NCBI GenBank assembly: GCA_009103225.1
Contig: RHPI01002438.1
Coordinates: 124,001 to 188,000, forward strand
From: Chlorokybus atmophyticus
Taxonomy: Eukaryota > Plantae > Mesostigma and Chlorokybus algae
DNA: 64,000 nt
Direction of reading: 5' to 3'
Shown here piece by piece: positions 1-64,000 of this stretch. Position 1 is the stretch's first letter. Each line of letters begins with the position of its first letter. The notes under the pieces are model-generated. The model was not told the origin of the DNA. It saw nothing but the letters and a program-made list of their open reading frames with translations, and ran no database searches. The position numbers and the translations under genes are program-made.

Positions 1-1070
1 CTGGGTATTGTAGAATTGGTGTGTAGCCACAACCTTTGGTACCATTGCTAATACATTGGAGTAGCCAGCTCTGCACACAGGAGCTGCAGATAGTACGTCG
101 TGCACACCACAGCCAACGTACTCCCACACTGATCCACCTTGGTTGTCACCATGCATTGCTGCAAGTCTTTCAGTGAATTGCGGTCAGTAGCATTGCATAG
201 CGCATGTCAATATCAGTCACAGGCGGCTGCATATGCACTGCATCAGCATAAGCGTTAACCTCAACTATGACTGCGGCCACCCAAGGCTGCATCAAATCTG
301 GTTGGTGCTTGTACGGTACACAAACCGATCAATACGACACCACATGCATAATATGCGCATATTATGGAATTCGATTGGTAATAATAATTGAAAACATATA
401 TGTGTAACACACTTTTTGTGTGTGACTTACAAATATGATTAGAGGCTTCAAGTTGGAGCACAATTCTCTCTGATGCATATACAAATTGAAAGTCAGGTCA
501 GTGGTACTTGCATGCGGTTTAGCGTAGAAAGTCCTAGCCCAACTCATGTGTACATCTCAATGAGGAGGCAAAGGCATGGTATGCCTGGCGAGCCTCATAC
601 ATGCAGTAGTAACTAAAATCTGCGAGTCTCAGTCTTTGCAAAATACCAAAGCAATGTTTAGTATATGCAAATGTTCAAAGAGTAACCTTGCTTGGGTTTT
701 GCAACAATTGGAGCAAACGCAGGGATCATCCAATCTGCTAACACTACCCGTCATCCAGACCAACATGAATCTGCGCACTCAGGACAATCTATCCAACACG
801 CAATCACCAACATGCAGCAGTTCAAGCAATCCAAACAGACGTCACATGTAGCTGACTACCAGTACACAAGTCGCTGACACCAAAGCTGGCCTTGTAAAAA
901 GAGCAACCTCGCACTGGCGTATTTCGCTGACCTTAATTGGCCGCAGCACCAAGTATTACGATGCTTGCAGCTGCAACCCCAAACACAATGGGAGGCACAA
1001 CATCTGGTAAGCATGCCTTACAATGGCTAATTAGTCTCTCCATGCTCTATGCTATGGGACGTATGTGCAA

Positions 1071-4000
1071 TCAGCGGTATCTTCCAAGGTCGAAAGTCAG
1101 CGTCTTTGAGCAACTGCACATGGCGCTAGTCAGCATCACGGGGCAACATGTCGACATGCTATATTGCACATCAACACGGCATGCATGGTGCGCACTGCGA
1201 GACATTGCAAGCGGCAATTCTGTGAACCAATTGCAAGAACCATCAAGCCACGTACTTCTGGTCACAATCGCGGTACACGCCAACCAGAGCATCAGCCTTG
1301 TCGTAGAAGTTGTCCTTCAAGGATATGACGACACTCTGAAAGCCTGCACCGTCGTCGTTGCTGTGCGACTTGGTGCGAATGTAGTTTGCAACTTTAGCAA
1401 CATTCTGGTTGTCCAATGCAGCATCAACCTCGTCGAGGACAAAGAACGGGGCTGGCCGGAAACTGTACAAATGTAGCGGCAAGTCAGCTGGCATGACTGA
1501 CAGATGTTCAGACGATCACAATCATGCGACGTTAAAAATTTGTTTTGATGCATGCACTGCGACAGTTGTCAGTAGAATCACACTTTGAGCTGTTGTAAAG
1601 GTCAACTGTGATTGTGGGTCTGCGTGCTGTTTGTTGCGTGTCTGTATATTACATTGACTCATCACCTGTGGATTGCGAATAGCAGTGCCAGAGCAGCAAC
1701 CGTCTTTTCTCCGCCTGAAAGCTGCTCCATGTCTCGAAACCGCTTTGTTGGGGGCATGGCGGTGAATTTGATGCCATGCAGGAACGGTTCATCAGAGTTC
1801 TCAAGGGTGAGGTATGCGGTGCCTCCCATTGGGTGCGTACTGCTTCGCGTCAAGTCTTTGTAGATCTTGTCTATCCTATTGGATACATGCTCAAAGGCAT
1901 CTTTGAAACGCCGATACCTGCAATAAGACTCAGTGTGTGTGTTGCGATACCAACATAGCAAGTGACGCCTACCGCCACCTGCTGTACCTACTACTAACCT
2001 CTCATTGCGTACTGCATTGAACGCATCCACGGCTTCCTTGGCCTCTTTCTTCGCAGCCTCAAACTCTTCAATCGAGGCCTGGCCACTCAGATTTAGCACA
2101 CAGGCATTGCTATCCACCTCTCGTAATTAGCCAAAGCAACATGAAGGCCATCTCCGGCAAACTCATTGACTACTTTAATTATCAATTGTGTCAGTATGAC
2201 CAGACTGCACGGCTTAGTTGCTATATATGCCAACTCTTGGGAGCGACAATAAGCACCTTCTCCTTCTCCTTGATGGCGCCGTACTGGTCGAGAGCCTTCA
2301 GATTTGGGGCTGTCTGATCCGCTTCTGCTTGAAGAGCATCAATGCTTGCCTTGAACTCTGCATCCACCTTCTCGTACTCTGCGGTTGACGGCTCCTGCAG
2401 CCAACAGTTGGCTGTTGATTTTGGCAGAAAGGAAGCAATCCAGGGCTGCATGTAGATGAGTCTGCAAGGCGCTAAACTGCAGGTTTCAAGCACGGTCGTA
2501 CCTGCTGGAACTCAAGATCAAGCCTGGAGTAGTCCAAGCGCAGGGCTTGCACATTGGGATCAGATGTGTCTACGTCCATAGAGTCTCCCGTGTCAAGTGC
2601 AGGAAGCTTGATTTGTTCCATTTCGCAGCTTTCTAGTAGCTCCAACCGTTTGGTTTGCAGTTGCTCCAGATGGTGCTCCTGTGAGCGGAGCAGCCAATAA
2701 ATGAAGCTTAGTCACATTGCGCTCAACTAGAAGCATCCGTTTCTACGGAAGCGTACCTTTGTTGCCATCGACTTCTTGAGCTTGCCAGACTTCAGCGTAT
2801 GCGAGCGTGCGGTCTTGGTGAGATCAGCAATCTTTGCCTCAACCTGGTCAGCTTCGTCCTTGGAACCTGGCAATGGGTAGCCTCCGTTACAACTACAGGA
2901 CAAAGAGATCCAGGCATCCAAACAAGAACATGGAACACTGCCAATGTTTCAATGCTCGACCTTGAGCTTGCTGGTCGAGGGCTTCAATCTCATCAAGTAC
3001 AACTTGCAGCGCTTCTTGCGCCTTTGCTTCTTCCTTTTTTGTTCGCTTGAGGTCATTCTGCAGTTGAGAGATTCTGGTCTCAAGTTGATCAATTGCGCTT
3101 TGGGTGTCCCGTTGCTGCTCATACTCCAATCTGCAGCCAACAATGTCAAACGGGAACATAGTCAGACCGTCCATTACACTGGTGCCACGTTTCATGGGCT
3201 TGGGGGAAGCATGCAATCTGATAACCTCGCAAGGCGCTTACTGGCTTTGAAGTTTAGTTATTTGCCGTTGAAAGTCAAGTCGTTGTTCTGCTGCCTTGCG
3301 ATGCTTGACTGCGTAAGAAGCCTCATACTCTCGGATGTTTGCAACACCAATCTTGGCACACCAGTCGCTGTATATGCGATCCTCAACCTCCGCCATCTTG
3401 TTTTGCAACTTAGTGATAGCAGACTGGGATCGTGCCAAGGACTCTTGCAACTGGACAGCAGTCACAAAGTTGGGTTTGTATCTGTACATTATGCAACTAC
3501 CTCCAGCCAGTTTGCAGTAGCAGTTCATACTCACCTGCTGAACTTCAGGTTGTAAGCGACTCCGTTCAAGCTCAAGGGCTTTCTTTTCCTCCGCTTTCTT
3601 GGCCAACTTCTCAGTGGTGATTTTCTGCAACCCATGACACCATCAGAGCTGCCACACTTGGCAGACAGCGGTCAGGATCAGGAGCAGTTCTGCCATGTGT
3701 ACTTCTGCAATAGTTTAGAGTGACGCATGGCAACCCCAGTGCATGAGTTACCCACCAAGTCAGCCTCTGCGTACTGTACTTTCTTCTCCAAACCTGTGAT
3801 CTCCGTAGCAAACTCCTGTTCCTGTACATGGATGCTGCGCTCACCACGTAACTGTTCAACTTCTTTGGTATAGCGCGCCTTGTTCTTCTTCAAAGCTGGC
3901 ACAGAGTAGTAACGACACATAAGCCTAGGTTTCTGCTTGTCAGTGTGAGGCACTAGTTCAAGCGTCGCCCCAAAAAGTTCTCAATCAAACACCAACGGGA

Positions 4001-7000
4001 ATAAAACACCTTGTTGCACCCACGGCAGTTGTACAAGACCAGATGCCTCATGAAAGTCGTGCAAACAGGAGCATACACAGTGCCCGGACGACGCTTTGTG
4101 TCCGTTAATGTGCAGGTGATGCTCAGTAACACCACCACAATGACCCCACCTTCAACTGCTTGGCTGTCAAATCGGCGAGCATTTGCTTCAATATTGCCAC
4201 TGCTGCCACCTGTCAGGCTGCCGGACTTGCTGATGAGCGTCCCATCCAATGAAACAACTGCAGGCGGGTGACTTGGTTGGGCTGGGTGGCACAGAAGTAT
4301 CTTGCATGCAAGAAGGCATGAACGTACCTTTAAACCTCTCATCATCACCATAGGCCAAACTCTTCGCTTCATCCAAAGTATCACACACCAGCGTATTGCC
4401 ACAAGCATACAGCAATGCCTTCTCGATGGACGGATCATATGTGTGGGTACGGTCAAGGCTACTATACACATGTTTCGCACAGCACTCGCACAAGAAACAA
4501 CCCCAATCACAAGATAGTTATCAAGCAATATGACGACTGCACAAAAAGCAAGCTGATACCAGTAGTGAACTTAGCAGCGTAGTGATGGATATCTCAACAC
4601 ATCAAGGATCAGCTTGGCGCTGCCGCCCAGATTACGCATGCGCTCTTGAACTGGCTTCGTCTCAACTCCATGTAACGGTATGAACGTCATCACGCCTGTT
4701 CGCTGGTCCTTCAAGTACTGTTGGAACAACACATAAGGACAGTTGACCAATGTGTTTGCTAGTGCATGCAGCATACCACAGGCTTACTTGTATGCATTCT
4801 CGTCCGGTCTTCACATCATCCACGACGACAGCATCAATGTTTTTTCCCATGACCACTGCCACCGCAAGGTTGTACCGTCGATGCTGGGGCTTGCAAAGGT
4901 CAATAAGACGACCATGCACGCCAGGGTATAAGCGCTTCATGCTGTCAATGGCTTCAACTGCTCTGTTCTCACGATCATTTTCCCGCTGATCAGCTTTCAG
5001 TTCGCGCAGTTGCAGTTCAATCGCATCGAGCTGGGCCATGATGTGATCCTGACGCGCTCTGTTCACACAGACAGTCCATTACACAAACGCAACGTACGTT
5101 GGTGATCCTCAAACTGTCCTTGCGCAGCCATCACCCCACCTGGATTGCTGAGACTGTAGTGCTAGATCAGTCATCTTTTGTTTCAACTCTGGTAGCTTTT
5201 GCCTCGATTCTTGCAACGCTTTGCCACAGCGCTCACGGCTCGCAGACAGGGAGGTGCTCTCAGAGTCCAGCTGCTGTAAGCGACTGTCCATTTGCTGGAG
5301 TTTCGACTGTAGGCTGCTGAGGCGTTCTTGGTCGCTCTGCTGCTGCCGCTCTGCTTTCAGCTTCTCTTGCTGCAGTTTGAACGTCTTGCCTTGGACTTCC
5401 TGCCGTCTAAGGTAGCACGGCTCAAGTTACACACAAGCAAGACATGCACACACACGCATGCACGCACAACATTGCCAGTTAGCGCTTACACTTACTTGCT
5501 ATTGTATTCATTAAGCTGCTCTTCGCCAAGCTGTACTCTCCCAGCTTGCTGCTCGGACTGTTGCTGGTTGAACAGATCCAGAGCAGCGTTCACATCCTCC
5601 AAGTCCTGCTGCAGCTTTCGTATCTCCCCTTGCTGCGCATCATGCTCAGCCCGTGCTTTGCTCAGTTTCCCAGTCTCCACGCCAATCCTCTTACTTATGT
5701 GCTGCACTTCCTCCTTTGTTTTGACACCTCGCGGTTTCTGCATGGCATAGCAAGTCAGCACAACCAGCATTCGAGGCAGACTGCAGTCGGCAATCGTTGT
5801 GATTGTTGTATGACATTTGCGAATCACAAGTGCCATACAACAATTAAAACAAGTTGTGATACTGCGGAGCCGCTCTGTGTGCCTTCGAACAATGTTGGAA
5901 GCCACATTACCACAATTGCTTACATTCTTCTCGAGCTCAGCCTTCGTAGCAGCAGCTTGCTTCTCAACCAGCAGGGTGTCTTTTGTATGCTTGGCTTGAA
6001 GCTTCTTGTGCTCACGAACCTCGGCCTCAATGGCATCCTGTGCTGATGTCATGGCACTCAACTCAGAACTTTCACGCTCCAGGTCAGCTGCGGTTCGCTC
6101 ACGATCCTTGTCCAGACAGTAGAGCTGCCACAGGTAGTGCTCCGTTTTCTTGGCTTTCTGCGGCAATGGTGCTGAGGCAATTAGTACGATAACCGTACGA
6201 TAAGTAGTTTCATGTGGCATGCTTGAATCAACTTGCGCAGCATATACCAGCTCGTCTTGCAGCGCCAGGTGGCGTTCAGCCTCTTCCTTTTGCTCCTTCT
6301 TCTGCTTCTTCTCGGCGGTCATGCCACGCTTTTTTTGGAACGAGAAAACGGTTCGCTCTTCTGCCTTCAATTTCTTTGCTTCGTACTCCTCATAATCGCT
6401 GCGCAGTTCCTCTGATCCAGAGATAGTCTCCAGCAGCGCGGTCAACTCCTTTGGGCTTTTGGAGGCGATCGACTCAACATCACCCTGCAAAGGCATGTAA
6501 GTAGCATGTTTTCATCTTTCAAGCCGCCCTCCGAATAGAGCAGTAGACACAGCAGTCCTCATTGGCCCAAGCGTTAGTACCTGGAACACAAGGAAGTTTC
6601 TGGCTTTCACAAGCAGCCCAAGTGACCGCATCTGCTCGCTGTAGGCTTCATAGCTGACAACCTTGTTGTCAATCTTGTACTCGCTAGCGCCTGCTGCGGA
6701 AATGGATCTCATGAAATGGAGTTCACGGCCCTGCTCCAACAGATATGCGAGCATGACACTTGCGCGTCTTCTTTCGCGATCCTCGTCGTTCAAGTCAGCC
6801 GAGTAAACAAGATCTTTGAGCTGTGCCCCTCGCAGCTGCATAGAACGCACACCCAGCACAAAGCTGATTGCATCCATCAGGTTGCTTTTGCCAGCTCCAT
6901 TGGGACCAATCACTGCCGTGAAGTCTCGGAATGGCCCAATCACCTGCACATCCAAAATTATAAGTCTGGAAGATCACAATCAGCATACTGCTGAGCGGAA

Positions 7001-7871
7001 GTGTTGCATGTACATGTAAGTTGCAACTTTTGCACCTCTGGTACAGACGCATGCATAGGTTGAATCACGCTAATCTCTATGCTTAACCAACAACAACTCA
7101 CCGCTGCAGTCCAATCAAGCATAGCTGAAATGCAATACTGCGAGGCAAAAGTGCATGTCGACAGCATAAAGTGTGACAAAACGGACGGATTATCAAGAGC
7201 GCCAACCACTGCGCACATGACCCAACATGGTTATGCAAGACAGCAGGAGAGTGCTGTAGCAGTATCCACGTGCAAAGTGCTAGGGTTGATTTGCCAGCCA
7301 ACAGCATTGACTGCTGGGCTGGCGCCGACCAGGCTTATGTTGCATTGGTTGCATGATATTTCTTGCCTCGTAACAAGTCGTGTGCCCACAATCGCAAAAC
7401 CAACGCCGCAACAGCACCAGATTGCTGATAAGACGTGCGTTGGCTTACAGTATATGGCTTGCACGTCCAGGGTGCATGCGAAGTGTGCCAACTCTCCGAC
7501 GCACAACGCAACAGAAAGGCCACCTCATGTCCAAACATATCCGTGTGTGTGGCGTGCATGCTATTCGAACGCAGGCAGCTTCTGTAAACAGCTGCACAAA
7601 AGCTCACTTGGTATGCAGCTGTGCCAAGTGAGCCTGTGTGCACAGCTGTTCACAGCAGCTGCCTGCACTACGCTTGAACTCAAAGCGTAGAGCAGGGACC
7701 TGGTTGGAAATAACGCCCTGGCACACACTGGCCCAAAACCAAACGCCAACTCTTGTGCGCCTCTCCTGCCATATAGCCCACCTGCCGCCCCTTGTAGCTC
7801 TTGAAGTTCTCCACCTCCAGGCGCAGTATGCTGCCTGCCCGCAGCTCTCGCGGAGGCGGCGCCGGAGCCAT
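1071..7871 (-). CDS. SMC1: Structural maintenance of chromosomes protein 1 (cohesin subunit), multi-exon
   Basis: ATG at 7871 ([28 protein letters not shown]). Walker [19 protein letters not shown], hinge [10 protein letters not shown] and [13 protein letters not shown], signature LSGGEKT, Walker B/D-loop [12 protein letters not shown]. Last exon [14 protein letters not shown] with stop at 1071-1073. Exons joined through GT-AG introns plus one AT-AC intron. Confidence 0.97.
4441..4592 (-). other. U12-type (minor spliceosome) AT-AC intron in SMC1
   Basis: Minus strand reads TTGAG|ATATCCATC...AGCCTTGACCGTACCCACAC|ATATGATCCG. The 5' ATATCC, branch motif CCTTGAC about 12 nt from the terminal AC, and restored peptide [18 protein letters not shown] all fit. 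Confidence 0.88.
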
Positions 7872-8013
7872 TTTCCCGCTTACTCTGACCAAGCCAGTTG
7901 CTCCTTGACGCCACCGCCGCCAAGCACTCGGCCGCTCACGTCGCCAACCCCGCCACCGCAAAGGACAACGCAGTCAGGCAAATCAAATCAAACCCGCTTG
8001 CTGTGGCGGGAAA
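7872..8013. promoter_or_regulatory. Two E2F-consensus sites (TTTCCCGC at 7872-7879; GCGGGAAA at 8006-8013) in the SMC1/BUD13 bidirectional promoter
   Basis: Exact matches to TTTSSCGC upstream of a cohesin gene; function is inferred. Confidence 0.55.
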
Positions 8014-8311
8014 GCTGTCCTCAGTTCGCATAGCTGACCGAGTAGGACTGCTGATTACTCAATTACTCAATTTACATTGTCCTGATTATTACAGATTATA
8101 CCGATATCAGTCTATTTCCCCGCCGTTGAAGAATGAGTATCTCGTTGTTGACCGAAAAGCTCGGTTAGACGAGTTAAGTGCTGCGGTTTAGCCGCTGTTA
8201 GTTGGACACTCCAACTTGGTGATGACTGATTGATTGAGGGAGTAGGGTTGGGGTTGGCGGTGGTGTTGGCGAGGGCAGGGGCGGCGGCAGGACGAGGCAG
8301 CGAGGGTAGCG

Positions 8312-10578
8312 ATGAGCTCCTCCAAGGCAGAGTACCTGAAGCGGTACCTTGGTGGTGGTGGAGGGGCGTCAGGCGAAGAGCAGGCGAAGAAGAAGCGCAA
8401 GAAGAAGCCCGTTGTGGCTGCTGCTGCTGCTGGGCGGGCAGGCGGCGTCCTTATTGTTGACGATGACGACGCCTGGAAGAAACCCTTGTCGCCTCCTCCG
8501 CCGTTGCAGGAAGAGGACGACGCCGACGGTGCGTGAATTGCCCTGTGGTCGTGTCACAAGGCTGTCGTTCTTGCTGTTTGATATAAGCAAACTATATGCT
8601 TGAAGCTTGCTTACGCCGTGTTGCCAGTTGATGAATCTGGCGGGATGTGTTTTTTTAATCTTTAGTTGTACAGTAATCAACATGCGTGGCTTTGAAATGA
8701 TGGCGACAGGAGCAACACTCATGTCGAGCGTGTCCATGTGTATTACGCAGTGGTACGCATGCAAGCAAGCAATATGATCAATACGCGTACAATATTGGAT
8801 TTTGAGTTTAGCATGCACAGACCCTATAACTACTGCAGTGATGGCCATGTGCTTGTCAGCGCTCATAATCGGAAAAGCATCCACTGGGTGATGGTCTCCG
8901 CAGCCAATCAAGGTTTCTGTGAGCAGAAGCACCAGCAGTTGAGGAAACGGTGGAAGTGCGTGCTATGAACAGGAGAGCGATGCTGCGTGAGAGGATGGAG
9001 GCAGAAGGCAGTGGCTGGGTTACCCTTTCCACCGATACTGGTACGCCGGTCAGCTCAGCTTGCAAACCATCATGTTGCTGATGCTGGTTCGTACTTAGGA
9101 CGATATTGCCCATCATAGTTGAGTGAGAGTTTACCTTGCCTACCATTGTTTTTGAGTTATTCAGCAGGAAACTGCTCAATCTGAACTTCGGGCTTGTTTG
9201 ATACCACAAGCAGTAATCAGCAATGTCATTCACCTGCAGGGCAAGGTCAGAGTGAGCTTGGGCATAGGGACTTGGACTTGTCACCACCACGCAGCCGCGT
9301 TAAAGCTGAGCAGCCATCCCCCCCAAGACGGCATGAGTCTCCAGATCTATCGCCTCCTCGACGAGCAGGGGGTGCAGATTTATCTCCACAACGCAGGGTA
9401 AAAACAGAGCAACTGTCCCCATCGCGTCCACCTCAAGTCAGCATCAAAAAAGAAGTTCCATCCCCACGAAGACGACTTGATTCTCCTGATCTATCCCCTC
9501 CACGGCGCAAGCACACAGCTGCCCAGGCTGCAGACTTGTCACCGCCGCGCAGGCGGGCTACAACAGGGGCATCTCCAAGGCGCAATGGCAGACACGACTC
9601 CCCTGACTTGTCACCTCCACGGAGACAGCAAGCAGCCAATCACGGGGACTTGTCGCCACCACGCAGGCGGGCGAGGATAGAGCAGTCCCCACCATCGCGT
9701 GCACATCAGGTCAGAGTCAAGGAAGAGCTGGCATCCCCAAAGCACCGTGGACGGCATGACTCGCCTGATCTTTCACCTCCACGGCGAGAAGACACACTCA
9801 GCAAGAAACCGCTGCATATGACGGACGGCACACTGGCAGGGCTGAGGACTGGCAGGGAGTTAAGAGATGAGATTGAGCAAAAGAAGATAGAGGACGCACG
9901 GCGATTTGCAGCAATGGACACAACAAAGAGCGGTCGTGGTGCGGAAACAGTGTATCGAGACAAGCGTGGCAAGCGTCTTGAAGGCTTGACGGAGCTCATG
10001 CGCCAGCAACAGGGTGCAAAACCTACTGATGAAGACAGGCAAACAGAGTGGGGCAAGGGTCTTGCTCAAAAGCAGCAAGCTGAAGCCCGAGCTGCTGACC
10101 TTGCCGCTGAGCGGGCGAAGCCGTTCGCTCGGTATGAAGATGACGCTGATCTGGACAGCATGTTGAAGAGCCGGTCACGTTGGGGCGACCCAATGGCACA
10201 CCTTGTCAAGGGCAATGCAAAGGACAACGGCCTTGAAGACATCAGCAAGGTAAGTTGAAGTGGTGTACAAGTTGCCCGAATGGCATGCTAGGTACTGCGT
10301 GGAAAAATACAAGCGCGTTGGCCCTGATGTTGCTCCTTTTGCAGAAGCATAACCTTGATCTGGAGACCAGTGGTTTTACCATCCCGCAAGATGTTCCGCT
10401 GCACAGCTGGCTAAAGAGGGGTGTGCCTGCACCGCCAAATCGATACAGTATCAGACCCGGGAGGCACTGGGATGGAGTGGATCGCAGCACAGGTTTCGAG
10501 GCCAACTACTTTAAGATAATGAATGAGAAGTCTGCCAGATCGAAGCAGGCATATGAATGGTCCGTGGCGGAGATGTGA
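8312..10578 (+). CDS. BUD13: Pre-mRNA splicing factor BUD13 (RES complex)
   Basis: N-terminus [21 protein letters not shown], many DLSPPRR repeats, and the Bud13 C-terminal domain ([53 protein letters not shown]). Three GT-AG introns. Confidence 0.95.
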
Positions 10579-11644
10579 GCACTTATCCGCACCAGACTCA
10601 AGGGCGATTTGTGGCGCATGGACAGTTGCTTGGCAGTCAGGTAACATGTGATGAAGTGGGTTTACATGACTGTCATCACTTGCAGTCACACAACACCAGT
10701 TCTGACAAGCACTGCATGAAGTCTAAATTGCTGTTTATTGCACAGGGTGGTGTAGGTACTATGTCCCGATTGTTCATTTGGGTCAGTGCACAAGATGAGC
10801 TGTGCAGACGTGCGCGCAAGCAGCACAGCTTCCAGGCGCAGACAGCCCACCAACAGCTGCATGTCAATATGTCAGGAGCCACCGCTGTCATGTAGAGGAA
10901 TACGAGGCTCAACTTTGGCTGCTGTGATGGGCACAGTGCGGACATGCAGAGAACGTCAGCGTATGTAAGAGCGCGCTCACTGAGCAGTCTTGCGCTCAAG
11001 CTCGCCTCGCGCACGACTTCCAAGCACGAATGCGCAGAGGACATCACCCAACAGTTATATGCGTTCTGCTACTTTGCAGACAACTCAAGGAACCAAGCTA
11101 TTGCAAGATAGAGCAATGCTCTTAACGCAGTGCATACCATGCTTAGTCTCATGTGGTTTGTGTCGGTATTGTTGATAGGTTTGCGATGAGTGGATAACCA
11201 CTCAAGTTAGCCACTTGCAAGTTCTGACACATGGGGTGTTTACAGCAAGCATTGTGCACACACCGAGTGATGATATGCATGATTGTGCGGTTGGCGAGCA
11301 TTCGTACCGCAAGGTTGACAAGCAAATTACCACAATTACCACAGATTAGTGTTGGTATACTGCTTTTCAGTGGAAGTAGAGTAGGTGATATGATGTTGGA
11401 GAGTGCAAGCCCGTGAAGCTCGTCATCATCCACCTTCACAAGCGGCAGCACTCTTGCTACTTGATATGTCAAAACTTATAGAGAGAGAACTGACACCGAT
11501 ACTGGTTGTCATGCTTTGAGTAGAAGTGTAATACAGTCAGTAGGCACAACTGCGTGCCTAGCAGCGTTATAAGCGACATTGGCAGCAGCAGCGGCGGCAC
11601 TGGCGGCGGTGTGCTCCAGGTAGCCCGCTTTCTGCCGGGCGGTG

Positions 11645-13493
11645 ATGGCGCCCGTTGCAAGCCAAAGTGGCAGCGCTTTGGACAGAGCGGTCGCGCTCGT
11701 GGACGCGCTCGTGGCGGAGCTGGCTGCGGCAGTAGGAGAGGTCAGTGTGGTGAGTGAGGAAGGCGTGGGAACGTCCATTTTGCGCACAGCTGCTCGACTT
11801 TTACAGACTTAGCTTGCATGCAAGGATAATACTTGTTGCAGTGCATCGTGACGTAATGCGTGGCAATGCTCTTTGGTTCCCAAACACTGCAGGCAGCCAA
11901 TCTAAGCTGGGCATCCTCTGTGTGATGAGCGTGCTCATGAGTTGCATGCTCTTATTATACTGTTGCATACACACTCTCATGCTTATACTACAAGCGACGC
12001 GAACGACACAGGGCTCACACGCTTCCGTACCTGCCATTACACAAGTGCCTGATCCTACTGCTACTGCTCCCCTGCCAACGACGACCGAAGCTGACCCAAC
12101 GCCAAAGCTACCAAGTGAGAGCAAAACTGCCAAGAAAGTGGCTAGCAAGAAGGGCGCAGACAATGTTGCTGCTTCGCAGTCCGGTAAGTTATTAAGGCTG
12201 TCGAGCTGTAGCAAGATTGTTTGACTGCAGTTGTAACTGCATGACCCTTCACAACGGCCTGACGCGAGTTGTCTTATGCAGCGAATGCATCCGCGGATGA
12301 TGACCTGTTCTCAAAGGCGCTCATCAAAGTAAGCTGCGTGATTTTTGTCGCATGCAGCAGTATCGCCAGCTAGCTGGAGTAGGCGTAACCCAGTCGGTTT
12401 GGGCAATTGCAGGTTGGGCGCGTTGCTTCCGTGGAGCCTCATCCTGTCGCTGACAAGCTGTGGCTCCTGAAGGTTGATGTTGGGGAGCCAGAGAAGAGAC
12501 AGGTGTGCGCTGGCCTGCGACATTATGTACCTGCTGGTAGGTAGCCCCACAGCCACTGCACCCATAGCAAGCGGACTGTTTGCTGTAGACAGCGCATGTG
12601 CGTATGCACACTACACACAGAGGCGCTTGCTGGCAAAAGCGCAGACACAAGCATGCGTTGCGCATGCCATGTGGCCAGTTTTCTGTAATGTTTGTTGGTG
12701 CCTTGCAGAGGCACTCTCAGGTGCGCTGGTGTGTTGCGTGTGCAACCTGAAGCCTGCCAAGCTCGCTGGCACCCTCTCTGAAGCGATGATACTTGCAGCA
12801 GAGTCGGAAATTGAAGGCGGAAAGCTGTCTGTGCAGGTAATGCTTGTAGGGCATTCCATTCCTGCGCCTCTTCTGTTGTGAGATAGCCATGCGTTGGCTA
12901 CATCAGTCCTCTAGCGGCAAGGATCATGAGTCTACATTACGTGCAGACTCTCGCACCTCCTGCCGGTGCTTCCCCGGGTGATCAAGTCTTCGTGAAGGTG
13001 CTGTCATTGTGTTGTTGTCGCCATGCATGTGAAGCTTCAAACTTGGCTTTATGCTGTTAGCCTGAGTCATGTGATGTGGTTCAAACATACTATCTGATGC
13101 CAAGCAGGGAGGTCAGCCCAGCACCAGCTACACGAAGCAGCTGAGTTCCAAAGTTTGGGCTCTAGTCGGGCCCCTTCTACAAGTGCAAGGTGAGTGTTGG
13201 CGGGAAGCATGCAAACTCTGTTATCATGTGGGCAGATGGCGGTCTCGTGCTCAGTTGTAATTCGTTTCATGGCTTGTTACTGCTGGCCGGTTGAAGTCAT
13301 TTCTTGTTCGAGTTTGCGCTGCGTTGCAAGCCACTGCGCACACAGATTGCTCTTGCGTATTGCCTGCTGTATTGTCGTAAAGCTGTTTCTTTAACACGTA
13401 GGTGGCAATGCAATATATGCGGGAGCTGAGCTTGTGACGAGTGCGGGAGTCATCACTGTGCCGCATACGCCTGATGGAGCAGCAATCAAGTGA
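11645..13493 (+). CDS. tRNA-binding OB-fold protein (EMAP II/Arc1p/AIMP1 C-terminal-like)
   Basis: Spliced peptide includes VGRVASVEPHPVADKLWLLKVDVGEPEKRQVCAGLRHY, CNLKPAKLAGTLSEAMILAA, LAPPAGASPGDQVF and ends VPHTPDGAAIK* at 13491-13493. Lys/Pro-rich linker upstream. Confidence 0.85.
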
Positions 13494-14528
13494 TGATAGG
13501 TGGCTTTGGGGCACAAGAAAACGAGCCACACACCGATCATGTTGGCGAAGGTTCTGAAGACATGCGCACTACAGGGCATGCGCGCGGTCAAATCAAGCCC
13601 TGCTGGGTTGTATGTGTTGTACTGCAATCTACTTACCACAACACATGCAAAGACGCATTGAAACACGAGTGGGCATGTGAATTATAAGTTGTGTATCGAA
13701 GAAATAGACATCTCACAGGTGATGCAGTCCTCCTTATGATACCAATGTACATGGCGATTGTATGCCAAGCATCCCCATACCTGTTCACGCACACCATGGC
13801 AGTCACTACTACACACGTTCTGTTGCTGGGGGCCATGGCGGGGCGTTTACGGGCACAGGACTGACAATGTTGGAGCTCCCTCTTCTGCAAGTAACATCTG
13901 CTGCTGCTGTTGATGCACCACCTACTGCACATAGTTGCAAATGCAAGCTAAGGGCCATTACATGATTGACATAAGCTGGTGTGCGACTCATGAGTAGCAG
14001 GTGCTGGACCGGGAGCACCATTTATAGTAGACGAACAGTGTTAGCGCCCGCCCTGTTGGTCATGCATGACAGGGAAGCCAGCGACGGCAAGTACATGGGG
14101 AGCAGTCCCTCGATGCCCGTGTGAAGGATCGCAAAGTACACAGCGCAGCGACAGCAGTGTGCTGCATGCCGCGCATGGAACTGCATGCTGCGCGCCAATG
14201 GGCGCAAACCCTAACGCTGGCGACGGCATAGCATCCAGACGGCGGGAGGAGGGAGGGTGTAGGGAAGGGAGGAGAGAGGGGGAGTCCAAGTCCTGCTGCT
14301 GTTGTGACCGCTGGTGCTGCTGCAAATGGGCCGCTAACCGGGTGGCACTGGTGCAGGTAACCATGATTGCACTGTCGCGCATGCATGACTGACAGGGGGG
14401 CGTAGATGTAGGTGTACCAGTAGAGTAGGTAGCCTGGTGGTCGTATATATAGCACAAGGTGATTGTATTCTGCAGAGTGTTGCATGCGTGGTGTGGTCTA
14501 TATGGGCATACCCCTCTCGCATTGTATG

Positions 14529-14567
14529 AAGGGGCAACACAAGAAAATGCTAGTTGTGTTGCCCCTT
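14529..14567. repeat. Perfect 14-bp inverted repeat (hairpin, 11-nt loop)
   Basis: AAGGGGCAACACAA-gaaaatgctag-TTGTGTTGCCCCTT. Confidence 0.9.
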
Positions 14568-15184
14568 AAGCATGGCTCGTAGCTAAGCAGTTGAGTAGTA
14601 GCATGAACTCATGAGAATATTGTGGGCAACGTGGGTAAAGAGGCTTGTCGGATCATTTGCAATAATTGTTGCAATTGATGCTTCCCACGTGCATAGATGT
14701 AACCAACAGTAGAGTTGCATTTATAGCAAACTCTAGCATTCTCTCGGGGCCACATGCATGAAGCAAGCAATGTGCTAACAGCAAACAAGCAGCAAACAAA
14801 CAATAGCGCACTCAATTTGCATGGGGGCAAAGGCAGAGCTAACCTAGCTATTACCAACCATGACTGCTATGACGACTATGACGGTTAGAACAACTAGAAC
14901 CCTCGACATCTTCTCAGACATCTTGACATCAATGCATCTGCGAATGTAGGTGACAACTGTGACGGGAGTTTATTACAAATGTGTACCTAACCTATAACGA
15001 TGATTATCATGAGCATAAACAAAATGACATCGGTGTGTATGAAAGATGCATAAGGCAAGCTTATGCAAGTTTATTTAATGAATGCCAACTTACGTGCACA
15101 TGCAGTGTCACAAGCACAACCACTCACCAATATCTGCGATAATTGGCGCTCATAGTTGGAATGTACTTCTCTGCAGGCGAGTTG

Positions 15185-15720
15185 TAAATGTATACCATGT
15201 ATACACACTATGCTAATGTATTGGGTACAATACAATAGTAGTGTGTATACAGTGCTATTGTATCGTGTGTATTGAATACAATAGTATACTGTTGTATTTT
15301 ACCCAATACAATAGTATGGTGTGTATACTATACCAATGTGTATGCGGTATACACAGTAGTATACCACATATACACAACGGTATAGTGTGAATACCACATA
15401 TACACAATATACTATTGCGTACATGTGGTATACACAATATACACAGTATACCACATATGTATATGCGGTATACACATATACACAGTATCTTATTGTGTAT
15501 ATGTGGTATACTATTGTGTATACCACATATACTATATATAAGGGGTATGCTACGGTGTATGTATATTGTGTATATGTGGTATACACATACCACGTATATT
15601 GTGTATGTTGTGTATACTACATATACACAGTATATATGGTATACACAATGGTATACCACATATACACAATAGTATATTGTGTATATGTGGTATACACACT
15701 ATACTATTGTGTGTACGTGC
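15185..15720. repeat. AT-rich minisatellite built from ~19-21-bp hairpin units GTGTAT-(ATGTGGT or ACCACAT)-ATACAC
   Basis: About a dozen recognisable copies, e.g. 15568-15586, 15516-15532, 15651-15667, 15678-15696. Confidence 0.9.
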
Positions 15721-17340
15721 AAAGCATGCATTGCACGCCTTGAATTCTGTTGACGTTTTTCCGGACACATGTATTGCACCATTATATCATAATATGTACT
15801 CCATTCATATAAACACTCTCGTAATGTGTACGAAAGAAAGTTGAGGGTATTCATTGTGTCACATACGTATATGTGCCACATATACACGTATAGTACATGT
15901 TGTGTTTATTTAGACTTACCCCCCTGTATACAAGCTCAAAGCCCCCCTGAAAAAAGTGTGTGGGGGCAGGTGTGTGTGTAAAAGTGCCGCTTTACGAGCC
16001 ATAAGCTTAACAGCCCCCCCACCCCCCCATCTGTTTGTCGGGGGGGAGGGGGATTATATATAAAGTGGGGGCTTTTGTACAAATAAATAAGATCATCATA
16101 TGGTATTCAAGATACCTCAAATGGCACCGATTCAATAAGTTAACAGCAAAGAACTGAAACTATTATAATTTTCGTCACGCATGACAAGTTGTACAAAAGC
16201 GATGGAAGGTTCTTTCAGAACATGTAAACAAATGCATATTCTATCAATACGGTTATGAAGTTACGACAGACAGACGAGTGTTTGAGGGTCATTTGTTGCC
16301 CAACAACACAACCACAAACACAGCATCATAATACATGAGGGAATGTAGCGCATTGTTCGTATTTAACTTTAAATCTACAATTTTTATCCCTTAAGTAAGA
16401 CCAATGTAATTATAAGATATATACATACATCTCTGTTCTCGTTCATATTAAGTACTCCTCACCTCTGCCTTCGCCTTTACCTTTGCCCCTCCCCTCCCTT
16501 CCTCCATGTCATGCTTTTCAAGACATTGAACGAAAATCTCATGGGTTACAACCTTACCATGTCCTTGCTTTGCTGCCCCAATCCGGATATGAACCCGACC
16601 TCTTATATAGTTGCTGTAGTTGTAGTGTTGCTTAAGCTATGTGCCTTGTTTTTTGCAATGCTGTTGCTTTGCTGCTACCTGCCTCAATGTTATGTCTTAT
16701 GCAGCACTCTCCGCTGTCTTGTGCTCACACTTCCAATACCCAATGCAAGAACATTTGTTGCAATCCACAGCCATGATCGCCATGCACACACACACCTCTA
16801 ACTGGGTACTGCACCCATTCAATTATTACAACGCCGTCAGGTGATGACCAGTCCCCATGGTTTAATAACGTCATAGCTGTCAGTGGGGTTTATGCGGCAA
16901 ATCTGAACTAACTTCTGGCCCAGAAGGGTGCAATCGCAGTTTCGGCAGCCGCGTCGTACGTACCTTCGCCGAAGCCGTGTCTCCTTCAGGCGTGCCGCTC
17001 GGTTATCACCGGCTGCACGGATATCGGCAAATTGTCTGCAACGGTACTTTGCTCAAAGTACGCCGTAACCCGGATAAAGACACGCCCTGATTACGGCAAG
17101 TTATCGCAAGATACCAAGACGTCTCTTAGACGCCTCTCAGCAAGTCCTTATCTACGTTGTTGGCGCCGTCGCCAGTGCTGTCCGGGTCGTTGACAGCGGC
17201 GGTGGGGGCGGGGGCAGTTGGGTGGGCCGGTATGGGTGCGGTGCGCCGCCGTGACAGGGGAAGTTCTGTTGGAGGGGCGTGACTGCGGGCAAGGCGGAGC
17301 AGAGGCGGGGAGACGGGAGGGCGCCGCCTCAACAGCAGCA

Positions 17341-20300
17341 ATGAGCAAGAGCATTAGGGCCTGGAAGGCCGCTGGCAGAGCGGTCTCTATGCGCCTGGAT
17401 GAGGTGGGTGGCAGTGCGGCGGAGCTCAGCACAAAATGGAGGGAGTACCAGGAGGCACAGCGTCCGACGCAGCTCGCCGCCTACGAGCGGAGGGCTACGC
17501 TGGACGCACAGCGCCGCGCCGCTCGCCAGAGATTCAGGTGCATGTTGCCTGCGACCACAAACAACACCGTCGCGCGCGTAGCTTGTTACGCGTAACTTGT
17601 TATTGTAACTTGATTTGTACTTTTTTGGTCGCTTAGCCTGCGAAGTTTGTACTTTGCGGCAGCTGCCCAGTTGCATTGCAGCTGGTTGTGTACGCGATGC
17701 ATAACCTTCGCTTACACAACCTGCAATGCAACTTGGCAGCTGCTCCACAGAGCATGAACCTAGCCGGCTCTGCAGCGAGTGTGTTGTACATCAGCGCATT
17801 GCTGAGGTTGCATGTTGGCGTTGTCCTCACAGGGTGGCTGTGCTGCTCGTGGTTGCGCGCGCTCGGTTTATGGCAAACCTGAACCACGTCGAGCGCACTG
17901 TTGCCGGCTGGATGCCCTGGCTCTGTCCAAAGCCAGACGAAAGGGACCTGAGCAGTGGGGAACTTGAATCACCTCTCTTGGATGGAGAAGAACCTAGCGC
18001 GGACGATACAGAGTATGATATCGATGCAAAGGAGTTGAAGCAGCTGAACGAGAACCACAGCGTAGACGAGCTTCAAAACCGCGGTGGAGTTGCTGGCATA
18101 ATGCGCCTCATCAAGGTGGGTATGTTGCTTTGTGCAACTTTCTAAAAAAGAGCCAGTTATGCTTACTTGAAGCAATGCACTGTCTGCCAACCCTGTGGGT
18201 GGCAAATGCATGCAAAGGTACAGTCCAGTCAGTTGCTTGTGTAATGCATGTGCTTATAGTTGTTCAGGCTAGCATTAGCGTCTAATTATCAGGCTGTAAC
18301 AGGCTTAGACGCCAGTTCCTGCGCTGTAGTTGCTTGCATGGATTAATTTTAGCTGCTACAACACCCAGAGCTTTACCTGCTCACTCTTGTGCAATTCGAT
18401 GTCTTTGTCACGAGGAGCTTGTGCATTGTGCAGGTGACTACCCTGTGGAGTGGTATCTGTAGCATAGTCTGATCAGCATTGGTTGCATTCACCTCAACAG
18501 CGTCTATGCAGACCGATGAAGAGGCTGGATTGGTGGACAATGACAAAGAGCTAGAGAAACGTCGAGACGTGTTTGGAAGCAACACATACCCTGAAAAGGA
18601 GACGAAGGGTTTCTGGCAGTTTGTATGGGAGGCTTCTCAAGACACTACACTGATAATCTTGCTTGTGGCCGCAATAGTGTCTTTGGGTACTGGCGTGTGG
18701 ACGGAAGGCTGGGCAGAAGGATGGCATGACGGGGTTGGCATTGCGTTCGCCATCCTCCTGGTCCTTTTCCTGAATGCCGGTAATAATTACAACCAAGCGC
18801 TAGCCTTTCGCGACCTGAACCGCAAGAAGAAGAACATCCCGATCGAAGTAAGCGCTATTGCACATGCTTGCACACGTTCTTGTTGCCACACGCTTTCCTG
18901 CGCGGTCATGCTAGAGTGTCATGCTGTTATGCGTAGGTCAGTCGCGGCGGGAGGCGCATTGAGGTGTCCATCCATGATTTGGTCGTTGGTGACATTGTCC
19001 ACATTGGAGTTGGAGATCAGATTCCTGCAGATGGTCTTCTGATTAGTGGACACTCCATGCTGGTGGATGAGTCTAGCATGACTGGAGAGAACGAGCCTGT
19101 GCACAAGGACAAGTCTCAGCCGTTTCTGCTGTCAGGGTCAAAATTGTCAGATGGGTATGGAATCATGGTGGTGACAGCTGTAGGCATGAACACTGAATGG
19201 GGAAAGATTATGGCCAGTGTCAGCGAAGACAACGACTCGGAAACTCCGCTGCAAGAGCGCCTGAGGCACACTGCTCTGGCCATTGGCAAGGTTGGTCTTG
19301 CCGTGGCTATTCTGGTTTTCTTCATTCTGATTGTGAGATACGTCATCACGGAAAAGATTGATCTCAAGCATTACAGCCTCCAGCAGTTTCTGCACAACGA
19401 CCTGACGAATCTGGTTGGGTTCTTTGCCATCTCCGTCACGATTGTGGTGGTGGCTGTGCCGGAAGGTTTGCCGCTGGCCGTGACGCTCAGTCTCGCATAC
19501 TCAATGCGTCAGATGGCAAAAGACAATGCGCTCGTGCGGCATCTGGAGTCATGCGAAACCATGGGTGGCGCCACTACAATCTGCAGTGATAAGACAGGCA
19601 CTCTCACCACCAACAAGATGGTTGTTGTGAGAGGCTGGGTGGCCGGCGTGGAGTTGTCCGCCAAAGCTTCATCATCGGAGCTGAAGCAGGAAGTAGCTGC
19701 CATCCTTCATGAGGCAGTTTGCACCAACTCCGATGGCAGCGTGTACAATACTCAAGAAGGAGTGGAGATTACAGGCAAGCCTACGGAGACGGCCGTGCTT
19801 GCATTCGGCCTGCAACTCGGTGCGGACTTCAAACACGAGCGTTCGCAAGTTGAGTTTGTGGACGTGGCCCCTTTTAGCTCCGAAAAGAAGCGCATGGGTG
19901 TCATGGTGAAGAACTCAGAGGGCCAGCAGCGCATCCACTGGAAAGGCGCCCCAGACATGCTGCTCAAGTTGGCAAACCGCGCTATGCAACCGGACGGTTC
20001 AGTGCAGGAATTGACTGAGTCCACACGCAAGGACATTGAGGCCCTGCTGGATGGAATGGCCAACGAGAGCTTGCGCACGATCATTCTCACATACGCCGAT
20101 GTTGATGGGGACAGTGCACCCACTGTTCATCATGACAAGGATGCTGCCAATGGTGAACAGAATGGGGACAACACCAACAACATACCAGACAAGGACCTTG
20201 TTGTGCTTGCCATTGTTGGCATTAAGGATCCCTGCCGCCAAGGAGTTCCCGAAGCTGTCAAGGAATGCCAGGCTGCTGGCATAATGGTTCGCATGTGCAC

Positions 20301-21628
20301 AGGTATGGTTGCCTAGTATATGTTACCAGTCATACAGTTGTTGGGGCATCAGCTCTTCTTAGGCACTTTTGATTTGTAAGCAGTGCAGTGAACACCGGGC
20401 TGATGACTGATGGCATGTACGCAGGTGACTACATCGTCACTGCAAAGGCCATTGCGCGTGAATGCAACATTCTCACAGAAGATGGCATTGCTATCGAGGG
20501 GCCCAAGTTTCGCAACATGACCGATGAGGAGAGGATTAAAATCATTCCCAAGTTGCAGGTGATGGCGCGGTCATCTCCCAGCGACAAGCATACGCTGGTG
20601 AACCTTCTCAGAACACACTTTGGAGAAGTGGTGGCTGTCACTGGTGATGGTACCAACGATGCGCCTGCTCTCAAGGAGGCAGACATTGGACTGTCCATGG
20701 GCATTGCTGGTATGTCGCATTGCCTTCCTATTGTCAATGAGTGTGTTGTTGCAAGGTGTGCAACAGAGGCTTTGGTGCGTACGCGATGACAAGCGCCCTG
20801 TGTGTTATTTGCTTTCAACAATCACAACCATGCATGACGTCAGGTACTGAGATTGCAAAGGAAGCTTCCGACATCATCATTCTGGACGACAACTTTGCCA
20901 CAATAGTGGGTGTGGTGCGCTGGGGACGGTCAGTCTTCAACAACATCCGCAAGTTTGTGCAGTTCCAGATGACGGTGAACGTCGTAGCGTTGCTGCTCAA
21001 CTTTATTACGGCCTCGGTGTATGGAATGACAGCTCTCACAGCCGTGCAGCTGCTGTGGGTGAATTTGGTAATGGACACGTTGGGTGCGCTGGCTCTTGCC
21101 ACAGAGCCACCCACAGACAAGTTGATGCGTCGCAAGCCCATCAGGCGTGAGGAGAGCCTGTTTTCACCACACATGATCAGGAACATGCTTGTCCAGATCA
21201 TCTACCAGCTGGGAATTCTTCTGGCCATCCTTTACTATGGATACACATTCTTCAAGCTGACGCCTCCACCCCCGGACAGCGGAAGGAAGGGCGGCACTGT
21301 CGACTGGCAGGACGCTCGCATATTGAACACAATTGTGTTCAACTCGTTCGTGTTCTTGCAGCTCTTCAACGAGATCAGCTCGCGAGACATGGAGAGCGTA
21401 AACGTGTTCAAGGGACTGTTCACCAATCGCATCTTCCTGGGTGTTCAGGCAACCACCGTAATCGTGCAAATAATAATGGTTGAGCTCTTGAATGAGTTCG
21501 CGAGCACGGAGCCGCTGACACTGTACCAATGGGGTGTGTGCGTGTCAGTTGGGTTGGTTGGCCTAGTCTTAGCGGCAGTGGGAAAGTTTATACCAGTCCC
21601 TACTCCAAAGAGCCAACTCCACGAATAG
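17341..21628 (+). CDS. ACA: Autoinhibited Ca2+-ATPase, P2B (ACA/PMCA-type)
   Basis: DESSMTGE, VAVPEGLPLAVTLSLA, CSDKTGTLT, WKGAP, GIKDPCR, VTGDGTNDAPAL, KEASDIIILDDNF, QFQMTVN, QLLWVNLVMDTLGALALATE. N-terminal basic amphipathic segment RQRFRVAVLLVVARARF. Confidence 0.96.
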
Positions 21629-22154
21629 CTTGGAAGCGGTGTTAAAGAGGGTGTATACATGCCGGTTGGGGACCAAGGACATCCGGTGCCTGGCCAACAG
21701 ACTGTACTGCAGCTTGTAAAAACACAGCTTATGTAAGTTCTGGGGCTTCGACTTTTGTGTGCAGGGGTTGCACAAGTTGGAGCCTTTGGAGTTGGGCATT
21801 TTGGTAACTAGACAAACCCGTACCTAAGCGTATGCCCTCTTTTGCTGCTTGCTGCCAGGGCCACTGGGGCCCCGGCTGCAAAAGCCTTACCTTATTAGCC
21901 ACAGCATCACGTCAGGCAATGACTGACTTGTGGATGCCCAGTTTCAATAAATAAGCAGTTGTAGTGGTTTCCAACACTGTTGCAGGATGTTGACGCTAAT
22001 GCTAGCCACTCTCGCAAGTGGGTTGCAGTTCGGACATGCAATGTGCATGTATGGATGTAGAGTTAGTGGTAAGGCATACCACAGAAATCTGAGTGAAGCG
22101 TGCAGTGCAATATGTACGAAGCATTCACATATGTATTTACTACATGCGACCTTC

Positions 22155-24624
22155 TCAACGTCCAGCTCCTGCCACCACCATTTGCAGCAGCTTTCTGATG
22201 GTTTCATCGTTTCGCAGCACCTGTGTCAAGAATAGTTCAGCAACGAGCACCGTTGTGCTATAGCTCGCAAGGTCAACAAATAGCGTCGCCAACCAGTCAC
22301 CCCAATGCACAAACCTGTGCCTTTGCAGCATTCACTCTCGCCTGCTGCTTTTTGATCTCCTCCTCCACCTGAGCCAACGCCCCTGCACTTCGCGCCATCT
22401 CCTCGTCTGTCAACCTACGAACAAAGCAGCAGTGTTGTCTGCCTCCTGTAGAGACTATGAACACAACACCACAAGGGCACCAACAGCGAACAAGCGTCAG
22501 CAACATACCGCCTCTCTTCGCGCCATCGCTCAGCGCGCACGCGCGCCTCAGCGTTCCAGGCATGGGCCTCACGCGCAGCGGCATCAGCGTCTTCAGGTGC
22601 TCTCGAGGCGCACTGCACCAGTGCCGATGCTGCCCGCGCCAGCATCTGAATGGATGCCCTGAGCGCTTCAACCTGCAACGCGTGTTAGCATGTCTGCGAA
22701 GTTAGTGTCTGCATACGCTTCTCAGTGGCGACCCAACAGACTTCACTGTACATCGGCATTGTTGCCCGATCAGATTCAACTTCAGGCAACATCACAACTT
22801 GCGTTGATACGTGGCATGTCTGACCTCGTCTTTGTTTTTGGACAACTCGTCTTTTGGCCCTTTCCGTAGGTCCCCATCTTCATCCTGATCACAATGGCGC
22901 GGAGGTAAGCTAACATATGTACGAAGCATCTGTACACAAACTTACAGAGTATGCGCGACAGCAAGCTGCGCGCTGGCAAGACATTTGTGCTAAGAAAATG
23001 GGATTGATGTGTGCTGCACGTACGCGTTGCTCGAGATCTTTCTTCGTCTCCAGTATGTCTCTTACCAACTTGCCAGCACCTTCAGCCGTCACTTCGAGCA
23101 TCTTTGCACAGCGCGCATGTGTCAAAACATATGTAAAGCAAGGGTCACGCGAGCAACATGAAACTGTCACACGGTAGCCGCACCTCTCGACCCAAAGGCT
23201 GTTCCGCAATTAGAATCGGTTCCACCATATCATCGTCGTCTTCATCGTCTTTTTCGGGCTCGCCCTCAGCAACTATCTGCGGCTTCAGCACAGACGGCTT
23301 TCTGCGCACACACACGCAAACACAGAGTTGCGTGCATTGACATGCCCATCACAATCATGAAGCTGACTGTATGCTGAACACATGCAGAGTACAGAAATGC
23401 TATGCTTCCCAGCATATTTCACAGACACCATGCGCATATGTAGGTCAACAATCCGACCACACAACATAACATGACACCAACAAGGTAAGACTCACGCTGT
23501 GCCAGGCCTTGCCTCCGCAACAGGTCGCAACGCTGAGCCCGGCCTCTCACCCTATGATTATTTGTGTAAAACCGCATATGGTGAAGCTGTTGAGTATACC
23601 AAACCAACAGCTATATCATGGCAACACACTTACCTTTGGCTTCGGAGGCGCTTTTCGTGCCGACTGAGGCCGCTGAGGCATTGGCGGCATCGGCGGCCTT
23701 GGCGCAACTGCTGCAGACTCCCCAAAAGCATCATCGGCACCTAAACACACATGTATATACATGCGCACGCTTGCACACTCTTTACCACTGCAGTTGGGCT
23801 AGCTTTGGTCATATGCTCTTCCAAGTGACCACACACCTGTCGGCATGGGTTCAGGACGTACTTCCGCCCTAGGCGGCAAAGGGGGCACCTCTGCTTCATC
23901 TGTCACAGCACACATCTGTCACAATCAACTCCAATGCAGCATTCACGTCTATATAAGCAGATGGCTGGGATAATCACCTGTCCTTGACGCACGTTGCCGC
24001 CGATTCGTCTTAGGGGCTTCACCTCGGGCCTCGGCCCCACCCTCACGCAACTCCGCCCCACTACACACACAGATGAAAAGTCATGCAACAAGCAAAGCAC
24101 CACACACACAGACACGCTTGCCCACACACACGCACACGCACAGATGAGACCCGAATTGCTTAAACCATCACACCGTGATGTGTCAAGCAATGTTGGTCAC
24201 GGTGATGATCACACTCACCTCAAGCCTGAATCGGCTCGTCCGCTCGGTTGTGTTTGTTGTGGTTGATCACCGCCGCGTGACGATGCGCGCGAGGACTGCC
24301 GCGTGGACGCCGGGGAGGGGGTCGACAGCGCGGGTGAGGGGGCATCTGCCTTGTCCTGCTTGCTGCTTGAGGGAGGAGGAGCCTCTTTTGGACGGGCGGA
24401 GGGAAGGGGGGCTTGTTGTGGTGGCTGTTGTTGTTGTTGTTGTGGTTGTTGTTGTGGCTGTTGTTGTGGTTGTTGTGGTGGTGGTGGTTGTGGCGGTGGT
24501 GGCTGCGACGGTTGCTGTTGCGATTGTTGATGCTCCCCGGCGACCACCCGGCGAACGGCAGCCGCAGACGCCTCTGGTGAGCACTCAGTCGCCGCGCGCG
24601 CCAGCAACTGTCATGTGTGTGTGT

Positions 24625-24674
<50 letters not shown>

Positions 24675-26031
24675 GTGCGCGTGCTTGCTTATGCGTGTGT
24701 GCGCGTGCGTGCGTTTATGTCAGTGCTTTCGTGCATGGGAGTGGGCGCGCTTGCCTGTGTGTGCATACCCATGTCTGTGCTTGTGCGTGTGTGCGGGTGC
24801 TGACCTATGTGGCCATGTGGCTATGTTTGACTGGCTACATGTCACCAACAGTTAACAACAAACCATCTGCTACCTGCAGAAAGGTGTTTGTGTGTTCCGG
24901 CTCGAGGCCTGCCACAATCTGCAAGCATGTACGCGCATATTAGCTCACATCCAACTGACAAAGCCAGGTTGTGTATCAGTGACATCGGCTTGCTACAACG
25001 TGCACCTTCAGCGGTCGTGCTGGCACATGTGCAGAGAGTGTGATGCCAACGCAGTCGATGATCTTTGTTAAGTATGACACCTTTGTTTCTTTGTCCTGCA
25101 CAAGTGTGCCTGGGCATTAACAACGACCTAACAGCACAAGATGGTCAATAGCTAAGGTCAAAATATACCTTGATGTTGGCGGAGTCTGACTCCACCTCAT
25201 CAAACAAGCCCTGGCCGAAGCCTGTTGCCTTTATAACCTGTGCAAAACCAGCATTCGCAGTTGGCGATGATGGTACTNTGCCTGACATGCGCGCAAACAA
25301 GTACAGACCGCCACATGCATGAACAGCTGTGTGCCTGCCAGTTGAGTGTTTGTTTGTGGAAATGCGTGTGAGCGTGATTGAGGGGCGGGGGGCGGGGTGG
25401 GGGGTCATGTGCGTGTATAACAACAATTGGTCGCTCGGCTTCAAAGACACATTTACAAGCTGCATGTGCTAGCGTGCGTCTCTGTATGCCCGAAAAGGAC
25501 AGTGCCAGCAACCGTAAGTTCAAAGGCAGTTCCATCGGAGCTGCACCTTTGCGCCGGTGTACAAACGCTGCGTCTGCTACTAAGCATCAAGCAGGATCGG
25601 CTCGCAATGGCCATAGCTGTGGCACATCTGCACAAGCGCACAAATGCAGCGAAAAGCGGTTACAGACTACCGGCTACCAGTTGTCTGCAGGTGCTTGTGA
25701 CACACTACACCAAATGTGAACATCTTACGCAAGATCACGCACAGACTTTGAAGTTGTAATGCGGGCGCCTCTAAACAGTGTAAACATAAAACCATCTTCA
25801 TTGTGCACTGCTAGACATGCTCCCGCCAATGCACGTTTCGCAGTATGCCTCGCACAATGCAGTTACGTTGCAGCGAGGGTGCACCAGTAAAAGACTTGCT
25901 GTGCGTCAAACCTCGCTAACAACGTCATGCAGGAAGCGGAATGGCGGTTTCCTTAGCAGCGCTTCCGTCAGCTTAGGCCGCCGGATCAGCGGCTGGAGGA
26001 CGCCCACCGTCACGTCCCAGAACTCCGCCAT
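22155..26031 (-). CDS. IFT54: Intraflagellar transport protein 54 (TRAF3IP1/MIP-T3)
   Basis: N-terminal CH domain [68 protein letters not shown], and C-terminal coiled coil ending [21 protein letters not shown]. Confidence 0.92.
24418..24530 (-). repeat. Coding CAR/CCR trinucleotide tract (poly-Gln/Pro) in IFT54
   Basis: Encodes [39 protein letters not shown]. Confidence 0.9.
24614..24680 (+). repeat. (GT)n microsatellite in an IFT54 intron
   Basis: Near-perfect TG repeat with a few substitutions, decaying into a mixed GT/GC tract. Confidence 0.95.
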
Positions 26032-26092
26032 TCCTCCCGCCCTGGAGTTCTCAACCTTTCACGGTAGCATCCAAGGCGCTACCGCTTGGACA

Positions 26093-26185
26093 AGACCCGA
26101 CCGAACCGAACCAGGCCAGACCAGGCCAGGCTCTAGCCTGGTCTGGTCTGGTCTGGTCTGGTCTGGTCCGGTCTGGTCCGGCCTG
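26093..26185. repeat. Inverted pentamer array (CCAGR)n-CT-(TCTGG)n in the IFT54/SRP68 bidirectional promoter
   Basis: ...ccaggccagaccaggccaggct-ct-agcctggtctggtctggtctgg...; symmetry axis at 26133-26134. Confidence 0.9.
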
Positions 26186-26280
26186 CCGCACAGCTTGTGC
26201 AACGCGAGTCTCTAACTGTCGCGCACAAGCTGTGCGGCTGACGGAGTTCGGGTTGGGCAATGGAATCATAATTTTAGAAC

Positions 26281-26289
26281 TTAGGGTTT
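26281..26289 (-). promoter_or_regulatory. Telo-box (TTAGGGTTT) 45 bp upstream of the SRP68 ATG
   Basis: Exact reverse complement of the plant telo-box AAACCCTAA. Confidence 0.45.
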
Positions 26290-26333
26290 GCTACACCTGC
26301 GCGGTGTTGCCCTTGGCGACAGTGTCCGCAACC

Positions 26334-29300
26334 ATGGCCGCGGCGGCGGCGGCGCCTGCGGCGATGGAGGTTGACGAGGTGGTAGCCGGTTCTGCGGCTG
26401 CGAAGGTTTTGGCGCCGCAGGCCACCGCCAACGGCCCAGCGCCGTCGTCGGCTGCCCCGCTGTCGCTGTTTGGTACACGCCTCCGCTTGGTCTGTTGTGC
26501 TGCATGTGCTTTACTTTGTCGTGCTGAGCGTGGAGGATCGAGCATTCCCATTGTTGTGAGTAGTAACGCCTCATGTCACATGCAGTGCTGCGAACCATAA
26601 AGTCAATGCAGTCACAGCATGGCCTTCGTCACGGTGACTACCTCCGTTACAGGTCAGCGATTGCAACCACGTGTTGCATTGAGAGCATATGATTTCTTGT
26701 GGCATTGCATCGTGTCCAGTCTCAACATGCATTACAGACAAGCAAGTTGAGTGGCTCACAAGCTGATGTTTCTGATCAGGCTATGCAAGTGGCCGTGCAG
26801 TACACTGTTAACAGCAGTGGTTTGCACATTTGCACGTGCAGATAAGACTCACTTGCTCTCATGCAGACAGTACTGCACACGAAAATTACGACGCTTGTAC
26901 AAGTCCTTGAAGTTCTTGCATGGCCGTGGAAAGTATCAAAAGAAGACCTTGAAGCCAGCCGACGTCACAGATGTCAGGTATTGCTCCGGTAGCAAGGTTA
27001 CAGTATTCAGTGCAATTCCACTTTTCAACGGCTTGTTATTGGTAGACCTTCATTGCATACATGTGTTTGTCTATGCAGGCACTTGCACATTCTGCTTATG
27101 AATGCCGAGCGAGGTTGGGCGTACGGGATGGAGTTGAAGCAGCTAGCAGGCGGTCCAACACCCCAGCAGCGGTGGCATTTGGTCAAGCGGTTTGCTAAAG
27201 GCGCGCGTTGGGCAGAGCAGCTAGCCACAATGTGCGCTGCCAAGGCGGATTCGCGCTCTGTGCTAGAAGCAGAGGTGTTGTAGTCATGTAGTGTGCCATG
27301 CAGTGCTACAAGGCTTGCATGCGACTGTCACGCAGTGTTGAGCGTTGCAAGTGACATGTAAGCTATGCAGGCGTATCACTCATGGATGCTCGGGAATGTG
27401 CTGCTGGAGCGAGAGAATGACCTGGAAAGTGCCTTATCCAAGTTTGTTCGCGCAAGGCAAGGCGCTGCTACTCTGCTGTGTGAAGTAATTGTGTTTGTTT
27501 GTCGTGACTTGATGCCTACTGCCTCAGGACTGTGTATGATCAGTTGAGCACAGTCGGGTCTGCTGAGGACAGCTCGCTTTTTCGGCAACGATCTGAAGAA
27601 CTCGCTCCCCTCATTAAGTACTGCGAGTATAAGCTGGGGCGTGCGGGCAAAGGTGGCGATCTCAGCCAGTTGCGCACAATCGGGGATGAAACCGACGACG
27701 CAGGGACGACCGATCTGCTGCAGTCAAAGTTAGAGGTCTGCTACTTGGTGCATCGTAAGGCATGAAAGGATGCTTGCTAGTTGATCATCGTGTTAAAATT
27801 GGCGTTGTGGTGCAGGAAGTTATGGGCCAGATGCGATCGCAACAAGCGGCTGCTATGGCTGACATTGAATGGCGAGGTCGCAAGTTGCCTGTGCGCAAAG
27901 ATCAGACCCGTGTGTGCGTGCTCAAAGGTATGGTATAGCATGTTGTTTCGTGAAGTCTGCCACTGCTGTTGTAGACTTGTTTCAGCACACCATATTCCAT
28001 ATACTACAGGTGAGGAGCTTGTAACAGAGGCGAGAAAGGCTACCACGCTTGAAAAGAAGATGTCACTGTATGATAAGGCATTCATAGCATTCAGTGATGC
28101 GCGCCGACACATTAATGATGACATGGTACGCTCCTTGTGACTGGCATAGTTGTGCACTACTACTGGTTTGATCAGTGCATGCTTGCAGACAGAGGCATCC
28201 AGTGCTGGAGCAAGTTCTGATGCACGCGCTGAGCTGCAAGCGCTGTCATCAGCAGTCGCCGGCATGCTGTTGGAAAGGACCATTGAGCGCAACCTGCTCC
28301 TGGTGCGTGTTGCTCGCAGCAAGCTGCAGAGACAGAATGTGCTGTTGACATCCGTGGGAGAGGAGAAACTGGAAGAGAGGTCCAAAGATGAAAGGTCACG
28401 GGATCGCGACAAGGACAAAGCAAAGCCTCAGGACTTAGTGCGGCTCTACGATATCCTGTTACAGGTATGCAAGGTTGCATTGTTGAGGTGCATGATTTTG
28501 AGATGGGTTGCGAAGCTTGATGCTAGCGGTAAAGCGTGGTTGTGGGAACATTGCAGAATATTGCGGACCTATCAGAGACAGCCCTTGGAGACACTGGTGC
28601 CAAAGCCTATGCGGAGGAGTGTGCAGCGCGCAAGGCTGCCTTTACTGCAGAAAGGTTTGCAACTGCCCATGTCTTTGCCAGAGGCGATTGTAGCACGCCA
28701 TTCACGGACAGGTGCAAACCCCCGCGCGCCTCGCCCTTACAGGTGCTTCTACATTGGCTTGTCATATGCAGTTGAGAACCAGTATGCAGAAGCAGTCGCG
28801 CTGTTCAGCCGTGCTGAGGAGCGAGCTCAGACTGCCATAGCCCTGTTAAAGCAACACCGATCCTCTGATCAAGTAAGTTGGCAAGCATTAATGCCACTCT
28901 GCCACGTGTGTTTCGCCATCCAGCTTCTATCTGACATGAGGTTTCCGTATGTTTGCAGCAAAGCATATCAGATGTGGAAGAGTTGCTTAACAGGTGTCGA
29001 GCGCATAGGGCGTTTTCACATGCGCAAGGCTGCGCACAGCTTGCACACTCCAAGGACACTGTGCACAAGGGTGTGTCACAGATGTCTCTCAAAGATAAGA
29101 GCGGTGCAGATGCGACTCAGGTAGCAACTGTGTGCCTTTCAACAGTCAAGCTCATGTCAGGACATTTTAAATGAGCTACTTACATGTCTAACTGCTGCAG
29201 GAGAAGCCGCGGTTGCTTGTGGACGCACTGCAGGAGTACATAGCGGCATCTGCGAACCCGCAGCAAGGCGAGCCTTTGATAGCACAGTTGCCTCCACCAT

Positions 29301-29428
29301 TCCAAGCTGTACCCCACCGACCCATAGTGCTAGACACCGCATTCAATGCGATACAGTACCCCTCTCTGGCGCATCGCACAAAGAAAGCAGACAAAAAGAC
29401 TGGCCTTTTTGGGTGGTTCAGACGATAA
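26334..29428 (+). CDS. SRP68: Signal recognition particle subunit SRP68
   Basis: QSQHGLRHGDYLRYRQYCTRKLRRLYK, LMNAERGWAYGMELK, KAKPQDLVRLYDILLQ, PPPFQAVPHRPIVLDTAFNAIQYPSL, and C-terminus KKTGLFGWFRR*. Confidence 0.95.
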
Positions 29429-30065
29429 TAGTTGTTCAAGGCTTGTCGTCGTTCCATGGCGATGTTCTGGCAAGAGTGTTGTTTCAACTGCTTGTTGCGT
29501 GCAGAATTGCACAGTACTGATCACTGGTTATGCCCGCGCGCATGCATGAGCTGAAATGCGTACTTGCCCTAATGCGGACTATACTGGTCGATGGTGCAAA
29601 ACTCAGCTGCATGAGGCAAACGACCTAATGTCAAGGTGGGAGCAGTGCAGTGGGCTTGAGCTTCATTGTGCATGTTGCACGAGCTTCATGTCAATGGTGT
29701 TCTGTCTGCAATCAGTACACCAATGACTAATTTTACAACCCACTGCTACGTACATCTGGTAGGCTGAGACACCTTCTTATCACCTGCCTTCCCATCTGCA
29801 GCTTAACGTGTGCTTGATGGACTTGCAGCGTGAGAATTGTCCCACACTAAGAACGCTAGCTTGGTTATAAACACACCTACATCCAAGTTTATGTTGATAC
29901 TGCTAGTCAACATCATCGCCGCCGCAGGTGTGGAAAGATTGTGACGGACGCCTGCAGGAACAAGGAGTCCATGCATACTTGTCCAGTCAACATGATGCAA
30001 TAAACGCTGGTGATACGAAGCCGGCTCATGAAGCGAAAAGAGAACAGATGCCGCACGATTCGGTC

Positions 30066-33000
30066 TTACCGGTTCTCTAACAACCGGTAGCTTCCTTTAT
30101 GTAGCCTCTTGTCTGTTACCCAAGGGACGTAGAAGGCACGAGACAGTGCAGGAGATTGCCAGCTCAATACGAAGGGTTCCTCCGCAATCGCATCCCAATG
30201 GCCGCTGGCCGGTGCCTCAGTGTGGTCCTCCCACTGCAGGTCAATGAAAAACCCGCATTCGTCTGCGTTGGACACCTGCAGAGCAACTCAAAGTCTCAGT
30301 AGCAGAAGTAGCCACAACACAGGGTTGTGGGAGTGAAGCTGCATGGAAATGGCAGCGACGGTGCAACACCTTGTGAGGATCCAAGCCATGCACTCATAGT
30401 GACACATGCACAATAGCAATATGTACCTTGCTGGCAGAGAAATTGTGCCATGCCATGCAATCTACAGTCACGAAGCTACGCGAAGCAGTACAGCAGCTTA
30501 CAAACTGGTGTGAATGTGCTTTATTCTGGTTGTTGAAGTAGCCAGGTGCTGCTCTGGTACCGCCGAGCGTGTCGTTGAATGGGAAAGGCAGCAGCCCATC
30601 AAACCCAGACGAGACGAATACCAAGCGATGGTGTGGGCTGGGCAGAAAGAATGATGAAGGGAACCGGTGCCACTCGCTGCCCACACACACCAGAGCTGCA
30701 AACACCACCATGTTGTCAGGCATTCATTATACAAGAGAAGACAGCAGGCCCTTTGGTACAGGATAGAACGCAAAAGCAACGACTGCAATGGCTTTACTCG
30801 CTCACTTTGATTTGTTGGGGCTGGAAAGTCTGCCAGATGACGGTAGACTGCCATTGGCGCGCCGTAGTTTAGAAGGATCGCGGCTGCTCGGGACGCGCTC
30901 AGCAGCGCGATGACACCGATGGCAGTGTACCGCGCAGATTGGTAGAGCTGCATATGCACACGCAATAAGAAGAACCAACTTTGCTAACGTTGCATGCAAG
31001 GGTCTCCAGTCACCACAAATGGTCATGAATTGCAGTGGAAATATTGCTGGTACAAGGACACTACCATGGATTCTGTCTGCAGTGCCTTTCGCCAGTACTG
31101 CAGCAGCCTTATGAGATAGATGATGGTTCCAGCAGCGGCCACACAAATGAGGGGATATACAACGTACATGAACCTGCGCAGTTGGACCGGTAAGGGTGTG
31201 GCTGAGCGCCGCGCATTGCTAAAACTTTAGCAGCTTGTGCTGTGTCGTACCGCTCTTCTTTGTGCGGGATTCTAGACATGAAGGTGAACCACACATAGAA
31301 GGGTGCTACGGTTGCCAAGACCTTGGGCATGTGCAGAGATGGATGATATCGTCTCACGTACACGTCTAGCTGCAAGACCATGGTGATGATGAGCGCATGC
31401 TTTCAGCTTTCGTTGGTACCAGATCACAACAACATGCCAATTGATGACCTTACCAGTGGAAACACAAGTGCAAGAGGAAGGGCCAGATTGAAATTGTTGA
31501 AGGCATTGCGCATGTAAAACAGCGAGCCCTCGACACCGTACAGGCTGGAGTCACCACCACCGGCTACATTGTATCTGCAAGAAAAGAAACCTGTACATCA
31601 GGATGCATGACTTGTGCGTGGCAGACGACAATCAGCGCAACTTCCGTATCATCATTACATCAAGACACGCCCTCCACGCGCACTCAACGGACGCTGCTGA
31701 ACACTTGCCAAGCCTCCTCACCTGAGCAGGTTGAACTGGGATACCAGCAAACGGCCATAGTAGTATGCATCTGCCAGTGCTGAAGGCACCTGCAATGTAG
31801 ACAAAACAACATCACAACATTGACAGACAACATGACTGCCAGTTGTTGCAAAGCCAGCGGAAGCTGACAGTCAGCGCAGCATTGCAAGCTGACACTGCGT
31901 ACAGCCACTTGTGGCTCACCATTATAGTGACAAAGGCCACCGCAGCAGTCAAGACTGCCTTGAGCACACTTTCTCCATAAACCAGCATGCACAGCCCTAT
32001 GGGTGCGGCAGCCAAGGCAGCAAACGGCCAGCCGATCAGCACGCCCGCTGCAGCTGCGAAAATGGCTGCCTTGGGCCGCCGTTGCAGCATGCATGCGGCC
32101 GCCAGCGTGATGCCATACATTGCGAATGTTGAGGGCAGAAAGGCTGAGAGGAATAATGATGTCAAGCAAACAGATGGTGTAGGCACACGCACAAGCATGC
32201 GCACACACGCACACATACTCGCACGCATGACGGTCCGCACACTTGTATGATCGCTTGCACATACACGCACACATGCGCGTGCGAGCGTTAGCACATGATC
32301 CATTGTCAAGCATACATTACCAGTACTGGCGAAGAGCATCCCTGCTGATGTGTACAGCAGCAGCAGCGTGGACTCGCCTAACTCGTTGTCTATCTTGGCA
32401 AGGGCGACGACCAAAGCAGACTCCACTGCAGCGGATGTGGCACCAAGCACAGCACGCAGCCAGTAGAAGGTCGCCACCTGCAGTTGCACTCACTTTTAGA
32501 TTTTGCAAACATGACTGCAGTCTGATCCACTACTGCATGTGCCAGCCGTTGCTACTGGCTAGGCAATCCTCACACAGCTGCCATGTCGGACCTTGTGACA
32601 ACCTTATGAATGCCGTCGCCATTCCACAGCTGCGCGGGAAATGCCAGTGCTTTGTGCGACAACAGGTACCCATACGAGCGAAGACCAAACTCTGCGCTGC
32701 AGACAGCTTATCAGTTAACAAGACGCCAACCCTTGTATGACTGCATAGTCCTTGCACACATGCACACACGCATACCTGTATTCCCATGTTTGGAGGCCGT
32801 AACCGTGCATCAGGTAATGCAGCGGTTCCCAGTAGTTGAACGTCTCGTCGCAATCATGTATGATGTTTGCAACCGCGCTAAAAAGGCGCACCGTCAAAAG
32901 CATGCCGAAGCAGCTTGACCATGTCAATGCATGCTCCTGAGCAGGTAAGGCAATGCGTTAAAGAAACACGAGGCATACACATTACCGGCGTGCGCACAGC

Positions 33001-33563
33001 TAAACACTGTGTAATATTGTGTAACGCAAGTGCATTGCCGCGTTTAAACCTGGGAAGCTTGCATGTTGCTGTTGTACTGACTAACTATGTTACCTTCAGC
33101 ATTTGTGATTCTCGAAACTGCAGCTGTACTGTTGGAGCATGGTTTTGGCTGCTGGTAGCGTCACAATCCTGCCAGCCATGCAACCATACAACTGAGCCAT
33201 TGCACACAATGAACAGCTGTGCACAAGCCCCCTGCTGTGCATGCTGTGCATCAAAATTAACGGCCACTGACGGCGCATGCGCCAATGTCAGGAGGTTGAG
33301 TGACAGCAACAACACCTACGAAATACGCATGATTGCACTGTACAGGATTGATTGTACTTGTTGAAATAGACCACAGAAGGCCTGCAGCTTTGCAACGGGA
33401 ACCCAGTGCACCGGATCAGACCGTGCATGCTACTTCCACAGCAACACGTCAGGCAATGTTCACTTGGAAAATCCTGCTCTCCTGATTAAAGCCTAATCAC
33501 CTGCTGGCCTGAGCTTGCGGCCCTGCCGCCTCCACCGACTTCTTGCCTCCGGCCCCCCGCCAT
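30066..33563 (-). CDS. ALG9: Dol-P-Man-dependent alpha-1,2-mannosyltransferase (ALG9, GT22)
   Basis: ANIIHDCDETFNYWEPLHYL, QTWEYS..FGLRSY, FLPSTFAMY, GVLIGWPF, PHKEERFMYVVYP, VCVGSEWHRFPSSFFLP, GFDGLLPFPFN. Stop at 30066-30068. The first exon junction is less certain. Confidence 0.93.
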
Positions 33564-33604
33564 GCCCTGCCTCGCCCAGGCTTAACCACCTCGCAAGCAC
33601 GGTT

Positions 33605-33745
33605 GCTGCCAGTGTTCGCCACTAGTCTCCTGTGGTATACTGGCAAGATGCCAGTATACGACTGGCACAATTGCCAGTAAGCCAGTGTGCAACGTGCCGT
33701 TTGCACGCCAGGACCATCATGCCAGCAAGCTACTGGTAGTGGCAC
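33605..33745. repeat. Cluster of TGCCAG/CTGGCA motifs with two hairpins in the ALG9/P450 bidirectional promoter
   Basis: GTATACTGGCA-aga-TGCCAGTATAC (33635-33659), ACTGGCA-caat-TGCCAGT (33661-33678), plus further GCCAG copies. Confidence 0.8.
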
Positions 33746-33880
33746 TGTGTGCCATCCGTGCACACTCTGTGCAGTGTCAAAGGTCTGGTGCAGCGACGGT
33801 ACTGGCGCACACGCAGCCTCCCATGCTGCGCAGGCGGTAGGCGGCGGCGGCGGCGGCGGTGGTGGGGGCGGTGGGCGGCG

Positions 33881-36800
33881 ATGGCGCTCTTCGCCAGGGG
33901 GGCGGGCGCCTTACGACGCCAGGTGACGGCGTCTGCAGCTGCGAGCGTTGTCGGCGTCACCTCTTGCAGCCGCGGTATGGGCGTTGCTGGGTTGGGTGGT
34001 TGTTAGCTTAGCTTGTGCAAGCAGCAGTGTTTGTTGGCTGAGTGTGCGCTGCTCAGAGGAGGAGTGTTAGTCTGTTGCTTGGTTGCTGTCGGATGTTGTA
34101 CTGTTGCTTGCCAGTGAGCTTCTGTCTTGCAACTGCAACGTGCATCATTAGGCGCCTGGTTCTTTGTTGCTTGTCAAAGCCTAGTTGTGTTGTGCCTTCT
34201 TGTTTCAACAAAAATATAACCGGCAGCACAGGTGTTAGCGTCGTACTGCTGATGGTGTGCATTGACTTGACACGGTGTGTCAATTCAATCTGTACCACTC
34301 TGCATACCTACTAGCGAAGCTTGTTGAGAAAATGCTCGGACAACTTTGTGCATGCACGTGCGTGTGCACCAGCGCGCAAGTGGGGTCACCTTTGTGTGTG
34401 TACTTGCGTGTTGTTAGAATACCGTTCAACCCGGAAGCGATGCTTGTGCTCAGGGAGAAGGGGCAGGGTGGAGATGCGTGCTTGAATTCGTTGCTGATTG
34501 TTGATGTTGGAAGCTTGCTCTGGGGTAGCTGCGCAGCAGCGTAGCACATGCCCGCAGAGGCCATAAAGACTATCCTGATTGACTTTGAACATTGCCATGT
34601 TCGCACAGACTCCTGTGCGCTACCCCCGTATGTGCGATTTGCTGCCTCCTCCAGCACGGCCACAGCGGATGTCCACATCGGTGCGCACACCCACAGCGGG
34701 CCGCCATCACTGAAGCCGATGAGTGAGATACCGGGGCCGCGTGGGCTGCCATTCGGTCTTGGCATCACGCTCCGAGCCGTCAAGCACCTCGGCAACCTCA
34801 CTGAGCTGCACAAAGAGCTGCGCAAGGAGTATGGCGATATTGTACAGTACACGGTGAGTGCATTGTAACGTGTGTGCACACGCGCAGGACTGTACGCACG
34901 AGCTTCTTGTTGGTGGTTTTGTTGTTTACTGGATGTAAGTATGCTCTTCATCAGCTGTTGCCTCAAACGGCTGTTCCTTGATCTAGTACATGAGGTACAC
35001 TGTCGTACGGTGTTCTTAAGCAAGGCTCTCTCTCATGCCTGCAGCTTACAGTGTCTGGTCATAGTTGGCAGGCTTGCACACCGTACATGTGTTTGACACA
35101 GCGTCTATTGAAGCTGTCTTTCGCAACGAAGGGCGGAATCCACAGAGACCGCTCATTGATTTCTGGAAAGACTACAGGTGTGGCCCTGGTCCCTTGACAT
35201 ACATGTGCTGCTGGTGAGTGGCGAGACAGGTGTGGTATGTCGCCGGATGACATGGGTGTTGCACAGAGTGCAGCGGGATCTAGCCTTAGGCATGGTGTTG
35301 GCGGATGGAGATGAATGGCGTCGCATGCGAATCCCCACGCAAAAGCAGCTTATGGATCAGGCAGGCACTCTCTGTTGCGTCATGACCATATGAACAGTTT
35401 GGTGTTGAAGCCTGTTATTGCTTTCTTGCTGCCTACTGCAAGCACTGTGTGCTAGCGTCACTTGGGTGAGACAGGTACACATGGCTTTCATTGGCAGGCA
35501 GTTATAGCTTCATGGGTGGCACCGGTTTCTGAGGTGGCATCCGAGTTTGCGAACTACATCCGGCGTGAGGTTGATGCCAATGGGGTACTCGTGGACATGC
35601 AGAAACGGGTACGTGCCCTGTCATTGTGCTCATCTTGCGCATGCGTGTTATCCACATATAAAGTGCGTGATGGGTTTGCAACTTGTATGTGTTACTCAGG
35701 TTGCTCTCTACACCATGGAGACGATTGTGCGCCTTGTGCTGGGCCGCACGATGCACGCGCTTGGCCCGGCCACTCCAGCGCCTGAAGTGGGCGAGTTCAT
35801 CGCTGCTGCGCGGAATATGTTCGCCTACACAGAGAAAGTGATGTTTGGTCTGCCGCTTCACAAGCTCTACAAGACAGCCAATTATAAGGTACTGCTTCCT
35901 TGTCAACTGCGTAAAATCCATTATTCATTTAAACACCATTGCCTTGCCAGCGTGTTGCGCTGATTAAATCCGTGCTTGCTAAAAACGTTTATGCTGCTTA
36001 CCATCGTGAGATAGGGGTTGGAGAAGGCTTGGGATGACATGTTTCGCATTGCCGGCACCATGGTGCGCGAGCGCATTGCTCGCTTTGAGCGCGAGGGTGG
36101 TGCCGTTGTGGACGACCTGTTGAGCAGCCTGCTGGCCTCAGGCTCGGATCTCACTGTCAAAGAACATGTTGTCAACGGGTATGCTGTTGTTGCTCTCTGC
36201 AGATGCTCGAATTGCTCACGAATGCGTTATGCTCTATGTAAATGACGCAAGATTACGCATGAGGTTGAATTATTGTATTGGTCACAGTGTGGACATGGTG
36301 TCTGGTGGTGTCGACACCACATCAGTCTCCATCACATGGTGCCTATACCATCTTGCAAAGAACCCCGACGTTCAACAGGTGTGCTTGAGAATTGAGGGTC
36401 CACATAATTTGACTACATCAATCTGTTCAGCTGGACTTTTGGCAATGCGACACATGCAGGACACCTGTGTTACCATGAGGCACATGTGCAAGCCTATCAC
36501 ACTGGGTTTGATGCCACTCAAGTTGTGGTTGTGTGCGTTCGTGACTTGCAGCAAGTGTACAATGAGGTGGCCTCGGTGCTGGGCGATCGGGAGGTGGTGA
36601 CAGCAGCGGACCTGCAGCACCTGCCGCTAGTAAAGGCCGCTGTCAAGGAGACCATGCGGCTGACCCCTGTTGTGCCACAGCACGGTCGGATACTAGTGTC
36701 CGACATTGAGTTGAATGGCTACCTCATACCCAAGGCAAACACAGCGTGGAAGTTCTGCTCGCAGCGGGTCTGGCTTAGCCAGAAAATACTGTCAGGTTAA

Positions 36801-37340
36801 CTTACTAAACCAACATCAACCGTGCAGGGGACCTCTATCACCATCGACGCTTATCATGTTGGCCATGACCCCAACTTGTTTAAAGACCCAGACAGGTATG
36901 CTGGGTGTAGGAATGGAAGTGTCTGGTCTTGCCGCTGTGCGTGCCAGTTTGTTTGTGGCACGCATACACGCATATGCACGCACACATTTGTTTGTGCGAC
37001 ACAGGTTTTACCCCCAACGCTTTCTCGGCAAAGACAAGCAGCATTCGCCATTCGCTACCATACCGTTCGGGCACGGCGCTCGCCGCTGCATTGGGTCGTA
37101 CCTGGCGTTGATGGAGACGCATGTGGCCGTCGCGTGCTTGTTGCAAAAGTAAGTGCTACAGTGTGGACCAGCTTTCCAGGTTTTGTAAGTACACCAGTCG
37201 CTGTGTGCGTTTAGCTGAACACAACCATGTTACCATGCAGGTTTGAGTTGCTTCACCACGGGCCGCCTGTGGGCACGCGTACTGCGCTCACTATCTTGCC
37301 AGACAGGTCTGTTGATCTTGAGTTCCGTGCCAGAACGTAG
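33881..37340 (+). CDS. Cytochrome P450, mitochondrial-clan-like, with predicted mitochondrial presequence
   Basis: N-terminus MALFARGAGALRRQVTASAAAS; KPMSEIPGPRGLP; VHVFDTASIEAVFRNEGRNPQRP; GDEWRRMR; I-helix SGGVDTTS; LPLVKAAVKETMRLTP; GYLIPKGT; FYPQRF; heme motif PFGHGARRCIG. Stop at 37338-37340. Confidence 0.93.
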
Positions 37341-37501
37341 CCTTCTTACACTAGGTAGCTCATTGATTCCTTCATTGGTTTGCATACCGTGTCCACACAG
37401 TCAATCAGGGTTTGCGGTTGCTACTTATAGCACGTTGAGTATGAAGACTTATCACCAGTTGTGCTATTGGTAGTGTACAGAATATGCACGTAATGTATGC
37501 A

Positions 37502-37564
37502 ACATGCACGACACATGCAGACACTTGCACGACATGCACGACACATGCAGACACATGCAGACAC
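37502..37564 (+). repeat. 10-11-bp minisatellite (ACATGCA[C]GAC) x6
   Basis: acatgcacgac acatgcagac acttgcacgac atgcacgac acatgcagac acatgcagac. Confidence 0.9.
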
Positions 37565-38067
37565 AACCACAACCACACTCACCTCTATCACGACCACCGG
37601 GCTAGGTGCACACTACCTACTACTTACTTACACTACTCTACTGCCCAACCCTGTCAGTCTGCAAGCATGCATTACCTGCCACATCGCTAGTGTGTGGAGG
37701 TGTAGCATTCATTGGGGTCAATCTAACAAGAGGTAAACAATTGCTGGCACAGTGTTCTCCAGTCCATTGTGTATCACGTGCTGCAATCGCTTGCAGCAAG
37801 CGGTGAGCTTGAGAGTGCGTCGATGCCACAAAAGTTGTTGGTCCACAGTCTGACCACCATAGTATACAGGATAAGCGCGACAATGTTGTAGGCATGCAAT
37901 TTAACGCCATGCATCACCTGCAATTGTTGTCACGCACCTCCATGCTGCACACATGCAACCATGTATGCTAGCGCTAGATCACAGCCCCTCGGTCCTGCGG
38001 CTGTTCTCTGTGATGCACCTATTCGCAATGGCATGCATGCCGCTGGCAACTTGTTAACTATAGTTAG

Positions 38068-39212
38068 AGAACATCATTAGGTACTCACCAATTGTTTTGT
38101 CACTCTGCCTGCTTCTATTCTCTTGTGTTTGATCGTATGCATTGGGTCCCAGTCGTTCATATGCTGGCCTGGCAAAGGTGTCACACCAGCGGTCCGGGAG
38201 GGGCCAACTTCCTCGTTGATGCCTACATTCAGACATCCTTCCCGCGCTACCAGCATTAGAAGGCATTTCAATTAGCTATGCCTACGGCTAGGCATCGATC
38301 CCGGCTACCGGCATGAGTCCCGCGCGACATTAAGGAGTTGTGAGTCATCTCTCGTAGGTACCCAGTATAGCCGTACTAGCTGATCCGCTGTGAGGTTGAC
38401 TTAGGCCTAATCCGGGTCATTTCGTAAACTAGCCATTATCTTAGCACTGATTAGTTGTCACTTGACTATAAAGGCTTAAGACTTCAATCTATGTACATTG
38501 ATGACACTGTAAGTCAGAATTGAAACCTTAAGGATTCAGAAGTATGGACATCAATCTTCAGAGTGTTGAAAACTTGCTCTCTGGGAGTTGTGGCTTAATG
38601 TGGCTGCATCACCTCGCCCCCCCGGTTGCTAAGACGCATCTACACTTGAGAGAGTGCAGTGTATACACACGTGCATTGCTTGTCACTTGATGTGATTGTG
38701 GTTGCGTGGGTGCACGCTGTGTAGTCCGCATCAGAGTGTGGTATCCACATGTCGCCGCATTCATACACCTCACTTAACAGTGGAATTATTCAACCTCATG
38801 CAAGGAACTGTATAAGCAGCACTTCCTCTAGTAGTGGCTTGTTGACTTGTTCTCTTTGGCATTGTCGGCAACGCACTTCATCACGCAGAGCTCATAGCAC
38901 CAGAGCGTATCACATGTTGGCATCGTCATCACATGTGTTCCACACACAAGTAGCTATAGGTACAAACAGGGGGGTATTCTTCGCCTTCCACGCTGTGCAA
39001 CTACACCAACCGACACTCCACAAGGCTGGCATCAGTCCCCGATATGGCAATACAGCAGGGATTGACCCGGAGGAGCACACGACCCTACCAGGCCTGACAA
39101 AGTGCGTGAAGAACAGCATCAGGTGCTCACAGATTGTCACTCTGCGTGCTTTTATTCTCTTCCGTTTGCTCGTGTGCATTCGGTCCCAATAGTGCATCTG
39201 CTGCCCTGGCAA
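38068..39212 (+). repeat. Degenerate ~105-bp direct repeat pair (38068-38175 and 39110-39212), possible TE relic
   Basis: Manual alignment gives roughly 80% identity with one 5-nt indel. Confidence 0.75.
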
Positions 39213-40104
39213 TGTGCATCAATCTTGCAGTGTACACCAATGTTTTGCAATTCATTGCCGACACGTAGTTGGCCATGAATTGTTGTTGTGGGTGGACTCT
39301 CAACAGGCCATGGCCGCTAGATGTGGCCGTCAAACCGCGACATGGCGAGCATCCAAATCAAAACAAACCACAGCATGATCTGGTGTAGGCTGTGCAGTGC
39401 GTGCAGAGGTTATCGCAATGTGTTGAATACTACGGAATCAGACACCGTAGCGAATGTTCTCAACGCATACCAATGCAGTGCGTGCAGTGAGTTTCGCAGC
39501 GTGCTGAATACTACTACAAACTTCACCACCATAGAGTATGTGTAAAATACCTTTCAGTAGTTTGCACTCTCCAGGCAATGAGTAATGTAACACTCATCCC
39601 TTTTAACACCGCTGTATGTCAGACACAACTGCGCGCAGGGTTAGCAGCAGCAGCCGCTGTGCAATAGTAGATTGCTGCCGGTGCATATCAGCTTGGTGCC
39701 GGGACTCACTGTACAAATGTTGCGAGGGCAATGCCAGTCTGTTGTGTGCTTCCGTGTCTAGCTGCAAATACCCGATCACAAGAACTTCCTTTCTCTTTCA
39801 TTCACACGATCGTACTTGTGCTGCACACCAAGCGTTGTGAGGTCAGCAACGGCAGCATGCAAGGCAGCTGCAGTGTTCAACATGACAGCGAGACAACCGT
39901 CATCCCCAAAGGCAAGGTCAATAACGCAATATGGTGTTACTGAAAAAACCTGGGAAGGACTGAGTTAAACAGGTGGTCCAGTGCTGGACACTAGTAGCAC
40001 ATAAATGTGCTTTGCTGCCATTCAAGAGCACTGATGGGTTGCTTAGCTGCTCGGCAATGCATTATTCGCGGTACACAGAAGAAGGTACTGGAAACAAACC
40101 TGCA

Positions 40105-40376
40105 TTACTGACTAATACCATGTTGCCTGAACATGCTTTGCTGCTGTGACGCTTGACAGGATATGACCAGCCACAAGCCGATGTGCAGACAGCTCAAGCA
40201 ACACTTACAAATTCAGCGACGTGGCCCTTGTATATGATCAAGGGGAGGAGCACCCCACACAGGCCGAAAACGGCCAGCGTGCGGCGGTTGAACCTGAACG
40301 TGTACTCTACGTTCTCAAAAGCGCTTGCAAACTCCTCGATCGCTTTGCTCTTATGAGTCTCCAGACCCCCGGCCAT
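40105..40376 (-). CDS. NDUFB4: Mitochondrial complex I subunit B15 (NDUFB4), plant type; 3' exon uncertain
   Basis: Exon 40209-40376 encodes MAGGLETHKSKAIEEFASAFENVEYTFRFNRRTLAVFGLCGVLLPLIIYKGHVAEF, matching the plant B15 pattern. Followed by a GTAAGT donor; the terminal exon is not resolved. Confidence 0.8.
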
Positions 40377-40458
40377 GATGGCGTTCTTCAAGACACCTCA
40401 GTCCCTCCTCCTCGTTCTCGTCCTCGTCCTCCACCGCCGTCTCGTCCGCCACCTCAGT

Positions 40459-40484
40459 AACCCTACTCCGCTGGGAGTAGGGTT
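40459..40484. repeat. Perfect 11-bp hairpin in the NDUFB4/RPL3 shared promoter
   Basis: AACCCTACTCC-gctg-GGAGTAGGGTT. Confidence 0.9.
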
Positions 40485-40747
40485 CGCTGATAGACGATAT
40501 CGCGCTTATTGGGATAACAATCAATTGTGGTCGATATCGCGACCACTGGCGTGGCCTTGGGCGAATCGTCACTGGAAAACAAGCGCAACGCACGCTCTGG
40601 GTGCCTGCATTTTTCTGCAGCCGGGCAGCCGCGTAGGTGCAATCGGATAATGGCCGCAAGTTAGTGAATGCAAAATTAGGGTTGTGTGAAGGCAAATTAG
40701 GGTGTAAGCCGCCGCCGTCGCCGCCGCCCACGTGGACGACGAGCAGG

Positions 40748-42070
40748 ATGGCGCAGGCGATGGCGGTGGCACCGGCTGCTGCCTCGGTGTCATCACAGCA
40801 GCCAGTGGCCGCGCCGAAGTCTTTCCAGGGTTTCCGGGCCGCGCCTCAGGGAGTTTCGCTCAGGGCATCGTTCGCGCCATCTTCATCCAGGGCGGCGGCG
40901 CTGAATGGCAGGCGAACCGCCGTTTGCATGTCGCTGGAGGCTGGGATCGGCGTGTTTGGTAACAAGGCTGGAATGACCCAGATCTTCACGGAGGCTGGTC
41001 TTGCAGTTCCCGTTACCGTCATTGCCCTTGGCGAGGGCAATGTTGTTACCCAGGTCCGTGTCGGTGTGCGTCAAATCCACAATCACTACGCTCAAACATG
41101 AACTCACATCGCTGTTTCGTGGGCAATGTGCAAGCAGTACGCCAAATTGTGGGCCCTAGAACACGCACAGCAATGCATCGCACTGATGGTTTCTGGCAAG
41201 ATTGCCCCAATTCAAGTCAGGTTTTTATTTGTCTGTTTGTCTTTGTTGACGGAGCGTCTGCTGGTAGTGATCAATGGTATTATGGTGAATTTGGCATCGT
41301 AAATGTTTGCAAGGCATTGGCAAACGAGCAGTGCTGTTGCAGGTGAAGACGCCCGAGACGGACGGATACAGCGCGGTGCAGGTTGGCTACAAGGAAGTGG
41401 CTGAGCGCAAGCTGACAAGGCCTGAGATCGGGCATCTGAAGAAGAGCGAGTCTCCTCCGCTGCGCTATCTCGCTGAATGGCGGCTCAAGGCTGTCGACAG
41501 CTTTACCCTGGGTCAGCAGCTCAAGGCAGAGGAGCTGTTCAAGGCTGGTGATCTTGTGGATGTTTCAGGCACATCTATTGGAAAGGGCTTCCAAGGTGCG
41601 TTGTTTCAAGTTGTATGTTTCAGTTCAAGTCAAATTGTATGCAGGCCAATTTGAGTAGTTTGGGGCGTTCACTAACCAGGAATAATGCCATCGTGTAGGT
41701 GCCATCAAGCGACACAACTTCCATAGAGGTCCCATGTCTCACGGGTCAAAGTCCCATCGTGAGCTGGGTTCCACTGGTCCCGGTACCACACCCGGTCGTG
41801 TTTACCCGGGCAAGAAGGAGGCAGGCCAAATGGGCAACGAGCAGGTGCGTCAGTTGTTGATTGTTTCAAGTCTAGTGCATGCAGTCGTTTATTTTACATG
41901 GAGCATCTGGTCTAACTATGGTCCGCTTATCACAGGTCAAGGTCCGCAAGCTTGAGGTCATCCGTGTGGACTCAGAGAACAGGTGCATTTTGGTTAAGGG
42001 TGCTGTGCCCGGTAAGCCAGGAAACCTTCTCAGGATATCTCCAGCCAAGATCGTTGGCAAGAATATCTAG
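40748..42070 (+). CDS. RPL3: Plastid 50S ribosomal protein L3 with transit peptide
   Basis: Ala/Ser/Arg-rich transit peptide, then [75 protein letters not shown]. Stop at 42068-42070. Confidence 0.96.
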
Positions 42071-43401
42071 AGGATAGCTGTTGGCGTAGCAGCAGCTGCA
42101 GTTGTACGTACCTACCGACAGATATCAGGTTCTATTGACTACTGGGGTGGGTATTGTGACTTTGCACACAGCCCTACCCCTATTTGCGTGCAGCTATGAA
42201 TTGTTGGACGTGGGATGTCAGTCTCGGCGTTGTTGTGCTGGTTGTTGCAATGATACTAAATAATGCTCTTGAACCAGTGCAGGGCACAATGGTGATTGCT
42301 GTTGCACAGCTCACGTTCAACTTGCTCTGAATCTGTGCTGGGCCGTACTTGAACACTGCATGCATGAGAGGGTATTGTATGCCTGGTTGGCAACCGCTGC
42401 ACCTGACCCACCTCACAACTGCCAATGCGACACTGCACAGGCCTTGCCTACTGTGCACTGCACATGAGAGGTTGTTCGACTTGACGATGTACTGTTGGCT
42501 GTTGGGGTTGGGGTTAGGCATGGACGTAGGGCCGTGCTTGTGGTTGTTTTTGTTACAGTAAAACAAGATGCTGTGTGTGCAATGCCAAGCAGTAATCAAT
42601 GTAAAGAGGGCATTCGTCATGTGCAGTCATTCAGGAGGTCATGCTACAGATACATATGCAGAAAAAGCAATACACGTAAATAGCAAACTGTAGGAAGCAC
42701 AGCAAGGATAGTATCAAGCAACACAACAAGCAGAGCAACGGCAAGGCATGAGCGCAAAGCATCTGACACTGTGCACTGCGTTCTTTGCATCAAGCATCAT
42801 CCAAACAGCCCTCGAGATGCCAACCAGGAGATGCAGACATCAGCCACTGCCACCTAATGTTGGCATGGCCGTACGAGACATTGCTGTGGATCACGTGGAA
42901 CATAGAGCAATGCCCTATATGCAATGCAGCTCATGCTCACATGCCGGGTTGGATGTCCATATGCTGCATTGCCCACATTGGCTGCCGTGCGTGTGGCGCC
43001 GCGTACCAGAAATTGCCAGCACAACTTCACGGCATCCAGCCCACTGACTCTCCAGCAGCCAGCACTTTCGCAAATGTATGCTGCATCAAACGCGGCAGCC
43101 ACATCGTCTTATTGCGATGTCGTCAGCACAGCGAGCAGCCGCGACTGCCCTGTCTACACTGCAGGATGTTGCAGCCACCTTCCATCTTCATTACGCAGTA
43201 CTGCTATATAGTGTCATTGTTGTTGTTGTTGTACGCAGTAGCGCCTACGAGCACATAACAAATCAACTAGCAACAAACCATGAAGGTGACAGTCAGCCGC
43301 TCAACGGTTCAACTCACCACAGGCCAGCGGTAGTGAGCGGTGGCAACCTGAACGCTCGATAGAAGTGAAAGAGAGCCACCTCGCCATCAGCTTTGCGCAG
43401 A

Positions 43402-46400
43402 TCACTCATCATCATCTTCGTCGTCATCATCCAGGATAACTTTGCGGGGCCCACCAGTAAGGCCAGCTGAGGGCGACACATCGTCATCCTCAATTCTGCT
43501 GAGTGCAGCGCTCAACCTTCTCTGGGGCCGCGGCGAGGCCACTTTTTTTTCCACAAACCATCCGCCCACCACCCGCCTTGGCATGCCATGTTCACCATCT
43601 TCTTCTGGTATCTCCTGAGCACTCCGCTTGTTGTCTGGTATAGGGACCTCTGAAGGCCCTGCAATCTCTTCAATTTCATCATCCTCATCAACCTCTTCTC
43701 CTTTCTGCTCCTCCTCGTCCTCCTCTTCCTTGCCTTCACCCTCTTCATCGCCACCGCTGCTATCATTCTGTCTTGACTGCCGCATGTTATCCTTCAGTAT
43801 ATGCCTGGAAAGCCAGCGTTGCCAGTCTCTGACAGATATCACTCGCCCTTCCGAGCCCTCGATTGCATGCGTGAGCGTGAACAGGTCCTGGCCAGCAATG
43901 CTGGTGGGCAGACGGCGCCCTTTCCGACCATTGTCCTCCATGTAACGCTGTGAGCGTTCTAGCAAGGCTTTGTAGTTGTCGTAAAGGTGTGCGACATAGA
44001 CCTGATCCGCAAGCACCATCTTTGCATGATCACGAGGAGTCCTGCATCCAAGCAGAAGAAAATATTGCATTATGCAAAGACATTGTGCACATGCGCTGCA
44101 GTAGAGTATTGCTGATAACACGTCACGCGCATCAGTGCTTAACACCATTTCTCTGAGGTGGCCACATGGTTCTGCAGATAGTGCTGCAATCCAAGCCGCA
44201 GCCGCCAAGGGTAGAAATGCAGCTCGTGCCAAAGATGCGTCCGAGCGTGACAGAAAACGCCAACGTAAAACTTGTCTGGCGTCTCACTGGGTGCAGCTGA
44301 CTGTGATGTGGTCGCATAATAGCTCGCCCAGAACGTCGAGACATTGCACGCTGCACCACTGAGCGATACCTGCACGACAACTAGCTTGTTGAGCGCGTCC
44401 ATTACTTGCTGGCATGTACAAGTGACGACAATGCATTCAGCAACAACAGACGTGGCAAAACAAATATATTGAATTGAAACAATTCATGTGAATACTTTGT
44501 GGCACTGCACACACCAAAAACATCAAAGTAGTGCTTGTGTGCTAACAATGGTGCAGAATGACCTTCTCACCTCCAGTCGGGCTGGGTGGTTGGAGCGTCC
44601 GCACGCTTCACAAGTGCCAACTTCGGTCAGGTCACCAACTTCGCGCGAGAAGTACATTGGTCGAGAGTCCAGCGCACGGCGAAAGTCTTCTTTCCATGCT
44701 GAGCTGGACACCAAGCTCTCGCGGTGGATGCTAAGTTGATTCTGCGCAACAACATTCTGTTGGCGCTTACAACATGACAAGAGTATGCAGGCCTCAACCC
44801 TCATATTCAACAAGGTCAAACAACAGTTTTGTTTGCTTGTTTTGTAGTTGATAGCAAGTACCTCTACGCGTCTCACACCCTCGTGCAGTGGTGCTGCATC
44901 TGTGTGCCTGACCATCTGCAATGACGGTGACCATTACTCAGCACTACAAGCAATTCAGATGATGCGACATGCACTGCAACGATGACAACTGTGCGCACAC
45001 CAATCTTACCCTGAAGTGCCCATCTAGCAATGACAGCAGGTGGTACTTGAGATACATGTGGTAGCTGTCGTCAACACCTGCCTTGCATTCATCTTCGCTC
45101 CCATTAGAATCAACTGCACCGCCGTTAGCTTCACCTTCAGCATCAGAACCTTCCTTGACAACGAAGCCGTCTAATGAGTCACCAGAGCACGAGTCTTCGG
45201 GTCCACTGTTCAATGCAGGTTTGCCCGGTTCCTCTTCGTCACTGCTTATGCTCTGGCTTTCCACAGGTTCTGTTGCGCACTCAACGCACAACACACCATG
45301 TCATGCCATCAGAAACCACCAGTCGGCAAGTAATTATGCACACTTATGCACATGTACAATCCACGAACTTACCAAGGGCCTGAGAAAGCACGCGCTGCTT
45401 GTTAGCACGGATACGCTCAGCCATCGTGCTTTGCACTTTGGAAGATGTTTCAGCAGATTCAGGACACTTCTCCTTCACTAGTTTTTCGGCAACACCTATA
45501 GGATCGTTATCTTTGACACCATTGCCGTGTTTCGTGAGCCTGCGCCTCTTGGGCTTCTCAGTAACGACACCCGCACTGTCATCTGCACAACCACAACCAC
45601 CAAAGCCAGTCATGCATACTTGGCACTTCTTGCAAACAACCCAAGACAGCACCACTTACAGTTGACACAGCTGTCGTGGAATGTCACGCACCTGAAAGCA
45701 CATAAACAAGCGGGCCGTCACTATCATTGGAAACGGCAGACTTCCGCCTCCTCCTACGTGTGCGTGCGGGAGCTTCGTCACTATCCTCGTCAACAATAAA
45801 CGCGGCTTCACTGCTGCTGGGCTCTGACTCATCTGACAGTTGTTGAGCTGACAAGATGAATTGACTGCCACTCCTTTTTGGCTGTGACTTCTTCTTCAGC
45901 TTTCGGCGGCGAACAGTGAGCTGCACTTCATCATCTGACTGTTCGCTTGTAGACGTCTGATTTTGCCTCTCTGAGTGCTGTCGTTCATCCTGCATGCAGC
46001 TCTCTTCAACGTCTTATTGCTGTCGCCACAATACAGCCAGCTTTGCAACCATGGTCCCAAACCGTAGCGTCGGGTAATCGTGCACGCCGCTTGGCACCTG
46101 TGCACACAAAATTGGTTGGCCAATAGGGAGTGCGTGTTGAATGCTGCTGCAATGCAAGCAACTCCTCAGCAGGACATGCATTCACCAAATGACACCCAAG
46201 TGATAGGCAGCACACATCTAATGCACCTTCTCCGGTCCTTTGGCTGGTAGCTTGGCTATCCCGGTCCTTGCCAGCGCGGCTTCGCAAGTTGTACTTCGGC
46301 GGCTCGTGCGGTTGTGCTGCAGTCTCTACGGATGGCAGCAATGCAAGCAACTAAACCTTGTTGCCATGGACAGCGTTGCCAGCGTTCACAGCGTCTTCAT

Positions 46401-46962
46401 CACCAACAATCATATGACTCACCGTTTGGACTCTCTGCAGCTGGTTGCTCGTTGTGGACAGAGTCCTGTATTTGGTCAACCTAAACGATGATGTCACTTA
46501 GCTGTCACATGTCACACGCTACGCGAGCATTCAGCAGGCAGTAAACTGTGCTTCTGCAGCGCATTGCACGAGCGGTGGTTCAATGGTCTGAAACATGATG
46601 TGAAACTGTACATGCAGCTAAACAACAAAGTGGACTAGAGCAGCTGCAAGGGGTAGCTTACGTCTGCAGCGATGTGGACATGAGGCTGTATGTGCGGTGC
46701 AGTATCCCTCTGTTTGTCTGCAACCGACTGCATGCAACTATTCTCAGCATGCATACGCTGGCGGGGACCGCAGGCAGGGAGCATATGTGGCTAAGTAACT
46801 CACCTTGGCAGCTTTACCAAAGACACGCAGCTGAGTTACATGGTTATGAAAGTCGCAGTGAGGACAACCAAATTCTGTCTGCGTGCCAGCATCTATTGCT
46901 TGTGCAAAGTCGGTCTGTGTGCCGGCTTCTGCATTGCTCTTAACGTCTGCAGCATTCGCCAT
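43402..46962 (-). CDS. CCDC82/DUF4211-like protein with long acidic and basic low-complexity regions
   Basis: Phase-consistent exon chain from ATG 46962. Conserved block LVSSSAWKEDFRRALDSRP..CEACGRSNHPA..FYVGVFCHAR..WHELHFY resembles DUF4211/CCDC82. Stop at 43402-43404. Confidence 0.7.
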
Positions 46963-48081
46963 GTCGGAGGGTAGCGCTTATGTGTAAAGCTGACTTGGCC
47001 ACTCAGAAAACTGCGCACCTGGCTGTGCACTGTCACATTCAGGACAAACCGACGTTGTTATGTGCAGTGCAGCTGCCGCAGCTGCCGCACTGTGAGCCAC
47101 AGGACATACTCCGCATGTGCAAGGCTGCTGGCAACCCGTCACAACTGGTGGCTAACGCAACACACTGCGCCAGCATGCATTGTTGCAAACGCATTGCACC
47201 TGACACAAATGCATGACGCACTTCAAGCTTCCGCCAAGTGTCACGGCCGTACAAATTCTCTGTAAGTAGAGCATGCGACTGTTGGCCTTGCAACTAACAC
47301 CAAAGTGTAAAGGCGTGCACATTGTACCTAGCTCAATAATCAACGTTCGAGCTAGCACGACTGTAAGCGATACTCTGACGACCATTGGCTTGCATGTTAC
47401 TACAGGCACACCACCCCACAACACATGCCCAAACAAAACATTTAAGCTTAATCTACCCGCGTGGTTCCGTGTGTGCAGGACTGTAATTCATCAGCCTCCT
47501 AGGCACCAGCATGCACATTGTGTTGTTTGTGCGCAGTCGAAAGCACCTGAATTGGCTGGCCCAAGCCTCATAGAGCGCTGCACGCTCTCCAGTGCCTAGC
47601 AACCCCAATACAAACACATCCCACAGAGTGTGTGTGAGCATAGAACAAACGTGCTTTCGCTTTTGGCTTACCATAGCATAGCACCTGGCCACACAGAGGC
47701 AACGCCTTTGGAAGGCAGCTTCAAACCCTGATTGGCCAGACTAAAACGGCGCCAAAACAGTAGAAGCGGTGCAAGGCATTGCAAGTTGCACCTCTGTCGA
47801 ACCGGTGCAACTTGAAGTTCTACCGGTACTGTCTTAGCACACACAGGCATAATGTCACATCATTGCTTTGGCAACGCACGCGAATGAACTTCATTCACTG
47901 AACTCAAACGTTAGCGACGTTCTGCAGCTTGTAATTCCACGTCGGCGCTAGTGCAATGATGGTACGGTAGTACACTGTGGATATGTCATGGCTAACGTTA
48001 GCCTTGCACGTGCGTTGGGAGGCTCAATCAGCAATTCACACAAGCAAGCTATGAGTGTTTTGCGTGTGGCAGGCGGCGGAG

Positions 48082-49330
48082 ATGGCGGAGATGGCGGCGG
48101 CAGCGGTGTTGCTAGCGATCGCCGCGCTGGCGTCTGTGGCAGACTGCACCACCTACACGAGTGAGTGTTTGAATGGTTGCGTCATCCGCGCGCTGTTGTG
48201 TCACTGACATGCGCCGCTGAAACTGCGTGTGGTCGCTTTACACAAGCTTCAATGTCCCCGTTGCATGCAACTGTCGGCTGTGTCACAGCTGCCATTGCGT
48301 GTGCATTGCCACAGTCGTTGACGAGAATTGTTGTTGGTCGCTTTTCTTGCTGTGGCGGCTGACCGGATTAAGTTGGTGCCAGTTGGCATGATGTGCAGCC
48401 TGCTGTCGTGTCAAGCTTGGATGCATACTTCGTCCAATTTCTGTTTGGTGCTTCAATTGCTTTTGTGGCCTTGACTGATTGCATGCAACAACAGTTCCTT
48501 GGAAGTTCAACCCCAGCCCGCCTTACACCAACCTTACGGCCTACAATCTCGAGAACGTCCAGCCTGGAGATGTCCTCGGTGAGTAACGGTTATACCTGTG
48601 TGTTATGCTAGCTTATGAGCAGTGGTACCGCGTACAGTTGCGGTCACTCACAGTGTCAACCTTGCCTGCATGCATTAGTTCTTGCCAATTGGGCACATGT
48701 ATTGCTGTGGTGAATGCGCATGTTGATGTGCAAGGGACTGTCTACATATGTCTTGCGGTCTGCATGGTTAGTTCTAAACTGCGCAGCAGACTTTGAGCAT
48801 AAGATTGAGATATGATGCGAGCGTGCAATGTGTACTGAGGTTTGTTCCGCTTTGCAGTGTTTCAGTACTCGTACCCGCAGAACGTGTACAGTTTCACGTC
48901 TCTTCCCGCATGGAACGGCTGCAACTTTGACAGTGCTGTGCAGCTTGGCACCAGCACAAACGGAAATACAACTTTCTCGACTCAAGTGAATGTCACAACC
49001 TCCCAAGGTGATTGCGCGCTGATTTGCTGTGCAGCAGTGAGCTGAATGCGCAGTAGCATACATGGTATGGTGTTAATGGCTGAGTTGCACCCGGGCTAAT
49101 TTTGTAACAATGATGCCATTGCAGGTCTGCTCCTTTTTGCTAGCAGCAGCAACAACGACTGCACCACTGGTGGCGTGAAGTTGAGCATTGCGGTTGGTTC
49201 ATTTGTGCCCCCGCCCCCTGCACCAGTAACTGCGCCCGCACCACCCCCCAACAGTGCTTCTGTCAGCCTCCCGGCACTCCTCATGCTGGCGCTGCCCACC
49301 ATTTGCGCATTGGCGATGAGCTTCTTATGA
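48082..49330 (+). CDS. Phytocyanin (plastocyanin-like/ENODL-type) protein with signal peptide, Pro-rich linker and GPI-type tail
   Basis: Exons 48082-48160, 48495-48578, 48858-49007 and 49125-49330 join in frame: MAEMAAAAVLLAIAALASVADC..IPWKFNP..VQPGDVLVFQYSYPQNV..WNGCNF..GLLLFASSSNNDCTTGGVKLSIAV..PPPPAPVTAPAPPPNSASVSLPALLMLALPTICALAMSFL*. Confidence 0.8.
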
Positions 49331-49962
49331 GAATTGGCCACATTGACGAATTAGTCCTCCTGAAGCAACTTGTCATGTGCATACATGCGGCGCAGACATG
49401 AATATGCATCCCCACTTCGCTAGTCTCAACCCAGCAGTGTGTGTAGTTGCGGGTACAGTTTTGAGCTTCTCACAGGGAGCATTCGCCCAACATGAAGGGA
49501 GTGTCTCAATAAGATCAATTACAAAGGTAGTCGGCTGACCAGGGCGGTGGTGCTTAGAGGTGTGTTTGGTGTTGTTTGTCAATTGGCACGTGTCTGTCAT
49601 GCTATTTACGCATGTGTGTCAATAAGCTGTGCTGTGCACTTATTGGTTTCCAGCATGAACATCTGCACACGCTTGTCACATGCTTCGCGCGTGTGCCTCC
49701 GTGCACTAGGATGCCCCACAGGTTGTGCCAATGTGGTGCAAGACATGCAACCCCTGCATTTCATGGGCAAAGTGACACCTTAAACCCCCTTTGCCCACCC
49801 ACGCGTGGCTACCGCCCACGGGGTGTGCTTGCATGTATTAACAGCTGCAACACATGGCACGGCCAAAGCTGTATGCATAACTAAAATGAGGGGGGGGGGC
49901 GGCCGGGGGGGGGGGGCATTTGGTGCAAGCAAGACCACAGCAAACATAACTTTACATGGGGG

Positions 49963-50156
49963 CATGCACTGCAACGATGACAACTGTGCGCACACCAATC
50001 TTACCCTGAAGTGCCCATCTAGCAATGACAGCAGGTGGTACTTGAGATACATGTGGTAGCTGTCGTCAACACCTGCCTTGCATTCATCTTCGCTCCCATT
50101 AGAATCAACTGCACCGCCGTTAGCTTCACCTTCAGCATCAGAACCTTCCTTGACAA
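49963..50156. repeat. Exact 194-bp duplicate of 44968-45161 (exon/intron fragment of the CCDC82-like gene)
   Basis: Base-by-base identical by eye; ends at a single N (50157). Confidence 0.95.
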
Positions 50157-50764
50157 NAACACACAATCAACTACATCTTTGCTAAGCCGGCTAGGACCTT
50201 AAGCTAAGACCCTCAGGCAGCGATAAAACTGTTGACATCAAGTAGCATAGAGCAAAAGTCACCTGCAAAGCGCATGTAGATGTAGGTACTCTTCCCCATG
50301 TCCTGCACGATACATTAGATGTCACAAGATGTATCATGAGCAGACGCTACATAGTGAAGCATACTATGCTTGGTAAGTAGTCCACATGTGCCTTTTCAGC
50401 TTGATTCATAGACCAGTTGGGATATTCTTAATTTCACATGTTGTGACATTACATTGATAAGCCCACATGCATGGTTGCTTTCTTGAACATGTAATCATGT
50501 CGTATATTTGCAACCAGCTCGATCACCCTCTACTCAACACCTCATGTAAACTCAACATCGGCATCAATCATTGAGATATATACATAATGTGCTTTGGCCG
50601 TGGACCTTGCTATATTACATGATCCGCGACGTTTGTTATATATTGATCCATACTTAAGTTGAAAGTGTGAAACTGTCAACAACTGCACCGCACATGTCGA
50701 CACATGTGCAGCGCATTTGTTATTTGATTGATTGTTAAGTACGTGGTGTACAATCATGTGACTA

Positions 50765-51140
50765 TTACGATGACGCGGTGCGCGACGATGTGTTCACCCT
50801 ACTTATGGAGGCTGGCGTTGTCGTCATTGGCGATTAGCCGAGTTTCATGCCCGTCCGTGCGCGGGAGGTGTAGGGTAGGCACCTGGACTTGGCGGCGTCC
50901 GAGACCAGCTGTGACACGAAGCTGTAGCTGGACATCACCGTCACGGCATGTGGGGAGCGAGCCGGCCAGCGGAGAGGTGGCGGAAATGGCTATGTGGCAC
51001 ACGTATGTGGATCACCCGCCGCAAGACACCTTTCACCCGCTGACGATGGAAACGCATGGCACGCGAGGCCCCTTATTGTGCCATGCTTGGCGAGGAGATG
51101 CTGGATTTACATGCGCTCTGCACCGCCACAATGCAAGTGG
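50765..51140 (+). mobile_element. Decayed 3' fragment of a CRE-like non-LTR retrotransposon (restriction-like endonuclease region)
   Basis: Across stops and one frameshift it reads DAVRDDVFTLLMEAG..G*HLDL..LDITVT..TFHPLTMETHGTRGP..FTCALHRHNA. This matches the HxxVRD / PDL / LDVTV / FxPLxxETxG / ALQRGNA order of RLE-bearing LINEs. GC-rich island in AT-rich flanks. Confidence 0.6.
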
Positions 51141-52508
51141 AGTCATGAGGCCTGGAAGGGTTCATCCGCATTTCCCGCCACCACATGGCTTGCGCCTTAC
51201 AGCGGACACAGACAATGGCAATCCGATTGCCATTGACCCCACTTGAGGGCCTCAAGCGGGGAGCGGCAATGGCAACTGGGCAAAGCTTTTGTCGCCGGGG
51301 ACTCTCCAACAACGGAGGCGGACATTAGCTGTGTGCATGGTAGCAGCACTGCCAGCCAACATTTGCATCTCCGTTTTTATTTATTGCAATAATATATGTG
51401 TTTTCAAGTGGCGTTCAGCACGTGTCAATACAAGCCTTGTTGCACATAATAAGCTAAGCCATAGCACGGGGTCTTTTATACGTATTGATACGTATACAAT
51501 GTGCATATGTACTTATAACAACATGATTGTATTGCTTATTGCCCGCAACAATAAAGTCATCGATTGATACTGTTGATGTTATTAAGCATTTTCGTCAATT
51601 ATATTGGTACCTTGTGCTATGTTGACATTAAGTGGAACCGAGCTAAGAAAAAAGTTCAATTATGTAATTTTATTGTGCGTCAACTGCTCAATTGCTTGCA
51701 AATGTTTTTGGCAGACTCGCAATTGATTCGTAAATCATGAATGAGTTTTTAATAATGCATCTTTTATAATCAATTGTGCAATGGTTTCATTGTAAGTTTG
51801 TTGCTTTATCATGCAAGTTGTCTTAAACCATGCAATGTGTCAGTAACAACTCAAGCAATTGCTTTATCAAGCATTATTATAACGTAAAATTTTATAGCCT
51901 TAATTATCACCATATTAAGTACCTTACATCACTTAACGAGAATATCATTATGGCCATATGCAACAGGCATTGGATTATTATTATTACAGTATTAAACCTT
52001 ACAAGACTTAACACCGTTAACAATTAATCATATTGTTGTGCATGCGTAACATTTCATGGCATGTGACATTAATGACGCATTGTTTGCATGAATTACCCAT
52101 TGCACCGTATTATTGCGGCATGGTGTCTATGCGGTTCCGAAAAGCATTTGCTTGTAGATCAGCGTGTAAATGCTTCTAGCTTATTGCAAGCACATTTCAG
52201 GTTTGTACGATACCACCTTTCGTGCTTGCATCATGGTTGTGTACAAATCAAACATGTCAAGCAAACACAGTTGCAATATTACCAGTACTTTTTACCCTTC
52301 AATGCGTTCATAACAATTGTGCAGGACATAGTGTACAGCGCACAGCATGTGCATAGTTATCGTGTCATCACATAATACCTGGCGTTTTTTAACACAATGT
52401 GCGGGTTGGCTATCCCACACAGCAATATCGTCACTCGCAGCCTAGTGCTGGTAACATAAACTCACATAGCATACACGCGTTGCAAGAATGAATGTGGAGA
52501 CCAGTTTG

Positions 52509-55259
52509 CTAAAGAGCTGCAGTCAGTGTTTGTTTTTCTGTTGCCAAGGAGTCGATCAAGTGCTGCACAACGCCCTTGCCTTCAGAGTTCAACCATTTGC
52601 GTCTGACCTGCACGTCAAAATACCGCATTAGCACCTTGTAGCTTGTAAAGCCGTGGACTGAAAGACATGCAGATATTGTAAACGGTTGTGCCACAACGGT
52701 GATTGCAGCCATGCAATTCAATCAGACACTCTGCACAAGTTGAGCAACCCTAAACTGGCAGGTAACTTAGCGTGCTGCACGCATCAACTGTCAGGTTGTG
52801 CGCTGGCATGGCTACCCAGGAGGTACCTGTATGTGATAGTGCGCAAAGTATGGTATAACAGCGCCTTTGAAGCTGACGTGCACTCGATGGAATGGCAGCT
52901 TTTGCAGCTGCCTTAACGTCACCTCTTCAGGGGTCGTCCCTTCAACGCGCTGCAAATATTCTCGCTCTGGCACAATTCTGTTGAGGCAGCAACATAACAA
53001 CACTGTTGGATTGTGTCAATGCCTATGCTTGCAGCAGTCAGTCCCATCCTAGCATAAGCCTCTTGTTGTGGCACGTTCACATGTAGGGTTTACCCAACAT
53101 GATACAGTAATTGCCAATGAGTAGTGAACGGTACTCTTGTCACTGGTAAAATAAATGAATTGAATATGGGACAGATCGAACCTCAAGCCAAATGCACTTA
53201 CTGTATTTGGGGCTTCTCCTCCAGCGCCACAAACTTGTAGCTTTTGTCGGCATCCTTAGCTAGTGCAGGCAAAGGAGGCAGCTCATTCTCGCGCAGGATC
53301 GCACTTGTAGCCCAGCCCACGAGATGGTCCATTCCGGCATTGGCGTACACCACTCGAGACTGCATGCAGAGTTACGCAGAGCACTTGCTTGGTCTGCAGT
53401 GCAATATTGTAACAGCTAGTTTGTGAAATGAAGCAATGGTGCAAATACATGGTAGCCGCAATGTGCACAGCATGAGGCAGCTGTATTAATCTGCACATGT
53501 AGCAACAGTCGTACGTATAATCGCAACCATCAAACCACGCAAAGCAGAATGATGCCATCAACTCTAAGCTAGTATGCAAATTGAATGACTTCAATGCAAT
53601 CATCGCAAAGGAGCCAACCTGGAACGACCCAAGTGCGGAGATAAACGGTGCTTCACTGCAATCTGTTGCCATGCGCGCGAGTAACGGAAGGTCCCTGCCG
53701 TCTTTCTCACCATCTTTGTCTCTTAGAAACAAATGCCGCCCTGTGCGTCCAAACAACAGCGGCGCCACAGGCCCAGCAAGGCCTTGCAAAGGGTTTGGCA
53801 GAAACGGCACCTACCCGCAGCACAGACCACTCAGGGTATCAACCAACTGGAGGTGGCATTACCCTTAACAAGTGGATTGCACGTCTTCAAACTGTCGGTT
53901 GCATGCATCGTTCTCATGCAGTAAATCAGTCGAACAGCAGTTGAAAGACCGCTCCTTATCCAACAAGAATAACAAGGACAGCATACACCCTGCTGAGCTG
54001 CGCCTATTGGCACAAGTCTTGAACATCAGCAGTCAGACTGACCTGGTTTACGGAGCCCAGATGGGGTGTAGCTAGTGTCACAAAGTTGTAGGGCACGAGT
54101 CCAGCAATGCGACCGCGATCGCTTTCTGACCAGGTATCTGAAGGCTCATACAATGCGCCTGCAGCATAGCGCACGAACAGCCCGCCCAAGCTGTGTCCTA
54201 TCTGCCAACACATCCCTTGAACAAGGCTGTCACACTGCACAATGCCACAGCACTGGCCGATGCAGCTCAAGCACGCATTTCCGCATTCAAGTTGCAGCAG
54301 CCTACGCACCAGTGTCAACCGCTGTAGAGCTGGATGCTGTCGAACGACATCCCGAATCTCTTCCGCCAACCGCTTGCCCGCCACATCAACGCCATTGAAC
54401 GTTGATCGGCCGCCATTCACACGACTGACTACAGAAGTGTTTGTGCAAGTGCACAGAGCCACAGCTGAGCTTTTGCACACTGAAGGCTTCTGTACCAAAC
54501 TTTGTCCTGCTCGGATACACTTTACCTCCAACATCTCCTAACCAGTGCTTACCGTGTATAATAGCCCTGTCGCCCATCCTGGACGTCATTTCCTTGCATG
54601 CGTAGTTCCAATCCTCTGGCCTGCAGGGCAACAAGCCGATGGTGGCAGCACATATATATGATAACATACGTCATACATATTAAACCGGTAGCATCAGCAT
54701 GACAATGCAAGCTGCCATAACCAGCACAACACGCGTCTTTCGCCCTATGCGTGCATGTCTGCCATGACCTAACTGTAACCGCCATGCACAAAGCACTGCT
54801 TTCAGCCAACCGGTGACTGATGAAGCAACACCATCAAGCAATTGAAGGCATGCTTTACTGGACGGTTTGCCAGCATAGCAAAAACAGGGTGTGAAGCTAA
54901 CTCTGCTGCAGTAGCAGTATGAACACTTACGTGCCAGCAAGCCCGTGGGCAAGCACAATCAGGTGCTTGGGCTCTCCTCGCCTGCCAGAGCCGTTTCCGC
55001 TGCTTGCAGCACTTGTGGTGGCCGGGCCACTGCCCCGGTCGCCCATCATGCGGACAGCAGCACCGACCTGGCCACTCTCCAGAGCAGCGCTACTACTAAC
55101 AATGCTACTTCTCAAAGCACGCCTGCCTCTGACTTGCCACCCTTGCAAGCAAGGCCGGCCCGTACGTCCAGCGAATGGTGTGCTCCTCACCGACACCGTC
55201 ACCAACGTCGCCGCCGCGCCAAGCTCCGCCGCAGCCACACCCATTGCCCGCTCAAACAT
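52509..55259 (-). CDS. DUF676 putative lipase/serine esterase (alpha/beta hydrolase) with N-terminal targeting-like extension
   Basis: HLIVLAHGLAG, STFNGVDVAGKRLAEEI, nucleophile motif IGHSLGGL, NFVTLATPHLG, YAN..DHLVGWATSAI, AHYHIQVRRKWLNSEG. Stop at 52509-52511; alternative ATG at 55244. Confidence 0.88.
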
Positions 55260-58200
55260 GTAGTACAAGGTAATGTTGGCGGTTGGAGTGCACTGTTCCG
55301 TGCTGTGCCGCGCGACGATGTTGTTGTTGCGTCAACAGGTTGTTGGCAGCGACAATGCCAGACTCTACAGCATTGGGATTGAGCAATGGGCCTCCGTTGC
55401 GCAGCAAGTTGCCATCGGCAGCGTCTTTCTTAAGGCGGCGATGACTGACTCTGCGGAGATCGCAGCGGTATTCAAGACGCTAGACTCTTGACTCGAAGGC
55501 AGGACATCACCGCACCAGTTGCCGAAACCACAGGTACAAGCATACATCATGACAAGCGGACCTACAAGCTGTGGTGACTGCGTTGATGGCAACCACCTGA
55601 CTGCATGAGCTGCATGTGCACAAAAGAAGGTCCCAGGTGTTAGCTGCATGTGCACGTATGCAGTTCTGTGCACTTTGCACATAACTCTCTCGTCGTTCTT
55701 TTGTACACATATGTGGATACATAACACCTTCGATTTCCTGTACACTTGCGGTGTAACCTGCTGTGTGCTGTCGTCGTTAACATTTGCGCAGTACCAGGGT
55801 GAAGAAGGTTGTTGTTGCAAATTATAAGAACCTAAGCTGTACACATACTGCTGTGCTCACGTGTGCAGACAGTGACAACCACATCCCAATACGACGGAGA
55901 ATGCAACAAGCATGTGGTTGTATGTACACAACTGTGGCATGTGGACTAGCTCATGTAGGGCGAGGTTTTTCCAAAAGGGTACCAAGTTGTGATCAAGTGT
56001 TTACAGATGGATGGCTGATAAGACCGCATGCATGAGATATGCATATATCATGCACACGCCGCAAGCAGTCAGCAGCAGTCACAGGACTATTTCACCACCC
56101 GGCTAGGTACTAGTGCATTAGACTACCACTACATGGCTACCCCGTTAGTCATGCATGCATGCATGTACAGAATATGCGCATGATGTATGTGTTCCATTAT
56201 CACCTGCAGTTGACAGCAGTGTGCATTAAGAATGAAATGAGGGCAGCCTGGATGCACAGTGTGTAGTTTAGCACATGCAAGGCCATGTCAATCGAAAAGT
56301 ACACAGAGCAAGCAGCAGCGGTCAGCGAATACAACATAGTTGGGACAAAGCTGTTTGTGGGTGTCAAACTCACAGCTTCTCATTACTGCAAAAGCATCAA
56401 AGCTGGATGATTCTCGTCAGCCAACCACCAGCTAATGGCTGCGCATTCTAAGATGACCGCCTGCACATCTGACATGGCAAACAGTGTGCTCTACAGAAAG
56501 AGACGCCATGGCTTCGGGAGGCAGTCATCATCCTGCCGAGTTTCCAGCATGCACTGCCTGCGCAGAGCGCACCAGTCAAAATGGTGGTTGTGGAACTGTG
56601 GTCTGGGTGTTAGTGAGGACCACTGGTTGCAAAGCCAGCAGCCCCCGTGGAAACAGACCCCGGTGTCTGGCCGGTGCTCACAGGTTGCCCATGTGAGCAA
56701 TAGCTCTCGGCAACAGAAGTAGGAAGGACACCCAACAATTCAGGCGCCTTCAGGCATCGTGGCCGTACTTTCTACAGATTGGCAAACTGACACATGACCA
56801 TGCATACCTTTGCAAAACACTGCAGGAGAGGACGACACGAAGACATATGCTGCTCAGTACCTGCAAGCAACGATACGTTCAGTACATGTTTTGAACAAAC
56901 TGCAATTGTGCGCCAACAAATCTACCACGCTGCAGCCATCAGATAGTGGTGCATGTAAAGCTTCCTCACAGATGTCAGAACAGGTCTATGTAACAAATCA
57001 TCATCGGCTGCAGCAAAGCAAGACACTGTGCGGCTCAGATTAAGAAATTCAACCGTTTTTCCTTGATGTCCGCAGAGATGATATCTCGGAAGCGCGGATG
57101 GTGTCATCAATGCCACACAGCAAACGAAGGATACCAGATTGCGTACACATACAGCAGTGGAAGTGCTCAGAAACTGTATACCAGGTTCTCGATCACTGAA
57201 AATCAGCAGCAGAACTGGCTTGCTGGTTGGGTATCATCAATGCACTTCCACCATTGGCATGATGGCCTAAGATAAGGCCAACAGCACAACTGATAATGCC
57301 AGTACGTACCAGCTGTGTGCGCTCTGCAGCCACTGTGATGAGGAAGTTACCCCAGTCCAAGCATACAGCTTGGCTTTAGGCAGTAAGCCCTGCACGGACA
57401 GGCATGCAAATGTGAGTACTTCGTTCGAGGCTGCGGTGCAAGCCAGAGACTTCCCCGCCCCGGAGGAAGCACAGTTCATCTAGCCTCTCGGTCAAAACGC
57501 GTTTCCAGCCATTGCGTTTGGTGTTTCAAGCCATCGCGGCCGATGCGCTCTGCCATCCGCAGAGGCCACCATCAACCATTGTGCTTGCAGTTGAATACGC
57601 ACCTGCTAACTCTTCGTCGCCGGCGCAAAAGTCTCGCCCACACAAGCACTTCATCGCCTCATCCTCACCTGCCCATCAACAACAATGTCATGCGTGAACT
57701 GAACAGACTGAATGTGACGCTGCTGTCAATAACATGTGCGGCGAATGATTGTTGGTCATCTGACGGACACACAGACACCAACTGCCCACCCGCTCTAAGT
57801 GCTCTAGCAAATCCTTCATTCAAATTGAGTAGATTAGAGCTACTCATTTGTACACACAGGACTGCCAATGAGCCATGCATTGCGTCAGATTAGCAAGTTT
57901 GGCGCACATGCATTCCTGCATCGCCACCGCTGAACTAAGAAAAGTTCTCATCATTCGCATGCTAACGGCTGCCTGGCAAACAAGCAAGCAATCAAAAACG
58001 CATGAACGTACCTCACGCATGCTGTGAGCCCGCGGAGACCACCATCATGACGACTTCAGAGCCCTAGCAAGTGTCGCCAGGATGCAGGAACAGACAGCTA
58101 GCCCATGGGCGCCAAGCGGCGGATCAGCGGCAAGCTCCAAGACGCCCTTGATGGCAATATTGAGCGTGGCGGTGAGACCACTGCACAAGTCCATTGGCGG

Positions 58201-59137
58201 TCAGATGGCTGGGCAGCTGGCTTCAGGGTTTGGCCATGCAGCCGCAGGCGCTGCGACCATAAATGCGAACTGAGCGCCGTCATTGGGAGGGTTCACCTGC
58301 ATGGCTCTTGCACCATCCTGTTGCTGCTACAGCGGATGAGACCGCACCAACCTGATCACCCAAACCCATGAACGGAAAGGCTGCCCGCGACGACATAGCC
58401 GAACTCTGCAGCAACCATTGCGCCGCCACCGCAAATACAATTGCCAAAGCGAAGGCGGCTGCCATATGTTACGGCAGCAGCAACTTCTGGTACGCAGCCG
58501 CGCATCAACTTCTACGTACACCGCTGCGACAACCTGCCGCGCTGTACAGTGAGTTCCAATTATCCGTTCCGGATGTACCACGTACCTTTCTGCTTTGTGC
58601 CAGTACGATTCATACCGTGCCAGTCGTCGTCATTATGATGCGAAGCAGTCGTGGCAAACCGCTGGATGGGTTAGGCTGACTGGGTTGACGCAGGCCTCAG
58701 CCTGACTTAGCAGCCTGTCTCGAGTCTTCAGGCTCGCATTTGACCGGGTTTGCGCTGTTTGCCCCCAATGAACGCAGTTAGACAACCGGTTTGCCATAAT
58801 CCAAAGCGCCTGTCAAAGCGCTTGGGCAACACCTCTGTTGGCCACGTAAGCTGCTGACGCCAGCTGGCAGTGTGCTCATACCTGGTGTCGTCGACGGGGT
58901 TCGGCAGGTAGTGGGTTGCGTGGCTGGTGTCCTCGGCGGCGTTGCGGGGGTGCGGTTGGCGGTGGCATTGGCTGCAGCTCGTGGGTCTTTCATAAACTGG
59001 GACTCTGTCGCGAACCGTCGGAGGCTTGTTTTCAACAGTAGTGTTGGATTGAGCAGCACGAGGAGGCGGGAGGGAAGGAGGCTTTCGTTTTGTGCTGGTT
59101 AACGTTGCGTTGGAGGAATTGCCTAGTCCGTGTGAGT

Positions 59138-61450
59138 ATGGTGGTTCCTGTGGTCAATGGCGTTGAAGACGGAAGCGCTCCGCAACAGGACGGCCATCAC
59201 CTGAAGCTGGTCGGGTTCAGCAACTTCAAGCGGAACAACCCTTTTAGCGACAAGTTCGACGTCAAGCGCTTCCATCACATCGAATTCTGGACCACTGACG
59301 CTACCAATGCTTACAGGTGAGCAACATCATCAGAAATGATCGGAACAGAGGAGTTAAATATCCTGGAGCATGCGTGTTGCTCGCTGGATTAGCTGTCACT
59401 GACCTGTAGTATAAAGTTGCACTGTTGGTCATGGACACACAGCAGATGTCGTGATAATGTCATCTGCTACATAACTATGCGGCATTTCTGAATACTTTGG
59501 ACTCTTTCGGAGCACTCTGCCATAGTCGCACTTTGTTGTCGTCCTAGATAGATAGTAAATTTAGAGCATGCCAACTTGGTAGACATGCGAGTGCTTGTGG
59601 CGTTATAGATGCAGGTTGGACGCTGTGTACTTGCACGTACGCGCAGGTACCCGTGCTCACAGATGCGTGCACACGCGTGTGCATGTGTGTGTGCGCGCGC
59701 TCGCGGTATATTTAACAGAACCTGCCGTGTATCTTTGCAGGCGGTTCTCATGGGGCTTGGGTATGCAGCACATAGCGTCCTCGGACATAGTCTCTGGCAA
59801 CACTAAATGCTCCTCGCATGCAATCAAAAGCAATGACCTTATTTTCGCCTTCACGGCTCCCTACCATCCGAGCGTGGACAGTGGAAGGCCTGAGATGTGC
59901 GGGTGGCCTGGATACGAACAGCAGAAGGCCATGGTAACAATGTTGTATGTGCATGTGCGCTCGCATTGCACATGCATTGTGTGCGTTTTGTTTGTGTTGG
60001 CGTTCTCTCTGCCTTGTCCATCATTGACAGTGCATGCAAGTTTATGCCTTAATTGCGTATGGGAATGGCGTACAACGATATTACCCATTGTGGTATGTAG
60101 CTGCTGCAACTGACGCAAGTTGTTCACCTCGCGTTGCAGGATTTTGTTGGCAAACATGGCCTTGCTGTGCGAGCTGTGGCGATCAGTGTAGCGGATGCAT
60201 TTGCCGCACATGCTGCTTCTGTTGAGCATGGGGCTATCTCTGTGTTGGAGCCTCAAAAGCTGGTAGGTCTTGCATGCGCTTATTGGGCCTTGTCAAGCAT
60301 ACTAGTAGTAGTGCATACTCACTGCATCCTCTATCCTCTGTTGCACTAGGTGGACGAGGCCACTGGGACATCAATGGAGATGGCTGAAGTCCATCTGTAC
60401 GGCGATGTTGTGGTAAGGTATGTCAGCTTCAACGGCGAGTTCTCCGGGCCCTTTCTGCCCAACTTTGCGGCAGTCAACTCCCCGCCTTTGAGCTACGGCT
60501 TGACCCGGTTGGACCATGCTGTTGGCAATGTTCCAAAGCTCATACCCGCCGCTGAGTACTTAAGCAAGTTCACAGGCTTCCATGAATTTGCGGAGTTTAT
60601 AGCAGAGGATGTTGGCACTGTTGACTCAGGTAACTCCTGGCAAACAGGCAATTACAATCTTGCCTTCCAGTCAACCATTTCCAGAGTGACCAGCAAGCTC
60701 ACCTCTAGCGCTGCTGCACAGGTTTGAACAGCATGGTGCTGGCGTCCAACAATGAGATGGTGCTCTTCCCTATCAATGAGCCGACATTCGGGACAAAGCG
60801 CAAGTCGCAAATACAGACCTACCTGGAGCACAATGTTGGGCCTGGCCTCCAACATTTAGCGCTTATGTGCACAGACATCTTGACCACATTGAGGTAAGCC
60901 TCCGCCCTGAACGGTACATGGATGTGAACCTCGACGTGCTTCCAGGGGCTTGCGCTCAAACACATGCATGGCAGGGAAATGCGCCAGAGAACACATTGCG
61001 GAGGGTTCGACTTTATGCCACGCCCGAGTGATGCTTACTACCGCAAGCTGCCTGAGCGAGTAGGTGAGGATACCTTCACTCCAGAGCAGCTGAAGCAAAT
61101 AGAGGAACTCGGGATCCTTGTCGACCGGGATGACCAGGGAATTCTTTTGCAAATCTTCACAAAACCCCTGGGAGATAGGTACTTGCCAGTTGCAGTTGTC
61201 TTGTTCGGATTGTAGCAAAGTAGTCGTTGCTGGTATTCTTTCTCTGTGTTGTGATTGGTGCATGTAGACCTCACATTTTGTCACATGCAGACCAACGGTG
61301 TTCATCGAGATCATTCAGCGGGTCGGGTGTGAGGAAAAGGACGAATGCGGGCGCGTTTACCAGAAAGGAGGATGCGGAGGGTTTGGCAAAGGCAACTTCT
61401 CGGAGCTGTTCAAATCTATTGAGGACTTTGAACGCACCTTCCAAGAATAG
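59138..61450 (+). CDS. HPPD: 4-hydroxyphenylpyruvate dioxygenase
   Basis: KRFHHIEFW, LDHAVGNV, GFHEFAEF, GLNSMVLASNNEMVLFPINEP, SQIQTYLEHNVGPGLQHLAL, LLQIFTKP, FIEIIQR, GGCGGFGKGNFSELFKSIE. Stop at 61448-61450. Confidence 0.97.
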
Positions 61451-62089
61451 AGATCTGTAGCACATCATGTGCTGTCGGTTACACGTGTGGTAGAGGTCAG
61501 CACGTGTGCATTTTGTGGAATAAGCATGTAGTCGAATAAATGATGTTGTGTAGCCAAGGCGATTGCAAGCAGTCTTACCACTCCGTCAACAAGATTGGTC
61601 AATTGTGGAACAACACTGGTGCAATATAAAACAAGACCATTTGCTGATCAACTGGTACCACATGCCGCGCCTACCATGTGAGTGTACATGGAGTTTGTGT
61701 GGTGCACTTGGCTCTGCCATTGTTGGGACAGCATAACTCACATGAGAGTTGCAGTGAAGCAAACTCCTAGGATATATGCGCTGTGTTTGTTCCTGCCAGC
61801 GTTGAGCTAAAGCTGCTGCTTGGGTGTGGTGCTGGGCACAGAAGTCCCCTGCTTCATGTCAACAGTCCCCTGTATCTTGCATGTAGTGCCATGCTTCCCG
61901 GCACAGGGCTGTCCCGCTGCCAACAGCTGCTTTGATCTCTCACTTGGAAAGCAAGGTTGAATGCACACAACAACAGCCGCTGTGCGTGCCAAGCGATGCA
62001 AGGCACAGGTGTTATCAGTGATGGTGACGGCCACACAAGGCAGACACAAAACTGCTGTTGCTTGTTGTACACGCATCAGCCTCGTCTAG

Positions 62090-63762
62090 TCAAGTTGGTG
62101 TTGGCTCTGTGCTTGCAGCAGGATTGCTACTGTCACTAGGTACCACTGCCAGGGTTGCAGCAACAGGCTTGGCCTCGGCATCAGACACAGGAACTGACTT
62201 CGTCCCATTCACAGCTTCAGCGGCATGCTCAATGGCGTCACCCGCCTCCACATCAGTGCAATTGCCATTCTTGTCAGCATCTCTTTCGTCATCATCACCA
62301 TCAGTGCTCTCAGCAGCGCGCTTCCTGCTTGGCACCGATCTTGCGACCGCCTTCATAACAATACAAACATATCAGCCTGTACTTACTCGTAACTGATTGT
62401 CTTGCATGAGATACTGGTGAATGCGACAAGCGCTTGTAGAGTACCTCAGGCCAGGAGCGGCAGTCAAGCCAGTTCAATAAGATTTCCAGCACGTGGTTTA
62501 CTGTCAGCACCGACGACGTCTTGAGAAGGGTCGGATCGATTGGTAACTTTGCTGTGGCAATGTTCTGGCTCTGGGCCTTCTCTAACGTCACATGCTGCAA
62601 CCGCCATGGCATGATGCATTGCGCTAAGCTTGCGTGAGCCATGTGTGAGGTGCATTAATACTTGCGCATGCGATGCATAGCAAACCACTGTATTCACTTG
62701 CCTTGAATCGATTCCGGTCCACAATGCCACCAATGATGTACGCCTTCTTCGGGTCAAGCTCATTCATGGTGTTGGGAGAGTCTGCAGTCAAGTACACAAG
62801 GTCCTCTTTGCGTTCGCTATACACATCCATGTAAGACTGCTCTTCTCGTACCACCTGTTCAAGGTCAAGTTGGTTGGCACTCACTGTATTGTTCCCGTTG
62901 CACGGCATGGCCTAAACTAAGATGCAATGCACGATCAAAAACCACGCGACAGCAGTAGGTAGGCTCTGAGTGCAAAATTACAACTGAGCCATGGCACGGC
63001 AGTAACACACTGTTGCTGCCAACAAGCTGCGCAGCTGTGCGTTGATACGTGTGAGTGCCTTCTTTCTGTGTTGGTTTCTGTGCGCACAGGTGCCCGTGCA
63101 TTTACACATGTGTGCGTGTAGCATGCGTGCCTGCATGCCTGCATGCAAGCGTACGTGCATTTTGTGTCTGGCGGGGGGGAGGTGGAGGGCGGGNNNNNNN
63201 NNNNNNNNNNNNNNNNNNNNNNNNNNNNNNNNNNNNNNNNNNNNNNNNNNNNNNNNNNNNNNNNNNNNNNNNNNNNNNGGGGGAGGTCGGTTGCATTATC
63301 TGCCAAACTGCAAGCATACCGGCCAGTGTTTAACACCTGGAATGCGATCGAAGCGCTCGGCCATGACGCCTTTGACGCTCGTGAAACACAGCTTGCACGG
63401 TGTTGAGGCGCGCGAGTTAGCGGCGTAACAGTAGATCAGTTGCTGTGTCAAGCTTCGCACTTCCTGCGCATGAACAGGGCAACATTTGTATATATTCCAG
63501 CAAGCTGTACAGATACGCGCGCATGCACGCACGCACACAAACATACATGCCCGCGCACACGCGCATGCCCTTCCACGCACATTGTCCCGCATAAGGTGCG
63601 TGAAGTCCAAGTCAATGACAATGCTTTGGCCCTCCTGAAGCGCACGCTGCTTGTTTTCACGGCGTTCTCTTTGCTTTGCAATGCGCCCCTGCTTGCTCTC
63701 CTTGCGCTTGGCAATCTCCGCCTGTCTCTCCTCTGCCAACCGACGTGGACTGTGAAGAGATT
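62090..63762 (-). CDS. TRM10: tRNA (guanine-N1)-methyltransferase TRM10 family, 5'-partial
   Basis: [67 protein letters not shown]. The start lies upstream, probably outside the window. Confidence 0.9.
63194..63278. other. Assembly gap (85 N) within a G-rich intronic tract
   Basis: Run of N flanked by G-tracts. Confidence 0.99.
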
Positions 63763-64000
63763 CTATAGCAAGCGCGAACCAACAAAACATGCCAACCACA
63801 AAGCTGCTCAGTGAATTAGTGTTTTGAGAGGCTATTTGACCGGTGCTGGTGCTGACTCAAGTTAACAACCGCAATGCAAGCTACGGCAGTGCGAGCTTTT
63901 GCAAATGTTCATCATCATACGTTAAAATGATGGGCATTGCTTGTCATACCATAATCGTACTAACGACTGACCACGTGACCCTTACAAAGAGCTGAAATGC

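What the first reader, a model, noticed from the sequence alone, without database searches (positions are those of the whole stretch)
33881..37340. Mitochondrial-clan-like cytochrome P450 in a green-plant genome
Seen in sequence: an intact multi-exon P450 with no N-terminal transmembrane anchor. It instead has an Arg/Ala/Ser-rich presequence almost free of acidic residues (MALFARGAGALRRQVTASAAAS...RFAASSS). It carries motifs typical of mitochondrial-clan CYPs: KPMSEIPGPRGLP, VHVFD..IEAVFRNEG..P.RP, GDEWRRMR, GGVDTTS and PLVKAAVKETMRL. Established knowledge: the mitochondrial clan (CYP11/24/27, CYP12/49/302/314/315) is classically considered metazoan, and the two lysines of the PLLKASIKETLR-type K-helix segment contact adrenodoxin. 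Plants have mitochondrial ferredoxin and ferredoxin reductase, but their P450s are known as ER or plastid enzymes. Inference: this alga may run a class I ferredoxin-driven mitochondrial P450 system, from ancient retention or horizontal transfer. Caveat: the basic pair usual after the heme Cys (CIGRR) is CIGSY here.
Basis: partly seen in the sequence, partly recalled or inferred. Interest (0 to 1): 0.8.

Follow-up and report, generated by a model that had tools for sequence, protein, structure and literature searches.

The report
Mitochondrial-clan-type P450 in Chlorokybus alga
An early-branching relative of land plants (the alga Chlorokybus) expresses an intact haem enzyme whose closest named relatives are the animal "mitochondrial" P450s that make steroid hormones, bile acids and vitamin D, a group that one 2017 paper says has not been found in plants.

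Summary
Window 33881-37340 (+) is an intact 12-exon gene for a 531-aa cytochrome P450. All 11 splice junctions appear, without mismatch, in transcript contigs from two independent studies. Two introns are GC-AG. The public Chlorokybus atmophyticus model (Chrsp104S01282, 473 aa) is wrong next to both of them.

The clan reading also holds. Against all solved structures, every mitochondrial-clan P450 (CYP24A1, CYP11A1, CYP11B1/2) outranks every other P450, with end-to-end alignments. In a mixture-model ML tree the protein and its Mesostigma sister sit in a 100/100 clade with animal CYP27/24/10/314/49/44. An amoebozoan, a second protist and an oomycete sequence are in the same clade. CYP2, CYP4, CYP26, CYP97, fern, fungal and prokaryotic P450s lie outside, and forced grouping with CYP97 is rejected. 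Animal sequences can still form one clade, so the alga is better read as a sister lineage than as nested inside animals.

The N-terminus has no membrane anchor and looks like a basic presequence. Mitochondrial import and ferredoxin supply are inferred, not shown. The Arg after the haem Cys, present in 26 of 28 clade members, is Tyr here. Retention and eukaryote-to-eukaryote transfer cannot be separated. I found no paper describing this.

The parts
33881..37340 (+). Complete P450 gene, start codon to stop codon: 12 exons, 531 aa
   Evidence: Spliced by hand. All 11 junctions are confirmed by transcript contigs from two studies with 0 mismatches.
33881..33974 (+). Exon 1: start codon and first 31 codons of the presequence (MALFARGAGALRRQVTASAAASVVGVTSCSR)
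   Evidence: First in-frame ATG. The X1 contig joins exon 1 to exon 2 over 93 letters. 3 Arg and 0 acidic residues in the first 30 aa; hydrophobic moment peaks at residues 3-13.
34609..34853 (+). Exon 2: rest of the presequence (to aa 66, window 34712), then the mature N-terminal motif KPMSEIPGPRGLP
   Evidence: The K-x-x-x-E-IPGP motif aligns with the start of the conserved core in animal mito-clan proteins.
35065..35177 (+). Exon 3 (LAGLHTVHVFD...WKDY), missing from the public gene model
35267..35360 (+). Exon 4, with the W168xxxR172 motif (GDEWRRMR), replaced by out-of-frame residues in the public model
35361..35497 (+). Intron 4, GC-AG type
   Evidence: The junction skips 137 nt, and the stated 7-nt ambiguity allows 35360|35498. 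The GT alternative would skip 131 nt and is excluded.
35498..35608 (+). Exon 5
35700..35888 (+). Exon 6
36015..36178 (+). Exon 7
36288..36378 (+). Exon 8: I-helix G343-G-V-D-T-T-S349 (window 36304-36324) with the oxygen-activating acid-Thr pair
   Evidence: Pfam PF00067, E 1.6e-9. V345 and D346 are clade signatures.
36552..36734 (+). Exon 9: K-helix LPLVK395AAVK399E400TMR403 (K395 = 36633-36635, K399 = 36645-36647)
   Evidence: Pfam, E 4.8e-17. At the K395 column, 26 of 28 clade members have Lys/Arg and the residues tabulated outside are non-basic. The last 13 aa of this exon are missing from the public model.
36735..36827 (+). Intron 9, GC-AG type
   Evidence: The junction skips 93 nt, consistent with 36734|36828.
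36828..36895 (+). Exon 10
37005..37148 (+). Exon 11: PERF-type motif (PQRF) and haem loop FGHGARRC479IGS482Y483 (Cys codon 37087-37089)
   Evidence: Pfam, E 1.1e-12. Best PDB match to this exon alone is CYP24A1 at 36.8 bits, against 25.4 for the next. At Cys+4, 26 of 28 clade members have Arg; this protein has Tyr.
37241..37340 (+). Exon 12 and stop codon TAG
   Evidence: Transcript contigs run on into the 3' UTR to at least 37500.

Best explanation
This is a genuine, expressed nuclear gene of Chlorokybus atmophyticus. It encodes a catalytically complete P450 monooxygenase. The protein belongs to the same deep lineage as the animal mitochondrial clan (CYP11/24/27 and CYP10/44/49/314) and is best read as a non-animal sister branch, shared with Mesostigma.

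What is shown: the gene structure and its expression; the clan affinity; the absence of an ER signal-anchor; and the presence of all catalytic motifs (haem Cys479, ExxR, PERF-type motif, I-helix Asp-Thr).

What is inferred:
- The roughly 45-66-residue basic leader is a cleavable presequence that takes the protein into an organelle, most likely the mitochondrial matrix side of the inner membrane.
- There the protein is reduced, as a class I system, by NADPH through the mitochondrial ferredoxin reductase and [2Fe-2S] ferredoxin.
- The ferredoxin docks on the proximal face that carries the clade-specific K395/K399 pair.
- The enzyme hydroxylates a lipophilic substrate. By analogy with almost all characterised clan members this would be a sterol or other isoprenoid.

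My sub-probabilities: real active P450, 0.9. Specific relative of the mito clan, 0.85. Organelle-targeted rather than ER, 0.85. Mitochondrion rather than plastid, 0.6. Sterol-type substrate, 0.3.
For: Gene and expression. The 12-exon model is confirmed by transcript contigs from two studies. The public model jgi/Chlat1 Chrsp104S01282 matches the same sequence apart from its modelling errors, which also identifies the organism.

Clan affinity:
- Whole-protein phmmer against PDB puts all four solved mito-clan families first. For the Chlorokybus model the scores are 149, 131 and 95-97 bits, against 86 for the next best. For the Mesostigma orthologue they are 215, 177 and 131-135 bits, against 110. 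Only the mito-clan matches align end to end.
- The best full-length relatives among hits of an exhaustive HMMER search are Mesostigma (308 bits), Luapelamoeba (279), an unnamed protist (267), and then animal CYP27A1, CYP27C1 and CYP24-like proteins.
- An IQ-TREE LG+C20 PMSF tree of 59 rows gives a 28-row clade with 100/100 support and a stem length of 0.55. It holds every animal mito-clan row plus the alga. Chlorokybus and Mesostigma are sisters at 100/93.
- An AU test rejects grouping with CYP97 (p 4e-52).
- Language-model neighbours of the Mesostigma orthologue are CYP11A1 and CYP27A1 clusters, at 0.99.
- Clade-signature residues K395, V345 and D346 are present.

Targeting. There is no hydrophobic anchor, and the leader resembles those of the animal mito-clan rows.

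Plausibility of the redox chain. Plant mitochondria have the ferredoxin and reductase pair (MFDX, MFDR), according to PMC5688476.
Against: - Cys+3 and Cys+4 are Ser-Tyr. At Cys+4, Arg is found in 26 of 28 clade members, including Mesostigma. By my recollection this Arg contributes to adrenodoxin docking in CYP11A1, so docking may be altered.
- Composition alone does not separate a mitochondrial presequence from a plastid transit peptide. Ala/Ser/Thr make up a large share of the leader, and the plastid-type CYP97 rows also lack an anchor.
- No targeting predictor, localisation data or partner protein was examined.
- The tree has no rows for clans 3, 7, 19, 46, 51, 710, 711, 746 or 747. Only the PDB ranking covers CYP3A, CYP19, CYP46 and CYP51.
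- None of the 8 conserved animal intron positions is shared exactly.
- There is no substrate evidence at all.
Confidence: 0.6

Rival explanations
1. Same protein and same clan, but the leader is a chloroplast transit peptide. The enzyme would work in the plastid on plastid ferredoxin, as the CYP97 carotenoid hydroxylases are thought to.
For: The leader is rich in Ala, Ser and Thr (14 Ala and 15 Ser/Thr in 66 residues). The plastid-type CYP97 rows also lack an anchor. By my recollection, green-algal transit peptides can resemble mitochondrial presequences.
Against: Three Arg lie within the first 13 residues, with an amphipathic peak at residues 3-13. A leader in the same window, on a bacterial-type ribosomal protein L3 gene (40.6-41.1 kb; whether that protein is plastid or mitochondrial is not established), has no charged residue in its first 20 residues. 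That is a single comparator. All characterised relatives are mitochondrial.
Confidence: 0.2
2. Origin by horizontal transfer. The common ancestor of Mesostigma and Chlorokybus acquired the gene from another eukaryote, for example an amoebozoan-like protist. It did not inherit it from the first eukaryotes.
For: The distribution outside animals is very patchy. The exhaustive search, which used exon 9 only, brought in full-length non-animal relatives only from Mesostigma, Luapelamoeba, one unnamed compact protist genome, Thraustotheca and one metagenome contig. The streptophyte pair groups with the amoebozoan pair at 91/92. PMC5688476 states that the clan has not been found in plants.
Against: The gene carries 11 introns and has the window's typical G+C content of about 52%. 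It has a sister gene in Mesostigma at only 36% identity, so any transfer would be very old. The order of branches inside the clade is unresolved. Animal monophyly with all non-animal rows outside is not rejected (p 0.63), which also fits vertical descent with losses. Only the top 150 hits of a search with one exon were inspected, so the apparent patchiness may partly be a sampling effect.
Confidence: 0.4
3. Not really a mito-clan relative. The grouping would be an artefact of long branches, convergence or missing clans, and the protein would belong to an algal clan such as 711, 746 or 747, or to clan 3.
For: Those clans are not in my tree. The tree's candidates came partly from a search seeded with exon 9, which favours K-helix look-alikes. 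Exon 9 alone scores isoflavone synthase as high as CYP24A1.
Against: The PDB search is independent of that seed. It ranks CYP24A1, CYP11A1 and CYP11B above CYP3A4, CYP19, CYP46, CYP51, CYP17, CYP1, CYP2, CYP4B1, CYP97, CYP73 and CYP93, for both the alga and its Mesostigma sister, and only the mito-clan alignments are full-length. A site-heterogeneous model gives 100/100 support on a long stem. The signature columns agree.
Confidence: 0.07
4. Contaminant DNA from an animal or amoeba was assembled into the algal genome.
For: The nearest named relatives are animal and amoebozoan proteins.
Against: The gene lies between ordinary housekeeping genes on one 64-kb stretch: SRP68, an ALG9-like mannosyltransferase and a bacterial-type ribosomal protein L3. 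Base composition is even across the window. The transcript is present in runs from two separate studies labelled with the same organism. It is in the JGI Chlat1 annotation. Identity to any animal or amoeba protein is 36% or less.
Confidence: 0.02

Closest known systems
Vertebrate CYP24A1, CYP27A1/CYP27C1 and CYP11A1 (mitochondrial clan, class I P450s reduced by adrenodoxin)
   Same: These are the best whole-length sequence matches and they align end to end. They share the mature N-terminal K..(P/S)..E-IPGP motif, the I-helix V-D-T-T, the K-helix basic pair (LPLVKAAVKE against, for example, MPLLKAVLKE) and the haem loop. They also have an anchor-less basic leader of similar length.
   Different: Identity is low; the closest relative of any kind, Mesostigma, is only 36% identical. 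The Arg pair after the haem Cys (GRR) is Ser-Tyr. None of the 8 conserved animal intron positions is shared exactly. The alga probably branches outside the animal clade. Substrate and location are unknown.
Mesostigma viride Mv07449 (JGI Mesvir1 27764), uncharacterised
   Same: Sister in the tree at 100/93. Similar length (530 aa) and a similar anchor-less leader of 53 residues. The same motifs are present.
   Different: Only 36% identical. It keeps Arg at Cys+4 (CVGFRLAEMET). I-helix Gly and Thr positions are altered (AAVDATS).
Amoebozoan and oomycete relatives: Luapelamoeba hula transcript, an unnamed protist contig in ERR14790941, and Thraustotheca clavata OQR98394.1
   Same: They are members of the same 100/100 clade. 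The amoebozoan pair groups with the streptophyte pair at 91/92. The unnamed contig carries eukaryotic neighbours, strumpellin and condensin Cnd2.
   Different: The Luapelamoeba and unnamed-protist rows have Thr in place of the second K-helix Lys. The Thraustotheca record is a fused gene model with two P450 domains plus LRR and Myb parts. None has been characterised.
Arabidopsis ADXR-ADX-P450 chain (CYP711A1, CYP90A1, CYP75B1; PMC8794853)
   Same: It is a reported case of P450s working with mitochondrial adrenodoxin in the green lineage.
   Different: Those enzymes belong to ordinary plant clans (711, 85, 71) and are otherwise regarded as ER enzymes. The Chlorokybus protein is of the mito-clan lineage itself.
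Plastid CYP97 carotenoid hydroxylases
   Same: They are organelle-targeted P450s of green plants without an ER anchor.
   Different: They are phylogenetically distant. Forced grouping is rejected, with a log-likelihood difference of 123 and p 4e-52. Their I-helix is of the AGHETT type.

Membership tests
Cytochrome P450 superfamily (PF00067) | Pfam match plus haem-thiolate Cys loop, ExxR, PERF-type motif and I-helix acid-Thr | tested here: met
   PF00067 matches exons 8, 9 and 11 above the curated cut-off. C479, E400/R403, P454-Q-R-F457 and D346-T347 are all present and aligned.
Mitochondrial clan of P450s (CYP11/24/27; CYP10/12/44/49/302/314/315) | Forms a clade with named members to the exclusion of other clans | tested here: met
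   The 28-row clade has UFBoot/SH-aLRT support of 100/100. It holds CYP27A1, CYP27C1, CYP24-like, CYP10, CYP314A1 and CYP49A/44 rows. CYP2, CYP4, CYP26, CYP97, fern, fungal, bacterial and archaeal rows lie outside. The CYP97 alternative is rejected. Limits: clans 3, 7, 19, 46, 51, 711, 746 and 747 are not in the tree, and the alga may be sister to, not inside, the animal group.
Mitochondrial clan of P450s | Best whole-length similarity is to clan members rather than to any other P450 | tested here: met
   PDB ranking, local phmmer of the true 531-aa protein and ESM Atlas neighbours of the Mesostigma orthologue.
Mitochondrial clan of P450s | No N-terminal signal-anchor; a basic, acid-poor leader in its place | tested here: met
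   Maximum hydropathy over 17 residues is 1.06, against 2.4-3.0 in the microsomal rows. There are 5 basic and 2 acidic residues in 66.
Mitochondrial clan of P450s | Import into mitochondria and cleavage of the presequence | not testable with these tools
   No targeting predictor or localisation data was available. A possible R-2 type site at R41-F42|A43 is only my reading of the sequence.
Mitochondrial clan of P450s | K-helix basic pair used for adrenodoxin docking (LLKAxxKE) | tested here: met
   K395 and K399 are present. At the first position 26 of 28 clade rows have Lys/Arg and the residues tabulated outside are non-basic. At the second position 26 of 28 clade rows have Lys/Arg, against 13 of 31 outside with Lys. 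The docking role is from my recollection of the CYP11A1-adrenodoxin structure.
Mitochondrial clan of P450s | Basic residues right after the haem Cys (C-x-G-R-R) | tested here: not met
   The sequence is C479-I-G-S482-Y483. At Cys+4, Arg is found in 26 of 28 clade rows, and Chlorokybus is one of the two exceptions. At Cys+3, Arg/Lys is found in 23 of 28.
Mitochondrial clan of P450s | I-helix signature G-V-D-T-T, where other clans mostly have G-H-E-T-T | tested here: met
   V345 column: Val in 23 of 28 clade rows, against 1 of 31 outside. D346 column: Asp in 24 of 28, against 8 of 31.
Mitochondrial clan of P450s | Electrons from NADPH through ferredoxin reductase and a [2Fe-2S] ferredoxin (class I) | not testable with these tools
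   This needs biochemical reconstitution. The partner genes lie outside this window and were not examined.
Mitochondrial clan of P450s | Gene structure shared with animal members (supporting feature, not defining) | tested here: not met
   The crinoid and fish genes share all 8 intron positions and the snail gene shares 7 of them. None of the 8 coincides exactly with any of the 11 Chlorokybus introns. One animal intron lies one codon from a Chlorokybus intron, in the same phase.

The most novel reading that the evidence does not exclude
The ferredoxin-dependent 'mitochondrial' P450 lineage is older than animals. On this reading it was present in an early eukaryote and has survived in only a few lineages: animals, some Amoebozoa, some oomycetes, and the Mesostigma-Chlorokybus branch at the base of the streptophytes. 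The accepted account, in which an animal microsomal P450 was re-addressed to mitochondria after the split from fungi and plants, would then be wrong. The deepest streptophyte branch would also have had a mitochondrial P450 system of this type that other plants lost.
Probability: 0.35. Interest if true: 0.8.

Novelty: new member of a known kind. Interest (0 to 1): 0.68.

Why it matters
The mitochondrial clan underlies steroid hormone, bile acid, vitamin D and ecdysone chemistry in animals. Its origin is usually placed inside the animal lineage, a view attributed to Omura and Gotoh 2017 in PMC10499268. PMC5688476 states that the clan has not been found in plants.

A well-supported, expressed relative in Chlorokybus and Mesostigma, together with amoebozoan and oomycete relatives, makes that origin story directly testable. 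Either the lineage predates animals, or it moved between distant eukaryotes.

It also offers a natural green-lineage enzyme with which to ask whether plant-type mitochondrial ferredoxin and reductase can drive a P450. And it points to possible unexplored sterol or isoprenoid oxidation in the earliest streptophyte branch.

On the practical side, the public gene model is wrong by 58 residues. Anyone building CYP trees from the annotation would therefore be using a damaged sequence.

Tried and rejected
1. Alternative splicing of intron 4 with a GT donor (model B). Rejected, because the transcript junction skips 137 nt, not 131.

2. Single-exon searches. Pfam is silent on the N-terminal exons. PDB with exon 2 finds nothing. 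PDB with exon 9 ties isoflavone synthase with CYP24A1. These are too short to decide a clan.

3. Word-index protein searches with the public model, with an alignment of the non-animal relatives, and with the Luapelamoeba protein. All three were swamped by generic P450s ('only the 8000 candidates sharing most words were scored'). They missed even Mesostigma, so their blanks say nothing about absence. They were useful only as a source of outgroup sequences.

No relatives were found, but this method sees only close relatives.

5. Shared intron positions as evidence of common descent with the animal genes. None is shared exactly, which is uninformative at this evolutionary depth.

6. A look-up of the Mesostigma gene's DNA to compare introns. 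It is not on record. The taxon of P0044 and P0195 could not be found either.

7. Looking for a functional gene cluster. The neighbours are SRP68, an ALG9-like transferase and ribosomal protein L3, and there is no paralogue in the window.

8. The true 531-aa protein has no single reference, so it could not be given to the remote search or folding tools. I used the public model P0001, the Mesostigma orthologue and local phmmer/IQ-TREE in its place. No structure was predicted.

9. TargetP and MitoFates are not available here.

10. Sequences of clans 3, 51, 711, 746 and 747 could not be fetched for the tree.
Full report
**What is there**

Reading the three forward frames across 33881-37340 and joining them at GT/GC-AG boundaries gives a 12-exon coding sequence of 1596 nt, or 531 aa. 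Two junctions were ambiguous from sequence alone, because the only in-frame donors next to conserved protein segments are GC, not GT.

Laying public transcript contigs on the locus settled this. One contig in each of two runs from two different studies (2021 and 2013) covers the gene with no mismatch and shows all eleven junctions. The 137-nt and 93-nt skips fit only the GC-AG introns 35361-35497 and 36735-36827. The gene is therefore real, intact and transcribed.

The ATG at 33881 is the first in-frame ATG, and the longer contig joins exon 1 to exon 2.

**Organism and annotation**

An exhaustive HMMER search seeded with exon 9 returned a 473-aa protein named jgi/Chlat1/694/Chrsp104S01282. This is the JGI model for this gene in Chlorokybus atmophyticus, which agrees with an earlier scan note.

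Aligned with my model, it is identical except at two places. It lacks exon 3 and replaces exon 4 with out-of-frame residues. It also drops the last 13 residues of exon 9. Both errors sit beside the GC-AG introns, so the public protein is 58 residues short and partly wrong.

**Which P450 it is**

Single exons are not decisive. Exon 9 scores isoflavone synthase and CYP24A1 equally, although the haem exon already prefers CYP24A1 (36.8 against 25.4 bits).

Whole proteins are decisive. Against every chain in the PDB, the public Chlorokybus model scores:
- CYP24A1: 149 bits
- CYP11A1: 125-131 bits
- CYP11B1/2: 95-97 bits
- best non-mitochondrial P450: 86 bits

The intact Mesostigma orthologue gives 215, 159-177 and 131-135 bits, against 110 for the best non-mitochondrial P450 (CYP97A). 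Only the mitochondrial-clan matches run from the IPGP motif to the C-terminus.

A local phmmer of the true 531-aa protein against everything fetched ranks as follows:
- Mesostigma viride Mv07449: 308 bits, 36% identity
- a Luapelamoeba hula (Amoebozoa) transcript: 279 bits
- a protein on an 11-kb compact eukaryotic contig with strumpellin and condensin neighbours: 267 bits
- one P450 domain of a fused Thraustotheca clavata (oomycete) model: 203 bits
- then animal CYP27A1, CYP27C1-like, CYP24-like, CYP10, CYP314A1 and CYP49A/44 proteins

Language-model neighbours of the Mesostigma protein are CYP11A1 and CYP27A1 clusters.

**Tree**

I built a 59-row alignment of these sequences. Outgroups came from the word searches and from the same exhaustive search: CYP2, CYP4, CYP26, three CYP97-type plastid P450s, two fern, one rice and three fungal P450s, a BM3-like domain, and about a dozen bacterial and archaeal P450s. 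I analysed it with IQ-TREE under LG+C20+F+G4 (PMSF).

- A clade of 28 rows has 100/100 support on a stem of 0.55 substitutions per site. It holds every animal mitochondrial-clan row, Chlorokybus with Mesostigma (100/93), Luapelamoeba with the unnamed protist (100/99), Thraustotheca, and two sequences of unknown origin.
- The streptophyte and amoebozoan pairs join at 91/92.
- The order of the main branches inside the clade is unresolved.
- Forcing Chlorokybus and Mesostigma together with CYP97 costs 123 log-likelihood units (AU p 4e-52).
- Forcing the animal rows into one clade, with all non-animal rows outside, is not rejected and is in fact 4.5 units better (p 0.63).

The alga therefore need not be nested among animal genes. 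It is best described as a non-animal sister branch of the classical clan.

Limits: clans 3, 7, 19, 46, 51, 710, 711, 746 and 747 are not in the tree. For CYP3A, CYP19, CYP46 and CYP51 I rely on the PDB ranking.

**Signature residues**

In the same alignment:
- The first K-helix lysine (K395) is Lys/Arg in 26 of 28 clade rows, and the residues tabulated outside are non-basic.
- The I-helix Val-Asp before the conserved Thr is Val in 23 of 28 rows (1 of 31 outside) and Asp in 24 of 28 (8 of 31 outside).
- Chlorokybus has all three of these.
- The exception is the position four residues after the haem cysteine. It is Arg in 26 of 28 clade rows, including Mesostigma, but Tyr483 in Chlorokybus, with Ser482 where most rows have Arg/Lys.
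- All catalytic residues are intact: C479, E400/R403, W168/R172 and D346-T347.

**N-terminus**

Microsomal rows have a 17-residue hydropathy maximum of 2.4-3.0 before the proline-rich motif. Chlorokybus has 1.06 and Mesostigma 0.64, and the animal mitochondrial-clan rows are mostly below 1.

The Chlorokybus leader is 66 residues long, with 5 basic and 2 acidic residues. Three arginines fall in the first 13 residues, and there is an amphipathic peak there.

This rules out a normal ER anchor and fits a presequence. Plastid CYP97 rows also lack an anchor, though, and I could run no targeting predictor. A leader seen in the same window, on a bacterial-type ribosomal protein L3 gene whose organelle is not established, has no charge in its first 20 residues. 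That leans towards mitochondria for the P450, but it is a single comparison.

**Origin**

The crinoid and fish genes share all eight intron positions, and the snail gene shares seven of them. None of the eight coincides exactly with any of the eleven Chlorokybus introns. One lies a single codon away in the same phase.

The gene has the window's ordinary composition, many introns, and a 36%-identical sister in Mesostigma. It has therefore been in this lineage for a very long time.

Whether it came down from an early eukaryote with many losses, or arrived by an old transfer between eukaryotes, cannot be decided here. The link to Amoebozoa would fit a transfer. Pattern scans of prokaryotic genomes and of metagenomes found nothing, but they see only close relatives. 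Prokaryotic P450s in the tree lie outside the clade.

**Literature**

- PMC5688476 states that the mito CYP clan has not been found in plants, and that plants do have mitochondrial ferredoxin and its reductase.
- PMC10499268 summarises the usual view that mitochondrial P450s arose in animals from a microsomal ancestor, and itself reports a mitochondrial P450 in Toxoplasma.
- PMC8794853 reports adrenodoxin-interacting, mitochondrion-located P450s in Arabidopsis, but these belong to plant clans 711, 85 and 71.
- Searches combining Chlorokybus, Mesostigma, green algae, clan and P450 found no description of a mito-clan P450 in streptophyte algae. The library lacks most subscription journals, so this is not proof of novelty.

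**Verdict**

The clan assignment is well supported as a sister lineage of the animal clan. Mitochondrial location and ferredoxin dependence are the most likely mechanism but remain inferred, and one docking-related residue is not conserved.

The finding is a new and taxonomically unexpected member of a known enzyme kind. It would interest specialists in P450 evolution and in plant and algal sterol metabolism.

Noticed in passing
window 35065-35360 and 36696-36734: The public JGI model Chrsp104S01282 (473 aa) omits exon 3, replaces exon 4 with out-of-frame residues, and drops the last 13 aa of exon 9. Both errors lie beside GC-AG introns. The gene caller apparently does not allow GC donors, so other Chlorokybus models may have the same fault.
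   Followed up: yes
window 35361-35497 and 36735-36827: Two of the 11 introns in one gene are GC-AG, both confirmed by transcripts. This is a high share if typical of the genome.
   Followed up: partly
window 33823-33880: The 5' leader holds a (GGC)n run directly before the start codon. It also has a 5-codon upstream ORF (ATG CTG CGC AGG CGG TAG) at 33823-33840 in another frame. The reads tool skipped 33830-33880 as a repeat.
   Followed up: no
window 37497-37580: There is an imperfect tandem of CACGACA/CATGCAGACA-type units inside the 3' UTR. Transcript contigs extend at least to 37500.
   Followed up: no
window 27532-29124 (+), 31812-32489 (-), 40637-41654 (+): The neighbouring genes are SRP68, an ALG9-like GT22 mannosyltransferase, and a bacterial-type ribosomal protein L3 with an Ala/Ser-rich, charge-poor leader. 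The L3 Pfam match is weak (E 0.0021, below the curated cut-off). None has a functional link to the P450.
   Followed up: partly
L005:1001-9954 (Thraustotheca clavata JNBS01001857.1): The oomycete relative OQR98394.1 is a 2157-aa model that strings together two P450 domains with LRR and Myb parts. This is probably several genes fused by the annotation. It implies tandem P450s of this clade in an oomycete.
   Followed up: partly
L001:2626-4047 (Logan ERR14790941 contig): An apparently intronless 473-aa member of the same clade lies in a compact eukaryotic genome, next to strumpellin and condensin Cnd2 genes. The organism is unidentified. It is sister to the Luapelamoeba sequence.
   Followed up: partly
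If that is right, Chlorokybus would carry more than one 'animal-type' P450 clan, which would favour ancient retention over a single transfer. I did not check it.
   Followed up: no
alignment, query aa 428|429 (window 36734|36828): Chlorokybus intron 9 (phase 0, after IPK) lies exactly one codon upstream of a phase-0 intron conserved in the crinoid, fish and snail mito-clan genes. This could be chance or intron sliding.
   Followed up: partly
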